Positions 1 through 64,000 of a stretch of DNA of 64,000 bases are shown here, piece after piece. Both the position numbers and the translations under genes were made by a program. Each line of letters starts with the position of its first letter. Within the stretch, counting starts at the first letter, position 1. The stretch is from a virus. Location: IMG/VR virus record IMGVR_UViG_3300028844_003737, positions 1 to 64,000 of that record; one strand, 5' to 3'. The notes under the pieces were generated by a model that was given only the letters and a program-made list of their open reading frames with translations, was not told the origin of the DNA and made no database searches.

Positions 1-13
1 CAATCACCCAAAG

Positions 14-1213
14 ATGAAGAAGTATCAGAAAGCTATGGAAAAATATACTTCTGATGAACTTGTTGATATGACTTTAAAAATGCCAAAGGTATTGGGAATT
101 AAAGAAAATGTAGATGAAGCTTTAGATCCATATAAAGATTTTGATGGTTCGCCAAAAGAAGAATATAATTTAAATCTCGGTGCTTTTGTTGAGCATTATC
201 AAGATTTTATAAAGTTTATGAAGAAACATAAGGAAGTACCTGATAAGAACAAAAGAGAATGGGCATTAGCAATCAGAAACAAAGTTGGTCGAGGTATGTT
301 TAATGGTCATATGAGTCAAATGAGTAACATAATGGATTTACTCCAAATGGGTGATAAATTTAGAAATTTAAAAGAAGGTGTAAATGAAGCTGCTATGGAA
401 CTAAATAAAATTAAAGATGCTATACTAATGTTTCAAAAGAAGATTAAGAAACAAGGTAGAGTTACTAATGCTAGAGATGAAGACCATCTAAAAAATCTAA
501 TAAAGGTTTATAAACAAATGGGTGGTAAGGGTGTAAAAGAATCCGTAAATGAAAGCATCTCTGCATTTGATGTAGATTTCTACAAAGACACTAACAATAG
601 ACAGACATCACATAAAGAAATAGTTAAAGGTGATAAATTTTCCGATGTAATTTCTAAAACAACAAAAGTTGCTAAATCAAAAAAAATGAATTATGTTGAA
701 CTTTATTATAAAGGTGCATTTATTGGTTCAATTAATAAGAGAAACAACTTTAAATTCAGAAAAGGTAGAAATCATCAAAAATCCCCATTATCAGTAAATG
801 AAGCTTGTTGGGTAGGATACAAACAAGTAGGAATGAAAGATAAGAATGGAAAGAAAGTTCCTAATTGTGTGAAAGAAATCTATGAAATATTCTATGAAGA
901 AGGTGGTAAAGGTCATGGATATACTTTTGAACATATAAAAGACTTATCTCTAACAGAAGCTGAGTACCAAGGTAGGAAAGTGAAGTTAGGAAAAATTATG
1001 CAGGGTGACCAAAAGAAATTTAAGGTATATGTAAAGAACCCTAAAGGTAATGTAGTAAAAGTCAACTTTGGTCAAGGAGGAGATGCCAAGGGTGGTACGA
1101 TGAGGATTCGTAAATCCAATCCTAAGGCTAGGGCTTCATTCAGAGCTAGACATAATTGTGATTCACCAGGGCCAAGACATAAGGCCCGTTACTGGAGCTG
1201 TAGAAAATGGTAA
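14..1213 (+). CDS. Putative head-internal (cargo) polyprotein, probably 5'-truncated by the window
   Basis: Frame is open back to position 2. Repeated (I/L/V)xE sites (IKE, VDE, VNE x3, LTE). Contains EACWVGYKQVG..VPNCV and C-terminal KKFKVYVK..RARHNC..RYWSCRKW modules typical of large-phage head proteins. Confidence 0.55.
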   Translation: MKKYQKAMEKYTSDELVDMTLKMPKVLGIKENVDEALDPYKDFDGSPKEEYNLNLGAFVEHYQDFIKFMKKHKEVPDKNKREWALAIRNKVGRGMFNGHMSQMSNIMDLLQMGDKFRNLKEGVNEAAMELNKIKDAILMFQKKIKKQGRVTNARDEDHLKNLIKVYKQMGGKGVKESVNESISAFDVDFYKDTNNRQTSHKEIVKGDKFSDVISKTTKVAKSKKMNYVELYYKGAFIGSINKRNNFKFRKGRNHQKSPLSVNEACWVGYKQVGMKDKNGKKVPNCVKEIYEIFYEEGGKGHGYTFEHIKDLSLTEAEYQGRKVKLGKIMQGDQKKFKVYVKNPKGNVVKVNFGQGGDAKGGTMRIRKSNPKARASFRARHNCDSPGPRHKARYWSCRKW

Positions 1214-1500
1214 AACTAAAATCATTACTTGTAGAGAAGCAAGAATTAGGCGGTGCTTATATAGAAAAGATTCGTATGCTTACCGATAGAAATAATCATA
1301 CAATGGCTAGATATGAATTAGCTAAATTGGCTGGTAGTAAACAACATATGAAATTTTATCAGGCAATTATGGATTTACAAGATGTTATAGGACACTTACC
1401 AAGAGGGCTGAGTTTAACTAGAAATGATATGGAAAAGCCATTTATGAATTTACTAAAGAAAAAGTTTTCAAATTACGATATAATACACGGAGTATTATAA
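1207..1500 (+). CDS. Putative head-internal protein with MVKLKSLLVE leader
   Basis: Leader shared with four neighbouring ORFs; overlaps adjacent genes. Confidence 0.55.
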   Translation: MVKLKSLLVEKQELGGAYIEKIRMLTDRNNHTMARYELAKLAGSKQHMKFYQAIMDLQDVIGHLPRGLSLTRNDMEKPFMNLLKKKFSNYDIIHGVL

Positions 1501-1886
1501 TGGTAAAGTTAAAGGACTTGGTAAAGGATTTAGAATTAGGTAAAGTTTATACCGATAAAGATAGACCACCATTCAAAGTAACTGAGGCTATGAATAGACA
1601 GCAAGCAGATGAACTTAGAAAACAGTTAGGTGGCAATAAGTTTATTGCTATGACAGGTGCTAAACAATTTTCATTTGGTAAACAAGGTTTAGGATTTAGA
1701 ATTGGTAAAAACTCTAAAAGTATAAACTATGTAAGAATTGATTTAAAATCTAACGACTTATATGATATGGAATTTATTAGAATAAGAGGAACTAAGATAA
1801 CAGTGGTCAAGAAAGTAACAGGTGTTTACAATGACCAACTACAAAAAATATTCACAAAGCATACAGGATTGTATACAAGACTTTAG
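1500..1886 (+). CDS. Putative head-internal protein (MVKLKDLV leader) with a conserved QLGGNKFIAMTGAK mobile-element domain
   Basis: Leader, then VTE|A site, then QLGG..MTGAK...TGLYTRL domain. Confidence 0.55.
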   Translation: MVKLKDLVKDLELGKVYTDKDRPPFKVTEAMNRQQADELRKQLGGNKFIAMTGAKQFSFGKQGLGFRIGKNSKSINYVRIDLKSNDLYDMEFIRIRGTKITVVKKVTGVYNDQLQKIFTKHTGLYTRL

Positions 1887-1895
1887 GAAACACTA

Positions 1896-2219
1896 ATGAT
1901 TAAATTGAAAAAATTACTTGAATGGAATAATAAGGACTTTGAAGGTCAACCTAATAGATGGTCTAAAAAGTTTGGTGAGTCAGATGGACTTACAGAGTTT
2001 GAAAGAAAAGGTGGTAAGGATACTGTAGTAGAGGATTTGAATGTAAACTTTTATTCTCAGATTCGTGGACAAGCAAAGTATCTATTAGACAGTGCTAAAA
2101 ACTTACAGAGAGCTATAAAGAATCAGAATGATATGACTACTATAGAAGAAATAGAATACATCTATACTAAATCAAAACTTATGTTAGAGATGACTAAAGA
2201 TAGGAAATACCAACAATGA
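1896..2219 (+). CDS. Putative head-internal protein (MIKLKKLLE leader)
   Basis: Shared leader; AGGA RBS. Confidence 0.55.
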   Translation: MIKLKKLLEWNNKDFEGQPNRWSKKFGESDGLTEFERKGGKDTVVEDLNVNFYSQIRGQAKYLLDSAKNLQRAIKNQNDMTTIEEIEYIYTKSKLMLEMTKDRKYQQ

Positions 2220-2638
2220 TAAAACTAAAAGACTTACTAACTGAAAGTTTCTTTGTTGCTATAACACCGAATCCAAGAGGAGTAGTTGCAGTTGGAAGGT
2301 CAAAGATACGTTCTAAAGGAATGGGTGCTGGAATGTTATCGGCTTCTGCTGATAAAATATTAGCTTCAGAGGTAGGTAGAAACATATCGGCTGAAGCAAA
2401 GGATAAATTAGAAATCGTAAAGACATATGATGAAAAAGGTGTACATCACGGAAGAAGTGGATATGTTAAAGCAAAGGCTGCAAGAAAATATGTTTCTGCT
2501 ATTGTTGGTGAAGTAAATTTAGATATCAAAGTTAGTAACAAAACTATACCGGTTACTAAAAACATAGATATGATAATTGGTAAAAGTCAGAAAGAAGTTG
2601 AGAACATTTTAAAGAGTAAGTATAAGGTTAGGGTATGA
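2216..2638 (+). CDS. Putative head-internal protein (MIKLKDLLTE leader)
   Basis: Shared leader; overlaps the upstream stop. Confidence 0.55.
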   Translation: MIKLKDLLTESFFVAITPNPRGVVAVGRSKIRSKGMGAGMLSASADKILASEVGRNISAEAKDKLEIVKTYDEKGVHHGRSGYVKAKAARKYVSAIVGEVNLDIKVSNKTIPVTKNIDMIIGKSQKEVENILKSKYKVRV

Positions 2639-3015
2639 TAAAATTAAAAGAACTACTGGATGAAGCATACAAGCATCCATTATATGGAAGCGATAAAGTA
2701 CATTTCTTTGTAAAGACACCATTCAATCTTTATGTAGCTAGTGGTGATAAAGAACCTACTGGACAATGGTCTAGTGCTGGTCCTGGTGGTAACAAAATGA
2801 TTTACAGAGATAAGGCTACTATGGTAAGAGCTGAAAAGGGAATGCAGATTAGTAACTTACCAGGTGGAGTATTTCTTATAGATAGAAAAAAGAAACAAGC
2901 AGCTAGAATTATTACTAAAAAAGGTGGAACAGGAAAACCATCTAATTTAGAACAGATACCACCCAACGGACATATAAACTTTCATTCATATAGTTCATGG
3001 AAAAATTGGTTATAA
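2635..3015 (+). CDS. Putative head-internal protein (MIKLKELLDE leader)
   Basis: Shared leader; ATGA overlap. Confidence 0.55.
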   Translation: MIKLKELLDEAYKHPLYGSDKVHFFVKTPFNLYVASGDKEPTGQWSSAGPGGNKMIYRDKATMVRAEKGMQISNLPGGVFLIDRKKKQAARIITKKGGTGKPSNLEQIPPNGHINFHSYSSWKNWL

Positions 3016-3033
3016 CAAACTAAAGAGGTTATT

Positions 3034-3927
3034 ATGGAAAGCTTACGGAGAACTGATAAGCTAAGAATCGAATATCATGTAACAGACAGATGTAATTTGA
3101 ATTGCAAGTCTTGTTCACATTTTTCAAATCTAAAAAGTACAAATAAAGAGATACCAAAAAACTTTGAGAAGATAAAACACGACTTCGATAAGATTTGGAA
3201 ACTAACAAAGGAAGGTAGTCCTGATTGTATAGAAAAGGTTACTCTATTAGGTGGAGAGCCACTTCTATTCAAACATCTTATACCAACAATTGATTATGTA
3301 AAACATTTATTTCCATATGAATACGATGAAGGTGGATTACAGATTGTAACTAATGGGATACTCGTACCTAAACAAAAAGAAGAATTTTGGGAATGTATAA
3401 GAAGAAATAAAGTACAAGTATGTTTATCGATATATCCTCATGATTTTACTGGTAAGAAAATAAACCATCAAAAGATTATGGCAATATTAGATGAAAAGGT
3501 TCCTGGTCTTTGGTTTTGGTATAGTGCTGGTCCTGTTAGAGAAGCTGATTCATTTGAAGAAGCAACAGTAGGACAGGAATTTAGTTCTAAATGGCTACAT
3601 TCAAATTACGATGAAGATCATGAAAGGTATTCTGTTGATTGTCACTGGAGAAAGACTTGTACGCATTTAGTCGATAATAAAATTTATATGTGCCCTATTA
3701 TTGCTTATTGGAAATATTTTGATATGCAGTTTGAGGGACAACATAACTTTGTAATTAAAGATGAGGATGCTATACATTTAGATAAATTAGAAACATTTGA
3801 TGAGTTACAAAAAGAAAGAGAAAAGGTGCCGCCTTTCTGTGGATATTGTAGAGGTTCAGAAGCAATATCTGATGAGTGGGGTATAACTAAAAATAACATA
3901 AGTGAATATGTATGGGACGGTGAATAA
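3034..3927 (+). CDS. Radical SAM enzyme with C-terminal SPASM/twitch-like Cys cluster
   Basis: CNLNCKSC (CxxxCxxC), LGGEPLL, VTNG, later C..C..CP and CGYC. Confidence 0.9.
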   Translation: MESLRRTDKLRIEYHVTDRCNLNCKSCSHFSNLKSTNKEIPKNFEKIKHDFDKIWKLTKEGSPDCIEKVTLLGGEPLLFKHLIPTIDYVKHLFPYEYDEGGLQIVTNGILVPKQKEEFWECIRRNKVQVCLSIYPHDFTGKKINHQKIMAILDEKVPGLWFWYSAGPVREADSFEEATVGQEFSSKWLHSNYDEDHERYSVDCHWRKTCTHLVDNKIYMCPIIAYWKYFDMQFEGQHNFVIKDEDAIHLDKLETFDELQKEREKVPPFCGYCRGSEAISDEWGITKNNISEYVWDGE

Positions 3928-4181
3928 TGACAGAAGACCAAAGAGAGCAACTAATAAACTTAAAGAAAGTGAAGTCTAGCCCAAGTTTACCAGAGGATTT
4001 ACAGACAGCAGTAAACTCTTTTATACAGCAAGCTATTATAGTAGGGGAGTATAGATTAGATACGATGCCGCATGAGTATGTTGACAATCTTATATCTACC
4101 ATAGTAAAGTATCCTGAATACAATTTTGTTACAAAAGAATTATTAGAAATTTTAGAAAATGAATTAAAACCTAAACTTTAA
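3927..4181 (+). CDS. Hypothetical protein
   Basis: TAATG coupling to the radical SAM gene. Confidence 0.65.
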   Translation: MTEDQREQLINLKKVKSSPSLPEDLQTAVNSFIQQAIIVGEYRLDTMPHEYVDNLISTIVKYPEYNFVTKELLEILENELKPKL

Positions 4182-4252
4182 CGCAGTATATATTATATTT
4201 ATTACTAAAGGGAAAATCACCGAGTTACTAACTAAAATAGAGGAGAATCCCA

Positions 4253-5083
4253 ATGGATAAATCCAAGGTAAAGACGGTTACACAAATCAAAGCAGACCAA
4301 CCCTGTGAGAATAAAAGACAAGCTCTATCGCAAATCAAAAGAATCGATTGGAGCTCTTTAGAGTTTAGAACACCAAATCAGAAAACATTCTATCGAACTA
4401 TTGGAAGAAACGATGTTACATTTTCAATAGGTCCTGCTGGATGTGGTAAGACATATTTGGCTACACATTATGCTCTAAAGAATCTAGCTCAAGGTAAATA
4501 TGATAAGTTGGTAATTACAAAACCACTGGTAGAAGTAGATGGAGAAAAGATGGGATATTTGCCAGGAGATATTGATGAAAAAACAGCACCATATATGATG
4601 TCGCTGTATTATAATATGGAACAGATTATCGGTAAACAAAGATTAGATGTTCTCAAAAAAGCTGGAGTAGTACAAGTTATTCCTTTGGCTTATATGAGAG
4701 GACTAACACTAACAGATAGTATAGTCGTATTGGATGAGGCGCAAAATGCCACACCATCACAGATAAAAACTTTCGTAACTCGTATAGGACAAGGAAGTAA
4801 ATATATAGTGAATGGCGATTTGATGCAATCTGATATCAAAAATGAAAATGGTTTAGAGGATGCTATCAAAAGATTTACTGGATTACGAAGAGTAGGATTC
4901 AGTCAGTTCGACTTAAGAGATGTTGTAAGACATCCTATTGTCGCTGATATGTTAGAAAGATATCAAGATGACTATGACATTGGAATCCTATCAGCGGAAG
5001 AAACCTTATCTATGTGGATAGAGAGACAGACATATGATGAACCAAAAACAAAAAATCGATATTTTTATAACTTAAGGAACTAA
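4253..5083 (+). CDS. phoH: PhoH-like ATPase
   Basis: GPAGCGKT Walker A, GYLPGD, YMRG, LDEAQN, TRIG, GDLMQSD, VVRH. Confidence 0.95.
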   Translation: MDKSKVKTVTQIKADQPCENKRQALSQIKRIDWSSLEFRTPNQKTFYRTIGRNDVTFSIGPAGCGKTYLATHYALKNLAQGKYDKLVITKPLVEVDGEKMGYLPGDIDEKTAPYMMSLYYNMEQIIGKQRLDVLKKAGVVQVIPLAYMRGLTLTDSIVVLDEAQNATPSQIKTFVTRIGQGSKYIVNGDLMQSDIKNENGLEDAIKRFTGLRRVGFSQFDLRDVVRHPIVADMLERYQDDYDIGILSAEETLSMWIERQTYDEPKTKNRYFYNLRN

Positions 5084-5084
5084 T

Positions 5085-5309
5085 ATGAAAGTACAAGTTG
5101 CAGAAAGAATTCCACCTGGAGATAGATGGAAGATGAATAATACAGTATATGATTCACTAACAGAATGTTTGAATATGATATTCTTAGATAAAGGAGTAAT
5201 GTTTTTTGAAGTTGACGCACAGAATGGAATTATTAGTATTGACGATGGTAAAGAAGCTCCAAAAGCACCTCCAAAGGCTTGGGATTTATATGGGGAAAAG
5301 AGTGGCTAA
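5085..5309 (+). CDS. Hypothetical protein
   Basis: AAGGA RBS; ORF. Confidence 0.7.
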   Translation: MKVQVAERIPPGDRWKMNNTVYDSLTECLNMIFLDKGVMFFEVDAQNGIISIDDGKEAPKAPPKAWDLYGEKSG

Positions 5310-5568
5310 AAGTAAGCAAAATAGAAGAATGAAATCTAATACTGTTTATAATGACGCTGATAATATGGTAATGGTAAAAACTAACGGAGATGAGATAAAT
5401 ATAATCTGCAATTCAGAAAATCAAATGGATGAAGTAGTAAAGCGAATGACTACTGATACTTGTTTATTATCAAGCTACGAAGAGTGGGATGAAGGCAAAG
5501 ATAAAAAATGGATTCTAACCTTTTCTGTATGTGACGAAGAGTTCAAATTTGTTCCTGAATATAATTGA
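5302..5568 (+). CDS. Hypothetical protein (GTG start preferred over 5206)
   Basis: Purine-rich RBS before GTG 5302; avoids a long overlap with the previous gene. Confidence 0.6.
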   Translation: MAKSKQNRRMKSNTVYNDADNMVMVKTNGDEINIICNSENQMDEVVKRMTTDTCLLSSYEEWDEGKDKKWILTFSVCDEEFKFVPEYN

Positions 5569-5615
5569 GGTAATGTTATATTTATAGATGGAAGTCTATC
5601 TTTAGGAGAAAAAAT

Positions 5616-6908
5616 ATGTTAAAGAAAATCTTAATAGGCCTGTTATTGGTCTCTTCATTGTTTGGAGAAAATGAACTTTGGAAGTTTTTTAAATACTCGA
5701 CTGCATATGGTAGTTTTAGTTTAAATGCGCCAAGATATCAAGACGATAGATTTGCTATTACAGGTGGATTGTCAACTGGTAACTTAGTAGTTGAAAGAAC
5801 TGAAAGAGAACTAAAGCCTGATTTTCAAACATCCTTTGGACTTCGTAAAATTGGTAGATTTCAATATGAACCAAAGAGAGGAGTCAAATCAGCTGGTAAA
5901 GGTGGAACTTGGTATGATGGTTCAGAACATAATGCTAATGAAAGTGCTACATTTGGACCTGTAAAAGGTTGGGAGTATCTAATCAAATGGTCAGAAGGTA
6001 GACAGTGGGGTAATGACTATGTAAACCAAGAATATTGGGTAAGATATATTGGTGAGTATTTGATGGGTAAAGTTGGACTAACTGAATTAGGTCTAGAAGA
6101 TATTAGCTATGTTCACGGAGATTTGAGATTACACCTCACACCAGAAGCTCTAAATGATAAACTACATTTTTCTATTGGACTAAAACATAGACAACATCCT
6201 GTATATGGATTTGATGCTATGGTTCTTGATACAACTTGGTATAAGGGACAGTGGTGGAACTTTGCTGAAGATGCTTTTGGTGTTGATGATAATATGTGGT
6301 ATGATCCAACAATGCAAGATGAAGATGGTAATTGGATAAAGAATGAATTATTTGAAATAGACCCCAACACAGGTGAACTTAGAAGAATTGAAGGTTCAGG
6401 ACCATTTTGGAATGAAGGTGGAGAATATTGGGGACATGATTGGTTATGGAGAGATGCTGATGGTCGTATCTTCGCATACACAGATAGAGAATATTTTGTA
6501 TATCACTTTCCAAGAATGTTAGAGGGATACATTGAAGATAAGAAAAAAGATTTAGGATACCAAAGTGAAACATCTTTAGTATTAGGGATAGATTGGTATC
6601 ACTATGGTGAGAACTGGTGGATACATGGTTGGGGTAATTGGTTACCGATGCACTATGGACATACTGATTATGCTTATCATAATGCTGCTCATTATCAAAC
6701 TCATTTAGAAGAAGGTAATGATCCAAGTGAATTTATGTTGATGAAACCAATGTGGCATAGTTGGAATGATTATGATATGGGTGCTATATTAGGAGTTAAG
6801 ATAAAGGATAATATGGGAGTATTTACAGAAGGTAGATATTTATATTATTGGGAAAGGCCGGCTTATGATATAAAGTTCGGTATGAATTATCAATTTGTAG
6901 GATGGTAA
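5616..6908 (+). CDS. Secreted, probable outer-membrane beta-barrel protein
   Basis: Sec signal MLKKILIGLLLVSSLFG; very Trp/Tyr/Gly-rich amphipathic strands; terminal strand YDIKFGMNYQF. Confidence 0.6.
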   Translation: MLKKILIGLLLVSSLFGENELWKFFKYSTAYGSFSLNAPRYQDDRFAITGGLSTGNLVVERTERELKPDFQTSFGLRKIGRFQYEPKRGVKSAGKGGTWYDGSEHNANESATFGPVKGWEYLIKWSEGRQWGNDYVNQEYWVRYIGEYLMGKVGLTELGLEDISYVHGDLRLHLTPEALNDKLHFSIGLKHRQHPVYGFDAMVLDTTWYKGQWWNFAEDAFGVDDNMWYDPTMQDEDGNWIKNELFEIDPNTGELRRIEGSGPFWNEGGEYWGHDWLWRDADGRIFAYTDREYFVYHFPRMLEGYIEDKKKDLGYQSETSLVLGIDWYHYGENWWIHGWGNWLPMHYGHTDYAYHNAAHYQTHLEEGNDPSEFMLMKPMWHSWNDYDMGAILGVKIKDNMGVFTEGRYLYYWERPAYDIKFGMNYQFVGW

Positions 6909-6919
6909 GGAGAACGATT

Positions 6920-6958
6920 ATGTGTGAATGTGAAAATTGCCAATGTGGTAAGAAATAA
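6920..6958 (+). CDS. 12-aa Cys-rich micropeptide MCECENCQCGKK (metallothionein-like)
   Basis: AAGGAG RBS at 6907-6912; fills the gap between two genes; CxCxxCxC. Confidence 0.5.
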   Translation: MCECENCQCGKK

Positions 6959-6973
6959 TAAACGGAGGTGACT

Positions 6974-7168
6974 ATGAAGTCAATACTAACAGGAATACTT
7001 TCTCTTTTTATTTTCTTTGGTGCTGTTCCAAATCTAAACGCTTCAGATATGAAGATGGATAATATGGAAGAAATCAAAAAGAAGAAAAAAAAGAAAGGTA
7101 AGAAAATGAAGAAGGGCAAAAAGAAAGCGAAGAAAGGTTTCTTCTCTAAGCTTATAGGCTCTAAGTAA
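6974..7168 (+). CDS. Small exported Lys-rich protein
   Basis: GGAGG RBS; signal peptide followed by a poly-Lys tail. Confidence 0.7.
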   Translation: MKSILTGILSLFIFFGAVPNLNASDMKMDNMEEIKKKKKKKGKKMKKGKKKAKKGFFSKLIGSK

Positions 7169-7179
7169 GAAAGGTAAGA

Positions 7180-7473
7180 ATGAATAATCCGATAGCAAAG
7201 TTTTATCAATGGCAAGTCTCATCTGGCGCATTAGATGGTTGGACATCATATCATTTAGCAGCTGGTTTGTTTATAGCAAAGGTTGCACAATGGTTAGGTT
7301 GTTCTGATTTTTGGGCTGTGATGTGGGTTGCCATTATCGGTGTCGCTTGGGAAATCTTCGAAGTATATGTAGAAGGTACTGAAGAAACTTATGGCACAAA
7401 GAAGAGATGGGCATATAACACAGGCGCTGACTTATTTGTAGAAATAGCAGCTGCTTGGTGGATGGTTCTGTAA
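7180..7473 (+). CDS. Small multi-pass membrane protein
   Basis: About 3 hydrophobic helices; WEIFE motif. Confidence 0.7.
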   Translation: MNNPIAKFYQWQVSSGALDGWTSYHLAAGLFIAKVAQWLGCSDFWAVMWVAIIGVAWEIFEVYVEGTEETYGTKKRWAYNTGADLFVEIAAAWWMVL

Positions 7474-7586
7474 TGGATAGCTTATCAGTTTGGAATGAAC
7501 TAAGTTATCTAGATGGTATCTTATTTACAGTATGGTTAGGTATACTATACTATGGTAAGTGCTGGATAGATAGCAAATTCAAATAG
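7473..7586 (+). CDS. 37-aa single-TM peptide (MDSLSVWNELSYLDGILFTVWLGILYYGKCWIDSKFK)
   Basis: TAATG coupling; fills the gap; absent from the ORF track. Confidence 0.55.
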   Translation: MDSLSVWNELSYLDGILFTVWLGILYYGKCWIDSKFK

Positions 7587-7592
7587 GAGACT

Positions 7593-8033
7593 ATGATGAT
7601 ATTACAAATTTTATTTTGCTTACTTATAATCCTTTATTGGTTTAGTGAAGGTGTAACCGAAGGTTGGACTTGGAGTACTAAAGCAAGAAAGAATAAGAAT
7701 AAGCTAATACATCCGAACAATGGAAAGAATGGTATATTCGATTATCATATGTGGAGAATATTAGAGAATGTAGGAATATGGGGTGCTGTAATTGTAGCAT
7801 TTTTTATCGAAGCATCGTTTGCTAAATTCTTTTGGTTAGGTGTTGGTAGTTGGTTCATCGGAACATTTTGTTATGAAGCCGCTTTGAATCACGTGAATAA
7901 AGGAACAATTTATAAACCAGTAGATTACAAATGGCATATCTTAGGATACGACATTCCTTGGTGGGGTGGTAAAAAGATTTATATCTTACCAGCTACTGGA
8001 CTAATAGTACTATTGTACGGAATGTGGATATAA
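7593..8033 (+). CDS. Multi-pass membrane protein
   Basis: 4 hydrophobic segments; AGGAG RBS. Confidence 0.7.
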   Translation: MMILQILFCLLIILYWFSEGVTEGWTWSTKARKNKNKLIHPNNGKNGIFDYHMWRILENVGIWGAVIVAFFIEASFAKFFWLGVGSWFIGTFCYEAALNHVNKGTIYKPVDYKWHILGYDIPWWGGKKIYILPATGLIVLLYGMWI

Positions 8034-8179
8034 TGCCAAATAAGAATGCTAAACAGAAAAAACAAAGAAGAGCCGCACTAAATAAAAAGTGGGCTAAAGA
8101 GGGTAGGACTGCTAATCAATATAAAAAGTGGTTAGCAAAAGAAGGAAATAAACCAAATAAAGGATTTGGTAGGAGATAA
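8033..8179 (+). CDS. 48-aa basic peptide (MPNKNAKQKKQRRAALNKKW...)
   Basis: TAATG coupling; fills the gap; absent from the ORF track. Confidence 0.6.
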   Translation: MPNKNAKQKKQRRAALNKKWAKEGRTANQYKKWLAKEGNKPNKGFGRR

Positions 8180-8182
8180 GAA

Positions 8183-8779
8183 ATGAGTTATTATGACATA
8201 TACAATAATCTAAAACTATTTTGTTTGATAGGAATGATATCTTTGTTTACATTTAATTGTGACAGTAGAGATGAAGAGCCATTAGAAGAAAGCATTGAGA
8301 TGTGGGTAAATGGCACAGAGTTTAATGTCCGTGAGTATTACGAAAGTATTACTACATACGGAGCATCATCAGTACAAGAAGATGGTTCTATAAAAAAGAT
8401 ATTTGTACTACACTTTCAAAGAGAAGATGGTAGAGTTACACCTGAGAAAGAACATTATGCTTTGATTATGTATGATAACAATGGACAAGATAATGGTCAA
8501 CTAATAGATACTAAATTATATTTAGGTGGTACTCAAATGGATTCATTATTACTTGAAACTACAAGTGGTAGAATAACATTAGAGATTGTTGGACTATCCG
8601 ATTTTACAGAATTTGCACAAGCATCAATACAAAAGTATGAGGATGGTAAAGTTAGTGGAATCGCAGATGGATACTTTTTCAACCCATATAGAAATGAAAT
8701 GCAACATGGTATAATTATTTTTGATAACTTAGAAGTGGGTACAGATCCTGAGGCTACATTTTACCAAGGAGTATATTAG
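8183..8779 (+). CDS. Putative lipoprotein
   Basis: Hydrophobic stretch ending FTFNC followed by acidic DSRDEE; beta-rich body. Confidence 0.55.
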   Translation: MSYYDIYNNLKLFCLIGMISLFTFNCDSRDEEPLEESIEMWVNGTEFNVREYYESITTYGASSVQEDGSIKKIFVLHFQREDGRVTPEKEHYALIMYDNNGQDNGQLIDTKLYLGGTQMDSLLLETTSGRITLEIVGLSDFTEFAQASIQKYEDGKVSGIADGYFFNPYRNEMQHGIIIFDNLEVGTDPEATFYQGVY

Positions 8780-9462
8780 TGAGTGAAAATGGAATCAAGT
8801 TAGGTCAGTTGTTATGTGATGAAGATGTTATCACAAAAAGACAACTAAGCAAAGCCTTACAAGAACAAGTCAAAGGTAGGAAAGGTACACTTGGTGAGAT
8901 TCTTGTAGATATGGGTGTATGTACATTTGAGGATATTACCGATGCTATGATGAATCACAATTCGGATACTCAAAAACACGAAGAGAAACACGAAGAGATT
9001 CACAAAGAACCTACACCACCACCTACAGTTCAACCTACACTACAGCCCGTAGTAGAAGAACCAAAGGTAATAGAACCAGTAGTAGAAGAACCTATAGAAC
9101 TTTCAGAAGAAAAAGTTATGGGTACAAAGTTTACAATGTCCTTGCAAACATTAGGCGCATTGATTAGTGTAATAGCCGCGGGAGTCGGTGGTTACTATAT
9201 GTTACTACAAGAGATTGAAGAAGCAAAAAATCTTCCCGAACCACCATCTATAGAATCTATATTTGGTGATGAGTATCCATCCAAGCCCGATGGACATAAC
9301 TGGCCTCGTTCATACGAACAATACAAATCACAAGTAGGTGGTTTGCAAGAAGATATGGATGCCGTCTATGAAATAATAGATGAGTACGAAGAGGCTATTG
9401 AAGATTTAGAAAAGCTCGTAGCAAATTTACGAGTTGAAGTTGCAAAGAAAAAGGACAAGTAG
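8779..9462 (+). CDS. MshEN (T2SSE_N-like) domain + Pro/Glu linker + TM helix + coiled coil
   Basis: KLGQLLCDEDVITKRQLSKALQEQ and TLGEILVDMGVCTFEDI match the tandem RLGxxLxxxGxIxxxxLxxxLxxQ motif. Confidence 0.75.
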   Translation: MSENGIKLGQLLCDEDVITKRQLSKALQEQVKGRKGTLGEILVDMGVCTFEDITDAMMNHNSDTQKHEEKHEEIHKEPTPPPTVQPTLQPVVEEPKVIEPVVEEPIELSEEKVMGTKFTMSLQTLGALISVIAAGVGGYYMLLQEIEEAKNLPEPPSIESIFGDEYPSKPDGHNWPRSYEQYKSQVGGLQEDMDAVYEIIDEYEEAIEDLEKLVANLRVEVAKKKDK

Positions 9463-9471
9463 GAGTTACTT

Positions 9472-9846
9472 ATGAAATATTTATTAGGATTATTATTATT
9501 TCTTTCTGTTACTATAGGACAAGTAAATGATAAGAACTTTAAAGAATCTATAAATGGTGGGATGGCTGTCGTAGTAGTTACAGCAGAATGGCAAGAACAA
9601 CCATTTGACGAAGATATTCTAGAAGGAGTAAAAGGATATCAGGATTGTAAAATAGTAAGAATAAAAAGTAAAGAAGCTCCAAAGGTTGTAAAGAAACTTA
9701 GGTTTAGAAACTTTCCATCTATGGCTTTATTCTATGACGGTTCTAAGAAAGAAACTTGGAAGGCTGATATGGATGGTGAGTTGGACATTGATAGTAAAGA
9801 CATAAAAGGTGCTATTGATGATGTACTAGCAGAGGACGTGTTCTAA
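9472..9846 (+). CDS. Secreted thioredoxin-fold protein lacking CxxC
   Basis: Signal peptide; NDKNFKE..VVVTAEW..RFRNFPSMALFYDG pattern. Confidence 0.6.
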   Translation: MKYLLGLLLFLSVTIGQVNDKNFKESINGGMAVVVVTAEWQEQPFDEDILEGVKGYQDCKIVRIKSKEAPKVVKKLRFRNFPSMALFYDGSKKETWKADMDGELDIDSKDIKGAIDDVLAEDVF

Positions 9847-9937
9847 GTCAAAATCTGTAAATATATTCACGTATATCTAATTATTCACACATAAACATAA
9901 TATTTATTATAGACTAACTGAAGATGAGGAGACTGTT

Positions 9938-10279
9938 GTGGAAACTAAAACAATAGAATCCCTTATCGGTGAGTATGGTTGGTTATTTATCGCGGGTGTT
10001 CTAACCCTGTTATTTCAAAGTACTATACAAGAGGCCGTTGATGGGATAATGGTTTTTTTAGGAAACGACTACAATGAAGATGATGTTGTAGAGGTTGATG
10101 GTGATCCAGGTCGTATCGTAAGAGTCGGTATGTGGAAAACTACATTCTTTATATATCATGTCGTAAATGGTAAGATAGTTGGAGGTTCAAAATTAGTAGT
10201 GGCTAATTCTAAACTCAAAGATTTGAAAATAGAAAAACCATTACCAAATTTAGATTTGTCCAAATATGATACAGAGTAA
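9938..10279 (+). CDS. Minimal MscS-family protein (TM + beta domain)
   Basis: TM3-like helix, then YNEDDVVEVDGDPGRIVRVGMWKTTF...VANSKL. Confidence 0.65.
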   Translation: METKTIESLIGEYGWLFIAGVLTLLFQSTIQEAVDGIMVFLGNDYNEDDVVEVDGDPGRIVRVGMWKTTFFIYHVVNGKIVGGSKLVVANSKLKDLKIEKPLPNLDLSKYDTE

Positions 10280-10321
10280 CAAAAGTTTACATATAGATCG
10301 GTAAATTATGTTACACAAGAT

Positions 10322-10346
10322 AGAGTGCTTACGGGCACTCTTTTTT
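10322..10346 (+). terminator. Rho-independent terminator
   Basis: AGAGTGC-TTACGG-GCACTCT followed by a T run. Confidence 0.85.
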
Positions 10347-10365
10347 GTTTAAAATAGTTGCTATC

Positions 10366-10443
10366 GTAAGTCGTTATATATCAACACATAAAATTATTTT
10401 TATTTATTTCTTGAATTTAGCATGCTTTGGTATGGTTATTGTA
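10366..10443 (+). promoter_or_regulatory. IHF-like site plus sigma54 (-24/-12)-like promoter of the pilin genes
   Basis: TAAGTCGTTATATATCAACAC at ~10367-10387; TTGGTATGGTTATTGTA with GG(10429-30)-N10-GT(10441-42). Confidence 0.5.
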
Positions 10444-10503
10444 GTATATAAGTAGAATGAGTCATTAGGACAAATTCAAATTGAATAAATAGGGAGGACT
10501 GAA

Positions 10504-11163
10504 ATGTTCGATATGATAAAAAGATTTTTCAAAAAACTAAATAAAAAGCTTAGAAAGAATACAGGAAACTCACTTGCTGAATTTGCTGTTACTACCGCTA
10601 TGATGGCAACACTTGCTACTACAGCTGCTCCTAAGTTTGGTAATGTTGGTGCTGCTGCTAAAGAGAAGAAGTCAATTGCTAACATTGATAAGATATTAAC
10701 AGTAGCCAACAACTACTACAACCAAGCAGTATCTGAAGAAGGAAAGGGAAGATTTCCTGGACAATCAAAGTATGACCAACCTGTAGGTGGGATTGACTTG
10801 TCAGATGGAGCATATACTGATGAAACTCTTGAAGCATACATTGAAACTATACTTGAACAAAAACAATCATATGAATCTGAATTAGGTGAGTTTGTTTATG
10901 TATTTTCAGCATCTTCTGATGACGATGACGCTTTACAAGATGATTGGATGAACTTAGAAACATCTGTTGGATTCAATTCAGGTGGAGCACTTGACTTCAA
11001 AAAAGACTTTGGTAACAAAGGAATCAAGTCACCATTTCAGGATGGTTCGTATGCTTACTTAGTAATACCAGGAAGTGGTAGTGGAACAGATGCTCAAGCA
11101 CCTGCTCTTGTCGTAATAGACACAGAGAATCCAGGAATGCTATTTAAAACTTTAGTACCTTAA
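10504..11163 (+). CDS. Type IV pilin-like protein with atypical class III signal (G|NSLAE)
   Basis: Basic leader, Gly-1, Glu+5, long apolar helix with Pro22 (AAPKF). Confidence 0.75.
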   Translation: MFDMIKRFFKKLNKKLRKNTGNSLAEFAVTTAMMATLATTAAPKFGNVGAAAKEKKSIANIDKILTVANNYYNQAVSEEGKGRFPGQSKYDQPVGGIDLSDGAYTDETLEAYIETILEQKQSYESELGEFVYVFSASSDDDDALQDDWMNLETSVGFNSGGALDFKKDFGNKGIKSPFQDGSYAYLVIPGSGSGTDAQAPALVVIDTENPGMLFKTLVP

Positions 11164-11198
11164 TTTAATAATAGAAACAATAACCGAAAGGAAAGAAA

Positions 11199-11642
11199 AT
11201 GAAGAACATACTCAAAAACACAAGTAAGGGTTTTACCTTGATTGAATTAGTAATGGTTACAATCATATTGGGAATCTTAGCGGCTGTAGCAATACCTCGT
11301 TATCAACAGACTGTAGATAATGCGGAAGAAGCTGCAGAAAAGACATTTGTCGATATGGTATGGGCTGGATGTGAACAAGAAGCTTCTGAAAGAATAACTG
11401 AGACTGGACTTGAGGCATGGCCTTATAATCCACTAACAGTTATTGGTAGAAGTCGTAACATATCAGTTACATTGTTTGAAGGTGTACCCGATGAAGATAA
11501 CGAATGGCAGTTTAGTGTAGATGCGGCTGGTGAACCAGCAATATTTCATCACAGACGAAACGATGAAATCTATTACTACAAGTACGATTCATTGACATTT
11601 GAGTTGGACGAACTACCTACGCTTTATACAAACGAAGGATAA
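11199..11642 (+). CDS. Type IV pilin / prepilin-type N-methylation protein
   Basis: KG|FTLIELVMVTIILGILAAVAIPRY canonical motif. Confidence 0.92.
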   Translation: MKNILKNTSKGFTLIELVMVTIILGILAAVAIPRYQQTVDNAEEAAEKTFVDMVWAGCEQEASERITETGLEAWPYNPLTVIGRSRNISVTLFEGVPDEDNEWQFSVDAAGEPAIFHHRRNDEIYYYKYDSLTFELDELPTLYTNEG

Positions 11643-11692
11643 TTAATGGGGGAATTTATAACGATTTCCCCTATTTATTATAAAGAGGTATT

Positions 11693-12136
11693 ATGAGATT
11701 AAATCTTACAGATGATATTTTAGAACTTGTATTAGGTGGATTAATAATGGTTACTTTAGGGTTCGTATTCTTTAGAAGTGACGAATCCATTAAAGTACAA
11801 AAAGAACCTACTATTGATGACTTTTATGAGTTCCCACTACAAGCGTGGCAGACCACAGACTTACAAGGTGGAGATTGTATAAAGATTAGATATATGGTTA
11901 CTAAACCAAAGACTCGTTTGATTATGAAAAGCGCTGATGGAATAAGGGTACATATGCAACCAATATCTTTGAGTCCGAGAAAAGGTGAAGATAGAATAGA
12001 AACTTATGTATGGAAACTATATCGTACAGAATGGACAGATAAAATATCACCAGGTGAATATCTTATAATAGTAGGAACCGACCACGATAGGAGACCATCC
12101 AAAACAAACTTATCAATAAAGGTAGATGTATTATGA
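11693..12136 (+). CDS. Membrane-anchored beta-rich (Ig-like) protein
   Basis: N-terminal TM; W....SPGEYLIIV pattern. Confidence 0.5.
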   Translation: MRLNLTDDILELVLGGLIMVTLGFVFFRSDESIKVQKEPTIDDFYEFPLQAWQTTDLQGGDCIKIRYMVTKPKTRLIMKSADGIRVHMQPISLSPRKGEDRIETYVWKLYRTEWTDKISPGEYLIIVGTDHDRRPSKTNLSIKVDVL

Positions 12137-12747
12137 AAAAAACCTTGACTTCTATATTTTTGATGATAGTGATAGTGAACAATCCAATATTTTCACAAGA
12201 AATCAAACGGACATCAGAGTTCAAAAGAGATGTTGCATATGGAATAGAATGTGATGATACAGAATACAGAGATTACAAAGGCTCGCCTGCTTGGAAAGGA
12301 TATGGTGGATGGATATCCGAATGCGATTCAATTCGTACAACACGATTAAATGCTGAGTTTGCTCTTAGGTCAAAAGAAAGACAAAGACAAAAAGCAATTC
12401 AAGATAGCATAGATATTGCAACAGCATCTTTTGATGATATAGACTTAGATGTTATGTGGGAAAATACAGTGTGGGAAGAGATTGACGAAATTACAGAAGT
12501 ATACGGCGAAGTAGAACAAATAACTGCTGTTGCTGGAGTTCGTGGTGCTGAAGCAGAAGATGAAGCATTGAATCATTTATACTATAGAAGAAGTATGAAA
12601 GGCTTAGCTCTAATAGATTTACAAAAAGCTTATGGCAAGTTATCAATCAAAAGGGAAAATCTTATAAAGATAAATCCAAACCATCCTAAATTGGAGAAGA
12701 TAGACAATCTTTTATCTCAATTAAAAATAAAAATGAAAAAAGTATAA
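12133..12747 (+). CDS. Secreted hypothetical protein
   Basis: Signal peptide; AVAGVRGAE motif. Confidence 0.6.
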   Translation: MKKTLTSIFLMIVIVNNPIFSQEIKRTSEFKRDVAYGIECDDTEYRDYKGSPAWKGYGGWISECDSIRTTRLNAEFALRSKERQRQKAIQDSIDIATASFDDIDLDVMWENTVWEEIDEITEVYGEVEQITAVAGVRGAEAEDEALNHLYYRRSMKGLALIDLQKAYGKLSIKRENLIKINPNHPKLEKIDNLLSQLKIKMKKV

Positions 12748-12802
12748 AAAAAATGCGTTTTGAGAATTTTACTATATACATATATATATAAAGTTTTTTG
12801 AC

Positions 12803-13227
12803 AATTTGAAAATTTGAAAAGTGCAGAGAGTAATTAACTCTGTATGGGATTGGTCGAATAATGAGTATACTTGAAGCTCATAAGACAATCTAATGTGAGT
12901 TGTGGTGACTTGGAACTCTGCTGAATGTAGTAGAGGTGTAACGGTCCTCATAGACATATGACACATAATGTACTTTCAGAAATAACAAGATGATTCTTGG
13001 ACTTTGTTGTGGGTAAGGATAAAACTGAAATCCCACCTTGTGGCTGAATAATTTAGTCTCAGAAGAGATAAGGCAATAGCACAGACATTGTAGTCGCTCT
13101 AACGTAGAACTAACCATCTATTAGGAGAACCAAAGTAACTTTTGGGTGTTAGGTACAAAGTTATAATAAATTCTGAGCTGAAAGTTGTAGGTAATCATTA
13201 ATCCTACATCCCCCTAATTTTCAATTT
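12803..13227 (+). ncRNA. Large structured ncRNA (~420 nt), possibly ROOL-like
   Basis: No + strand ORF. Ends pair (TTGAAAATT 12806-14 / AATTTTCAA 13216-24). Internal stems AGAGT/ACTCT, GATT-GTC/GAC-AATC, ATGAG/CTCAT, GTGGG/CCCAC, CCAAA/TTTGG, TGTAGG/CCTACA. Terminator follows. Confidence 0.7.
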
Positions 13228-13230
13228 TAT

Positions 13231-13302
13231 AAAAAAGGGTTCGATCTGATTTTTAGTTTCCACTATATTACAAACTTAAAAACTTTTATGAACCCTTTTT
13301 TT
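13231..13302 (+). terminator. Long hairpin terminator after the ncRNA
   Basis: AAAAAAGGGTTC...GAACCCTTTTTTT with an inner imperfect stem. Confidence 0.7.
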
Positions 13303-13305
13303 GCC

Positions 13306-13335
13306 TTGACTTATATGCGATTTCTTTTGTAAGAT
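13306..13335 (+). promoter_or_regulatory. Sigma70-like promoter, probably giving a leaderless mRNA
   Basis: TTGACT-N18-TAAGAT; ATG at 13341 with no RBS. Confidence 0.5.
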
Positions 13336-13340
13336 CTTAT

Positions 13341-13868
13341 ATGAATAAATGTAAAAAATGTAATGAAACAATGGATAATCACAGAGCTCATCTTGGTTAC
13401 TCCGAATGTGTTGAGTGTTCGACAGTAAAGAAATATTCATCGCATACTATATATCCACATAAAACTGGTGGGTATATCCAACCTGTATCAGAAGAACAAT
13501 CAGAAAATCTAAATAGGTTAGATAGAAGAGGTACATCTGGTAATAAACCAGCTAAAGGTATTGTAAAAGATAATAGTTGGGATAGGTGGTTGAAAGAATA
13601 CTATGCTCCTAAACCAGAGAAGAAGAAGTTTGTACCTAAGCCTACGACACTACCTATTTATATACCTGTAAAGGAAGCTATGACTAAGGTGATGGATATG
13701 TATGAAAATAGGGGATATGATTCAGCATACGAACTAACACAATCATTGTATACCGATGATAAAATTTCACTTATGACTAAATCAAAGATTACTAATGAGA
13801 TAACTGAGTGGCAATATATGAGTGCTAAACAAAGAAGATGGCAAAAAAAACTGGAAATAAATGCATAA
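13341..13868 (+). CDS. Zn-finger protein (CxxC...CxxC)
   Basis: CKKC...CVEC; HKTGGY motif. Confidence 0.7.
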   Translation: MNKCKKCNETMDNHRAHLGYSECVECSTVKKYSSHTIYPHKTGGYIQPVSEEQSENLNRLDRRGTSGNKPAKGIVKDNSWDRWLKEYYAPKPEKKKFVPKPTTLPIYIPVKEAMTKVMDMYENRGYDSAYELTQSLYTDDKISLMTKSKITNEITEWQYMSAKQRRWQKKLEINA

Positions 13869-13902
13869 AGTCCTTGTTTATTAGCAAATTTATTCGTAGC
13901 TT
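13843..13902 (+). promoter_or_regulatory. Repeated early promoter, copy 1
   Basis: A8-CTGGAAATAAATGCATAAAGTCC, then TTGTTT(13874)-N17-TAGCTT(13897). Confidence 0.8.
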
Positions 13903-13925
13903 TATATATAAAGAAAAGGGAAAAG

Positions 13926-16007
13926 ATGAGTAATTCAATAAAACATAATTTCAATCCGATGGCTCTCAGAGAGAAACATTCTGCTGAAAGTCGTACTAAC
14001 AGCTATTCTTCTTTTTGGTTAGATAATGGTTGGGACAACAATACTTCTATATTTGACGATGAAGAAACTAAAAAGGGTGTAGATTTAGTCGCACTGGCTT
14101 CTTATCGTAGGGCTATCAGTAATTTCGTTTCTATCGTTACTGGTGAATCAGACATCAAAGTTACTTTCAATACTTCAGGCGATAGTTATACTAATGGTAA
14201 AGAAGTTACTATCTCTTCTAAATTAGATGACAAACTATTTGACTCAACTGTTGGTCTGGCTTTGCATGAGGGTTCTCATATCAAACTTTCAGATTTTGAT
14301 TTTCTAAAACAACTTGATACTAATATTCCAGCTGAGTATTTCAATAGAGGTGAAGCACTTGGAATGGAGAGATATGAAGTAATTGGTAAACTAAAAAATT
14401 TACTAAACTATGTAGAAGATAGAAGAATTGATTATTTTGTCTTTTCAAATTCACCGGGCTACAAAGGTTATTATCATAAGATGTATGAAAAATACTTTCA
14501 TGCTAAGGTTATTGATAAGGCTTTAGGTTCTAATGAGTATACTTCAGTTGATTGGGATTCTTATGAATTTCGTATTATCAATCTCACTAACAAAAATACT
14601 CTTTTGGATGTTCTGCCTGGTTTGAAAGATATCAGAAAAGCTATTTTCAGTAATGTAAAGAATTTAGATTCTACTGCTGAGGCTTTCGCTGTTGCTCTAA
14701 ATGTCTTTGATATTATTCTTTCTAACTTAGAAGCCCAACCAAAAGTTGATGGTGGAAAAGGTGATGGCGAAGAGGGTGCTGATGGTTCTGAAAGTGGTGG
14801 TGATGAAAATGATATGGGTTCTAAAGGTGATGGTAATTCTGATGGTGAAGGCGAGTCAATGAGTGGTAAATCTTCAGAAAATCAGCCTGAGAATTCAAAT
14901 TCTGATTTATCAGAATTATCAGACAGGCAGAAAAAACAACTTAGTAATGCTGTAAAGAAGCAGAAGAAATTTATGGATGGCGACATCACTAAAAAGAAGC
15001 TAACTAAAAAAGATAAAGCTTCTATGGATGCTGTTGAATCTGCTGGAATGAAATATGTAGATGTTGCTAGTGGTGTTACAGATAATTACTATGGTAAAAA
15101 AACTCCTACTAAAGTTTTATTGGTAAAGAAATTTACTAAAGCTCTAGCTGAGTCTGATACCATTCGTATGATTCAAACACCAAACTACAGATGGGCTGGT
15201 GAAGAAACTAAAGAAGCTATTACTAAAGGTTTGGTAATGGGAACTATGTTAGGTCGTAAACTTCAAGTACGTGGAGAGTCTCGTGAGACTAAGTGGTCTA
15301 GAAAAGATTCAGGCCGTATCGATAAGAGATTGATTGCTGAGTTAGGTTTTGGTAACCAGAGAGTTTTTCATACTTCATTTGTAGAACAATATTCAGATGC
15401 TTTTCTTCACATCTCAGTTGATGCTAGTGGTTCGATGGGTGGAAAGAAGTGGGTAAATACTCAGACTTGTGTTGCTGCCATCGCTAAAGCTTGTTCAATG
15501 ATTTCAAATGTTGATTGTGTAATTTCTTACAGAAGTACGCAGGATACTGGAAACTACAGACGTGGTGGTAAGAATTTCCCACTAATGATGATTGCTTATG
15601 ATTCTCGTGTTGATAAAATCAATAAAATCAAAAATCTATTTCCATTACTTCGTCCGAGTGGAACTACTCCTGAAGGATTGTGTTTTGAAGCGATTATGAA
15701 GGAAATTGAACCGGCATCTAAGGATAAGGATTCATACTTCCTAAACTTATCAGATGGAATGCCTATGTTTTCTAATGATGATATTGACTATAACTATGAT
15801 ACGGCAATCAATCACACTAAGAGTATGGTAAATGAGATTCGTAATCGTGGTGTAAAAGTTCTTAGTTACTTCATTGGAGATAGTTATGATAGGGATAGAA
15901 GTACTTCTACTTTCAAAAAGATGTATGGCTCAGATGCTGAGTTCATCAATGTGACTTCAGTACTTCCGGTTGCTAAAACAATGAATAAAAAGTTCTTACA
16001 AAAATAA
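13926..16007 (+). CDS. vWA-domain protein with N-terminal HEXXH metallopeptidase-like domain (CobT-like MoxR partner)
   Basis: LALHEGSH; NYVEDRRID; acidic Gly/Ser linker; MIDAS VDASGSM, GTTPEG, LSDG. Confidence 0.85.
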   Translation: MSNSIKHNFNPMALREKHSAESRTNSYSSFWLDNGWDNNTSIFDDEETKKGVDLVALASYRRAISNFVSIVTGESDIKVTFNTSGDSYTNGKEVTISSKLDDKLFDSTVGLALHEGSHIKLSDFDFLKQLDTNIPAEYFNRGEALGMERYEVIGKLKNLLNYVEDRRIDYFVFSNSPGYKGYYHKMYEKYFHAKVIDKALGSNEYTSVDWDSYEFRIINLTNKNTLLDVLPGLKDIRKAIFSNVKNLDSTAEAFAVALNVFDIILSNLEAQPKVDGGKGDGEEGADGSESGGDENDMGSKGDGNSDGEGESMSGKSSENQPENSNSDLSELSDRQKKQLSNAVKKQKKFMDGDITKKKLTKKDKASMDAVESAGMKYVDVASGVTDNYYGKKTPTKVLLVKKFTKALAESDTIRMIQTPNYRWAGEETKEAITKGLVMGTMLGRKLQVRGESRETKWSRKDSGRIDKRLIAELGFGNQRVFHTSFVEQYSDAFLHISVDASGSMGGKKWVNTQTCVAAIAKACSMISNVDCVISYRSTQDTGNYRRGGKNFPLMMIAYDSRVDKINKIKNLFPLLRPSGTTPEGLCFEAIMKEIEPASKDKDSYFLNLSDGMPMFSNDDIDYNYDTAINHTKSMVNEIRNRGVKVLSYFIGDSYDRDRSTSTFKKMYGSDAEFINVTSVLPVAKTMNKKFLQK

Positions 16008-16180
16008 AGGAGAGATTGAGTTGAGTTTATTAGCATACAATAAAGAAGTACGAGATGAGATTGAAAAGCTGATTGAAGAGCATGTAAAGAAATCTAGAAG
16101 AGGTTATCCTTGGTCTGGTGAACATAAAGAAGTTACTAAAAAGATTATGAATATTTTTAGGAGAACTACTTAGTGTACAA

Positions 16181-16239
16181 GAAAAAACTGGAAATAATTG
16201 CAGAAAGTCCTTGTATATTAGCAAATTTATTCGTAGCTT
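16181..16239 (+). promoter_or_regulatory. Repeated early promoter, copy 2
   Basis: CTGGAAATAATTGCAGAAAGTCC, then TTGTAT(16211)-N17-TAGCTT(16234). Confidence 0.8.
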
Positions 16240-16284
16240 TATATGTAAACAATGAGAGAAATACTAACAAAAGGAAAAAATAAT

Positions 16285-17436
16285 ATGGATAAAAACATAA
16301 TCGTAAAAATTGAAAAGTCCGGCAATAGATATAATGCTTGGGACAAAGATGGTGTAAAATTTACATCACAGATTGGTACTTCTACCCGAAAGAAGGCTTT
16401 TCTAAGTAATATGGCTTTGGAACGTAGAACTGGTAAAGAAGGTAGAATTTACTGGTGGAAAGTTCCTATGGAGATGTTTGAATCTTCAATGGCTCCTGTA
16501 ATCGATGTTTCATCTGTAGATGTTCCATCAGATCATGCTGAGGTTCTAAACTTCATTCACACTTCTTATAATCTCAAACCACAAGGTTTGGTTATGAAAG
16601 AACTGAAGTGGAAGTACTTAGTTCGTTCCGCTGTTCGTGGTAAGAATATTTTGATGACTGGTCCTGCTGGTTGTGGAAAAACTATGGCTGCTAAGTCATT
16701 AGTCAACTCACTTGATAGGGCTGACTTCTACTTCAACTTAGGAGCGACACAGGACCCAAGAGCTACTTTGATTGGTAATGTCCACTTCGATAAAAAGAAG
16801 GGTACTTTCTTTTCCGAATCAGTTTTTGTAAAGGCTATTCAAACTCCTAACGCTGTTATTTTGTTAGATGAGTTGAGTAGGGCTCATCCTGATGCTTGGA
16901 ATATTTTGATGACTGTCTTAGATAGTGGTCAGAGATATTTGAGACTTGATGAGGCTGATGGACAACAAACTATCAATGTGGCTGAAGGTGTTACTTTTGT
17001 TGCTACCGCTAATGTTGGTAATGAGTATACTTCTACCAGAGTTATGGATAAGGCTTTGATGGATAGATTCATTATCGTAGAAATGGATGTTCTAAACTCT
17101 GATGAAGAGCATGGACTACTGAACTATATGTTTCCAAATGTAGATTCAGATTTACTGAAGTCTGTTGCTGAGATTGCTTCTTCAACGCGAAGTGAGTCAA
17201 AGTCTGAGGCTGGTAGGTTGTCTGCTGGAATCTCTACCAGAACTTCTGTTGAGATAGCTGGACTACTTTATGATGGCTTTGGATTAGATGAGGCTGCTGA
17301 AGTAACTGTCTATCCTCAGTTTTCTGATGATGGTGGGCTTGAGTCTGAAAGAACTTATGTGAAACAACTTGTTCAAAAGTTTGTCTCTGATGGTTCTTCT
17401 GAGGACTTGTTCAATGAGGAAGAGATGAACAGCTAA
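16285..17436 (+). CDS. MoxR/CbbQ/CobS-type AAA+ ATPase
   Basis: GPAGCGKT, ILLDELSRA, ATAN, DKALMDRF, STR; AAAGGA RBS before 16285. Confidence 0.9.
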   Translation: MDKNIIVKIEKSGNRYNAWDKDGVKFTSQIGTSTRKKAFLSNMALERRTGKEGRIYWWKVPMEMFESSMAPVIDVSSVDVPSDHAEVLNFIHTSYNLKPQGLVMKELKWKYLVRSAVRGKNILMTGPAGCGKTMAAKSLVNSLDRADFYFNLGATQDPRATLIGNVHFDKKKGTFFSESVFVKAIQTPNAVILLDELSRAHPDAWNILMTVLDSGQRYLRLDEADGQQTINVAEGVTFVATANVGNEYTSTRVMDKALMDRFIIVEMDVLNSDEEHGLLNYMFPNVDSDLLKSVAEIASSTRSESKSEAGRLSAGISTRTSVEIAGLLYDGFGLDEAAEVTVYPQFSDDGGLESERTYVKQLVQKFVSDGSSEDLFNEEEMNS

Positions 17437-17449
17437 ACAAATTCTCTCT

Positions 17450-17524
17450 GTGATGGTGGCAACTCATTCCACCATCACTATGGGCCTTGAGTTTTAATTT
17501 TCCTTTTTTCTCAGGGCCCATTTT
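17450..17524 (+). terminator. Tandem hairpins / terminator
   Basis: GTGATGGTGG/CCACCATCAC and ATGGGCCTTGAG/CTCAGGGCCCAT followed by Ts. Confidence 0.7.
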
Positions 17525-17553
17525 CATAATCAAAAGGATGAAGGATATAACAT

Positions 17554-17784
17554 ATGAAAAAAATAATAGAAATGGTTTTAGAAAGACACAAAGACAGGCA
17601 AACAAATTTAGCATCGGAAGGTGCTAGAAAAGCAATAGCTGCTGAAATAGAAGCTGCTATTCTTAGTAATGAAGGGGATAAATATCCTACAGATAAAGAT
17701 ATAGATAATTATTTAGTAGAACAGTACAATAGAAATAGACCTACTGATGAACACATAACAAATTATTCGGAGATTCAAAAATGA
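17554..17784 (+). CDS. Hypothetical protein
   Basis: AAGGA RBS. Confidence 0.65.
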   Translation: MKKIIEMVLERHKDRQTNLASEGARKAIAAEIEAAILSNEGDKYPTDKDIDNYLVEQYNRNRPTDEHITNYSEIQK

Positions 17785-18047
17785 CATACGAAGATTTTTT
17801 AGTAATGGCTCATAGAAGTACAGGACTTGAACCAAAATATAATGTTTATTTAGAATATGTAGAAGTTTTAGAATTTGTAAAAGCTTACGCTAATAATAAT
17901 TCTGATGTATTTTCTTATAAGAATACTATTTATAATAAGAAGATAACAATTGGCGAAGCTCAATCAATTCTAAAGAGAACTGAAAAAAAGAAGTTCGATA
18001 AAAATATTAGAATTTGTGCTCTCCAATTAGGCCTCAAATTACGATAG
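17781..18047 (+). CDS. Hypothetical protein
   Basis: ATGA overlap. Confidence 0.6.
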   Translation: MTYEDFLVMAHRSTGLEPKYNVYLEYVEVLEFVKAYANNNSDVFSYKNTIYNKKITIGEAQSILKRTEKKKFDKNIRICALQLGLKLR

Positions 18048-18058
18048 GAGAAAAAGTT

Positions 18059-18562
18059 ATGGCTAAGAAACCAGCATCATTTGAGTACAATGGTACTCTA
18101 GTAAAAGTTTTAGATGGAGATACAATCGATTGTTTTATCGATTTAGGTTTTGATTTGAAAATCAAAAAGCGAATTAGATATATGGGTATTGATACTTGGG
18201 AATCAAGAACAAGAGACTTGGATGAAAAGGCAAAAGGTTTATTAGCTAAAGCTCGTAACAAAGAATTATTAGAGGCTGGAGTTTTCAAAATAGTATCTTA
18301 CGGAACAGGTAAGTTCGGCAGGGTATTAGGTGAAATCTTTGTAGATCCATCAGCAGTTGGTCATGAAATATCAGAAAATGTTGATAGAAATAAAGATGGT
18401 TTGGTAAGTATAAATGACATTCTAATTGAAGAAGGTCATGCTTATGATTATCACGGTGGGAAGAAAAAAGATTTCAAAGCAGAAGCTAAGAAAGAGATTG
18501 ACGCGGAAAAGAAAGGTAAGTCTAAAGATTTAGTTGACAAGCCATCGGAAGAAAATCAATAA
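18059..18562 (+). CDS. Thermonuclease (SNase-like) family protein
   Basis: VLDGDTID, RIRYMGIDTWE, GKFGRVLG, GHA; AGGAG RBS. Confidence 0.88.
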   Translation: MAKKPASFEYNGTLVKVLDGDTIDCFIDLGFDLKIKKRIRYMGIDTWESRTRDLDEKAKGLLAKARNKELLEAGVFKIVSYGTGKFGRVLGEIFVDPSAVGHEISENVDRNKDGLVSINDILIEEGHAYDYHGGKKKDFKAEAKKEIDAEKKGKSKDLVDKPSEENQ

Positions 18563-19002
18563 ATTATGAAAAATAAAGTAAAGGGAAAAAGGTCACATGC
18601 CAACGAAGGAGAAAAAACAGAAGTGTTTGATTCCTGATTTAGAAATAATTCCTAAATTAGATCATATACTAACTGAAGAAGATGTAAAAGTATCATTATT
18701 AGAATTGAAGCGGAGAGTGGGTGCTCCAAAAATAAGTTTTAGGAAAAAGAGATGAGTGAATTAGAAGAGTCTGTATTGCGGAGCCAGACAATTCTTATGA
18801 TGGCTCGTAACGATAAAAATAGTAAGATGGTAAAAAGAATTCTAAAAAGATTTATGAAATTTGTAACTAGCAAATGAGGTTGTAATGTCAAAGAAAAACA
18901 AGAGTCAATGGAAAGACTATAAAACATACACACTTAGTGATGGTACTAAATTTTTAGCACGTGATGATAGTGATGCTAAATTGTATCGTTCAAAGGTCGG
19001 AG

Positions 19003-19188
19003 ATGAAGGATAAATGTGTAGTCTGTAAAAAAGATTCTCATCACAATAAAGACGAACACATAAAAGTTCGTATCGGATACATCGAAGGTTCAGGACAATT
19101 ATGCTTGAATTGTTATGATGATATTTATAATATAAAAAAAAGCAGAGGTAAAAATGATAATAAAAATAATAGTACCATACGCTACTGA
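19003..19188 (+). CDS. Small Zn-finger protein
   Basis: CVVC...RIGYIEGSGQLCLNC. Confidence 0.6.
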   Translation: MKDKCVVCKKDSHHNKDEHIKVRIGYIEGSGQLCLNCYDDIYNIKKSRGKNDNKNNSTIRY

Positions 19189-19220
19189 AAGTTCATCTCA
19201 GACTTGTAGATATATGAGGT

Positions 19221-19406
19221 TTGACAGTGAATAAAAGTAAGTGTGAAGTTTTACAGACAGTAACTACTGTAGACGGAACTCTTTATGAGGGTGAAGTTGT
19301 TACTGTTCAAGACAAAGAAAAAAATGGCGATATAAGAGTCAAGGATACTATGGGAAAAATATGGTACATAAAAGATGATATTTTAAAGTCGATGGAAGGA
19401 AAATAA
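19221..19406 (+). CDS. Small SH3-like hypothetical protein
   Basis: GAGG RBS; TTG start; beta-rich. Confidence 0.55.
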   Translation: MTVNKSKCEVLQTVTTVDGTLYEGEVVTVQDKEKNGDIRVKDTMGKIWYIKDDILKSMEGK

Positions 19407-19676
19407 AATGACTAAATTTGAAGAAGTAATTCATAATCTTACCAACTTTATAGTTGGCGAACAGAAAGAAGAAGTAGAAGTGTCTGCTAAAATACAAGTA
19501 GGATTTACTGCTCCTAAAAAGAAACGAAAGTATACAAGAAGGAAGAAAGTCAATGCCAGCAAAAAGAAGTAGTGATAGAACACCTAAGATCATATCCTTA
19601 CTAAAAAAAATGGAAAAACGATATGATATAATAGCTGAGTCTTTAGAAAAAATTGAGAAGAAATTGGAGAAAATAA

Positions 19677-19922
19677 ATGAAAACAGCTAAATACTTTAGT
19701 GCTGTTTGGTGTGGGCCTTGTAAACAATTCAAGCCTATAATGGAAGAGTTATCTAATGAAGGATATAATATAGAGTTTATAGATGGTGATGAGAACAAAC
19801 AAATGGCTATTGATGCTAATATTCGTTCAGTACCAACAACGCTTATTATGGATGGTGATAAAGAAGTAAATCGTATTGTCGGTGTGAGGAGTAAAGAAGA
19901 AATGATCAAGGAACTTTCATAA
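19677..19922 (+). CDS. trx: Thioredoxin
   Basis: WCGPC active site; IRSVPT. Confidence 0.93.
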   Translation: MKTAKYFSAVWCGPCKQFKPIMEELSNEGYNIEFIDGDENKQMAIDANIRSVPTTLIMDGDKEVNRIVGVRSKEEMIKELS

Positions 19923-20515
19923 TGGTATTAGATAGTTTATTGGCTGGTGTAATGCTGTTCAGTTCTTTTGCTGCTCGTACGCCAAATGTACAGCCCAATC
20001 CTGATGATTATGAAGTTAGTGTTGGAATAAGTAATGATAATTTTTATGCTAACAGACAATGGGAAAGAGAACTTGGCGAGTTCTATATAGATGATTTGTT
20101 TTGGTATAAGTTTGACAATGGTATTTATTTCAAACCTGAGTATATGGATAAACAAAGTCAAGATGTAAGGTATCTCAAAATTGATGCAAGACGAAGTTTT
20201 AAAGATTGGTCTTTTGGTTTTACAAGTCGTAACACAAATAAAGATGTATTCAGTAGAAACTTCGTAACATTCGTATCCTTTGGTATGTCTAAAAAGAAAA
20301 AGTATTACAATGATAAAATAGAAGTTGAGGCTACATTTGATGGGTATTTTCCACCAAACGAAGAAGATGGTAGAGATGTATTTGAATTTGAAGATAAATT
20401 CAAAGTATCATATAAAATAACAGAGAAACTTAGGTTGTATAACGTAGGTGAAATATCCAAACTTCAAGGTAACGAATTTTATAAGGCTAAGATAGGTTTT
20501 GAATATTCTTTGTAA
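19922..20515 (+). CDS. Putative small outer-membrane beta-barrel protein
   Basis: Signal-like N-terminus; alternating aromatic strands; C-terminal KAKIGFEYSL. Confidence 0.5.
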   Translation: MVLDSLLAGVMLFSSFAARTPNVQPNPDDYEVSVGISNDNFYANRQWERELGEFYIDDLFWYKFDNGIYFKPEYMDKQSQDVRYLKIDARRSFKDWSFGFTSRNTNKDVFSRNFVTFVSFGMSKKKKYYNDKIEVEATFDGYFPPNEEDGRDVFEFEDKFKVSYKITEKLRLYNVGEISKLQGNEFYKAKIGFEYSL

Positions 20516-20551
20516 TTGATTATATTTATTAGTATCTAATGGAGAACTCAT

Positions 20552-20866
20552 GTGGGTGAAAAAGATTTGGTAACTAAAGATGCTAGACAAAATCAAAAAC
20601 ATTTTATAAATGTAAAATTAGTAGATCTAATTGAATACAGACAATCACGAAAGTGGTATGTTAGTATTGCTGTTGTAGGTATGTTTGCTGTAATACTCAT
20701 ACTTATGATTTATTTTATGAGCCAAGGTAAAGATGTTACCGATGGATGGAAGGAAATTCTCTTACTAATGTTAGGTGGATTTGTTGGTTCATTTGCTAAG
20801 GTAATAGACTTCTGGTTCAATAATCAAGAGAATGATAATAAACTCTTAGAACACGCAGACGACTAA
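20552..20866 (+). CDS. Two-TM holin-like protein
   Basis: 2 TM helices ending ..VIDFWF; upstream of the endolysin. Confidence 0.5.
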   Translation: MGEKDLVTKDARQNQKHFINVKLVDLIEYRQSRKWYVSIAVVGMFAVILILMIYFMSQGKDVTDGWKEILLLMLGGFVGSFAKVIDFWFNNQENDNKLLEHADD

Positions 20867-21519
20867 TGAATATTGCTACGTTAGCTGGTCATCTAGCATT
20901 TGGACTCATTGGTTTTTCATTCTTAGTCAAAGATATATTTTGGCTTAGAATGGTATCTATAGCTGCGAGTTTATTCTCAGTATTTTATAACTACACCATT
21001 CCAACTGAACCAATGTGGTTAGCTATCAATTGGAACTTTATTTTTATCGCAGTAAATGCTTATCATATAGGAGTTATTTTATATGAGAAGCGAGCGGTAA
21101 AGATGGACTCTAAAAACGAAGAGTTATACCAAACCTTATTTAGTGAGATGACTCCAGTAGAATATCTAAAAGTTAGTAGAGCAGCTAAATGGGAGACAGT
21201 AAAATCAGGAGAACGGCTCATAACACAAGGTATGCCAGTTCCTGATTTGTATCTTATATATAATGGTACAGTAGATGTATTGGTTGATAACAGCACAATA
21301 GCTCAACTAAAAGATGGAGAGTTTGTTGGTGAGATGTCTTTCCTCACAGAAAAAGTAGCTACAGCAACCTGTAAAGTAAAATACGATGCAATATGTTTGG
21401 TTTGGAAACAAAGAGAATTTAAGGAATTACTAAAGCGTAATCCGTCACTATACTTTACTATACAATCTGTATTATCAGCGCAGGTATCAGATAAGTTAGT
21501 AAGTAGTACAAAGAAATAG
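20866..21519 (+). CDS. Popeye-like membrane protein with a cyclic-nucleotide-binding domain
   Basis: 3 TM (KDIFWLR, WN motifs), then CNBD LITQG..LYLIYNGTVDV..GEFVGEMSF..ATAT. Confidence 0.85.
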   Translation: MNIATLAGHLAFGLIGFSFLVKDIFWLRMVSIAASLFSVFYNYTIPTEPMWLAINWNFIFIAVNAYHIGVILYEKRAVKMDSKNEELYQTLFSEMTPVEYLKVSRAAKWETVKSGERLITQGMPVPDLYLIYNGTVDVLVDNSTIAQLKDGEFVGEMSFLTEKVATATCKVKYDAICLVWKQREFKELLKRNPSLYFTIQSVLSAQVSDKLVSSTKK

Positions 21520-21528
21520 GAGATAATA

Positions 21529-22005
21529 ATGTTGACTAAATTTGACGATATAATAGAAGTAGTATTACACCACGAAGGTGGTTATGTAAATGACCCAAAA
21601 GATCCTGGCGGAGAGACTAATTTTGGTATAGCTAAAAGAAGTCATCCTGATGTGGATATAAAAAATCTAACCAAAGAAGGTGCTAAAGAAATTTATTATG
21701 AAACATATTGGTGTGATAATAAAGTACCTCATATGCCAGAAAACCTAAAGCATATTTACTTTGATATGTGTGTTAACCAAGGTAGAGGGCGAGCAGTAAA
21801 GATATTACAGATAGCAGCTAACGCTAAAGGAGCAGATTTGAAAGTAGATGGTGGTATGGGTCCTAAAACTATCGCTGCTATGAGTGGAGTTGAGTTGGAT
21901 AGAGTGAGAGCATATCGTGTTAAGTACTATGCTGATTTAGTTACCCGTAAACCAGATTTAGAAAAATTTTACTTTGGGTGGTTCAGAAGAGCACTGGAAG
22001 TTTAA
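21529..22005 (+). CDS. Endolysin, glycoside hydrolase family 108, with a peptidoglycan-binding domain
   Basis: HEGGYVNDPKDPGGETNFGI; VDGGMGPKT; GWFRR. Confidence 0.92.
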   Translation: MLTKFDDIIEVVLHHEGGYVNDPKDPGGETNFGIAKRSHPDVDIKNLTKEGAKEIYYETYWCDNKVPHMPENLKHIYFDMCVNQGRGRAVKILQIAANAKGADLKVDGGMGPKTIAAMSGVELDRVRAYRVKYYADLVTRKPDLEKFYFGWFRRALEV

Positions 22006-22055
22006 TAAAAAAATAATTGTATATAAATAAAGTTTATGATATTTATATATAAGTT

Positions 22056-22248
22056 TCATACATACCAAAAGGATGGGGAGCATAGATAGATAACAGGGGA
22101 CAACAATTGTTTCAGACAGTGATGAGATACCCGCTCTACTTTTGGGAAGTATGACAAAAGAATTATGTTGCTCTATAAGAGAACATATGTAAAACGAATA
22201 TCAAGGTTCAAATGAAATTGATATTCATAGTTGACTAATGTAACTAAA
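22056..22248 (+). promoter_or_regulatory. Structured leader / ncRNA upstream of hsp20
   Basis: Rod TCATAC/GTATGA, CCAAAAG/CTTTTGG, GAGC/GCTC, then hairpins TATGTT/AACATA, GAATATCAA/TTGATATTC and AGTT/AACT before the RBS. Confidence 0.55.
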
Positions 22249-22262
22249 ATAGGAGAAATAAA

Positions 22263-22736
22263 ATGACTAAAGTTACTTTACACGGAATACCCGTAATCGA
22301 TAGAGATTCCTTTCTAACACCCTTTGACAAAATGTTTGATGACATCATAGGAAAATCATTTCCTGAAATCAACAAGCAAGTCGGAGTAAATCCTTTTCAA
22401 GGTACAGCATACCCAAAAGTAAATGTATATGAATTTGATGAAAAGGTAGCCGTAATTGCTGAAATACCTGGTCTTGATAAGAAAGACCTAAATGTTGAAG
22501 TTGAGGATGGCGTACTTACTATAGCTGGTGAAAAGCATAACGGATTGATTGATGAAGCTAAAGCTAAAGTTCTCAGAAGAGAATTGAAGCAATCATCTTT
22601 CAAACGATCTTTTACCTTGGGTGATCTATTAGATGGGGAAAGTATTACAGCAGACTTCAAAGATGGCATTCTATCCGTAGATATACCAAAGATAGAGCCC
22701 GAACTCCCAAAGAAGAATATTGTCAAAATTAGGTAA
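22263..22736 (+). CDS. hsp20: Small heat-shock protein (Hsp20/alpha-crystallin)
   Basis: YPKVNVYE, AEIPGL, SFKRSFTL, ADFKDGILSVDIPK. Confidence 0.95.
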   Translation: MTKVTLHGIPVIDRDSFLTPFDKMFDDIIGKSFPEINKQVGVNPFQGTAYPKVNVYEFDEKVAVIAEIPGLDKKDLNVEVEDGVLTIAGEKHNGLIDEAKAKVLRRELKQSSFKRSFTLGDLLDGESITADFKDGILSVDIPKIEPELPKKNIVKIR

Positions 22737-22926
22737 TAAACTTATTACCTTAGGCAATGACCTGTATATCGTTCTTGGAACGGTATCGGCATCTTCTGGT
22801 TTTACTGGTGAAAAAATTAAAAGTATGTGGAGATTAGCTGATACCGTTCTAAAGAACGGCTCAAATCACGATGAATTATATGTTTGTCAAAAAATACAAG
22901 AAGCTGAATATTTGGACATTAATTAG
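22720..22926 (+). CDS. Hypothetical protein
   Basis: ORF overlapping the end of hsp20. Confidence 0.55.
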   Translation: MSKLGNKLITLGNDLYIVLGTVSASSGFTGEKIKSMWRLADTVLKNGSNHDELYVCQKIQEAEYLDIN

Positions 22927-22965
22927 GTTTTACATATTTATTACTAATAAATAGGAGATTACCCG

Positions 22966-23853
22966 ATGTTTGAATCATCAAAATCATTTCATAAGTTAGT
23001 AGGATTTTCAGCATTAGCAATAGCTGGGAGCGCTGCTTTCTTTTCGGTTTTTGGGTTATCAAAATTATTTGCTGGTGCTCAATTTGCTGTAGTTATAATG
23101 GCTGGTTCATTAGAATTTGGTAAGTTAGTAGCAGCATCGTTTTTATATAGATATTGGGAAAGAATCAATATCATGCATAAAACTTATATGACAATAGCAA
23201 CCATCATACTCGTACTGATAACATCTGCTGGCATATTTGGATTTTTATCCAATGCTTATCAAGGTGCTACAGTAGGATTTGAAAAGGAATCTACTGCATT
23301 GATATATAAGGAAGATAGGTTAGACCAATTACAAGATGACAAAAAATTTCTGAAAGAGGAATTAGAAGCAGCTGTAAGTGAACTACCTGAAAACTATCGT
23401 ACTGCTAAAAGAAAACTAAGAGAAGAGTATCAACCAAAAATAAATCAAATCAATACTGATATGATGAATTTGAAGTCTGATATTGGAGATTTAAAAATAG
23501 CACTAGTAGAAACAGGAGTAGAAGTAGGACCAGCTATTTATTTAGCTAGGGTATTCGACACCGATGTAGATACAGTAGTGAAATTTTTTATCTTTGTTCT
23601 TATCTTTGTTTTTGATCCAATGGCAGTTCTTTTTGTTATTAGTTACAATGTTATTTTAGAAAAAGATAATATTACACCTACACCAAAAAAGAAAAATAAA
23701 AAAAGATGGTGGGAAGTATATGGTGAAAGTGCTAAACAAAAAAAGAAAGAATGGAAAGATAACATAAAATCTACAGTTAGTAACGATGAACGATTCGATA
23801 CAAAACCTAAAGAAGACCCTGTCCAATCAAGACAAGGAAGAAAAATAATATAA
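22966..23853 (+). CDS. Membrane protein with coiled coil (common in T4-like phages)
   Basis: 3 TM, coiled coil, EVGP..FVFDPMA TM. Confidence 0.7.
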   Translation: MFESSKSFHKLVGFSALAIAGSAAFFSVFGLSKLFAGAQFAVVIMAGSLEFGKLVAASFLYRYWERINIMHKTYMTIATIILVLITSAGIFGFLSNAYQGATVGFEKESTALIYKEDRLDQLQDDKKFLKEELEAAVSELPENYRTAKRKLREEYQPKINQINTDMMNLKSDIGDLKIALVETGVEVGPAIYLARVFDTDVDTVVKFFIFVLIFVFDPMAVLFVISYNVILEKDNITPTPKKKNKKRWWEVYGESAKQKKKEWKDNIKSTVSNDERFDTKPKEDPVQSRQGRKII

Positions 23854-23912
23854 AAAAAACTGGAAATAAATGCATAAAGTCCTTGACTTGCATTGCATTT
23901 TAATGTTAGCTT
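23852..23912 (+). promoter_or_regulatory. Repeated early promoter, copy 3
   Basis: 34 bp identical to 13843-13876; TTGACT-N18-(TGn)TAGCTT. Confidence 0.75.
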
Positions 23913-23935
23913 TAGACATAATGCGGAGACAATAT

Positions 23936-24466
23936 ATGATAAAAACAAAAACAGCAATTACTGCTGTAGTAGCAGTAACTTTAGTAAACGGAATTTTTTC
24001 GACTAATATGTTTGAGTCTTACAAAAATATGTACTCAGGTAAGATAGAACATTTAGAGAAAGAAAATCAGATTCTAAAAGATGAACTATCTCATTATGAT
24101 GAATATGGTATTGTAGTAGATGTAACTATGTATCAACCAAATACTATTCAATGTGATGATACGCCAGACGTTACTGCTGATGGAACTAAGATTCGTATCA
24201 GTAAAGCATCAGATTATAAGTTTGTTGCTTTATCCCGTAACTTACTAAAACGATGGGGTGGGCCTTTTGATTATGGTGATTTTATATTACTCAAAGGTGC
24301 TGACAAAAAAAGTGGTGTATACCAAGTAAGAGATACTATGAATCCTAAATGGGTAAATGTAGTAGATATTTTAGAATCAGAGCATGTAGAACCTTACAAA
24401 TATACAGATGCTCATATATTTAAATTGAACTGGATAACAAACAAAAAGGAAACAACGAATGGCTAA
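23936..24466 (+). CDS. 3D-domain (lytic transglycosylase-like) exported protein
   Basis: Signal anchor; coiled coil; VTMY..TADGT..VALSR..VRDTM..VDI. Confidence 0.75.
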   Translation: MIKTKTAITAVVAVTLVNGIFSTNMFESYKNMYSGKIEHLEKENQILKDELSHYDEYGIVVDVTMYQPNTIQCDDTPDVTADGTKIRISKASDYKFVALSRNLLKRWGGPFDYGDFILLKGADKKSGVYQVRDTMNPKWVNVVDILESEHVEPYKYTDAHIFKLNWITNKKETTNG

Positions 24467-24890
24467 AAGTACATTTGAAAAGAACGGTGGTTACTTCATT
24501 GATGGAGTAGCGTATATGGATTGCAAAGTAACAGGTGAGCCTGTTGCTAATGTGAGTACAGAAGCAGCATCTGTAATAGGTAGTAGGGCTGTGATGGGTA
24601 TGGTAGGAATGCCAGACGAACCTAAACAAAAAGTATCAACCGGCAGACCTGCTGGCTGGCATTTTATGAATGAGTTCGTAGATAAAGATGGTAATGTGTT
24701 TCATAAAGGTAAAGAACAAAAAAAGTTGAAAGGTACTTTACCACCTACTAAGGTGAAACCGGCTAAGAAAAAAACAAAACGTAGGACTAAACAAGAAATA
24801 CTTGTTGCTAGACAGGCTGAAAAGAAAGCTGCTTTGAAGAAAGCTGTACAACAACAGAAGGACTTTATCAATCATAAACTTGGTAAGTAA
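24459..24890 (+). CDS. Basic hypothetical protein
   Basis: GRPAGWHFMNEFVDKDGNVFHKG motif; RBS. Confidence 0.7.
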   Translation: MAKSTFEKNGGYFIDGVAYMDCKVTGEPVANVSTEAASVIGSRAVMGMVGMPDEPKQKVSTGRPAGWHFMNEFVDKDGNVFHKGKEQKKLKGTLPPTKVKPAKKKTKRRTKQEILVARQAEKKAALKKAVQQQKDFINHKLGK

Positions 24891-25528
24891 TGTTATCAGA
24901 GGACTTTCTGTTGGAAAGAGGGTATTGTTGTGGGCACGGATGTTTGATGTGCCCATACATCCCAAAACATAAAAAGGATAATACAGTAGTTATGAAAAAA
25001 GTTATAGATTGTTATCAAAATGAAAATCCAATAATAAATAAAGAACTCAGAGAAGTATCAGTAAACGAAGGCTTAGAAATTGCTACTGAACTATTTCAGA
25101 TACTAAATAAAAGAGGAGATGGTATAGGACTGGCAGCTAATCAAGTTGGTATTGATGCTCAAGTAGCTGTAGTAAATGTTATTGAACCATTGATTCTAAT
25201 CAATCCAAAAATAATTATAAAAGAAAATGAGATACCTTATTACGAAGGATGTTTATCTTTTCCTAAACAAGGTATTCATACTAAAAGATATAGAGATATA
25301 GTTGTAACCTCCACGCAAACAGACGCTAAGTTAGTATTTGGTGGCTCTGATGATGAGAAGGTAATATTAGAGTCTGTGTGTGTCCAACACGAAATAGACC
25401 ATCTTATGGGTAAAACAATTCATGATAGACAAGTAGATACTACTTATGTTGCTGAAAAGAAACCAGGACGTAACGAACCTTGTCATTGTGGTTCAGGAAA
25501 AAAATATAAAAAATGTTGTATCAGTTAG
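24890..25528 (+). CDS. def: Peptide deformylase with N-terminal Cys cluster and C-terminal SEC-C motif
   Basis: GIGLAANQ, EGCLS, QHEIDH; CCGHGCLMCPY; GRNEPCHCGSGKKYKKCC. Confidence 0.93.
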   Translation: MLSEDFLLERGYCCGHGCLMCPYIPKHKKDNTVVMKKVIDCYQNENPIINKELREVSVNEGLEIATELFQILNKRGDGIGLAANQVGIDAQVAVVNVIEPLILINPKIIIKENEIPYYEGCLSFPKQGIHTKRYRDIVVTSTQTDAKLVFGGSDDEKVILESVCVQHEIDHLMGKTIHDRQVDTTYVAEKKPGRNEPCHCGSGKKYKKCCIS

Positions 25529-26067
25529 AATTATTTGATATAGATAAAAGTGATTTACAAGTAAAGGATGAAGTAAATGTCTATTTAGATTATTTACAAA
25601 CGCCAAACGAAGCATTTAGTGGAATGCCAGTATGTCCTTTTCTAAAAGCTGAATTACAAAGTTATAAACTTATGATAGAGGTTTGGAGACCTGGTGAAAA
25701 ACCACTAAACGAATTATGGAGAAAGTTCTTCGATTCAGATTTTACTTCAGCAGTATTTATATGTATGGATACAGAAGAACTAAAATGGAAAGATGTACCA
25801 AGAGATTCTTATCAGAAAAGTATACAAGGATTTCTAAAGAATTGGTCTGATGAAAGTAGAAAATATAAAGCAATATTATTTTCACCTTTTGAAGAAAGAA
25901 CAGCAGCTGGTGAGTCTACTAGAAAAAAGTCGCCATACTTTCTTATAAATGTAGCTACAAGAGAAGAGTTACATTTATCACATACAAAATTATTAGACAG
26001 TAAATATTTCGATAACTTCTCAGAAGAGGAATTGAAAAAACTAAAAGTCAAAAAGGATAAAAAATGA
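25513..26067 (+). CDS. Hypothetical protein (CPF motif; DUF1415-like)
   Basis: PVCPF...SPY motifs. Confidence 0.5.
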   Translation: MLYQLELFDIDKSDLQVKDEVNVYLDYLQTPNEAFSGMPVCPFLKAELQSYKLMIEVWRPGEKPLNELWRKFFDSDFTSAVFICMDTEELKWKDVPRDSYQKSIQGFLKNWSDESRKYKAILFSPFEERTAAGESTRKKSPYFLINVATREELHLSHTKLLDSKYFDNFSEEELKKLKVKKDKK

Positions 26068-26420
26068 AAAGAATAAATCTAACAGTAATTCATATAATAA
26101 TTGCTTTAGTAGCAGTAATGTTTGGTAGTCTAAAGGGACAGCAAAATCCTATATTACTATCAGAGAAGCCTGAAATAATAGCGTACAGATTAGTTCCGTC
26201 TTGGGACGTTCATTGTCAAATAAAAATAGAAATTGTAGAGGGGTTAGGTTGGGACAATCTACATAAACCTCAAATGGAAGAGACTATGGAAGTTATTATG
26301 GATAGAATAGTATTTGAAGAAACCAATAGATATGCTATGAGAGAAATGTTTTATGTAGACAATAAACCTTATTATTTAGTTAGATTACCTTTTACGGATG
26401 GACAACAATGGGCAGACTAG
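26064..26420 (+). CDS. Secreted hypothetical protein
   Basis: Signal peptide. Confidence 0.6.
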   Translation: MKRINLTVIHIIIALVAVMFGSLKGQQNPILLSEKPEIIAYRLVPSWDVHCQIKIEIVEGLGWDNLHKPQMEETMEVIMDRIVFEETNRYAMREMFYVDNKPYYLVRLPFTDGQQWAD

Positions 26421-26713
26421 GAAAGTGGGATACGGTTGAACGTAAAAAAAGAATAAAAACTTATTCAAAACAAGACGAATTTTTTGATTATTTGAAAATA
26501 GCATTATACTTATTATTGACATATCTATATTTTCATTTTATAATAATGGGATGGCATTTATGATTACAAAAAGATACATAGAAAGTATCATAAAAGATTT
26601 AGATATAGGGATGTATCTTCTAAAGATACAGTTCTATTTAGCATTAGTATTTAGTTATATTGCTAAATCTATATACTCTATATTTTTTTATAAACAAAAG
26701 AAAAAGAAAGATT

Positions 26714-27037
26714 ATGAAGAAGAATTATTTATCTAATAAATACTTTATTTTAGCAAAGTCATTTCTGTATGGCATGGGTACATTTGTATTAGTTGGATTT
26801 TTACTTAGCTTACCTATGATGCTTTTATGGAATTGGCTAATGCCATTTATATTTGGATTACCAGAACTCACTATACTACAGACATTTGGATTTTCTATGT
26901 TGGTAAATATGTTTACAACAAAGTTAGACATAAATACTGATGTAACGGGTGGGGTATCTAATTTATCAAACATACCATCTCTTGCAAAAAAATATTTTGA
27001 TTTACGAAATGATTTAGAAGAAAAATTGACTAAGTAA
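26714..27037 (+). CDS. Membrane protein
   Basis: LLWNWLMPFIFGLPELT motif; 2 TM. Confidence 0.65.
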   Translation: MKKNYLSNKYFILAKSFLYGMGTFVLVGFLLSLPMMLLWNWLMPFIFGLPELTILQTFGFSMLVNMFTTKLDINTDVTGGVSNLSNIPSLAKKYFDLRNDLEEKLTK

Positions 27038-27071
27038 CATATTTATATCCATCAAGTCGGAGAAATGTAAT

Positions 27072-27203
27072 ATGGATATGGATTGGATACTAAACACATT
27101 GAAAGAAGCTAGAGATGACGAAGATTGGGATTTAGTAAGAGAAGTGATTTCTTATATTGAACAATATTCAGAAATGGCTGATGAATCTTGGATGGGCGAG
27201 TAG
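27072..27203 (+). CDS. 43-aa acidic peptide
   Basis: GGAG RBS; downstream of an ATATTTAT motif; absent from the ORF track. Confidence 0.55.
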   Translation: MDMDWILNTLKEARDDEDWDLVREVISYIEQYSEMADESWMGE

Positions 27204-27217
27204 AAATATAATTACCA

Positions 27218-27326
27218 CTTTAGCCAGAGGGAAGTTAGTGGATAAAGAAACTGCCAGTTAGTCTATCTGAACAAATAGGCCTATGGTTGGTTACTGGTGA
27301 CTACCGAACGTGGAACCAGGCTAAAA
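27218..27326 (+). ncRNA. Putative small structured RNA
   Basis: Nested stems TTTAGCC/GGCTAAA, GCCAGT/ACTGGT and GTCTAT/ATAGGC in an intergenic gap. Confidence 0.35.
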
Positions 27327-27341
27327 TTACAGGAGATATAA

Positions 27342-27419
27342 ATGGGAACAATGCTACTAATATTCGTAATATTTCATTGTGTTTTTATGTCATTACTTTT
27401 TATTTATATGGATGACTAA
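27342..27419 (+). CDS. 25-aa TM peptide
   Basis: AGGAG RBS; TAATG coupling to the next gene. Confidence 0.5.
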   Translation: MGTMLLIFVIFHCVFMSLLFIYMDD

Positions 27420-27826
27420 TGGCTAGTATATTATTACCACCAGCAATAGCAGCTAAAGGATTTATTGATGCGGCTATACCAATCAATGTTACTGCTACAG
27501 CTGCTTTGGCTGGATATGGAGCTGCTATCGTACCAGCAGTTACAGCTATAACATCCGCTGGTACATCAATTGGAATTATACAGACTACTCTTTTACCAAG
27601 CGGAGCAATACAACCACCAGCTAAAATTGGACTAAATACTACAGCAACTATTTTAGCTCAGATAGCTACTATACAAGGAACCATAGTCGCTACTATACCA
27701 CAATCTGTTGCTGTTGCGGGAGCACCATCACCATCATTTCCAGCATCAGCCGCTTTAGTCGGAACACAATTAGCAACATTATCGGCTGCTATATTCACTA
27801 CTCTAATAACACCACAAACAGTATAA
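27419..27826 (+). CDS. Ala/Thr/Ile/Pro-rich, almost uncharged protein
   Basis: Only 3 charged residues in 135 aa; translationally coupled. Confidence 0.7.
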   Translation: MASILLPPAIAAKGFIDAAIPINVTATAALAGYGAAIVPAVTAITSAGTSIGIIQTTLLPSGAIQPPAKIGLNTTATILAQIATIQGTIVATIPQSVAVAGAPSPSFPASAALVGTQLATLSAAIFTTLITPQTV

Positions 27827-27837
27827 AAAATAAAAAA

Positions 27838-27881
27838 ATCTGGACTTTTTGCTTGTATCTTAGCAAATTTATTCGTAGCTT
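27838..27881 (+). promoter_or_regulatory. Repeated early promoter, copy 4
   Basis: TCTGGACTTTTT, then TTGTAT(27853)-N17-TAGCTT(27876). Confidence 0.8.
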
Positions 27882-27904
27882 TATATGTTATGAAAGGGAT
27901 AAAT

Positions 27905-28417
27905 ATGAAAGATAAAAAAACAATAATATTTGATTTGGATGGGACTCTTGCTGATATCGATATTCGTAGGGATAAATCTCTCAAACCTAATGGTAAATTA
28001 GATTGGAAGATATTTGCTTCACCTACTTCTATTATGGATTGGGATAAACCAAATTTACCAGTAATCAAAATGGCTCAAATGTTCAAAGCTGATGGATTCA
28101 AAATTGTAATCTTCTCAGGTAGAAATGATAGGGCTTTCTATGCTACTAAAGATTGGTTGAAAATTCACAATGTACCATTTGATTTGTTAGTGATGAGGCC
28201 TGATAAGTTCAAAGCTGATTCATGGCCAATTGCTATTGGAAATCCAGCTACTAAAGCTATGAGATTTATGCCTGATGAAATCCTAAAGAAATCTATGTTA
28301 GATACCTTTGTTGATATCAATGATGTTTTTCTTGTCGTTGATGATAGAGATAAGGTTGTGAAGATGTGGAGAGATTTGGGATTGAATACATTTCAAGTTG
28401 CTCCTGGTGATTTTTGA
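27905..28417 (+). CDS. HAD-family phosphatase (PseT/polynucleotide kinase phosphatase-like)
   Basis: FDLDGTL, SGR, MRP, VDDR, FQVAPGDF. Confidence 0.88.
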   Translation: MKDKKTIIFDLDGTLADIDIRRDKSLKPNGKLDWKIFASPTSIMDWDKPNLPVIKMAQMFKADGFKIVIFSGRNDRAFYATKDWLKIHNVPFDLLVMRPDKFKADSWPIAIGNPATKAMRFMPDEILKKSMLDTFVDINDVFLVVDDRDKVVKMWRDLGLNTFQVAPGDF

Positions 28418-28553
28418 TGCCGTACTTTTTACTAAAAATTTTTTGGTGGTTTGATGGCATCATCTCACTATTTAAAAATGTAATCTTTATGATGATGTAT
28501 AAGAGACATCTAAAAAAGCGAATAGAAAAAAATAACTTTGGAAGAAGAGAGGA

Positions 28554-29504
28554 ATGGTAATGAATATAGGATATGCTTGTATCAACATGCAATTGTCGTA
28601 CCCACAAAAATATGGTGGTCAACCTAAAGGTGTAAAGCCGATAACTACTGGTAGGAGTATGATAAAACGAACATTTCTATCTAAGGGTGTAGACTATGCT
28701 AGTGAACTTACACTAGCCAATGCTATGGACTTAGATAAGATTATGGATTGGAATATACTGAATGGGTACAATTTCTTTCGTATCACATCAGGCCTCGCAC
28801 CTTGGAAGTCTGAGTATGAATGGGATGACTTGAAAGATATTGAAAAGATTAGACAATACTTACACTCTGCTGGCGTGAAAGCTAAAACTCATAATATTCG
28901 TATCACATCTCATCCAGGTCCTTTCAATGTACTTACATCGCCACATCCGCATGTAGTTGAAAATTGTATTGGTGATTTGACTGACCATGCTGCTACATTT
29001 GATATGATGGGACTAAGTGAGACGCCATACAACAAAATCAATATTCATATTGGCGGTGCTTATGGAGATAAAGAATCAGCTATGAAGAGATTCTGTGAAA
29101 ACTTCAAAATGTTACCAAAATCTGTACAGAGTAGACTAACAGTAGAAAACGATGACAAAGCTAGTATGTATTCAGTTAGGGATTTGTATGATGGTGTTTA
29201 CAAAGTAATTGGTATTCCTATCGTATTTGATTACCACCACCATCAGTTTTGTACAGGCGATTTATCAGAACAACAAGCTTTGGAGTTGGCTATATCAACT
29301 TGGCCTGATGGTATCACACCAGCTACTCACTATTCAGAGAGTAGACGAGATGAACAGAAAGATGAGACTATCAGAGTTCAAGCTCATTCAGATTATGTTT
29401 TACAAAAAATCAATACTTATGGTAATGAGATTGATGTTATGGTAGAAGCTAAACACAAAGAACTAGCAGTAGAAAAATATAAGGAATTACATATGGGGCT
29501 GTAG
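28554..29504 (+). CDS. uvsE: UV damage endonuclease UvdE/UvsE
   Basis: IGYACIN, FFRITS, HPGPF, IHIGG, ENDD, FDYHHH, HYS, AHSD, MVEAKHKE. Confidence 0.93.
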   Translation: MVMNIGYACINMQLSYPQKYGGQPKGVKPITTGRSMIKRTFLSKGVDYASELTLANAMDLDKIMDWNILNGYNFFRITSGLAPWKSEYEWDDLKDIEKIRQYLHSAGVKAKTHNIRITSHPGPFNVLTSPHPHVVENCIGDLTDHAATFDMMGLSETPYNKINIHIGGAYGDKESAMKRFCENFKMLPKSVQSRLTVENDDKASMYSVRDLYDGVYKVIGIPIVFDYHHHQFCTGDLSEQQALELAISTWPDGITPATHYSESRRDEQKDETIRVQAHSDYVLQKINTYGNEIDVMVEAKHKELAVEKYKELHMGL

Positions 29505-29567
29505 CTCAGTTGGGAGAGCGCTTCCCTTGCACGGAAGAAGTCGCAGGTTCGATCCCTGTCAGCTCCA
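29495..29567 (+). tRNA. tRNA-Ala(UGC), CCA not encoded
   Basis: GGGGCTG/CAGCTCC acceptor with G3:U70; CTTCC-CTTGCAC-GGAAG anticodon arm; GGTTCGATCC T-arm. Confidence 0.95.
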
Positions 29568-29573
29568 CATATT

Positions 29574-29837
29574 ATGTGGTATAAAATAAAAGCAAAAGAT
29601 ATGTCGTTAGGTAAACCAAATGGAATAGTTGTTACATTTTCTATTTGGGCTGATGATGAAAAGAAACTCAGTAAGATATTAGCTGATAAAAATTGTGTTG
29701 ATATTAGTATATTAGATAGTACAGAAGAAGAGTGGACTCCTGAATGGGCTGATTCAGTAGATGAAAATTCGGTTATTGAGATGATACCAGACCCAAAAGA
29801 TATACCTAATATTGAAAGTGAAAATCCCTTTTGGTAA
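29574..29837 (+). CDS. Hypothetical acidic protein
   Basis: ORF. Confidence 0.55.
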   Translation: MWYKIKAKDMSLGKPNGIVVTFSIWADDEKKLSKILADKNCVDISILDSTEEEWTPEWADSVDENSVIEMIPDPKDIPNIESENPFW

Positions 29838-29937
29838 ATAAATGAGCTTTTCTGGAATAAAAGTATGCCGATACTGCAATTTCTCACTCCATGGATCATG
29901 TAAACACAAATGAGTGAGTATAAAAAAAGATCAATAA

Positions 29938-29981
29938 ATCTGGACTTTTTACTTGTATATATGCTCAAAAATGTGTAGCTT
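29938..29981 (+). promoter_or_regulatory. Repeated early promoter, copy 5
   Basis: TCTGGACTTTTT, then TTGTAT(29953)-N17-TAGCTT(29976). Confidence 0.8.
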
Positions 29982-30007
29982 TATATATAATGAAAGAGGA
30001 AAATAAA

Positions 30008-30601
30008 ATGAATAAGAATCAAATCGAAACAGACATCAATTATCATATTTCTATGGTATATGAATTGGCTTCAAATATGGGAGTAAGTAACCCATTTGAT
30101 AAATATAAATTTAGAGAACTTCAGGTTGGTTCTATTTTAGGACATGAGGTTTTCGAAGGTGCTTCTAATGGTGGAGACAATGATGAGACATTTGGTGCTG
30201 ATGCTCATGAAGCAGATGGTTCTAAAGCTGAGTATAAGTCTGTAACTTTGGATAAGAAAGAGTTAGATAAGTTCTTAGGTAACAATGTTCGTGGAACTAC
30301 TTTGAAAGCAGCTGGTGTCTATAATGGTGCTTACTCTGCTGAAAGTATCAATAGGTATAGAGAATGTAACCACTACTTCTCACTTCATTATGGTGGTGAT
30401 GTTGTCGCTATTGTAAAAGTAGACACAACTTATGTATGTGATACTTTGATGGCTAATAACAATAAGAGAGAAGAAAAGACTATGAAGTTGATTGCTGAAG
30501 GTGCTAAGAAACTTCCAACTACTAATTGTAACTCTGTATCAGTTGAGGTTGTTGATTCAAACCCAATTATAGAGTTTGTCTATGTAAATGAGAAATACTA
30601 A
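30008..30601 (+). CDS. PD-(D/E)XK endonuclease, PvuII-like
   Basis: GADAHEADGSKAEYKS has the D-x9-E-x-K spacing of R.PvuII (GNDAVDNAGQEYELKS, from memory). Confidence 0.55.
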   Translation: MNKNQIETDINYHISMVYELASNMGVSNPFDKYKFRELQVGSILGHEVFEGASNGGDNDETFGADAHEADGSKAEYKSVTLDKKELDKFLGNNVRGTTLKAAGVYNGAYSAESINRYRECNHYFSLHYGGDVVAIVKVDTTYVCDTLMANNNKREEKTMKLIAEGAKKLPTTNCNSVSVEVVDSNPIIEFVYVNEKY

Positions 30602-30643
30602 AAATAAAATTGTATTTCAGGTATTATATAGATATATATTATT

Positions 30644-30715
30644 GCGGGTGAAGTGTTATAGGAAACACACTTCGATACCATCGAAGAGATGTAGGTTCGA
30701 CTCCCACCACCCGCT
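30644..30715 (+). tRNA. tRNA-Gly with ACC anticodon
   Basis: Acceptor GCGGGTG/CACCCGC with U73 (Gly identity); D-stem GTGT/ACAC; anticodon arm CTTCG-ATACCAT-CGAAG (ACC at 30677-79); GGTTCGACTCC T-arm. Confidence 0.85.
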
Positions 30716-30777
30716 CAAACTTTCGGCCATCAAAGGCTATTTACTAATTACTAATTGAATATTTATAGGAAAATGTT

Positions 30778-31971
30778 ATGAGTTTCACCGACTTTTTTGA
30801 CGAACCCAAGTTTGACTTCGAAGCTGAACGTAAGAAGTTTATCGATAATTTAGACTATCTAAAGTCTATGTCTGTTCAAGAACAAACGCTTTATAAAAAA
30901 TGGTTAGAGTTCAATGCTGATGTCTATTCTATGACTCAGAAAGCTCCACACTTTTCTAAGATAGAGAAATCTATTTGGACACCAAAAGATATAAATAATA
31001 AAGAACAAACTATCAAAGAGATAGAAGCCTTAGAACCTTATGTTGAGATGACAGAACAAGGTAACACTAAACATAATGAAGAGTGGACATTGGTTCGTAG
31101 GTTGATTCATACTATGGAATTTACTGCTAATCCTGGCAGAAATGTAAAGTTCTATGTAAAAGATAAAGTAACTAAAAAGATTTTAGGTATTATATGTTTA
31201 GGCTCTGATGTAACATCATTGGGAGCTAGAGATAATTTTATTGGTTGGACAAAAGATAATAAGTTCAAAGATGGTAAATTGAAATATACTTCCATCGGTA
31301 CTACTATTTGTTGTGCTCAACCATTAGGTTTTAATTTTTTGGGGGGTAAGTTAGTAGCCGCTTTAGTAACTTCATCGGTTGTAAGAGACGCTTGGAAGAA
31401 ACTATACGGGCAGACACTTGTTGGACTATCAACTACATCGCTATACGGAATACATTCTATGTATAACTCTATACCACTTTGGAGAACTATGGGTTCTTCT
31501 AAAGGTAGGATTGCGCTAAAGCCTGACGATGAGACTTATGATATATGGCACCAGTGGTTGAAGGAAAATAAAGAAGAAGAGTACTTAGCGGCTACTACAC
31601 AAAAAGAGGGCGTTGCTGGTCCTCCAACTGGAGTAAAACAAAAGACAATCAATTTGATTTTCAAAGCAGTTGGAATCAAAGCATCTGAATATCAACACGG
31701 ATTCAAACGTGGTATTTACTTTGCTGATATCTATGAAAATGGTAAAGAGTTTTTGCGTGGTGAGATAGAAGAAAAAGATTTGAAGATGAAGAAAAAGTAT
31801 GTCGAAGATTCTGATTATATTATGAAGTGGTGGAAACCAAAGGCTATCAAGAGATATAGTAAGTTATTTGATGAAGGTAGACTAAAGCCAGAAAAACTTT
31901 TCTATGGTGATATCGTAGGAACTGAATGGGAAGAAACAAAGAAAAAGTATTTAGGAGAAGTAGGTAGATGA
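30778..31971 (+). CDS. DUF4338 (DruA-like) family protein
   Basis: PGRNVKF, LGSDV..RD..IGW, QPLGFNFLGGKL, TTSLYG. Confidence 0.75.
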   Translation: MSFTDFFDEPKFDFEAERKKFIDNLDYLKSMSVQEQTLYKKWLEFNADVYSMTQKAPHFSKIEKSIWTPKDINNKEQTIKEIEALEPYVEMTEQGNTKHNEEWTLVRRLIHTMEFTANPGRNVKFYVKDKVTKKILGIICLGSDVTSLGARDNFIGWTKDNKFKDGKLKYTSIGTTICCAQPLGFNFLGGKLVAALVTSSVVRDAWKKLYGQTLVGLSTTSLYGIHSMYNSIPLWRTMGSSKGRIALKPDDETYDIWHQWLKENKEEEYLAATTQKEGVAGPPTGVKQKTINLIFKAVGIKASEYQHGFKRGIYFADIYENGKEFLRGEIEEKDLKMKKKYVEDSDYIMKWWKPKAIKRYSKLFDEGRLKPEKLFYGDIVGTEWEETKKKYLGEVGR

Positions 31972-32759
31972 TATTAGAAAATAAAGATTGTTTAGAATTT
32001 TTATCAGAGTTAGATACAGAATCAGTAGATTTAGTTCTAACAGACCCACCTTACTTTATAGGTTATGATGGTGGTAAGGGCTGGGATTCTGCTTGGGACA
32101 GTGAAGAAGAATATTTAGACTGGTGCATGAAGTGGAGTGAAGAATGTGTAAGAGTCTTGAAACCTAGTGGGTGTATGTATGTTTGGGGTACTACTAAAAC
32201 CGATACATTTTTGAAATATAAATTAGATATTCTAAACTCTTTTGAAGATATGGTTTACCAAAGTTGGATAATATGGTCTTATGATTGGGGTGGTAGAACG
32301 AAGAAAAACTTTGCTAGAAAGCATGAGGACTTACTTATGTATTCTAAAGGTAAAGAGTTTATGTTCAATAGAGACGATATTAGAATTCCTTATATTATGA
32401 AAAAAAGTGTTCGTAAAGGAACAGAACTAAATCCACTTGGTAAGATACCAACTGATGTTTGGCCTAAAAATAATCATACAACATCAAAAGAATATGCTGG
32501 ATGGCATCCAACTCAAAAGCCAGTTGAGTTATTGGAAAGAATTATAAAAGCTCATACAAATCCTCATGATGTAGTATTAGATATATTCAATGGAAGTGGA
32601 AGTACTACTATAGCTTGTGCTAATACTCAAAGAGATTTCTTAGGGTGCGAGTTAGATAAAGAATATTATGATAAGTCTCTGAAGAGAATTGATGAGTTGA
32701 CTGGTATTGGTAAGTTTACAAGTAATAAACTAATTGATATTTTAGGAAAAAGTACTTGA
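31968..32759 (+). CDS. DNA N6-A/N4-C methyltransferase (beta class)
   Basis: TDPPY, RVLKPSG, HPTQKP, DIFNGSGST, GCELD. Confidence 0.93.
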   Translation: MILENKDCLEFLSELDTESVDLVLTDPPYFIGYDGGKGWDSAWDSEEEYLDWCMKWSEECVRVLKPSGCMYVWGTTKTDTFLKYKLDILNSFEDMVYQSWIIWSYDWGGRTKKNFARKHEDLLMYSKGKEFMFNRDDIRIPYIMKKSVRKGTELNPLGKIPTDVWPKNNHTTSKEYAGWHPTQKPVELLERIIKAHTNPHDVVLDIFNGSGSTTIACANTQRDFLGCELDKEYYDKSLKRIDELTGIGKFTSNKLIDILGKST

Positions 32760-32784
32760 CTTTTAGCATAATTATTTGTAGCTT
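32756..32784 (+). promoter_or_regulatory. Repeated early promoter, copy 6
   Basis: TTGACT-N17-TAGCTT. Confidence 0.75.
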
Positions 32785-32811
32785 TAGATATAATAAAATG
32801 GAAAATAAAAA

Positions 32812-34704
32812 ATGAATAACAGAAAACCATTCAATAAACTTTTCAACAATGTTCTATCATCTGCTAAACCACCTGAAGAAAAGGGTTTGGGTGTAAGAGT
32901 AGAAGGTAAGGGTAGAACTGAGGCTAGAGAAGTTTCACTCACACCTCAGATAATTGAGGATATATTCAACGAACAAGATGGAAAGTGTGCTTTATCAGGA
33001 GCTGATTTAGACTTAGATGCTTTGTACATACCTAACAGTCCATTAGCACCATCTATCGATAGGATATCTAATAACTATGGATACCATCGTGATAATGTTC
33101 ATATCGTTCTAAGATTTGTAAATATGGGTCGTGGAAAAAGTGAAGTAAATGAAGCTGTAGCAGCTATAAATTCTATAAAAGCTGCAGACTATGAAATTGG
33201 GCCTTGGTACTTTCCACCTATACCATACGATGAACTATTCTATAAACCTATAGCTAATTCTCTTGAAGCAGCTCAGTTGGGTTTGATAAATATCTTACAA
33301 GCACCGATGGGTGCTGGTAAAACTTACACAGCATTCATGCATCTTATTCCTGAACTGATTACTAAAAAGGATGTTGATGTAATATGGTTCTTTGCTCCAA
33401 ATTGTGACAACATACCTAAGGATGAGTTCAATGATTATTTGGATGAGTGGTATGGGGATGAACGATTTGAGGGTATGAATCTTAGAAAGATAAAGATAAT
33501 AAAAGTTGGTGGTCTTAATGCAAGACCTTGGAGAGAAGCAAAGAAAAAAATTAGAGATGGTTATACAACTATATTTATTTCTACCGATGCCACTATAGGT
33601 AAAGTGCTCTTAGAAAAAGATACATATGAACCAACTGAAGATTATAAATACTTGAAGTCTTTAGGGCAAAGGTTTGCTTTACTGAGAGATGAAATACACT
33701 ATGGTTCTGTATCGGATAAGAAACTATTGAAAAAGGTTATGGGTGGTTCTGAGAACGAAAAGTATAAAGCCAGAATGTACAATGTTATGTCTGAGTTTAC
33801 GGAAGTTACTCCTTGGGTATTTGGGTTTTCAGCAACACCAACATCAGAACAAATAGAAGAAGAAGTTGGAACAAGTAAGTATCAAATAATAAATGGTTGG
33901 GTTTCTCCAAAAGATTGTATAGCAAATAGTGCTTGGATAGGTAATATCTATCAAACATTAGATTTGAAAAAGTATTGTGATGATAATTATATGATGAAGT
34001 CTTTGAGGAGACTAATGTCTCGTGTAGAAAGTAGAAGTCTGATTATGGATAAGATGGTAGAATCAAACTCAAAGGACTTTCCAATACTAAATAAACTGAT
34101 AACTAAAACTACTGGTATGATAAAGGTTGATGTTGGAAGTGATAAAGAACATAAAGCATGTTTGTATAGAGTAAAAAAACTTTTAGTAAAAGCTGGTATT
34201 CCAAGTGATTGGACATTCATTGAAACTACTGCAGATGGATGGGTAGAGTATAATTCAAAAGGTAGAGTTGAACAAAAGAATACAGGTCTTGGATGGTTGA
34301 GTGAAATAAATGATCCAAATAGTTCTGCTAGATTACTTGTTGTTGTGAATAAAGGTGATAAAGGTATAAATGTACCTACACTAACAGATGGATTGATTTT
34401 TAGAAATCCAACACCAAGAGACAAAGAGTTAGGTATTTGGATTGTTAGAAATCCATTACAATTATTAGGTAGATGGGTTCGTAAGAATTGGGGTGGTTTA
34501 TCTTTAGAGGAAATAAATTCTCTATCAAGAGAAATAAGCTATCAAATTTTTTCTCAACTAAACACTTTTGATATTGAGGTACCAGATACACCACAATGGA
34601 AACAGACTATCGAAGAGTTTACACATCCAGTAAATGGTTATGCTGTAAGTGCTATAGATATATTAGGTTATGAATTTCAATGGCAAAGAAAAAAGACTGC
34701 ATGA
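32812..34704 (+). CDS. HNH-like nuclease fused to an SF2 (DExH, Res-like) helicase
   Basis: QDGKCALSG..PSIDRI..GYHRDNV; APMGAGKT, DEIH, SAT, GINVP, QLLGR. Confidence 0.75.
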   Translation: MNNRKPFNKLFNNVLSSAKPPEEKGLGVRVEGKGRTEAREVSLTPQIIEDIFNEQDGKCALSGADLDLDALYIPNSPLAPSIDRISNNYGYHRDNVHIVLRFVNMGRGKSEVNEAVAAINSIKAADYEIGPWYFPPIPYDELFYKPIANSLEAAQLGLINILQAPMGAGKTYTAFMHLIPELITKKDVDVIWFFAPNCDNIPKDEFNDYLDEWYGDERFEGMNLRKIKIIKVGGLNARPWREAKKKIRDGYTTIFISTDATIGKVLLEKDTYEPTEDYKYLKSLGQRFALLRDEIHYGSVSDKKLLKKVMGGSENEKYKARMYNVMSEFTEVTPWVFGFSATPTSEQIEEEVGTSKYQIINGWVSPKDCIANSAWIGNIYQTLDLKKYCDDNYMMKSLRRLMSRVESRSLIMDKMVESNSKDFPILNKLITKTTGMIKVDVGSDKEHKACLYRVKKLLVKAGIPSDWTFIETTADGWVEYNSKGRVEQKNTGLGWLSEINDPNSSARLLVVVNKGDKGINVPTLTDGLIFRNPTPRDKELGIWIVRNPLQLLGRWVRKNWGGLSLEEINSLSREISYQIFSQLNTFDIEVPDTPQWKQTIEEFTHPVNGYAVSAIDILGYEFQWQRKKTA

Positions 34705-35957
34705 TGAGAAAATTTTTTGAAGAATCAGACGAAAGTAGAGAATATAAATATAGGTGTTTGGTATATCCTAATATAACCTTTCAGAAGGACTTTACTAAGG
34801 ATAGTTATTATATTATAATGTCTAACATACTAAAGTATTTGACAGCGCTGAGAGAGGATATACACTTTACAGTGCTTACTCCAGAAATAATGCCTGGCTT
34901 TCAATATGAGAATACTGAACAAGTTCTTTACAAACAACCAACTTATCCAAATGAGATGAGACAACATTTCGATACTTATCAACTGAAAAAGATTACCGAC
35001 TATAAAACTAAAGATTGGGATTTTGTATATTGTTATTTACCTGAACATGCGCTACAATTAGAAAATCATTTCAACAATATGACTAATTGTAGACCTATTA
35101 TATTTGGTTATGATGCTTATATAGAAATACCAAAGACGACTGGTTATGAGTCAAGTTTACTTAGACAGCATTATGCTGGCTTGATGTCTATGAATAGTGT
35201 TGGTGTAAATTCACAGGCAGTAAAAGATACTATTATAGAACACGCACCAAGTTGTTTACCTGATAAAGATGTAGAGGTACTAAAAGATAAGATAAAACCT
35301 TTACCTCGTGGTTGGGATAATGTAGAAGGCCCAAGAAAAAAACCAAACTCAGAGTCTAAAGTAATTGTTTGGAATCATAGGGCTAATAGTTACAAAAGCT
35401 ATCCTTGGTTCTTACAACAGATGGATAAGTTATGGGAACAAAGAAAAGATTTTACAGTATGGGTGCCGCTAGCTGATTCAATAGATAGAGAATATATCTA
35501 TAATGATAAATTTGATAGACAAGGATACTTTACAGAACTATCTAAGTGTTGGGTAGGTGCTTGTGGACAATCACATCATACAGGATGGGCTAACTCTGCT
35601 TCCGATGGTATGGCTGTTGGTGTACCTTATATCTTTTATGATGCTGATTACTACTCACAATATGCTGAGGATGCTGGTATCTACTTCAAAAAAGATGAAG
35701 AGTTCATAAAAGAAATGAATAATATATTAGATGACGAAGATTATAGAAATTTATATTCTGAGAAATCAGAGACATTGGGAAAGCAAAACTCTTGGGAAGT
35801 TGTGGATTATATCCACAAAATTGGCTCAGTAACAAAAAAGCAGCTGTTAGAATATATTGGATGGGGTAGAGGAATACCTTTCAATATCTACAGAAATAGA
35901 CTTAGAACTGAACCTACAATAATATTAACTAAATATGGATATGAGGTAAGAAAATGA
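34701..35957 (+). CDS. GT-B glycosyltransferase (possible DNA-modifying)
   Basis: WNHR..K, SASDGMAVGVPYIF motif; ATGA overlap. Confidence 0.75.
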   Translation: MMRKFFEESDESREYKYRCLVYPNITFQKDFTKDSYYIIMSNILKYLTALREDIHFTVLTPEIMPGFQYENTEQVLYKQPTYPNEMRQHFDTYQLKKITDYKTKDWDFVYCYLPEHALQLENHFNNMTNCRPIIFGYDAYIEIPKTTGYESSLLRQHYAGLMSMNSVGVNSQAVKDTIIEHAPSCLPDKDVEVLKDKIKPLPRGWDNVEGPRKKPNSESKVIVWNHRANSYKSYPWFLQQMDKLWEQRKDFTVWVPLADSIDREYIYNDKFDRQGYFTELSKCWVGACGQSHHTGWANSASDGMAVGVPYIFYDADYYSQYAEDAGIYFKKDEEFIKEMNNILDDEDYRNLYSEKSETLGKQNSWEVVDYIHKIGSVTKKQLLEYIGWGRGIPFNIYRNRLRTEPTIILTKYGYEVRK

Positions 35958-36721
35958 AACAGCTAACAGAAAAACAGATAGTAGAAAATTGGGAAAGCCT
36001 AATGAAACTTATCGAAGATACATTTGAAGGAGAACGTAAAGAGAAACTCTTAGGAATGTATAAGTATTTCGAAGATAGAATGTCAGTAGCGCCTGCTAGT
36101 GGAAAAGCACATTACCATAATGCTATGGTGGGTGGATATGTAGAGCATGTATTGCATGTTACAAATTGCGCTTTGAAGATAAAAAAGTTATGGGTTGAAG
36201 ATGGTGCTACAATAAACTTTACAGACGAAGAACTTATCTTCGCTGCTATGCATCATGACTTGGGTAAGGTTGGTGACTTAGAAGAGGATTACTATATACC
36301 ACAAGATTCGGAATGGCATAGAAAGAATCAAGGTTCTATATTCAAACACAATCCGAAACTACAGTATATGTCTGTTACTGATAGAGCATTATTTATTTTA
36401 CAGCACTTCGGAATACCAATGTCGGAATGGGAATATATTGGATTGAGACTTACGGATGGAATGTATGAAGAAGCTAATAAGACATATTATATGAATTATA
36501 ATCCTGATTGGTCTTTAAAGTCTAATATAGCTTACATACTTCATCAGGCTGATATGATGGCTACTCATATTGAGGGTGACGAATGGAATAGATTAGACGA
36601 AGAATCAAATGTAAAGGTTGCTACTAATATGAAAAAAGCAGTAGAAACAAAAACTGATGATAGTGATAGATTGAAAACTAAATCAGCTGATTTATTTGAA
36701 GAACTATTTGGAGAAAAATAA
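35954..36721 (+). CDS. HD-domain phosphohydrolase
   Basis: PAS..HN..GGYVEH, HHDLGK, QAD. Confidence 0.88.
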   Translation: MKQLTEKQIVENWESLMKLIEDTFEGERKEKLLGMYKYFEDRMSVAPASGKAHYHNAMVGGYVEHVLHVTNCALKIKKLWVEDGATINFTDEELIFAAMHHDLGKVGDLEEDYYIPQDSEWHRKNQGSIFKHNPKLQYMSVTDRALFILQHFGIPMSEWEYIGLRLTDGMYEEANKTYYMNYNPDWSLKSNIAYILHQADMMATHIEGDEWNRLDEESNVKVATNMKKAVETKTDDSDRLKTKSADLFEELFGEK

Positions 36722-36987
36722 TGATGATTCTGGAAATAATCCTTGTATTATTGGCACTTTTATGTGTAGCTTCTTGTTATGGATTATGGAACACTATGAA
36801 AAAGATGGAAATGATGGAAGATTGGATAGATGAATATAGTACGAGAATGTTGAATGTAAACAAAACCATAAAACAACTTGACTATAAAGATTACTTTGCT
36901 GAAGATGATGAGGTAGGAATTATATTCAAAGAAATAGAAAAAGCAGTTAATGAACTAGAAATAGAAAAGGAGCCTGTAAGTGGGTAG
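36721..36987 (+). CDS. Small membrane protein
   Basis: N-terminal TM; DDEVG..F motif. Confidence 0.7.
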   Translation: MMILEIILVLLALLCVASCYGLWNTMKKMEMMEDWIDEYSTRMLNVNKTIKQLDYKDYFAEDDEVGIIFKEIEKAVNELEIEKEPVSG

Positions 36988-37741
36988 AAAAGCAAAAAAA
37001 GGAAGTAGTAGATATTACTTCACAATGGATACTGAAAAAGCAATTATCAGATACAATAATGCACCAGACAAACCTAGATTGAGAAATACGATATACAATG
37101 AGCATATCAGAAAGTCTTTTGAAAAGTTAGTTGAGAACATTATTCATACATTTAAGTTCTACTACTTTGATGTATCGTCTGAAGAAGTAAAGCATGAAGT
37201 CGTTTCTTTCTTAGTAATGAACATGCATAAATTCAAAGAGGGTAAAGGTAGGGCATTCTCTTATTTTAGCATTGTTGCTAAAAATTACCTTATCCTAAAT
37301 AATAATAAAAACTATAAGATGGGTAAGATTCATTCACAAATGGATGTATTAGATTATAAGAGAAATACACAAAGTGAAAGGTCTGCTGAGGCTGCTAGTG
37401 AAAGTGCTTCTTTATTTATAGATGAGTTACATAGGTTTTGGGATACCAACCTTACTAATGTTTTCAAACGACAAAAAGACATTAGGGTAGCTGATTCTGT
37501 ATTACATATTTTTCGTATAAAAGAAAATATTGAGAACTTCAATAAGAAGGCTCTTTATATTCTTATTCGTGAAATGACAGGCTCTAATACACAGCACATT
37601 ACTCGTATTATCAATGTTATGAAAAAGTTCAATGATAGGTTATATCATGAGTTTGATAACTATGGTACAGTTGATATTTCATATACAGGCTCTTTAGTAA
37701 GAGAAAAAGATAATCCATTGGATATACAAGCTACTTACTAA
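36980..37741 (+). CDS. gp55-like late transcription sigma factor
   Basis: Region 2-like KFKEGKGRAFSYFSIVAKNYL, comparable to T4 gp55 FAYFT; precedes the structural block. Confidence 0.65.
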   Translation: MGRKAKKGSSRYYFTMDTEKAIIRYNNAPDKPRLRNTIYNEHIRKSFEKLVENIIHTFKFYYFDVSSEEVKHEVVSFLVMNMHKFKEGKGRAFSYFSIVAKNYLILNNNKNYKMGKIHSQMDVLDYKRNTQSERSAEAASESASLFIDELHRFWDTNLTNVFKRQKDIRVADSVLHIFRIKENIENFNKKALYILIREMTGSNTQHITRIINVMKKFNDRLYHEFDNYGTVDISYTGSLVREKDNPLDIQATY

Positions 37742-37760
37742 CTTTTCAACTCACATCACT

Positions 37761-37786
37761 AAAGGGAAGTAATACTTCCCTTTTTT
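37761..37786 (+). terminator. Rho-independent terminator
   Basis: AAAGGGAAGT-AAT-ACTTCCCTTTTTT. Confidence 0.85.
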
Positions 37787-37874
37787 GTGCCTTGTTATAT
37801 TTTTTTATCAAAAGTTATAAAATTGGATATTTATATATAACCAACATTTTATTATATATCCATGGAGTCTAATT

Positions 37875-38258
37875 ATGGCTAATGATTACGAAATATTCAA
37901 AGGTAAATCTTTGTCTGATTTATTTGAAGATATTTACAAAAATACAGAACGGAATAAAACACAATTAGAGGTTCTTATGAAAGAAGTGACCTCATTCATA
38001 AAAGATGGTGATACTGCCGTTCAAATAATTCCTATGCTCAAAGAGTATTTGGAAATAAATGTTAAAAATGATGACCAACTTGTAAAGATGGCAGCTATCG
38101 TACAGAGAATCATATCTACTGAAAATAAAGGTAGCTCTGAAGATGAGTTTGGTTTATCGGATGCTGAAAAAGAACAACTTCTAAATGCTGTAGAAGAAGT
38201 TGCTAGTGATGTTCAAAGACATTCTGATGATTTGGAGAGTAAAATTGTCAATAGCTGA
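37875..38258 (+). CDS. Conserved helical phage protein
   Basis: GGAG RBS; follows an ATATTTAT motif. Confidence 0.7.
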   Translation: MANDYEIFKGKSLSDLFEDIYKNTERNKTQLEVLMKEVTSFIKDGDTAVQIIPMLKEYLEINVKNDDQLVKMAAIVQRIISTENKGSSEDEFGLSDAEKEQLLNAVEEVASDVQRHSDDLESKIVNS

Positions 38259-39369
38259 AACTAGAATTGCGAGTACATCCCCTCAACAAAAAAGAGCTGG
38301 TTTATTATCACATAATGAGGCAATCGAATTATTTAAATCGATGCAAGGAGAAGTTGAACACAAACAATATGTGAGTGGGAGAGTACTAAAGGTTTATTCA
38401 ACTCAAGAAGATTTACCTACAAGAACTAGAAAGGATGGCGTATCAACATATGCTTGGGAATTTCACGGTAACTTAGATGTAAAACTAAATTATAATCAGA
38501 AAGTTGTAACAAATGTAGGGCCTTTGTGCTCACATTTCAATTGTATGCCGTTAGTTGATGAAGAAGTGGTTTTAGTAGAACATGACGGACAAGTGTTTTA
38601 CGACTTTCCGTTGAATCGAATGGGAAAGGTAAATCACAATAGGTCTGATAAGGTGATTGGTGAAGAGAGAGTAGTTGAATCAACTACTTATATGGCTAGA
38701 CCAGTAATGTCAAATCACGGAGATACTACTATTCAAGGAAGATTTGGTAACTATATGATGTTTACTTCTGAACCTGAGGTGAATGGTTATAGGTCTTACC
38801 CAAAAATTGTAATTGGAAATAATCAAGATAAAGATACTTTACAAGTAGGTCATAAAAACTACGATAAACATTTTCCACACTTTCACGAACCAAATTCTAT
38901 GGGTTCGGTTATTGAAATGACAAGCAATCCTCAACAAGCAGATTTAGAACCATCAGCTCTTGAAGAAGAACAAGAAGAGTTTTTCGATACTACAGGAGAT
39001 ACAATTACAATTTCATCCGATACTATACATATAAATTCTAATAGTCCTGGTTCTATGTATGTAACATCAGGTGATAGTATAAGTATGACAGCAATGGATG
39101 AAATAAATTTAGCAACTATTGGTGGTAGGGTAAATTTAGGATCAAGTGACACTCAAAGTCCAATAGTAAAAGGTACTGCTATGAGAAATTTTGTAAATGA
39201 TTTGCTAATAAATATAGAAGGATTTTGTAATACTTTAGCAGCATTTGAAGGAGATGGTTCTGCTCAAATACAGTCTGCTGCTGATAGTCTAAGGGCTGGA
39301 ATTACTTCTATGAGTAAAAAGTATATACAAGAAGAAAATCTTTTTAGTAAAAAAGTATATTCTGAATAA
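38245..39369 (+). CDS. Baseplate hub/spike (gp5/VgrG-like) protein
   Basis: PLVDEEV OB-like region, GDTTIQGRFGN, beta-helix-like repeats, VNLG..PIVKG; upstream of gp25. Confidence 0.55.
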   Translation: MSIAETRIASTSPQQKRAGLLSHNEAIELFKSMQGEVEHKQYVSGRVLKVYSTQEDLPTRTRKDGVSTYAWEFHGNLDVKLNYNQKVVTNVGPLCSHFNCMPLVDEEVVLVEHDGQVFYDFPLNRMGKVNHNRSDKVIGEERVVESTTYMARPVMSNHGDTTIQGRFGNYMMFTSEPEVNGYRSYPKIVIGNNQDKDTLQVGHKNYDKHFPHFHEPNSMGSVIEMTSNPQQADLEPSALEEEQEEFFDTTGDTITISSDTIHINSNSPGSMYVTSGDSISMTAMDEINLATIGGRVNLGSSDTQSPIVKGTAMRNFVNDLLINIEGFCNTLAAFEGDGSAQIQSAADSLRAGITSMSKKYIQEENLFSKKVYSE

Positions 39370-39381
39370 TGGGGGAGATAT

Positions 39382-40092
39382 ATGCCACACGCTGATTGGC
39401 ACAAAAAGCCTGTTTTAGCAACGATACTAAAAGAAGCAATAAGAAAGGAAAGTGCTGAAGAAGTAGTTCGTCTAAATGAGATTACCGATGACCTAATTCA
39501 ACAAATTGAATCGAATGAAGAAACTGCTGATAAGTATTGGCAATCATTGATGAAAATAAAAGAAGGCATTGAGGATATAAAGAAGTTTTGGGCAGATACT
39601 GTTGAAACAAGAAAAAAAGTTAAATCAGCAATAAAAGTTGCTACAACAGCAAAAAAGGCTGGTGAGACTACTGATAAGGCTAGTACAATATCTATGTCGT
39701 TGAATCCAGTAGTAGCTGCTGTACAATATGCTACAAAACTGCTGATTGAATTATTACAATCTGAAATTACAGCATTGAGTGATGTTGTATCGATAATGGA
39801 GCCAACGCAAGATGAGTTCATATCATTTTCAGGCGGTCGTACCTCTTCTAATGTCGTGGTAAAAGGAACTTTCAATGAAAAAATAGAACAGCTAGAAAAG
39901 AGATTGGCTGATAAGAGAGCGATTAGAAAGGTAAGGAGAGAAAAATTACGACAAAAGAGACTTGCGAGAATAAATAATGCTGCAAAAAACTTAGCTGATG
40001 CAGGAAAAGAATTAACTGAAAATCTTAAAGATAGTCTTGGTGGAACAGGAGAAGATCCACCAAAGGCAGAATTAGTGAGTCATCAAAAATAA
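39382..40092 (+). CDS. Helical hypothetical protein in the baseplate cluster
   Basis: GGGGAG RBS; coiled coil. Confidence 0.6.
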   Translation: MPHADWHKKPVLATILKEAIRKESAEEVVRLNEITDDLIQQIESNEETADKYWQSLMKIKEGIEDIKKFWADTVETRKKVKSAIKVATTAKKAGETTDKASTISMSLNPVVAAVQYATKLLIELLQSEITALSDVVSIMEPTQDEFISFSGGRTSSNVVVKGTFNEKIEQLEKRLADKRAIRKVRREKLRQKRLARINNAAKNLADAGKELTENLKDSLGGTGEDPPKAELVSHQK

Positions 40093-40146
40093 GTGGATTT
40101 TCCCTTATGTTTATATTTATATAATAACAGGAGTTAGGAGTCTTAA

Positions 40147-40617
40147 ATGTCTACAAAGAAAAATAAATTGGTAAAAATGTTGAGAGAAATCATCAAACGT
40201 GAGGTACAAAAAGAGGTAAAGAAGATATTTATTAGTGAAGGTATGAAAGTACCATCTAATAAAATTGTCAATGATGTGCCCGAAGTTTTACCTAAACCAA
40301 AAAATAGAGAAGAAGTTAGTTATACTAAAAACCCTATGTTGAATAAAGTACTCAATGAAACAGCACAACAAAATGAAATGGAAGAATATCCAACGATGGG
40401 TGGTGGGACATTTGATAGTACAAAGATGGCACAGGCTATGGGATATGGAAATATGATGGGTAATCCTGAAGATAAGAGAAAGCTAGGTGCTATACAAACT
40501 GCACAAGCAGCTGGTGCTGATACATCAAATAAAGCAGTTCAAGATGTAATGAGTAATCTTACCAAAGACTATAGTGGTGTTATGAAAGCATTAGATAAAA
40601 AGGATGGCAAGATTTAG
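40147..40617 (+). CDS. Hypothetical virion-associated protein
   Basis: IIKREV..ISE, VLNETA, DYSGVMKA; follows an ATATTTAT motif. Confidence 0.6.
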   Translation: MSTKKNKLVKMLREIIKREVQKEVKKIFISEGMKVPSNKIVNDVPEVLPKPKNREEVSYTKNPMLNKVLNETAQQNEMEEYPTMGGGTFDSTKMAQAMGYGNMMGNPEDKRKLGAIQTAQAAGADTSNKAVQDVMSNLTKDYSGVMKALDKKDGKI

Positions 40618-40630
40618 GAGATAATAAATA

Positions 40631-41086
40631 ATGAGTGTAATACAAAATGATTTAGATCCAGATGTACTGATAGGACTACAATTACCATTAGGAGTTCATC
40701 AAGATGGAGTGTTCAAGCAAACACAGACTTTGCTAGAGCAAACTAAATCAAATATCAGAAATTTATTATTGACAAGAAGAGGAGAAAGATTAGGTAATCC
40801 TACATTTGGTTCGGATTTATTATCGGTAGTATTTGAACCAATAAATGATGATACCCAAAATTCTATAGAAGAAAAAATAAGAGCATCTATTAGTGAATTT
40901 TTACCTCATGTAAAAGTTGTTCGTGTACTATTTGAAGATTCTGAAAATGTGTTATCTCCAAGAATAATTTTTTCAATAAATACGGATACTACTACATTAG
41001 ATGATATAACTTTAGAGTTGGGTAGTTTAAAAGATTCGGAAACAGGCGAAGTTGGACAACCTTTTAGTAGACAATTAGGTGGATAA
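40631..41086 (+). CDS. Baseplate wedge subunit (gp25-like)
   Basis: NIRNLLLTRRGERLGNPTFGSDL. Confidence 0.9.
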   Translation: MSVIQNDLDPDVLIGLQLPLGVHQDGVFKQTQTLLEQTKSNIRNLLLTRRGERLGNPTFGSDLLSVVFEPINDDTQNSIEEKIRASISEFLPHVKVVRVLFEDSENVLSPRIIFSINTDTTTLDDITLELGSLKDSETGEVGQPFSRQLGG

Positions 41087-41099
41087 CTGGAGAAAATAA

Positions 41100-43055
41100 A
41101 TGCCATATACAGCACCAAAAAATAATTCAATAAAAGAAGTAAAGTATCTAAATAAAGATTTTAGTTCTCTAAAATCAAATTTGATAGAATTTGCTAAGGT
41201 TTATTTTCCAAATAGTTATAATGATTTTAATGAATCTTCACCAGGAATGATGTTTATAGAAATGGCTTCATATGTGGGAGATGTTCTATCCTATTATGTA
41301 GATAACCAATTCAAAGAAAGTTTACTAGCATATGCAGAAGAAAAAAAGACAGTATACAATATGGCTCAAGCATTGGGATACAAACCCAAACAAGCTTCAC
41401 CAGCTTCTGTAGTATTAGATATATTCCAAACAGTGCCAGCAAAGTCAAGTGGTACAGGTGCTAACTTTACTACTTCTCCTGATTTATCATATGCTCTAAA
41501 TATAAAAAGTAATATGAAAGTTCAGTCAGCATCTGGTATTTCATTTTCATCTACTGAAGATTGTAACTTCAAATTTTCTTCTTCATACGACCCAATGAGT
41601 ATTAGTATTTTTGAAACTGCTGGTAATGTACCAGTAAATTATTTATTGAGAAAATCTGTTAGAGCAAAGAGTGGTCAGGTAACTACAGAATATATTACTG
41701 TAGGGAGTGCTGAAAAGTATAAAAGAATTGCTTTAGCTAATGCTGATGTTACTGAGATTATTTCTTGTGTAGACAGCGATAATAATAGTTGGTATGAAGT
41801 TCCATTTTTAGCACAAGATACAGTATTTACAGATGCTGAAAATACAACAGCATCAGATCCTGATTTAGCATCCCAATCAGACCAATCTCCGTATTTACTA
41901 AAATTATTAAAAACATCAAGAAGATTTACAACATATATAATGGAAAATGGTAGAACTGAAATCAGATTTGGTGCTGGTATATCAGATAGTCCTGATGAAG
42001 AGATTATACCTAATCCTGATTCGGTTGGCTCTTCGTTGCCAGGCTCACCATCACAATTAGGAAATGCTTTTGATCCATCAAACTTTTTAAAGACTAAAGC
42101 ATATGGTCAAGCACCATCAAATACTACTTTACAAATTACTTATAGATATGGTGGTGGTATAAGTAGTAATGTTGCTTCAAATACAATAACCACTGTACAA
42201 AAAATAGATGTAGCTATTGACACAAATGGATTATCAGCTCCCTTATTGTCACAAACAAGAAACTCTGTGGGGATTACAAATCCTCAACCTGCTACAGGAG
42301 GTAGGTCTGCTGAAAGCGTAACTGAAGTTAAAAATAACGCACTAGCATACTTTCAGGCACAATCAAGAGCTGTAACTAAAGAAGATTATATAACAAGAGT
42401 ATATGCTATACCACCTAAATATGGTAATATAGCTAAAGCATATATCGTACAAGACAGTCAATTAGATACTGTAGATACAGGTGCTAATTCTGATAGTAGA
42501 ATTATAAATCCATTGGCACTAAATTTATATGTATTAGGATATAATTCTATAAAAAAACTAACTAATCTGAATCAGGCAGTAAAGGAAAATATACAAACTT
42601 ACCTAACTCAGTTTAGGATGGTAACGGATGCTGTAAATATAAAAGATGCTTTTGTAATCAATATAGCAGTAAAATTTAATATTATAACTAAAGTCGGATA
42701 TAATGGAGAAGAAGTATTGCTAAGAGCAATACAGGTAGTAAGAAGTTTTTTCAATATTGATAACTGGCAAATCGGACAACCTATAATTTTATCTGATTTA
42801 GCTTATAAAATCTCACTTACGGATGGAGTATCAGCAGTCGTTCCTCCTGAAGAAAATAATCCTAACGGATTACCAATATTACTTACTAATAAATTTTTGA
42901 GTTCTGATGGGTATTCAGGAAATATGTATGATATAGCATCTGCTACTAAAGACGGAGTTGTCTATCCATCTATGGATCCAAGTTGTTTTGAATTGAAGTT
43001 TCCAGCAACAGATGTAGAAGGAAGAGTAGTCGGTTCTTCATCAGGAGATAACTAA
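41100..43055 (+). CDS. Baseplate wedge subunit (gp6/baseplate J-like)
   Basis: KDFSSLK, YVGDVLSYY, LGYKP, RFGAG, GG..AES, RAVTKEDY. Confidence 0.88.
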   Translation: MPYTAPKNNSIKEVKYLNKDFSSLKSNLIEFAKVYFPNSYNDFNESSPGMMFIEMASYVGDVLSYYVDNQFKESLLAYAEEKKTVYNMAQALGYKPKQASPASVVLDIFQTVPAKSSGTGANFTTSPDLSYALNIKSNMKVQSASGISFSSTEDCNFKFSSSYDPMSISIFETAGNVPVNYLLRKSVRAKSGQVTTEYITVGSAEKYKRIALANADVTEIISCVDSDNNSWYEVPFLAQDTVFTDAENTTASDPDLASQSDQSPYLLKLLKTSRRFTTYIMENGRTEIRFGAGISDSPDEEIIPNPDSVGSSLPGSPSQLGNAFDPSNFLKTKAYGQAPSNTTLQITYRYGGGISSNVASNTITTVQKIDVAIDTNGLSAPLLSQTRNSVGITNPQPATGGRSAESVTEVKNNALAYFQAQSRAVTKEDYITRVYAIPPKYGNIAKAYIVQDSQLDTVDTGANSDSRIINPLALNLYVLGYNSIKKLTNLNQAVKENIQTYLTQFRMVTDAVNIKDAFVINIAVKFNIITKVGYNGEEVLLRAIQVVRSFFNIDNWQIGQPIILSDLAYKISLTDGVSAVVPPEENNPNGLPILLTNKFLSSDGYSGNMYDIASATKDGVVYPSMDPSCFELKFPATDVEGRVVGSSSGDN

Positions 43056-44176
43056 TGCACTATTTTATTTTTCCAGACAAAGATACAACCTTATATCAAG
43101 AAAGCGGTAGCCAGAATACTGGGCTTGATGAAATTTTAGAAGTTCAGAAAGAGCTAAGTGCTGCTGGAACTAATCCAAAAGTATCAAGAGCTCTACTAAA
43201 GTTTGACTTGGCTGAAATATCACAATCAATTGTAAGAGGACAGATATCTACTGATGCTAAATACTATCTAAATTTATATGATGCTAATCCAAGAGAATTA
43301 TCAGTAAGTCAGTCACTATGGGCTTATCCTATAAGTCAAAGTTGGGCTGAAGGTGAAGGATTCAAAGCTGACAGTCCAGCAACACAAGCTGGTGCTAGTT
43401 GGAATTACTTAGATGATGCTGATACTAAAACTCAATGGTATGGTCCTCTAACTGGTTCTGGTGGTACTTGGTTTACAGATGTATACGCTTCCCAATCACT
43501 TCAGTATGAGACAAGAGACATAAGAATGGATGTTACGCCAATCGTAACTTCTTGGTTGAATGGTACATATACTAACGAAGGATTCATAGTAAAGAGAAGT
43601 GGTAGTTTTGGTAATGGTGATACCAATACCGATGAGGGTAGTACAAAAAGACTTGGTAGTTTATCTTTCTTTTCAAGACAAACTAATACCATATATCCGC
43701 CAAAGTTAGAGGTTGAGTGGTATGATACAAAATGGACAACTGGTTCATTATCAGCATTACCTAAATCAGAATTAGAAGATTTACAAATTTATATGAAAAA
43801 TATAAGACCTGAATATAAAGAAAAATCAAAAGCTAAGTTTAGATTAGTTGGTAGAGGAAGATATCCAACAAAATCTTATTCGAATACATCGTCTCCTTAT
43901 CTAACTTCTAAATATTTACCAAGTGGAAGTAAGTTAGTAAATGATGGTGCTTATTATTCAGTTGTTGATGCTGATACTAAGGATGTAATAATTCCATTTA
44001 GCACTGGTTCATTGATAAGTTGCGATTCAGATGGCAATTATTTTAATCTTTGGATGAACGGATTGCAGTCGGAAAGATATTATAAATTTGAATTCAAAGT
44101 AGTTAGTGGTAGTAATACTACTGAAGAGATGGTAAACTATTTTGATGATGATTTTACATTCAAAGTTGTGAGGTAA
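43055..44176 (+). CDS. Virion structural protein (DNRLRE-like)
   Basis: KDTTLY..NTG, SRALLKFD, W.EG, NEGFI, PPKLEV. Confidence 0.65.
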   Translation: MHYFIFPDKDTTLYQESGSQNTGLDEILEVQKELSAAGTNPKVSRALLKFDLAEISQSIVRGQISTDAKYYLNLYDANPRELSVSQSLWAYPISQSWAEGEGFKADSPATQAGASWNYLDDADTKTQWYGPLTGSGGTWFTDVYASQSLQYETRDIRMDVTPIVTSWLNGTYTNEGFIVKRSGSFGNGDTNTDEGSTKRLGSLSFFSRQTNTIYPPKLEVEWYDTKWTTGSLSALPKSELEDLQIYMKNIRPEYKEKSKAKFRLVGRGRYPTKSYSNTSSPYLTSKYLPSGSKLVNDGAYYSVVDADTKDVIIPFSTGSLISCDSDGNYFNLWMNGLQSERYYKFEFKVVSGSNTTEEMVNYFDDDFTFKVVR

Positions 44177-44178
44177 AA

Positions 44179-44493
44179 ATGCCATATACAAAAGAGCAGC
44201 TTCAGAAAAATGAGTATTACCAAAATCTCAAAGATGCTGATGAACAAGCGTATTTAGCACAAAGAGAATATTATAAAACTCAATTTTATGATAGTCCAGA
44301 ATTTGGTTCTAACGATGGAAGTTTAGTTGTAAGAGATACAAATGGAACTATGTTATTATTTGAAGATCCTTATAGTGGTGTATTATATGATGACGAAACT
44401 ACAGTAATAGTAAAAAATCTCAGTACACCACAATATAGAATAAATGATGAAATATTAGATGAAGTAATAGATAGAGATATAACGGAATTATAA
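44179..44493 (+). CDS. Small structural-cluster protein
   Basis: Coupled to the next gene. Confidence 0.65.
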   Translation: MPYTKEQLQKNEYYQNLKDADEQAYLAQREYYKTQFYDSPEFGSNDGSLVVRDTNGTMLLFEDPYSGVLYDDETTVIVKNLSTPQYRINDEILDEVIDRDITEL

Positions 44494-47400
44494 TGTCAAG
44501 TAAACTAACAAATATAGATAAGCAATTACTAGATGCTGGTAATGAAATTCGTATAGGTAATAAGCCTTATGAAAATGGAATTTTTGGATCAAATCCAAAT
44601 AGAGATACTATTGAACTTACTATATTCAATACAAGCGGAGGACTTATAGATTCTATCACTAAATCTTTTAGTGATATACAATTTGATAACGATGATAAAT
44701 TATTACTAAGGCCGGTTGCTGATTTAACTTTAGCTGGATTAGAATCTGGAACATATGATTTACAATATAGATTTCTTAGAAAGTTAGCAGGTAGTGAAGA
44801 TGATGTGCTAGTTCGTACTGTTCCTAATGAACAAGGAAAATTTGATATTTTTGAAGATGTTGAATCAATAGATATAACAGATGATGGTAAAATATTTGAA
44901 AAAATAGGTAGTGACAGAGGACAAGAACTACAGCTAAAGAAGATGACTCTATTAGTGGATGCTGTCTCACCATCAAGAACAGAAATACGGATAAAGGCTT
45001 CAGATGTAAATGGAAGAGGTAATTTTGAAGATTTTTCTAGATTAGGAGAATCTGTACGGAGAACAGAAGTTCCAACTGGCATAGTTCAATTTGGTACTGG
45101 TGGTGATGAAAATTTCATTACAAATACAAATGTTATGACTCTTACTCCTGAAGATGGTGGGTTTATATTTACACCTCGTATGGTAGGTGGTACTCTTTAT
45201 GTAAAAGATGTATACCATACTTCGACTATAACTACTACTCCAACTACTGAAAATAATATAGTAACAGATCAAGAACAACTAAGAAAAGATGATTACGGCG
45301 AAGTTATAAAATATGGAGAATCTTTACCTTGGGATAGCAACTTACACGCAAACGCAGTAAGACCATTAGGCGATTGGAGTGCAGGATATTTACAATGGTA
45401 TGCTAACAGTGAATTATGGGGCAACTCAACTCATTTAGGGTATTGGGGACATTGGGTTCAAGGAGAAGGTCGTGATGGTGGTGTATGTTTTAAATTTCCT
45501 GATATAAATCAATCTTTTGCTGAGGACTTTACTGCGTGGCCATTAGAAAATCCACATAGAGGTTTGATGTTATCTCATACCTTTAAAGATAAAAGTTTAG
45601 AGGTATTGGGTGTAACAGGCGAAGATAGTATTTTGATATCAGGATACATAAAGTCTAATGTCAATAATAAACAAATAAGAATTACAACTAAGTTCCCACA
45701 AGATTTATTATCTGAAGCGGAACCTGATAGCCCGCCAGAAGGATTTTTTGTAGAGGGTAGTCCTTTATTAGAAGAAAAGCCATCATCTCCTCCTGATAAT
45801 TACAATCCCCTAACAATTGAAGCAGCTCAGTCAATAGAAAATGTTCCAGCTATAGCTATAATGGAAAATGGATATTCGACTGGAATGAATATTACAGCGT
45901 TTTTAAATGCGAGGGAAGGTTACGGGTGGAGTGTTGGACAGACGCCTAATGTTGCTACTGGTAATGACAGTACCCAACTAAATCGTAAGTCTCCACCAAG
46001 ACCAGCCACTTATGGAACAGGAGTTTGGAAACTTCATATAGAAACAGACCAATCAGAAGCCGTAATTAGTTTAGAACTCAATCACTCTTGGGGTGATGCA
46101 AACGGATACAGTAACGGTGCTGGTACACTTAGTGAAGGTGGAGATTGGAAATGGGACGGAGAACAATGGACTGGATACCCAATAGCTACTGAAGTAGAAC
46201 CTATAGTTGGTCATGATTCTAATGGTGGGGTATATAGAACTGTAAATCCAAACCAATTTCCTACGGCTGTAAATGCACACCCTTACAGACAAAGCGAAGA
46301 ATTAGTTCAGACTAGAAGGCCGTTATTTGAAAGGTCTTTACCATCATCTACTGGATTTGAGTATGGGTGTACGATAGGAAAGGCATTTTATGCGTGGTTA
46401 TTAGATGGACGTTGGGAAGTAAATAGTACCATTATTAACAGAGGAGATATTTCTGTTAAATATGTTATGCTTGGTAAACAAGACTTAATTTGGATAACAA
46501 AAGTTAATCAATCAAGCTCAGATAAAGTATTACTTCGTACGTGGGATGAAGTATTTCCTCAATTGAGAACAAGCTATATAGATAGAGAAGTCGATGGTGA
46601 AACTAAACAAGTAAGTATTTATGAAGATATATTTGAATTTGGATTTGTACAAAGTATAGTACCGGCACAGCATAGAAATAAAAATGTTACTGTAATGGGC
46701 AGTTTTCATATATTCTATAATGATGGAAATGGAAATAATAAATCTTTTAGAGTTGATACGTTTAGATCTGGTACGAATACAATTAGCTCAACACTTTCTA
46801 ATAATACTATTTATCCAAACATAGGAAGTGATAGAGTATATAATATACGCGATTTAGATGAACCATTTGATAATACTATAAATGATAATGATTCTAAGGT
46901 AAAGTGGACTGTAAATAGGGACGATGGAGATTTTAGATTTTATGCTTTCGTAGGAAACCAATATTACAGAGTCGATGATGGAGATGGAGATCTTTACGAA
47001 ATAAATGAGAGTGATTCTAATTGGTTTAAAGATGACTATCCAAGAACAATAAATGAAGATGGCTTTGAAGATTTTATTCAAAATCCTGATGTTGTATTTG
47101 AAAGAGATTTAACACCAAATGAAAGCGATTGGACAAAATGGGGTATTATAAAAGGTAGCCAATACTATAAACAAGAAGATGATAAGCATGTACTGATATC
47201 TACCTTTGATGAAGCCTTTATAGGAGCTGGTACAGTACAGAGTGGTGGTGAAGAACTTGTAGTTGGTACTAGAAATCCTGGAAAAGATAATTGGTTATTA
47301 GATGATGAAGGTAATACTTTACCTAATGTACCATATATTGATAATGGAAGTGGAAATTTAATAATCGGAATGACATCCGATAGAATTGGTACGGTAAGTC

Positions 47401-50400
47401 CTGAAGAACAATGGATTTGGACAGGACCAGATGATGCTAGTTCCGTACACTATTGGAAATATTCAGGTCCTATGCCACCACAATATAGTTTTGCCAGACC
47501 AACAAGCGGTGATTATGCTAAATTCATAGAAAATGTAACAGCAAATGAATGGGAAAGGTTTGAAGTTGCTGTACCTGTTCATCCTAATTGGAGATTGGGT
47601 GTTCCTGGATGGCAAGTTGTCTTTGAAGGAAATATAGGATCTAAACCTGGCATAGTATGGATGGATGATATTGATGTTAGATTTAGGTTGGATAGTCAAT
47701 CTGTTGATCAATTAGTAAAAAAGCCATTTGTTGCTCAAATAAGTTCTGTAAATGAAACTGGAACACTGGTGGAATTAGATAAAACTTTTGAGGATGGAGC
47801 AATTGAAGTTAGCGATGATGATGATCCAGCAAATGCTTATTATCAAGATGGTGCTCAAGCAGGATCTTATACTGGATTTGAAGTAACATATACTATATTC
47901 AATCCAAGAGAACTTAGAACTTATTTGAAATTTGGAAACAATCATTATCTAACAACAAACTTTAGACAAGATAGAGCATCAGTTATAAAATGGCCACATT
48001 CTATAAATTTTAAAACTTACGAACCTTTACCACCAAGTATACAAAAGTTTTCCGAAGTTACAGTTGTAAAGGAAATGATTGAGCCACTATCCGAAACCGT
48101 TAGAATTGTAAATTTTACAGACAGTCCTCTTGGAGATAGACTACTAAAGAGTCCTGATTTGAACAATGTAGACAGTCCTTTACAAAGAAGAACTACACAA
48201 TTCAAAAATGAATCAGAAATTCTAACATCGGATTCAATAGTTTCAGCTGAACTTAAAAACAAAATAGTTTCTGCTAGTACAGATAGTGCTGAAATAAATG
48301 TTGACTACAGCAGATATGAAAATTTTAATAATTTTGGTTCCGTTGAGAGAAGAATTGAAAACTTCAAATATAAATTAGAACTAATTGAAAGTTATAACGC
48401 ATCAAGTGCGTCTTTAGTTTCTATTTCAGGTTCTGGCGATAATAGAGATTTGTGGTTACAAAGAACAAATGAACTAAAAAATGACTTTGATGGATTTGAA
48501 AATTATATGTATCATATTAGTTCATCATATGTTAGCAGTTCATTGGGGCAATTTTATGATAATGCGTGGCCGAAAGTTAGTGGTGCTGGAACTTTAACAA
48601 GTCCATATGTATTAGCACACACTACTTCTTCACAAGCAACTACTTGGTTTGAAAAAAATGTAGTTTCGGCATCTTTATTCGATGAAGAGAATGGTAATAA
48701 ATTAAGTGGGTTGTTACCACAGCATATAATTGACGATAACAGCAACACAGATTATCTAAAATTTACTGATATGATAGCACATCATTTTGATAATATATGG
48801 ATTTACATAAAAGGATTGAGTGACACTTTTGATAGAAGAGATAAATTAGATGAAGGACTTTCTAAAGATTTATTATATAGTGTAGGTAGGTCTTTGGGAT
48901 GGAATTTAAATGATAGTTCGGATACAGTTGAGTTATCCAGATTTCATTCAGGACACGAAGTATCAGGTTCAAGTTTATCTGTTTACTCTGAGGTTTCTCA
49001 GAAAGATATAACAAGAGAAATTTGGGGTCGTATAATAAACAACATGCCTTTCTTTCTAAAAAATAAAGGTACTGTAAAAGCATTGAAAGGACTCATAAAT
49101 ATTTATGGTATACCATCAACAATATTGAGAGTAAAGGAATATGGGGGTCCCGCTATATCAGATGATGAAGCACCACAATTTGAGATAACAAGAAAATTTA
49201 CAAAAGCATTAGATTTTAGGTCAAGTCAATTTGTAAAAGTAGCTTGGGCAAATGATACTGATTCGGAAAGAAAGCCTGATACTATAGAGTTTAGATTTAG
49301 AGCAGTCAGTAGTTCTAATCAAGTATTGGTAGAAAAGATAGGTAGTGACTTTACATCTAGCTTCAACATTAGTTTAAAAGATAATAATTCCGCTGACAAT
49401 TATGGTTATGTCGCATTTACCCTATCAGGCTCAGATGGTCAAAAACAGGTTCAAAGTGGTGAACTTCCTATATATGATGGAGATTTTTATTCTGTGATGT
49501 TGAGGAGAACTTCAGGCTCAGATTCAGCTGAGGTAACTCAATCATTTCAATTATCTGTTGGTAAATATGATTCTAGTAGAAGTAAGATACATCTGTTTTC
49601 TGCAGCTACTATGTCTACAGATATTGCTGATTCAGGATCTTATAATCTTGCTTATGCTAATAATGGTACAATATTTATCGGTGGTGCTTCAAACACTACA
49701 AGAGGAGCTGCTTCTCAGACTGGCTCTTTTGGTGGTCAACTATCAGGTTCTATGATGGAGTATAGACATTGGACTGAAACATTGGGTGTAAAACAATTCA
49801 AAAATCATGTGGCTAATCCACAAGCATATAATGGAAATACTATATCATCATCATATGATAATTTAGTTTTGAGATACTCAATGAATGATAACAAAGATTT
49901 GAGTTCTGATACTGGTGGGATTAGAGATGTAAGTTCAAATCAAACAGCAACATTGTCAGGATCACATAGTGGATTTACTGGTAACTTTTTCAGTAATGTT
50001 GTTGATGAATTACAATCTCATATACCAAGTATAGGTGCTTTGAGAAGAACTACTAAGAAAATACGAATAGAATCAAATAATATAAAAGATGGTCAGATTT
50101 TACAGAGAACTAAAAGAGTTACTAATAGTCAATATGATACAGCAGCTAATGACTCTAATAAATTAGGTATATTTTTTGCTCCTACTGATGTTATAAATAA
50201 TGATATTATACAATCTGTGGGTGATTTGAATTTTGAAAATTACTTAGGAGACCCAAGAGATAGGTTAGAAAATAGCTACAGAGGTCTAAAAGGTGTTGCT
50301 GATAATTACTGGCAAAAATACACCGAACCAAATAATTTTTGGGACTATATTAGATTACTGAAATACTACGATTCTTCTTTATTTCCACAACTTAGAAAAC

Positions 50401-51332
50401 TAATTCCTGCTAGAGCAAAAGCTGATATTGGAATATTAATTGAGCCAAATATATTTGAAAGGTCTAAGGTTGTAGCAGGAAAAGAACCTGTAGTCACACA
50501 AGAAAATTATAGAGGTACGATAGATGTCAGTACAGACTTTATAGCTATAACATCATCTTATAATGCGGGTGTTAGTGTTAGTACATTTGATGCTTATTCA
50601 GATACTATCAGTATATCAAGAACAACTGAGTCAGGATCTATAATAACTGCTACTGGTTCATATGATACATACAATGGTACAATCGATGAACTAAAAGCGA
50701 GAAATTTTGATATAAGTATTTTTCAAAAATTAGGTAATGTTGGATTATATTCTAATGTAACTATGTCTCTTGAATCCGACACTTTGAATGGAGTAGTAGA
50801 AGTTCATCAGCCTGTTATTTCAGGATCAAGAATATATGGAAGAAATCAAAAGCAAATGAAATTCTATACCACCGAAGCTAGTCATTCACTAAACTTGTTT
50901 AACTCTTCTTCTTTCTATAATGTAGACTTAGATAATTTAGCAGACCATTCACAAGCCAAACTAAATTCTTTTTATTCTGGCGTAAAGAATACTTCAAAGA
51001 CTACAATCGATGGTGGAAGACCAGTTGAAATTACAATAACATCTCCAACTAAACTTGTCACACAAGAAAGTGGAGAATCTACTTTGGAAACTGGTGATGG
51101 TAAGGTATCTAACTTCAAATTCAAAGATAAGAAAAAGAAGAAAAAAATCAAGAAAGTAAGTAAGAAAGGATTCCTTGCTAGTGGTATGCCTGATGTAAAG
51201 GAAATTGAAAAACAGAGAAAAATGTTTTCAAAGCCTAAGGATAGATTTGTTGAGGTGAAAGGCGAATCATCAAAGAATATATCTAAGAAAAAAGATGATG
51301 AAATACAGAGAGATGAGGAAAATGAGAAATAA
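44493..51332 (+). CDS. Very large baseplate/tail protein with a LamG-like domain
   Basis: 2279 aa; SPSRTEIR, NFGS..RIENFKYK, KNKGT..GIP..EYGG; LamG-like TIEFRF..EYRHW. Confidence 0.7.
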   Translation: MSSKLTNIDKQLLDAGNEIRIGNKPYENGIFGSNPNRDTIELTIFNTSGGLIDSITKSFSDIQFDNDDKLLLRPVADLTLAGLESGTYDLQYRFLRKLAGSEDDVLVRTVPNEQGKFDIFEDVESIDITDDGKIFEKIGSDRGQELQLKKMTLLVDAVSPSRTEIRIKASDVNGRGNFEDFSRLGESVRRTEVPTGIVQFGTGGDENFITNTNVMTLTPEDGGFIFTPRMVGGTLYVKDVYHTSTITTTPTTENNIVTDQEQLRKDDYGEVIKYGESLPWDSNLHANAVRPLGDWSAGYLQWYANSELWGNSTHLGYWGHWVQGEGRDGGVCFKFPDINQSFAEDFTAWPLENPHRGLMLSHTFKDKSLEVLGVTGEDSILISGYIKSNVNNKQIRITTKFPQDLLSEAEPDSPPEGFFVEGSPLLEEKPSSPPDNYNPLTIEAAQSIENVPAIAIMENGYSTGMNITAFLNAREGYGWSVGQTPNVATGNDSTQLNRKSPPRPATYGTGVWKLHIETDQSEAVISLELNHSWGDANGYSNGAGTLSEGGDWKWDGEQWTGYPIATEVEPIVGHDSNGGVYRTVNPNQFPTAVNAHPYRQSEELVQTRRPLFERSLPSSTGFEYGCTIGKAFYAWLLDGRWEVNSTIINRGDISVKYVMLGKQDLIWITKVNQSSSDKVLLRTWDEVFPQLRTSYIDREVDGETKQVSIYEDIFEFGFVQSIVPAQHRNKNVTVMGSFHIFYNDGNGNNKSFRVDTFRSGTNTISSTLSNNTIYPNIGSDRVYNIRDLDEPFDNTINDNDSKVKWTVNRDDGDFRFYAFVGNQYYRVDDGDGDLYEINESDSNWFKDDYPRTINEDGFEDFIQNPDVVFERDLTPNESDWTKWGIIKGSQYYKQEDDKHVLISTFDEAFIGAGTVQSGGEELVVGTRNPGKDNWLLDDEGNTLPNVPYIDNGSGNLIIGMTSDRIGTVSPEEQWIWTGPDDASSVHYWKYSGPMPPQYSFARPTSGDYAKFIENVTANEWERFEVAVPVHPNWRLGVPGWQVVFEGNIGSKPGIVWMDDIDVRFRLDSQSVDQLVKKPFVAQISSVNETGTLVELDKTFEDGAIEVSDDDDPANAYYQDGAQAGSYTGFEVTYTIFNPRELRTYLKFGNNHYLTTNFRQDRASVIKWPHSINFKTYEPLPPSIQKFSEVTVVKEMIEPLSETVRIVNFTDSPLGDRLLKSPDLNNVDSPLQRRTTQFKNESEILTSDSIVSAELKNKIVSASTDSAEINVDYSRYENFNNFGSVERRIENFKYKLELIESYNASSASLVSISGSGDNRDLWLQRTNELKNDFDGFENYMYHISSSYVSSSLGQFYDNAWPKVSGAGTLTSPYVLAHTTSSQATTWFEKNVVSASLFDEENGNKLSGLLPQHIIDDNSNTDYLKFTDMIAHHFDNIWIYIKGLSDTFDRRDKLDEGLSKDLLYSVGRSLGWNLNDSSDTVELSRFHSGHEVSGSSLSVYSEVSQKDITREIWGRIINNMPFFLKNKGTVKALKGLINIYGIPSTILRVKEYGGPAISDDEAPQFEITRKFTKALDFRSSQFVKVAWANDTDSERKPDTIEFRFRAVSSSNQVLVEKIGSDFTSSFNISLKDNNSADNYGYVAFTLSGSDGQKQVQSGELPIYDGDFYSVMLRRTSGSDSAEVTQSFQLSVGKYDSSRSKIHLFSAATMSTDIADSGSYNLAYANNGTIFIGGASNTTRGAASQTGSFGGQLSGSMMEYRHWTETLGVKQFKNHVANPQAYNGNTISSSYDNLVLRYSMNDNKDLSSDTGGIRDVSSNQTATLSGSHSGFTGNFFSNVVDELQSHIPSIGALRRTTKKIRIESNNIKDGQILQRTKRVTNSQYDTAANDSNKLGIFFAPTDVINNDIIQSVGDLNFENYLGDPRDRLENSYRGLKGVADNYWQKYTEPNNFWDYIRLLKYYDSSLFPQLRKLIPARAKADIGILIEPNIFERSKVVAGKEPVVTQENYRGTIDVSTDFIAITSSYNAGVSVSTFDAYSDTISISRTTESGSIITATGSYDTYNGTIDELKARNFDISIFQKLGNVGLYSNVTMSLESDTLNGVVEVHQPVISGSRIYGRNQKQMKFYTTEASHSLNLFNSSSFYNVDLDNLADHSQAKLNSFYSGVKNTSKTTIDGGRPVEITITSPTKLVTQESGESTLETGDGKVSNFKFKDKKKKKKIKKVSKKGFLASGMPDVKEIEKQRKMFSKPKDRFVEVKGESSKNISKKKDDEIQRDEENEK

Positions 51333-51410
51333 AAAAATGAAAAATTTAATATTGTGATATTTATATATGATACCACAATCCAAACATACAAAAAATATTA
51401 GGAGTAAGAT

Positions 51411-52088
51411 ATGGGATTCTTAAACAACGCTACCATAACCGTAGACGCTATACTCACTAAAAAAGGTAGGGAGTTGCTAGCTCAGGGAACTGATGCTTTC
51501 AATATTACAAAATTTGCTCTATCTGATGATGAGGTGGACTACAGACTTTGGGATGTAACGCATCCTAACGGAAGTGACTTTTATGGTAAAACAATTGAAA
51601 ATATGCCACTATTAGAAGCTTTTTCTGATGAGAATCATGTAATGAGGTATAAATTGGTAACACTACCAAAGAATACAGCTAGAATGCCGGTTCTCAATGT
51701 AAATCCAAACTCAGTAACATTTACTGCAGCTGGTGGATTGAATCAGTCAGCTATTGTGGTACAAGCTACAACAACAAATGTAAACGACACAAGTTATACA
51801 TTCATACTACATGATCAATCTGTAGTAACTATGAATGTGGCTACAGGAGGTGGTGCTGGAGCACCAGGTGCTACTACACCTTTCTTTTTAGGAGAAGATG
51901 ATGCACCAAATAGTAAAACTGTAGTTGCTAATTCTGTTAGATTAAGTTTACTACCTTTACCTCAGTCAACTCCTGTAGGTGGTAAGTCAACACAACTAAC
52001 AGTTATTGGAAATGATACTGGTGCTACGAGTTCGATAACAATTACTAACGCGGTCAGATTGACTGGTACGTTGACAGCCGCAGGTTAA
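51411..52088 (+). CDS. Virion structural protein
   Basis: MGFLNN..DAILTKKGRELLA..FALSDDEVDY conserved large-phage motif. Confidence 0.7.
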   Translation: MGFLNNATITVDAILTKKGRELLAQGTDAFNITKFALSDDEVDYRLWDVTHPNGSDFYGKTIENMPLLEAFSDENHVMRYKLVTLPKNTARMPVLNVNPNSVTFTAAGGLNQSAIVVQATTTNVNDTSYTFILHDQSVVTMNVATGGGAGAPGATTPFFLGEDDAPNSKTVVANSVRLSLLPLPQSTPVGGKSTQLTVIGNDTGATSSITITNAVRLTGTLTAAG

Positions 52089-52098
52089 GGAGTAGATA

Positions 52099-53121
52099 AT
52101 GGCAATTTATAAATTATTCAATTCCGATAGTGATGTAATAAGTAACGTAAAAGATACTGTTTCCTCAGGAATGTGGGAAAATGGTTCAGGAACATTAACT
52201 GCTTTTTACACATCATCAGTTCAATCAGGTAGTTCTGGCGAACATTATTTAGATGTTTTCGGATCTCCATCAACTACAACAGCTAGAAAAACTCAATTTT
52301 CAGTAGCCTTTGGTCACTTCAATGGAAGTGGTTCTTTAGGTGCTAAAGGAGTCGATGGTAATAGAGCATCTGCTGTTATATATCGTCAATTATCAAATAC
52401 TTTATTAGGTCCTAACGAAAACCAATTTACTTTTGCTGGTAGTGGAGACCATACAACACCAAAGTATGTGTATGCTTTATCTGTTAGCAGAGAGTTTTTG
52501 AGAGAAAAAATGGATCCAGGCAATTGGGAGCTAAGATTAGGTAATGCTGGTGGTAAAACTTTACGATTTATTGACGATAGTGGTGCTACTACTAATCCAA
52601 CTGTAAATCAAGGTGGTAGAGTATTCAATATTGTTAGTGGTTCTATTGCTAGTGGTGTTGCTGTAACTAAGACAACAGCAGCTAATCAACAGGGTGGTGC
52701 TTATGGACTATTTTATCCTGATTTGGGAATATTGATATTCAATGGACCTGTACTAAATACAAGTGCTTCCTTGGCTACTAATATTACTTCCAATACAAAC
52801 GGAGACAATTCATTCAAATTATTTTCAAAGATTGCATCTGGTTCTCACTTTCAGGCTCGTAGAGAAGAAGTGATTACTTCACAGCATTATTTCGTGAGAG
52901 TACCTAATCAGGAATTTAATTTTAGTTCTAATCCAACTTTTGCTACAGCATCAGATGGTTCGTTTTCTGTTCCAAGCTATTATAAAAATCCAAAGTCTTT
53001 TGTAACGCAAGTGGGATTGTATAATGACTCTAATGAATTGTTAGCAGTTGCTAAATTAAGTAAACCACTATTGAAATCGTTTTCGAGAGAAGCTCTTATA
53101 AAAGTCAAATTAGATTTCTAA
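52099..53121 (+). CDS. Virion structural (tail/baseplate) protein
   Basis: C-terminal VGLYNDSNELLAVAKLSKP..KLDF. Confidence 0.7.
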   Translation: MAIYKLFNSDSDVISNVKDTVSSGMWENGSGTLTAFYTSSVQSGSSGEHYLDVFGSPSTTTARKTQFSVAFGHFNGSGSLGAKGVDGNRASAVIYRQLSNTLLGPNENQFTFAGSGDHTTPKYVYALSVSREFLREKMDPGNWELRLGNAGGKTLRFIDDSGATTNPTVNQGGRVFNIVSGSIASGVAVTKTTAANQQGGAYGLFYPDLGILIFNGPVLNTSASLATNITSNTNGDNSFKLFSKIASGSHFQARREEVITSQHYFVRVPNQEFNFSSNPTFATASDGSFSVPSYYKNPKSFVTQVGLYNDSNELLAVAKLSKPLLKSFSREALIKVKLDF

Positions 53122-53139
53122 ACTGGGAGATATTAGGTC

Positions 53140-54162
53140 ATGTTTAAGACACTAGACCCAGGCGATATAAGAATAACACCATTCAAAGTTGGTAAGGAAT
53201 TTACTGTTTCCAATACTGATAGTGGGAGTGGTGTATATTCATTTAGAGCAATTAGTGGCAGTTTACATAACTTTCTAACAGGTTCTGCTAATGTAAAAGT
53301 TTATCCAAATAGTGCTTCATTCTATTCAGGTCCTTCTTGGGCTATGATAAATAAAATGTATTATAATCAGATAAATGCGTCTACACCAAAGGACTGGACG
53401 GAACTGAATCCATACGATAACTTTGGTGCTAATAATGATAAACAATATAGACACTTACATAAATCAGCATCAATAATTTCTGTTCCTCAAAATTTATTTG
53501 GTGAGAGAATAAAACCAAAATCTATTACGTTGTCAGATGACAGCGGAGAGACTACGCTAACTATAAAAGACGATGGTGATGGTAATTTATATGATAATAA
53601 TTATTCAGCTTCATATGCTAAATTTAGAAGTGGTAGTTTAGCTAATGGGAAATTTGATTTTACTCAAATAACAGCTACTACAGGATCTGTAGTTGGTAAT
53701 GTTTTTTACGAACACGGCATAATTGTTATGACAGATACTGGAAGTAAGTATATCGATGTTGGTCAGAAAGAAGGTACTGATGGATTTTCTTTGAGATATA
53801 AAGCTCAACAAACTATTAGAGAGTATGAATATACTTGTGTAGTTGGTGAAAATGAATTCAATGGTACGATGAACATAACTGCTACTAAAGAACGAAGTGG
53901 TAGTATAAGTGTTACAGGTGCTGATGCGTGGAAATTGTTTCCACCAGGACATGCAACTGCTAAATCAGGCTCATTTAATAATTCATATACAGCTGCTGAT
54001 TCATATGAAAATTTCGTCACACATTCCGAATTTAGACCATATGTAACTAAAGTTGGGTTGTATAACGACTTCAACCAACTTATAGCGATAGGACAACTAT
54101 CAGCACCCATAAAGAACGAAAAGGATCTGTCTTTGGGAATTGTTGTTAGGTTCGATTTATAG
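53140..54162 (+). CDS. Virion structural protein, paralog of 52099-53121
   Basis: DDGDGNL, GNVFYEHG, VGLYNDFNQLIAIGQLSAP..RFD. Confidence 0.7.
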   Translation: MFKTLDPGDIRITPFKVGKEFTVSNTDSGSGVYSFRAISGSLHNFLTGSANVKVYPNSASFYSGPSWAMINKMYYNQINASTPKDWTELNPYDNFGANNDKQYRHLHKSASIISVPQNLFGERIKPKSITLSDDSGETTLTIKDDGDGNLYDNNYSASYAKFRSGSLANGKFDFTQITATTGSVVGNVFYEHGIIVMTDTGSKYIDVGQKEGTDGFSLRYKAQQTIREYEYTCVVGENEFNGTMNITATKERSGSISVTGADAWKLFPPGHATAKSGSFNNSYTAADSYENFVTHSEFRPYVTKVGLYNDFNQLIAIGQLSAPIKNEKDLSLGIVVRFDL

Positions 54163-54881
54163 TGGGTAAATTTAAGAAACTGTGGGAAGTATCTAATGTT
54201 CCAGGCTATTCTGCTGATTCAGGTGAACCTGATACTGGATTTATAAAAGGTAAAGAGAAAAGAACTTTAGGTATATTACAAGGAAGACCTGAACCTTGGT
54301 ATGAAAGGGGTGGTTACACTCAAACTTCTTTTCCAGAAGCTGATTTCATTTATGGTGAAGATGGAGAGGAACAATTTAGTGTAACTAAAACAGCATTCGT
54401 CAATGATATCAATGATGATTTTGAAGCACATTTTGAAAGTTGGGAAGATTGGATTGCTGATGAAGATTTTGAGACACAAAATACTGATAAAATTGAAGAG
54501 TCAAATTACAGTAAAGCTATGAAGTTTAGTTTATTGGAAAGAATAGATTATTTAGATGTAGCTACAAACTTAGTAAAGCAGTATGGGCTGAAGTCTAAAG
54601 TAAAGTTTGGAAGCGGAAAAGATTTTGGAGAGTATGTACCTGAAATAGATACTGTAACTCTAAGAAGGTCATACCCATCTGTAAAAGAGTTCCTATTGAC
54701 AATACTGCATGAAATAGGTCATGCACTTGATGCTAAAAGATTAGGAGTCAAAAAGTATATAAAAAAATATACTCAGGCTGGAACAATGGCTACCTACAAA
54801 GGATTAGACCCACATGACGATAATAAGTGGGAAGAGAAGGCTGAAAGATTTGCAAGAAAAGAATTATCTAAGTGGTTGTAA
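54162..54881 (+). CDS. Zn-metallopeptidase-like (HEXXH) protein, possible head cargo
   Basis: ILHEIGHA..WEEKAERFA; leader MGKFKKLWE and internal LLE. Confidence 0.65.
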   Translation: MGKFKKLWEVSNVPGYSADSGEPDTGFIKGKEKRTLGILQGRPEPWYERGGYTQTSFPEADFIYGEDGEEQFSVTKTAFVNDINDDFEAHFESWEDWIADEDFETQNTDKIEESNYSKAMKFSLLERIDYLDVATNLVKQYGLKSKVKFGSGKDFGEYVPEIDTVTLRRSYPSVKEFLLTILHEIGHALDAKRLGVKKYIKKYTQAGTMATYKGLDPHDDNKWEEKAERFARKELSKWL

Positions 54882-55009
54882 AATATTTTTGATTAACAAA
54901 TAATTCTGTAATATATATTACTAATAATATTATTAATTTCTGGTTATATAAAAAATCACAGAAAGTTTTTTATACAAGAACCGTTTGACCTTTTTGACAA
55001 ATAATGGCT

Positions 55010-55080
55010 TAAGTACTTAACCAGGTAGCAAGCAAGATAAGCAAGGCAAGCAAGACAAGTATTAACAAGTACCAGGAAGA
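55010..55080. repeat. (G)CAAG short-repeat tract, candidate origin element
   Basis: GCAAGCAAGATAAGCAAGGCAAGCAAGACAAG flanked by two ACCAGG copies, downstream of an AT-rich tract. Confidence 0.55.
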
Positions 55081-55096
55081 AATAATAGAGATAAAT

Positions 55097-55450
55097 ATGA
55101 AAACAAGAAGCGCAAAGAACAAAGGTAAGAGATTACAAAATAATGTAAGAGACTTACTATTAGAAACATTTTCAGACTTAGAACCAGATGACATTGGTTC
55201 ACAAATAATGGGAGTGAGTGGTGAGGATATCGTCCTTTCTCCTGCAGCTCGTAGACTAATACCATATTCATTTGAGTGTAAGAATCAAGAAAAACTAAAT
55301 ATTTGGGATTCTTTACAACAAGCAGAAAAAAATTGTGGTGTTTACGATCCTGTATTGATATTTAAAAGAAACAGAAGTAAGACATATGCTGTCATAAACA
55401 TTGAGAAATTTATAGAACTAATAAATGAAAATAACAAATCTACTAAATAG
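55097..55450 (+). CDS. PD-(D/E)XK Holliday junction resolvase-like nuclease
   Basis: SAKNKGKRLQ, MGVSGEDI, FECKNQE, FKRNRS. Confidence 0.75.
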   Translation: MKTRSAKNKGKRLQNNVRDLLLETFSDLEPDDIGSQIMGVSGEDIVLSPAARRLIPYSFECKNQEKLNIWDSLQQAEKNCGVYDPVLIFKRNRSKTYAVINIEKFIELINENNKSTK

Positions 55451-56372
55451 AGTAATAGGTAACAATGGTAGGCCTGTAAAGAAACTAAATGAATATGTTT
55501 GGTGGTCTCCATTTGTACATCATCATAAACCAAAACTACAGATAAATGTAAAAACTGGCAAATGGCATTGTTGGGTTTCTAATCAAGGTGGACATAACCT
55601 ATTTCAGTTACTCAAAAAACTAAAAGCTAGTAGAGAACACTTTGAAGAACTATCAGAATTAGTTGGCTCCCCAAAAAAATCACTATCACTATCATCAAAT
55701 CGTGATGATGTCAAGCAAAAAGTTCTAAGATTACCTGATGAGTACAAGCCACTTTGGGAAAGTGATAATAGTATTGTCAAAAAACACGCATTAGTACATT
55801 TGAAAAAAAGAAAGATAGAGATGTGTGATATTATTAGATACAATATTGGTTATTGTGAAAGTGGCTTATATGGAAATAGAATAATCGTACCATCTTATGA
55901 TGATACTGGAGAACTAAACTATTTTATAGCCAGAAGTATTTTTGATGGCGGGATGAAATACAAAAATCCACCAGTATCTAAAGATGTTGTTGGTTTGGAT
56001 TTATTTATAAATTGGGACGAGCCTATTGTATTATGTGAGGGTATATTTGATGCTATAGCCATAAAAAGAAATGCTATTCCATTATTTGGTAAAACTCTAC
56101 CAAATTCGCTAATGAAAAAAATATACGAAAAAAAGGTCAATGAGATATATATATTATTAGACAACGATGCCGTAAAAGACTCAATAAGAATTACAGACAA
56201 ACTTATGAGAAATGGTATAAATGTTTATTATGTTAAACTAACAGATAAAGATCCATCAGATATGGGATTTGAATCAGTTACAAATCTTATAAAAGGTGTA
56301 GGCAAAACAACTTTTTCTGATTTTATTAGGATGAGGCTAAATGGTAAGAAAAAACGATATATGGAAATTTAA
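55425..56372 (+). CDS. DNA primase (DnaG-like, TOPRIM)
   Basis: PF..HHK..WHCW Zn-finger-like; KYKNP, CEGIFDA, LDNDA, KDPSD. Confidence 0.88.
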   Translation: MKITNLLNRVIGNNGRPVKKLNEYVWWSPFVHHHKPKLQINVKTGKWHCWVSNQGGHNLFQLLKKLKASREHFEELSELVGSPKKSLSLSSNRDDVKQKVLRLPDEYKPLWESDNSIVKKHALVHLKKRKIEMCDIIRYNIGYCESGLYGNRIIVPSYDDTGELNYFIARSIFDGGMKYKNPPVSKDVVGLDLFINWDEPIVLCEGIFDAIAIKRNAIPLFGKTLPNSLMKKIYEKKVNEIYILLDNDAVKDSIRITDKLMRNGINVYYVKLTDKDPSDMGFESVTNLIKGVGKTTFSDFIRMRLNGKKKRYMEI

Positions 56373-56562
56373 CGATGGTGAGTGGAAAGTACACTTTACA
56401 GATAAAGAACTTTGTAAAAAAGTAAAAATAAATTTTGATTTGGGAAAATCTGTGACTATTTATTATGAGAGTGGTTCTTTTAAGAAAGAAACTGCTTGGG
56501 ATATTATAGTACCAGACAATAAAATAACAAAAGTGAAAAAATTCATAAAGGATAATTCTTGA
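56341..56562 (+). CDS. Hypothetical protein
   Basis: GAGG RBS. Confidence 0.6.
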   Translation: MVRKNDIWKFNDGEWKVHFTDKELCKKVKINFDLGKSVTIYYESGSFKKETAWDIIVPDNKITKVKKFIKDNS

Positions 56563-59500
56563 AAAAAGAAACTGTTGTAAAAGTTCCTTTTCGTAAACTA
56601 AAACACATCCACCATATTTCAGATATACAGATTCGTAATCTAAAGCGACACAAAGAGTATGAACAAGTATTTGAAAGAACATACGAAGAAGTAAGAAAAA
56701 ATAAAGATAATGCCGTAGTCTATATCGGTGGTGATATAGCTCATTCAAAAACCGAAATGTCACCTGAATTAGTCGACCAGTTATCTAGATTATTTAAAAA
56801 TCTCGCAGACATCTGCCCTACAATATTGATTGCTGGTAATCACGATTGTAATTTAAATAATATGTCTAGAATGGATGTCCTTTCTCCAATCGTAAATAAT
56901 TTACGCCATCCCAATTTACATTACCTCAAACGTAGTGGAATCTACAAATGTGCTGATGTAAAATTTGTCGTATGGGATGTATGGGAAAAGGAAGATGACT
57001 ATATTGAGGCTAAAGATGTTGAAGGTGAAACAAAAATAGTTCTCTTTCACGGAACAGTGGATAAGTCAGAAACAGACTTGGGTTTTCATTTACCATCTGA
57101 TGTGAAAATATCTAAGTTCAAAGGTTATGATTTGGGGCTGCTTGGAGATATCCACAAAAGACAGCACCTAGATAAAAAAGAAACTATATCCTATTGTGGT
57201 AGTTTGGTTCAACAGAACCACGGAGAAGGACTTTCGCATGGTTATTTATTATGGGATGTAGCAAAGAGAACATCTGAGTACATAGAAATACCGAATGACT
57301 ACGGCTATTATACAATTGATATTGAAGATGGTAAGGTGCCTGATTGTCACGATATACCTAAGAAGGCTCGATTGAGAGTTAGGGTATCTAACACCACACC
57401 ATCACAGCTAAAGAAAGCTATGACTTTGATTCATAGTACTTATGGTGTAAAGGAAGTATCTATTACAAAAACAGATTCTCTAACATCACAAGACAAAGTC
57501 AGAGGACAACATATAGCAGTAGGTAATGTGAGAGATGCTGACTATCAGTATGGATTGATAGAAGAGTATTTGAAAACAAATCATTATGTAGATGATAATA
57601 CTTTACTTGATATCAAAAAAATAAATAAAGAACTAAACACGATACTTCCAGCAGACAATGTTCAGAGAGGTGTGACTTGGGAAGTAAAAAAGTTTGAATT
57701 TTCAAATATGTTTTCATACGGAGAAGATAATGTAGTTGACTTCACCAAACTAAATGGTATCGTAGGTATATTTGCTCCAAATGCTAGTGGTAAATCTTCT
57801 TTATTAGATGCTCTTTCGTTTTGTTTATTTGACACATCATCTAGAGCTTATAAAGCTCTCAATGTTTTGAATAGTAAAAAGAGTACTTTCTATTGTAAAG
57901 CTACAATTGAAGTTGATGGTTGTGAATATTATATTGAAAGAAAAGCTAAAAAGTTAAGAAGTGGTCACGTAAAAGTTGATGTAGACTTTTGGACAACTGA
58001 TGATGCTGGTGATAAACTTTCTATGAACGGAGACCAAAGACGAACTACTGATGTAAACATTCGTAAGGTTATTGGAACTTATGATGACTTTATAATGACA
58101 GCACTTTCTCTACAAACAAACTCAACTGTATTTATTGACAAGACACAAAAAGAAAGAAAAGACTTGCTTGCACAATTTATGGGTATTGGTGTATTTGACC
58201 AACTTTATAATTTAGCTGCTGACGAAATATCTGATGTGAGTTCTCTACTAAAATCTTTTAAGAATAATAACTATGATAGAGAATTAGCAGATATAAAAGA
58301 ATCTTTAGTTGATTTTAGAGCTAATTCAAGATCTTTATCTAAAGAAAAAAATGAAAACATTATTGATAAAAAAGAAGTAGATAAGTCAATAATATCATTG
58401 ACAAAGAAACTAAAGAAAGTAGACACATCAGCTTTAAATATTTCTGAGTTAGAAGAAGAAAAGGCTAAATTATCATCTGAGTTAGATAACGCTAATGATA
58501 AAGTTGGGAAGTTGAAAACTCTATCAGAACAATACAAGGTAGAAGAGACAGAACTAAACGAAAAGATAAGCATCTATAAAGAAAATGAGATTGATAAAAA
58601 GTTTGCCCAATTGGAACAGTATACTTTAGAAAAGGGTAACAATCAAATTGAAATAGATAAACTAAAAATAGAAGTACATAACAAACTTGACAAAATAAAT
58701 AAATTAGGTAATTTAGAATATGATCCTGATTGTTCTTATTGTATGAGTAATCCATTTACGTTGGATGCTATGGAAACTGAAAAGAAATTGAATCAAGATA
58801 AAAAATTAGCTGATAAATTTATCAAAGAATCAGATAAATTAGAAACTATAATAAATGGTCTTTCTCATATAACATCACATAAACAGCAAATGGATGAGTG
58901 TATACAGCAATTTAGTTTACTAACTTCTAATATCAGTAAAGTAGATAGTGACGAAAAGTTGACTATTGAAAGAAAGAAAAATCTAATTAGCCAATTAGCA
59001 ATTACAGAAGATAAAATAAACTTATATCACGAACAAGAAAAAGATATACAATATAATATTGGTTTACAAAAAGAAATAGAAGCTATAGAATTGGAATCGG
59101 AAGAGTTAGAACATACTATAGAAGAGTTGGATAAAAAATTACAATCTGTAAATGGTGAGATAAAGGTATTAGAAACTAATCGTAAAAATATATTATCTAA
59201 TATCAAAAAGGTAGAGGAATTAGAAGATAAGTATGCTGCTTATCAATATTATATGGATGCTGTAAAAAGAGATGGTATTCCATATGAGTTGATATCAAAA
59301 GCACTTCCAACAATTGAGGGTGCTGTAAATGATATCCTATCTCAAATTGTAGACTTTTCTATGATATTAGAAATGGATGGTAAAAATATAAATTGCTATA
59401 TAGTATATGATGATGATAATGTATGGCCTTTAGAACTATCTAGCGGTATGGAACGATTTATATCATCTTTAGCTATGCGTGTGGGATTGATAAATGTATC

Positions 59501-59714
59501 TAACCTACCAGCACCTAACTTCTTAGCAATCGATGAAGGTTGGGGAACTATGGATTCGGATAATCTAAATTCTGTTTATAATCTATTTCAGTATCTAAAG
59601 TCGCAATTTCAATTTACAATGATTGTATCTCATATAGATTCTATGAGAGATGCTGTAGATACCTTATTAGAAATAAAAAAAGAAAATACCTTTTCTAACG
59701 TGCATTTCGACTAG
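56559..59714 (+). CDS. Fused SbcD/Mre11 nuclease - SbcC/Rad50 ATPase (gp47-gp46 fusion)
   Basis: HISDIQ, GGD, GNHD, GDIH; APNASGKSS, CSYC hook, SSGME, IDEG, SH. Confidence 0.9.
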   Translation: MKKETVVKVPFRKLKHIHHISDIQIRNLKRHKEYEQVFERTYEEVRKNKDNAVVYIGGDIAHSKTEMSPELVDQLSRLFKNLADICPTILIAGNHDCNLNNMSRMDVLSPIVNNLRHPNLHYLKRSGIYKCADVKFVVWDVWEKEDDYIEAKDVEGETKIVLFHGTVDKSETDLGFHLPSDVKISKFKGYDLGLLGDIHKRQHLDKKETISYCGSLVQQNHGEGLSHGYLLWDVAKRTSEYIEIPNDYGYYTIDIEDGKVPDCHDIPKKARLRVRVSNTTPSQLKKAMTLIHSTYGVKEVSITKTDSLTSQDKVRGQHIAVGNVRDADYQYGLIEEYLKTNHYVDDNTLLDIKKINKELNTILPADNVQRGVTWEVKKFEFSNMFSYGEDNVVDFTKLNGIVGIFAPNASGKSSLLDALSFCLFDTSSRAYKALNVLNSKKSTFYCKATIEVDGCEYYIERKAKKLRSGHVKVDVDFWTTDDAGDKLSMNGDQRRTTDVNIRKVIGTYDDFIMTALSLQTNSTVFIDKTQKERKDLLAQFMGIGVFDQLYNLAADEISDVSSLLKSFKNNNYDRELADIKESLVDFRANSRSLSKEKNENIIDKKEVDKSIISLTKKLKKVDTSALNISELEEEKAKLSSELDNANDKVGKLKTLSEQYKVEETELNEKISIYKENEIDKKFAQLEQYTLEKGNNQIEIDKLKIEVHNKLDKINKLGNLEYDPDCSYCMSNPFTLDAMETEKKLNQDKKLADKFIKESDKLETIINGLSHITSHKQQMDECIQQFSLLTSNISKVDSDEKLTIERKKNLISQLAITEDKINLYHEQEKDIQYNIGLQKEIEAIELESEELEHTIEELDKKLQSVNGEIKVLETNRKNILSNIKKVEELEDKYAAYQYYMDAVKRDGIPYELISKALPTIEGAVNDILSQIVDFSMILEMDGKNINCYIVYDDDNVWPLELSSGMERFISSLAMRVGLINVSNLPAPNFLAIDEGWGTMDSDNLNSVYNLFQYLKSQFQFTMIVSHIDSMRDAVDTLLEIKKENTFSNVHFD

Positions 59715-59871
59715 ACGAATACATTATATTTTTTGGTTTAGTTTCACCACGCTTTAGACTTAGTATATACTGATTCAAAATAGCACTCATACTAGTACTT
59801 TCTCCTTTAGCATAGACTCTAAGCCATTCCATTAGTGATTCTTCTATAGTAAAAGAATATTTCTTTTTCAT
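59695..59871 (-). CDS. Ribbon-helix-helix (CopG-like) DNA-binding protein, 58 aa
   Basis: MKKKYSFTIEESLMEWLRVYAKGESTSMSAILNQYI; AAGGAG RBS on the - strand; absent from the ORF track. Confidence 0.75.
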   Translation of the reverse strand: MKKKYSFTIEESLMEWLRVYAKGESTSMSAILNQYILSLKRGETKPKNIMYSSSRNAR

Positions 59872-59952
59872 ACCGATAATCTCCTTAGTTTGTATATATA
59901 ATAAATACTATTTTTTTAAGATTTTATATTTATTACTATATCGGAAAACTGA

Positions 59953-62900
59953 ATGAGCATTACTAAAAAATACAACAAACCCCACGAATTAGATGAATTA
60001 GATGTATTGATTGATGATAGAGATAAATCTCAACACATCATCATTACTGATATGCCTGAGAGTCTCCCACAAGGAAAGAGTTCTTTTCTTATAGAGACAG
60101 GTCCTTATATGAAGGATGGTGTAGAAATTCTTATAGACTTCATTGATTCAGAAGGAAACTCAATTTATTCAGAACCTATATCAGAATATCTTGAAGGAAC
60201 TTCTAGAAGAATAACAGTAGAAATATACGATGATACTGCTCCTGGCGTTGCTAATCTGATAATTGTAGGTGAGTTAGATTCTGTACCTACTGATCTTGGA
60301 TTATTTAGTGATGTCGAAGAAGTACCTGATGAGTTCAAAGGTGCTTATAATGTTAGATTGACTCGTGAGGTCATAATAAATTCAGCTGCTGTAAATACAC
60401 AGCCTATTAGATTTTGGAATGCTCCTAAAATATCAATAGCTGAAAAAAGATTTGGTACATTAGTTAGAACCGAAACTACTAGCTCTATATCAACACCATC
60501 GTTTACAATAGAAGGTAGACCAACCGATGGATTTGAATTCAAAGAGATATCACAAAACGAGCCAGCACAAGGTTCAATTGCTGAACAAGATAAAATATTA
60601 GAAGATTTTAAACCAGTAGATAAAACAAGAGAAATTACAAAGCAAAGAAAAAAACTAAAATCAAAAAAAGGAAAACGAAAGTCAAAATTTGGTAGACGAA
60701 TTGGTCAGATTTCTAAAAGAAGCTCTCCTGAAGAATTTCCATATAGCTATAAAAGTGATGGTAAATTTCTAAGTAAACATATAGGCGGTAAGCTGGTATT
60801 TGATAGTATAGATACTAGTATTTATAGTGATGAACAACTAAAAGAATATGGGATTGAAGTTCCATCTCTAACCAACAAGCATACAAGTTCTTTAGACGAA
60901 GTAATAAATTCAAGTACATCACTTGTCTCAAAACCATTTTCAGTACCTGCTGTTGGTAGAGAAAGTAGTGAAATAATCTTACCATTCAAAGGTACTGCTC
61001 ATATAGAATTTGAGGCCGAACCAACACAATCTTATAATGTTGCGAACATCATATCTTATGCTGATGTAACATTGAGCAACCTCAGAGTATTTTCAGGCGA
61101 TGTATATAAAGCAAAGGTTATGGTTAGAAGTGAGGGTTCTTTTGATGATTTCAAAACTTTAGCAGAAATGCCAGTAGAATCATCTGAGTTGTTAGTGGAT
61201 AAAACTTCAATCGGTGAGGGAATAAGAACTGGATATTTTGAGAATATAGCAGACATCACTAATTATTGGGAAAAGTTCGGTGGTACGAATGGTACACAAT
61301 CAAGCACATCTGAAGTATTTACATATGATAATGATGTATTATTAGACGCAGTTTATCTTTCAGGAAGCTTAGATACCTTTGGTAATCAATTAAGGTTTCA
61401 ACAAAAAAGTGATTATAAATTTAACTTGGTTGCTGGTTTAGATTATACTATATCATTTATTGCTTGTGGTAAAAAGGGTATAAGTAATACAGCAACATTG
61501 CTTCCCTACATTTCAGGTTCATCATCATACCAAAAGACAAATCAACAATTCATTGATGAGACATCTCAGACTGTATTAGAAGAACCTGCTCAATATGGTA
61601 GAAGGTTGGGAAGCTTGGAAATGAATAGTAGTGATGATACTGAAAAAGATTTTGGTTTAGTAAAACATCAATTTACTGCTGATAAAGATGGTGATGCTAT
61701 TTTACAATTTAGAGTTCTTGATGGTTCTTGGTACATATCTGATGTGTCTATAAAACCATCTCAAGATACTGGATTCTCCCCGTCTCTATTTCAGTTCTTA
61801 CAAGAAATGCCAAAAGAGTATCAACATAAAAGACCCGAAACTTTTGAATTTTTAGTAGAGTTTTATGATGCTAATAATAATATTGCTGATTCTATTGCAT
61901 TCAATACCGGCTCTGTATTCGATGGAAGTAATATAGTAATAAGCGGTAACGATAATATTCAAAGTGGTGATATGTTTTTAGGTGGGGATACTACTGGAAG
62001 TGGTATACATTTTGGAGGAGTGGATTCAAAGCTACCTGAAACAGGCGGAGATGGAGCAGAAGGCTCAGGCTTTATTCGTTCTATAGGATATCAAGGATTT
62101 ACAAGTGCTTCAAATGATTCACTTGGTGGAACTGCTGGATTTATGATTTACAGTGGTTCTGTTTTACCAGATAGTGGAGAAAACTATGCTGGTGTTGGTT
62201 TAGAATTAGTTGCTAAAAGTGGTTCTTTAAAATTCAGAACGAATCCATCAGTATTTGATGTTAGGGCTGACTCATTTTTCGTAGGAAAAACTACCACACA
62301 ATTCCTAAGTGGTTCAGGTGGAAATGTGGAAATAAGTTCGAGTAACTTTCACCTAACGCCTGAAGGTAATGTTACTATGAGTGGTACAATTACTGCTGAG
62401 GCTGGATTTTTAGGAAACTTTTCAATAGACGATGGCAGAATTAGTGGTAGTAATATTACTATGGATGCTAATAACTCGACTATATTCAAATCAGACCAAG
62501 GTCCAGGTAGTGATTCTTCAGCTGCTTTTCCTGAGTTACGAAACGAATATTATTTAGATTTCTCTCCTACAGTAGAAAATCCTGATAACTTTTTTGTAAA
62601 ATTTGGTCCTAACTTTATGGTTGATAAAGATGGAATTCTTATTGCTAGTGGCGCTCAATTTGAGGGAAGTATAACTGCTAGTAGTGGAATGATAGGTGGA
62701 TTTCAAATAAGTAGTGCTTCTTTATTTTCTGATAATTTTTTTATAAGTGGTTCTGCTACTGGTAATGACAAATTTATATCTACAAGTAATTTTAATGTAA
62801 AGGCGAGTGGGGATATTACAGGCTCTAAAGTTCTCTTTACTGGTGGTAAGATTGCTGGATTTGATATTAGTGGAACTAAGTTACAACAAGGAACATCATT

Positions 62901-64000
62901 CAATTTAGATGGTGCTTCTAGTGCTACATACTTTATATCATCTTCTAATTTTCAAGTTACTCCAAGCGGAGAAGTAAGTGGTTCAGAGGTTCTTTTTACT
63001 GGTGGTAAAATAGGTGGATTTGTAGTAGGCTCCGGCTCACTAAAAAATATTGAAAATTCAATAGAATTAGATAGTGCTTTGCCTGGATTTAGAGTAAGAG
63101 ATGGTGGTGGTACAAGTAGAGTAGAAGTAAAATCTGGTTCATTATCAACTGTTGGTGGTGGCGCACAATATATAGGTAATAAAAGTTTTGAGGATGATTC
63201 CATATCTGCTGGTAGAAATGTAGTAGCAACTGCCACAAGTTGGTCTTTTGCTCTTACTGGAAAGGTTAGTGCTAGTCTAACTGATAGAAGTGGATTTGCT
63301 GATGATGATAAAGCAGTAAGTGGTGACAATACTCTTGATATGGTTGTACCTGCTGGAGCTGCTAGTTATGCTTCGAACAACCAATATGAAATAACACAGG
63401 TTATAACTTCATCTTTTACAGCTGGCGATGTACTTTCATTTAGTTCTGTTGCTCGTTTTAGTTCATCATTTGGTGGTAGAGGAAAGGACAGAGCATTAGG
63501 TCCTCAGTATTTTAGATTAGAATATTATAATGGTTCTACATATGTTCCGTTTTTACCACAAGCAAACTTTACTTCTTCAAATGGATTTGGAGAATACTTT
63601 TTAGGTAGTGGACAATACAATAGTTTTGGTGCTAGTGCTGAGTTACCAGCAGATGCCACCTTTGTAAAAGTTAGATTGAGTGGTTCTATAAATGATGATA
63701 CTGGATTTACTATTGAAAAGCCATTGTTTGTCGGTGCTAAAGGAACTGTAGATTCTTCACTTAGTGGGAAAAAATTTAAAAAGACAGTAAAGGGAAGTGC
63801 TACAGCAGAGTTTCCTGAAACAGAACTTACTTGGGATAACTTTTCGGTTCGTAGTAATAGAAGAAGAGTAGAACTTACAGACCAAGGTTTATTAATTTAT
63901 AATTCAGAAGATAGTTTCTTCAAAATGGATTCTACTGGTATTGAGTATAGAGGTGGAAGTGGCTTGGCTAGTTTCGGGCAATCTATAAACAGAGAATCAT
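59953..64000 (+). CDS. Large virion structural (tail/baseplate/fibre) protein, runs off the window end
   Basis: Frame from MSITKKYNK appears open to the end (spot-checked); ISGS/SSNF/GGKIGGF beta-repeats. Confidence 0.75.
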   Translation, partial: MSITKKYNKPHELDELDVLIDDRDKSQHIIITDMPESLPQGKSSFLIETGPYMKDGVEILIDFIDSEGNSIYSEPISEYLEGTSRRITVEIYDDTAPGVANLIIVGELDSVPTDLGLFSDVEEVPDEFKGAYNVRLTREVIINSAAVNTQPIRFWNAPKISIAEKRFGTLVRTETTSSISTPSFTIEGRPTDGFEFKEISQNEPAQGSIAEQDKILEDFKPVDKTREITKQRKKLKSKKGKRKSKFGRRIGQISKRSSPEEFPYSYKSDGKFLSKHIGGKLVFDSIDTSIYSDEQLKEYGIEVPSLTNKHTSSLDEVINSSTSLVSKPFSVPAVGRESSEIILPFKGTAHIEFEAEPTQSYNVANIISYADVTLSNLRVFSGDVYKAKVMVRSEGSFDDFKTLAEMPVESSELLVDKTSIGEGIRTGYFENIADITNYWEKFGGTNGTQSSTSEVFTYDNDVLLDAVYLSGSLDTFGNQLRFQQKSDYKFNLVAGLDYTISFIACGKKGISNTATLLPYISGSSSYQKTNQQFIDETSQTVLEEPAQYGRRLGSLEMNSSDDTEKDFGLVKHQFTADKDGDAILQFRVLDGSWYISDVSIKPSQDTGFSPSLFQFLQEMPKEYQHKRPETFEFLVEFYDANNNIADSIAFNTGSVFDGSNIVISGNDNIQSGDMFLGGDTTGSGIHFGGVDSKLPETGGDGAEGSGFIRSIGYQGFTSASNDSLGGTAGFMIYSGSVLPDSGENYAGVGLELVAKSGSLKFRTNPSVFDVRADSFFVGKTTTQFLSGSGGNVEISSSNFHLTPEGNVTMSGTITAEAGFLGNFSIDDGRISGSNITMDANNSTIFKSDQGPGSDSSAAFPELRNEYYLDFSPTVENPDNFFVKFGPNFMVDKDGILIASGAQFEGSITASSGMIGGFQISSASLFSDNFFISGSATGNDKFISTSNFNVKASGDITGSKVLFTGGKIAGFDISGTKLQQGTSFNLDGASSATYFISSSNFQVTPSGEVSGSEVLFTGGKIGGFVVGSGSLKNIENSIELDSALPGFRVRDGGGTSRVEVKSGSLSTVGGGAQYIGNKSFEDDSISAGRNVVATATSWSFALTGKVSASLTDRSGFADDDKAVSGDNTLDMVVPAGAASYASNNQYEITQVITSSFTAGDVLSFSSVARFSSSFGGRGKDRALGPQYFRLEYYNGSTYVPFLPQANFTSSNGFGEYFLGSGQYNSFGASAELPADATFVKVRLSGSINDDTGFTIEKPLFVGAKGTVDSSLSGKKFKKTVKGSATAEFPETELTWDNFSVRSNRRRVELTDQGLLIYNSEDSFFKMDSTGIEYRGGSGLASFGQSINRES

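What the first reader, a model, noticed from the sequence alone, without database searches (positions are those of the whole stretch)
30644..30715. tRNA-Gly with an A34 (ACC) anticodon, plus A8/U14 swap and A32-U38
Seen: clear Gly identity elements but anticodon ACC. The near-invariant U8/A14 pair is inverted to A8/U14, positions 32/38 can pair (A-U), and the T-stem has one mismatch. Known: in bacteria A34 tRNAs are almost confined to Arg(ACG) edited by TadA, and tRNA-Gly(ACC) is essentially absent from cellular genomes. GGT looks like a dominant Gly codon here. Inference: a codon-tuned or anticodon-nuclease-evading tRNA, or a non-translational Gly donor. The compensatory A8/U14 change argues against simple decay.
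Basis: partly seen in the sequence, partly recalled or inferred. Interest (0 to 1): 0.75.

Follow-up and report, generated by a model that had tools for sequence, protein, structure and literature searches.

The report
Phage glycine tRNA newly mutated to ACC
A widespread ocean phage carries a real glycine tRNA whose anticodon changed very recently, by one base, from the usual UCC to ACC, an anticodon that reviews call missing from all life; the unchanged twin still circulates, so nature offers a matched pair for testing why cells avoid it.

Summary
Window 30644-30715 (+) is a tRNA-Gly with anticodon ACC (ARAGORN; Rfam 49.9 bits against a cut-off of 29). The A at 30677 is not an error: the main contigs of four independent marine metagenome studies span it with no difference. 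ACC is not a trait of this tRNA family. Among 18 distinct family sequences from about 30 contigs, 16 read TCC. One contig (L070) matches the window over 794 nt, including the whole tRNA, except at the wobble base. A8/U14 is found in every copy. The pairable 32-38 is also family-wide and covaries (A/U or U/A). The T-stem mismatch is shared with TCC copies. None of these three features goes with ACC. A second ACC copy (L074) sits on a different tRNA body and phage background, so ACC either arose twice or has persisted. GGT is 52 % of Gly codons, but TCC carriers show the same usage. Most likely (about 0.5) this is a still-charged tRNA that now reads GGU with unmodified A34. The main rival (about 0.35) is a tolerated, nearly neutral change in a dispensable tRNA. 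I found no support for nuclease evasion or for a non-ribosomal glycine donor. This scan has noted tRNA-Gly(ACC) before in other phage genomes. I confirmed one case myself: an unannotated copy in Pelagibacter phage HTVC008M.

The parts
30644..30715 (+). tRNA-Gly gene, anticodon ACC, 72 nt up to discriminator U73; CCA is not encoded
   Evidence: ARAGORN; Rfam 49.9 bits; family model R1 100 bits; 13 of 21 stem pairs covary across the family
30677..30679 (+). Anticodon ACC. Base 30677 is the wobble position A34, which is T in 16 of 18 distinct family sequences
   Evidence: A confirmed in contigs of four independent studies; the only difference from L070 across 29926-30719
30610..30617 (+). Conserved TTGTATTT box about 34 nt upstream of the tRNA (-35-like)
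   Evidence: Present at a fixed distance in all 27 distinct flanks, including both ACC carriers. The sigma-70 consensus scan did not call it, so the promoter role is inferred from conservation.
30633..30643 (+). Conserved AT-rich TATATATTATT running up to tRNA position 1 (-10-like)
30725..30743 (+). Small GC hairpin (GGCC...GGCT) followed by ATTTA, a possible terminator or processing site
   Evidence: Conserved position with compensatory stem changes in relatives, e.g. GACC...GGTT in L080
30716..30720 (.). Recombination breakpoint relative to L070: one difference in the 794 nt before it, about 30 % divergence after it
30778..31971 (+). Downstream neighbour, a DruA-family (PF14236) protein; it was used to find relatives and to build the tree

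Best explanation
This is a working tRNA-Gly gene in its own small transcription unit, in an uncultured, globally distributed marine T4-like myovirus of about 33 % GC whose host is unknown. It belongs to a phage-only tRNA-Gly family with an A8/U14 core, and that family's normal anticodon is UCC. In this strain one recent T->A transversion at the wobble base made it ACC. Shown: the gene and the base are real; the change is derived and recent; all Gly identity elements, the elbow and the flanking signals are intact; ACC also sits on a second, different background (L074). Inferred: the tRNA is still charged by the host GlyRS, because position 34 is not an identity element. A34 stays unmodified, because TadA is specific for the ACG loop. 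The tRNA now reads GGU by Watson-Crick pairing, reads GGC and GGG weakly, and no longer serves GGA well. This shifts the phage's private supply from its second most used Gly codon (GGA, 35 %) to its most used (GGU, 52 %). The Gly box is four-fold degenerate, so loose reading by A34 cannot cause miscoding.
For: The gene and base are real. The family is under structural selection: 99 % of cells are paired, 13 of 21 pairs have double changes, and 0 of 500 shuffles reach this. The change is derived and recent: L070 is identical over 794 nt except at 30677, and 16 of 18 distinct sequences read TCC. Within the loop, U33, C35, C36 and A37 never vary, and position 34 varies only to A, in two backgrounds. 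The neighbour-gene tree rejects the two ACC carriers as one clade (lnL difference 165, p-AU 8e-40). The conserved upstream box and downstream hairpin are intact in both ACC carriers. The predicted fold is unchanged. GGT makes up 52 % of Gly codons. The strain is held by 18 runs from 10 studies, and the four runs laid are dated 2014-2025. [quoted passage not shown] An ACC tRNA was not deaminated by E. coli TadA and read GGU > GGC ~ GGG (PMC11066159). [quoted passage not shown] An unrelated tRNA-Gly(ACC) is the only tRNA of the cultured phage HTVC008M, whose sampled genes use GGT for 65-78 % of Gly codons.
Against: Most of the family keeps UCC although every member prefers GGT, so UCC is what selection usually favours. 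The window's allele is too young to show retention: there are no other changes in 794 nt. L074 has an extra C.U mismatch in its T-stem, which could mean relaxed constraint. More distant relatives have no tRNA at this spot, so it is dispensable in some backgrounds. There are no data on expression, charging or modification. The contig is only about 40 % of the genome, so a second tRNA-Gly could exist. Molecular dynamics in PMC4928997 suggests that A34 distorts tRNA-Gly anticodon loops.
Confidence: 0.5

Rival explanations
1. A nearly neutral or mildly harmful wobble mutation in a dispensable accessory tRNA, which spread by hitch-hiking with a successful phage genotype. It could be the first step towards loss of the gene, with no new decoding role selected.
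For: The allele is very young. 16 of 18 variants keep UCC. Distant relatives lack the tRNA. L074, the other ACC copy, has an additional T-stem mismatch. Codon usage does not differ between ACC and TCC carriers.
Against: The only change ever seen in the otherwise invariant loop core is T->A at position 34, and it sits on two backgrounds. The strain is abundant in many independent samples. No other damage has occurred in the window's copy. ACC also occurs in an unrelated phage tRNA-Gly family.
Confidence: 0.35
2. Escape from a host defence that cuts or inactivates tRNA-Gly(UCC) by recognising U34 or its modification. On this view the A34 copy survives attack and reads Gly codons loosely.
For: Phage tRNAs with altered anticodon loops that resist anticodon nucleases are an established theme (general knowledge). 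Boren 1993 reported that ACC competes at GGA and GGG in vitro (cited in PMC11066159).
Against: I know of no nuclease specific for tRNA-Gly(UCC). The window encodes no RNA ligase and only the HAD phosphatase domain of PNKP. In vivo, an ACC tRNA showed no detectable reading of GGA (PMC11066159).
Confidence: 0.07
3. A glycine carrier used outside the ribosome, for example for cell-wall or DNA modification chemistry, so that the anticodon does not matter.
For: Position 34 would be free to drift. The tRNA always sits just upstream of a DruA-family gene and a DNA methylase in the close relatives.
Against: G18G19 and the T-loop TTCGA are canonical, and U33, C35, C36 and A37 are invariant. That is what ribosomal use and GlyRS recognition would conserve. 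The neighbour gene occurs without the tRNA in about 40 more distant relatives. No Fem-like or Mom-like gene was found.
Confidence: 0.03
4. A sequencing or assembly error at 30677.
For: It is a single-base difference from a common sequence.
Against: Contigs from four independent studies carry the A at depth 10-23.
Confidence: 0.01

Closest known systems
The same tRNA with anticodon UCC in sister phages (L003-type body; L070 haplotype)
   Same: Identical 72-nt body, identical promoter-like box, and for L070 an identical 700 nt upstream
   Different: Only the wobble base differs: U34 there, A34 here
T4-type phage tRNA-Gly(UCC), e.g. the second tRNA-Gly in L015 at 1497-1568
   Same: Phage-borne elongator tRNA-Gly with the same identity elements
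   Different: Canonical U8/A14 and a different D-arm; it scores only 58 bits on the family model, against 95-104 bits for family members
Engineered E. coli tRNA-Gly1(ACC) (Boren et al. 1993, cited in PMC11066159 and PMC4928997)
   Same: U/C34->A in a bacterial-type tRNA-Gly. It is active in elongation, reads GGU best, and A34 stays unmodified
   Different: A laboratory construct; the window's copy is a natural allele that has spread in the ocean
Unannotated tRNA-Gly(ACC) of Pelagibacter phage HTVC008M (KC465899.1:91140-91213)
   Same: Marine T4-like phage with about 33 % GC and GGT-rich genes; anticodon ACC; the only tRNA of that phage
   Different: An unrelated tRNA body: U8/A14, no GG in the D-loop, T-loop AGCGTTA, encoded CCA, loop U32/A38
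Mollicutes tRNA-Thr(AGU) with unmodified A34 (cited in PMC11066159)
   Same: A natural A34 tRNA in a four-fold codon box of an AT-rich genome, thought to be unmodified
   Different: A cellular gene for a different amino acid, and fixed in its lineage
Bacterial tRNA-Arg(ACG) with TadA (I34)
   Same: A34 is encoded in the gene
   Different: The loop is not the ACG loop that TadA needs, and no deaminase gene lies in the window, so I34 is not expected

Membership tests
Bacterial-type elongator tRNA (Rfam RF00005) | Cloverleaf scoring above the gathering threshold | tested here: met
   49.9 bits against 29; ARAGORN agrees
tRNA-Gly (bacterial GlyRS identity set; established knowledge) | G1-C72, C2-G71, G3-C70, U73, C35, C36 | tested here: met
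   All read directly from the sequence and invariant across the family
tRNA-Gly | Actually charged with glycine | not testable with these tools
   Needs an aminoacylation assay or charged-tRNA sequencing
Canonical tRNA core | U8-A14 reverse-Hoogsteen pair | tested here: not met
   A8/U14 in the window and in 23 relatives that were found without using these positions. U14 could also pair with A21.
Canonical tRNA elbow | G18G19 with T54-Psi55-C56 | tested here: met
   GG in the D-loop and TTCGA in the T-loop
TadA-dependent I34 tRNAs (tRNA-Arg ACG type) | Anticodon loop of the ACG type recognised by TadA | tested here: not met
   The loop is AUACCAU. E. coli TadA left an ACC tRNA unmodified (PMC11066159).
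TadA-dependent I34 tRNAs | A phage-borne deaminase that could do the job | tested here: not met
   Pfam found no deaminase family in the 49 larger ORFs scanned. About 60 % of the genome is not available.
Non-ribosomal glycine-donor tRNAs (staphylococcal type; recalled from memory) | Loss of G18G19 and the T-Psi-C signature, and a T-stem that binds EF-Tu weakly | tested here: not met
   The elbow is canonical. One T-stem mismatch exists, but it varies within the family.
HTVC008M-type phage tRNA-Gly(ACC) | Shared body: odd elbow, U8/A14, encoded CCA | tested here: not met
   Different D-arm, T-arm and 3' end. BLAST of either tRNA against GenBank phages does not find the other.

The most novel reading that the evidence does not exclude
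ACC is a recurrent, selected solution in AT-rich marine phages. The anticodon that reviews call 'universally missing' evolves repeatedly from UCC, at least twice within this family and separately in the HTVC008M type, to read the phages' dominant GGU codon with an unmodified A34. On this view the window catches the one-step transition while both alleles still circulate on an identical tRNA body.
Probability: 0.4. Interest if true: 0.75.

Novelty: new variant of a known kind. Interest (0 to 1): 0.6.

Why it matters
Reviews list tRNA-Gly(ACC) among eight tRNA genes missing from all life, and say that phages lack it too (PMC8007984). Why A34 is avoided in the glycine box is an open question (PMC4928997). 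Here a natural ACC allele has spread through ocean samples, and its UCC twin, identical in body and in about 700 nt upstream of the tRNA, still exists. That gives a ready-made isogenic pair for testing charging, modification, decoding and fitness. It also shows that a phage tRNA can change its decoding target by one mutation, and that phage tRNA genes sit at recombination junctions.

Tried and rejected
1. ACC-specific scans of IMG/VR for three versions of the anticodon arm gave 30 hits. Apart from L074, none was a family tRNA: they were coding-sequence matches or the antisense strand of tRNA-Thr(GGT).
2. L119, L121 and L122, from the D-arm pattern scans, were chance matches.
3. I looked for hidden or degenerate tRNAs at the syntenic spot in distant relatives. 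The family model and permissive Rfam found none; they found tmRNAs there instead.
4. I scanned for L074's tRNA body carrying TCC, to separate independent mutation from transfer. That body is unique, so the question stays open.
7. The sigma-70 consensus scan did not call a + strand promoter. The promoter role rests on conservation alone.
8. A literature search for 'A8-U14' found nothing.
9. The weak Rfam hits to skipping-rope RNA and to the tymovirus tRNA-like element are below threshold and merely reflect the tRNA shape.
10. The weak tRNA hit in phage Mosig is coding sequence.
11. Host assignment failed: PhoH and the DruA-like gene give only 31-41 % identity to cultured phages.
12. The collection scans are not exhaustive. 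The 165 kb contig behind L016 was missed by the D-arm patterns, and records close to the window may be hidden, so the counts are lower bounds.

Full report
WHAT IS THERE. The window is the first 64 kb of a 74.4 kb IMG/VR viral contig that CheckV estimates at about 40 % complete. It has 33 % GC and nearly all genes lie on the + strand. ARAGORN finds two tRNAs: Ala(UGC) at 29495-29568 and Gly(ACC) at 30644-30716. Rfam's tRNA model scores the Gly gene at 49.9 bits against a cut-off of 29.

Read directly from the sequence, the gene has these features:
- G1-C72, C2-G71, G3-C70, U73, C35 and C36, which are the bacterial glycine identity set.
- A8 and U14 in place of the usual U8 and A14.
- An anticodon loop reading A32-U33-A34-C35-C36-A37-U38.
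- A 4-nt variable loop and one A.C mismatch in the T-stem.
- A canonical elbow (G18G19 and TTCGA), and no encoded CCA.

IS THE A REAL? The 1.7 kb around the gene is held almost word for word by 18 marine metagenome runs from 10 studies. I laid the Logan contigs of four runs from four different studies on it, leaving out the likely source sample. In each run the main contig (k-mer depth 10.7-23) spans 30677 with zero differences. A minor contig in one run (depth 3.8) carries T together with a second change and a different upstream flank, so it comes from a co-occurring relative. The A is therefore a real, geographically and temporally widespread allele, shown at contig level. Raw reads were not examined.

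THE FAMILY. I searched for relatives in three ways, none of which looked at the anticodon:
- by the neighbouring DruA-like gene (then ARAGORN);
- by tRNA patterns with the anticodon left free, in IMG/VR;
- by a pattern with the wobble base left free, in JGI and ENA metagenomes.

Together these give 18 distinct sequences of one tRNA family on about 30 contigs. No GenBank phage and no prokaryote reference genome carries the family.

On the cloverleaf, 99 % of cells are paired and 13 of 21 pairs show compensatory double changes. None of 500 shuffles and no slid register comes close. This is a tRNA under structural selection.

In every copy a fixed TTGTATTT box lies about 34 nt upstream, an AT-rich TATATATTATT runs up to position 1, and a small GC hairpin followed by ATTTA lies downstream. 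The hairpin stem has compensatory changes. That looks like a dedicated transcription unit. In a 165 kb relative (79 % complete) this is the only tRNA.

WHICH ODD FEATURES GO WITH ACC? None of them.
- A8 and U14 are present in all 23 relatives that were found without using those positions, and all of those read TCC.
- Positions 32 and 38 covary: nine sequences have A/U and nine have U/A. A pairable 32-38 is a known tuning element of tRNA-Gly decoding (PMC10853795).
- The A.C mismatch in the T-stem is shared with the TCC copies of L003 type and with L004. Other members have A-U, U-A or G-C at that pair.

Within the loop, U33, C35, C36 and A37 never vary. Position 34 is U in 16 sequences and A in 2, and never C or G.

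HOW OLD IS THE CHANGE? Seven contigs carry exactly the window's tRNA body with TCC. One of them, L070 from an ENA assembly, is identical to the window from 29926 to 30719. That is 794 nt including the whole tRNA, and the single exception is 30677. From 30720 onward the two diverge at about 30 %. So the T->A change is a very recent point mutation on an otherwise identical haplotype. The 3' end of the tRNA is also a recombination junction.

A SECOND ACC COPY. L074, from a different sample, reads ACC on a different body: the acceptor pair 5-68, position 26 and two T-stem pairs differ, and it has its own C.U mismatch.

On the neighbouring gene the window groups with the TCC carriers L005, L066 and L067 (support 100/100). 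L074 groups with the TCC carrier L015 (100/99). Forcing the two ACC carriers together costs 165 log-likelihood units (p-AU 8e-40).

There is a caveat. The window's tRNA body matches phages that lie elsewhere on that tree, so the tRNA recombines independently of its neighbour. Transfer of the 17-nt anticodon arm, which is identical in the two ACC copies, cannot be excluded. L074's body was not found with TCC. Either way ACC sits on two backgrounds, by repeated mutation or by persistence and spread.

WHAT IT PROBABLY DOES.
- Charging should be unaffected. [quoted passage not shown] A human tRNA-Gly changed to ACC is charged well (PMC4928997).
- Inosine is unlikely. TadA is highly specific for the ACG loop, and an ACC tRNA was not deaminated in E. 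coli (PMC11066159). Pfam found no deaminase, RNA ligase or tRNA-modifying enzyme in 49 ORFs of the window.
- An unmodified A34 reads U best. An E. coli tRNA-Gly(ACC) decoded GGU strongly and GGC weakly in vitro (Boren 1993, as cited in PMC11066159). In vivo an ACC tRNA read GGU > GGC ~ GGG, with GGA below detection (PMC11066159).
- The window uses GGT for 52 % and GGA for 35 % of Gly codons.

The mutation would therefore move the phage's private tRNA from its second-ranked codon to its first. The Gly box is four-fold degenerate, so loose wobble cannot cause miscoding. The predicted fold is unchanged.

WHY THIS IS NOT CERTAIN.
- Every TCC carrier has the same codon preference (GGT 50-64 %), so UCC is the state that selection normally keeps.
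- The window's allele is too young to show retention.
- L074 has an extra stem mismatch.
- About 40 more distant relatives have the neighbour gene but no tRNA, so the tRNA is dispensable in some backgrounds.

A tolerated, hitch-hiking change is a serious rival (0.35, against 0.5 for a functional shift). Nuclease evasion (0.07) has no specific support. The 'Pnk-like' gene is only a HAD phosphatase domain, the 'endonuclease' is UvdE, and no RNA ligase is present. A non-ribosomal donor (0.03) is contradicted by the canonical elbow and the invariant loop core.

COMPARISON WITH WHAT IS KNOWN. Reviews count tRNA-Gly(ACC) among eight universally missing tRNA genes and state that phage tRNA sets lack the same genes (PMC8007984). 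Earlier notes of this scan report ACC glycine tRNAs in other phage genomes (41 notes in at least 29 genomes). I treated those notes as leads and tested one claim myself. Pelagibacter phage HTVC008M has a single tRNA, which ARAGORN calls Gly(ACC) and Rfam scores at 49.5 bits. It lies between cobS and the S21 gene at KC465899.1:91140-91213 and has no tRNA feature in the GenBank record. A published survey lists that phage as having 0 tRNAs (PMC7029224, Table 1). Its body is unrelated to the window's family, with an odd elbow, U8/A14 and an encoded CCA. So ACC occurs in at least two separate tRNA-Gly families of marine T4-like phages.

VERDICT. This is a new variant of a known kind: an ordinary phage tRNA-Gly(UCC) family in which a 'forbidden' anticodon has just arisen and spread. 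Its particular value is that the isogenic UCC twin still circulates.

Noticed in passing
L018 2006-2410, L019 1985-2428, L021 1986-2408, L022 1962-2374; also L003 9385-9792 and L074 11819-12225 (-): Relatives of this phage carry a full-length tmRNA (Rfam 82-102 bits for L018-L022; ARAGORN tags ending in ...YAYA or ...YAYAA) a few hundred to about 1,400 nt upstream of the tRNA-Gly or the DruA-like gene. The window, L005, L067 and L071 have a tRNA-Ala(UGC) in that region and no tmRNA.
   Followed up: partly
KC465899.1:91140-91213 (L126 1501-1574): Pelagibacter phage HTVC008M has an unannotated tRNA-Gly(ACC) between cobS and the S21 gene, with a D-loop lacking GG and a T-loop AGCGTTA. A published table lists this phage as having 0 tRNAs (PMC7029224).
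   Followed up: partly
window 13008-13212 (+): A manA RNA motif (RF01745) scores 69.3 bits, above its gathering score, in a gene-free gap.
   Followed up: no
window 30716-30720: There is a sharp mosaic junction at the 3' end of the tRNA. L070 is identical upstream and about 30 % diverged downstream, while the window's downstream side resembles L066 and L067. The tRNA gene appears to act as a recombination joint between phages.
   Followed up: partly
window 30653-30668: ViennaRNA pairs U14 with A21, giving a 5-bp D-stem and a 6-nt loop in all family members tested. The A8/U14 'swap' may therefore be a re-wired core rather than a simple inversion of the U8-A14 pair.
   Followed up: no
L015 1497-1568 and 2877-2949: One relative carries two tRNA-Gly(UCC) genes 1.3 kb apart: a T4-type copy with canonical U8/A14 and the A8/U14 family copy.
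   Followed up: no
window 30778-34704: A DruA-family gene (PF14236) overlaps the start of an N6/N4 DNA methylase and is followed by a protein with HNH-endonuclease (PHROGs) and ResIII (Pfam) matches. This is a Druantia component in a lytic-type phage.
   Followed up: no
window 24890-25528, 22263-22736, 4253-5083, 20866-21519: Auxiliary genes: a peptide deformylase with a SEC-C motif, HSP20, PhoH, and a Popeye-like cNMP-binding membrane protein next to the GH108 endolysin.
   Followed up: no
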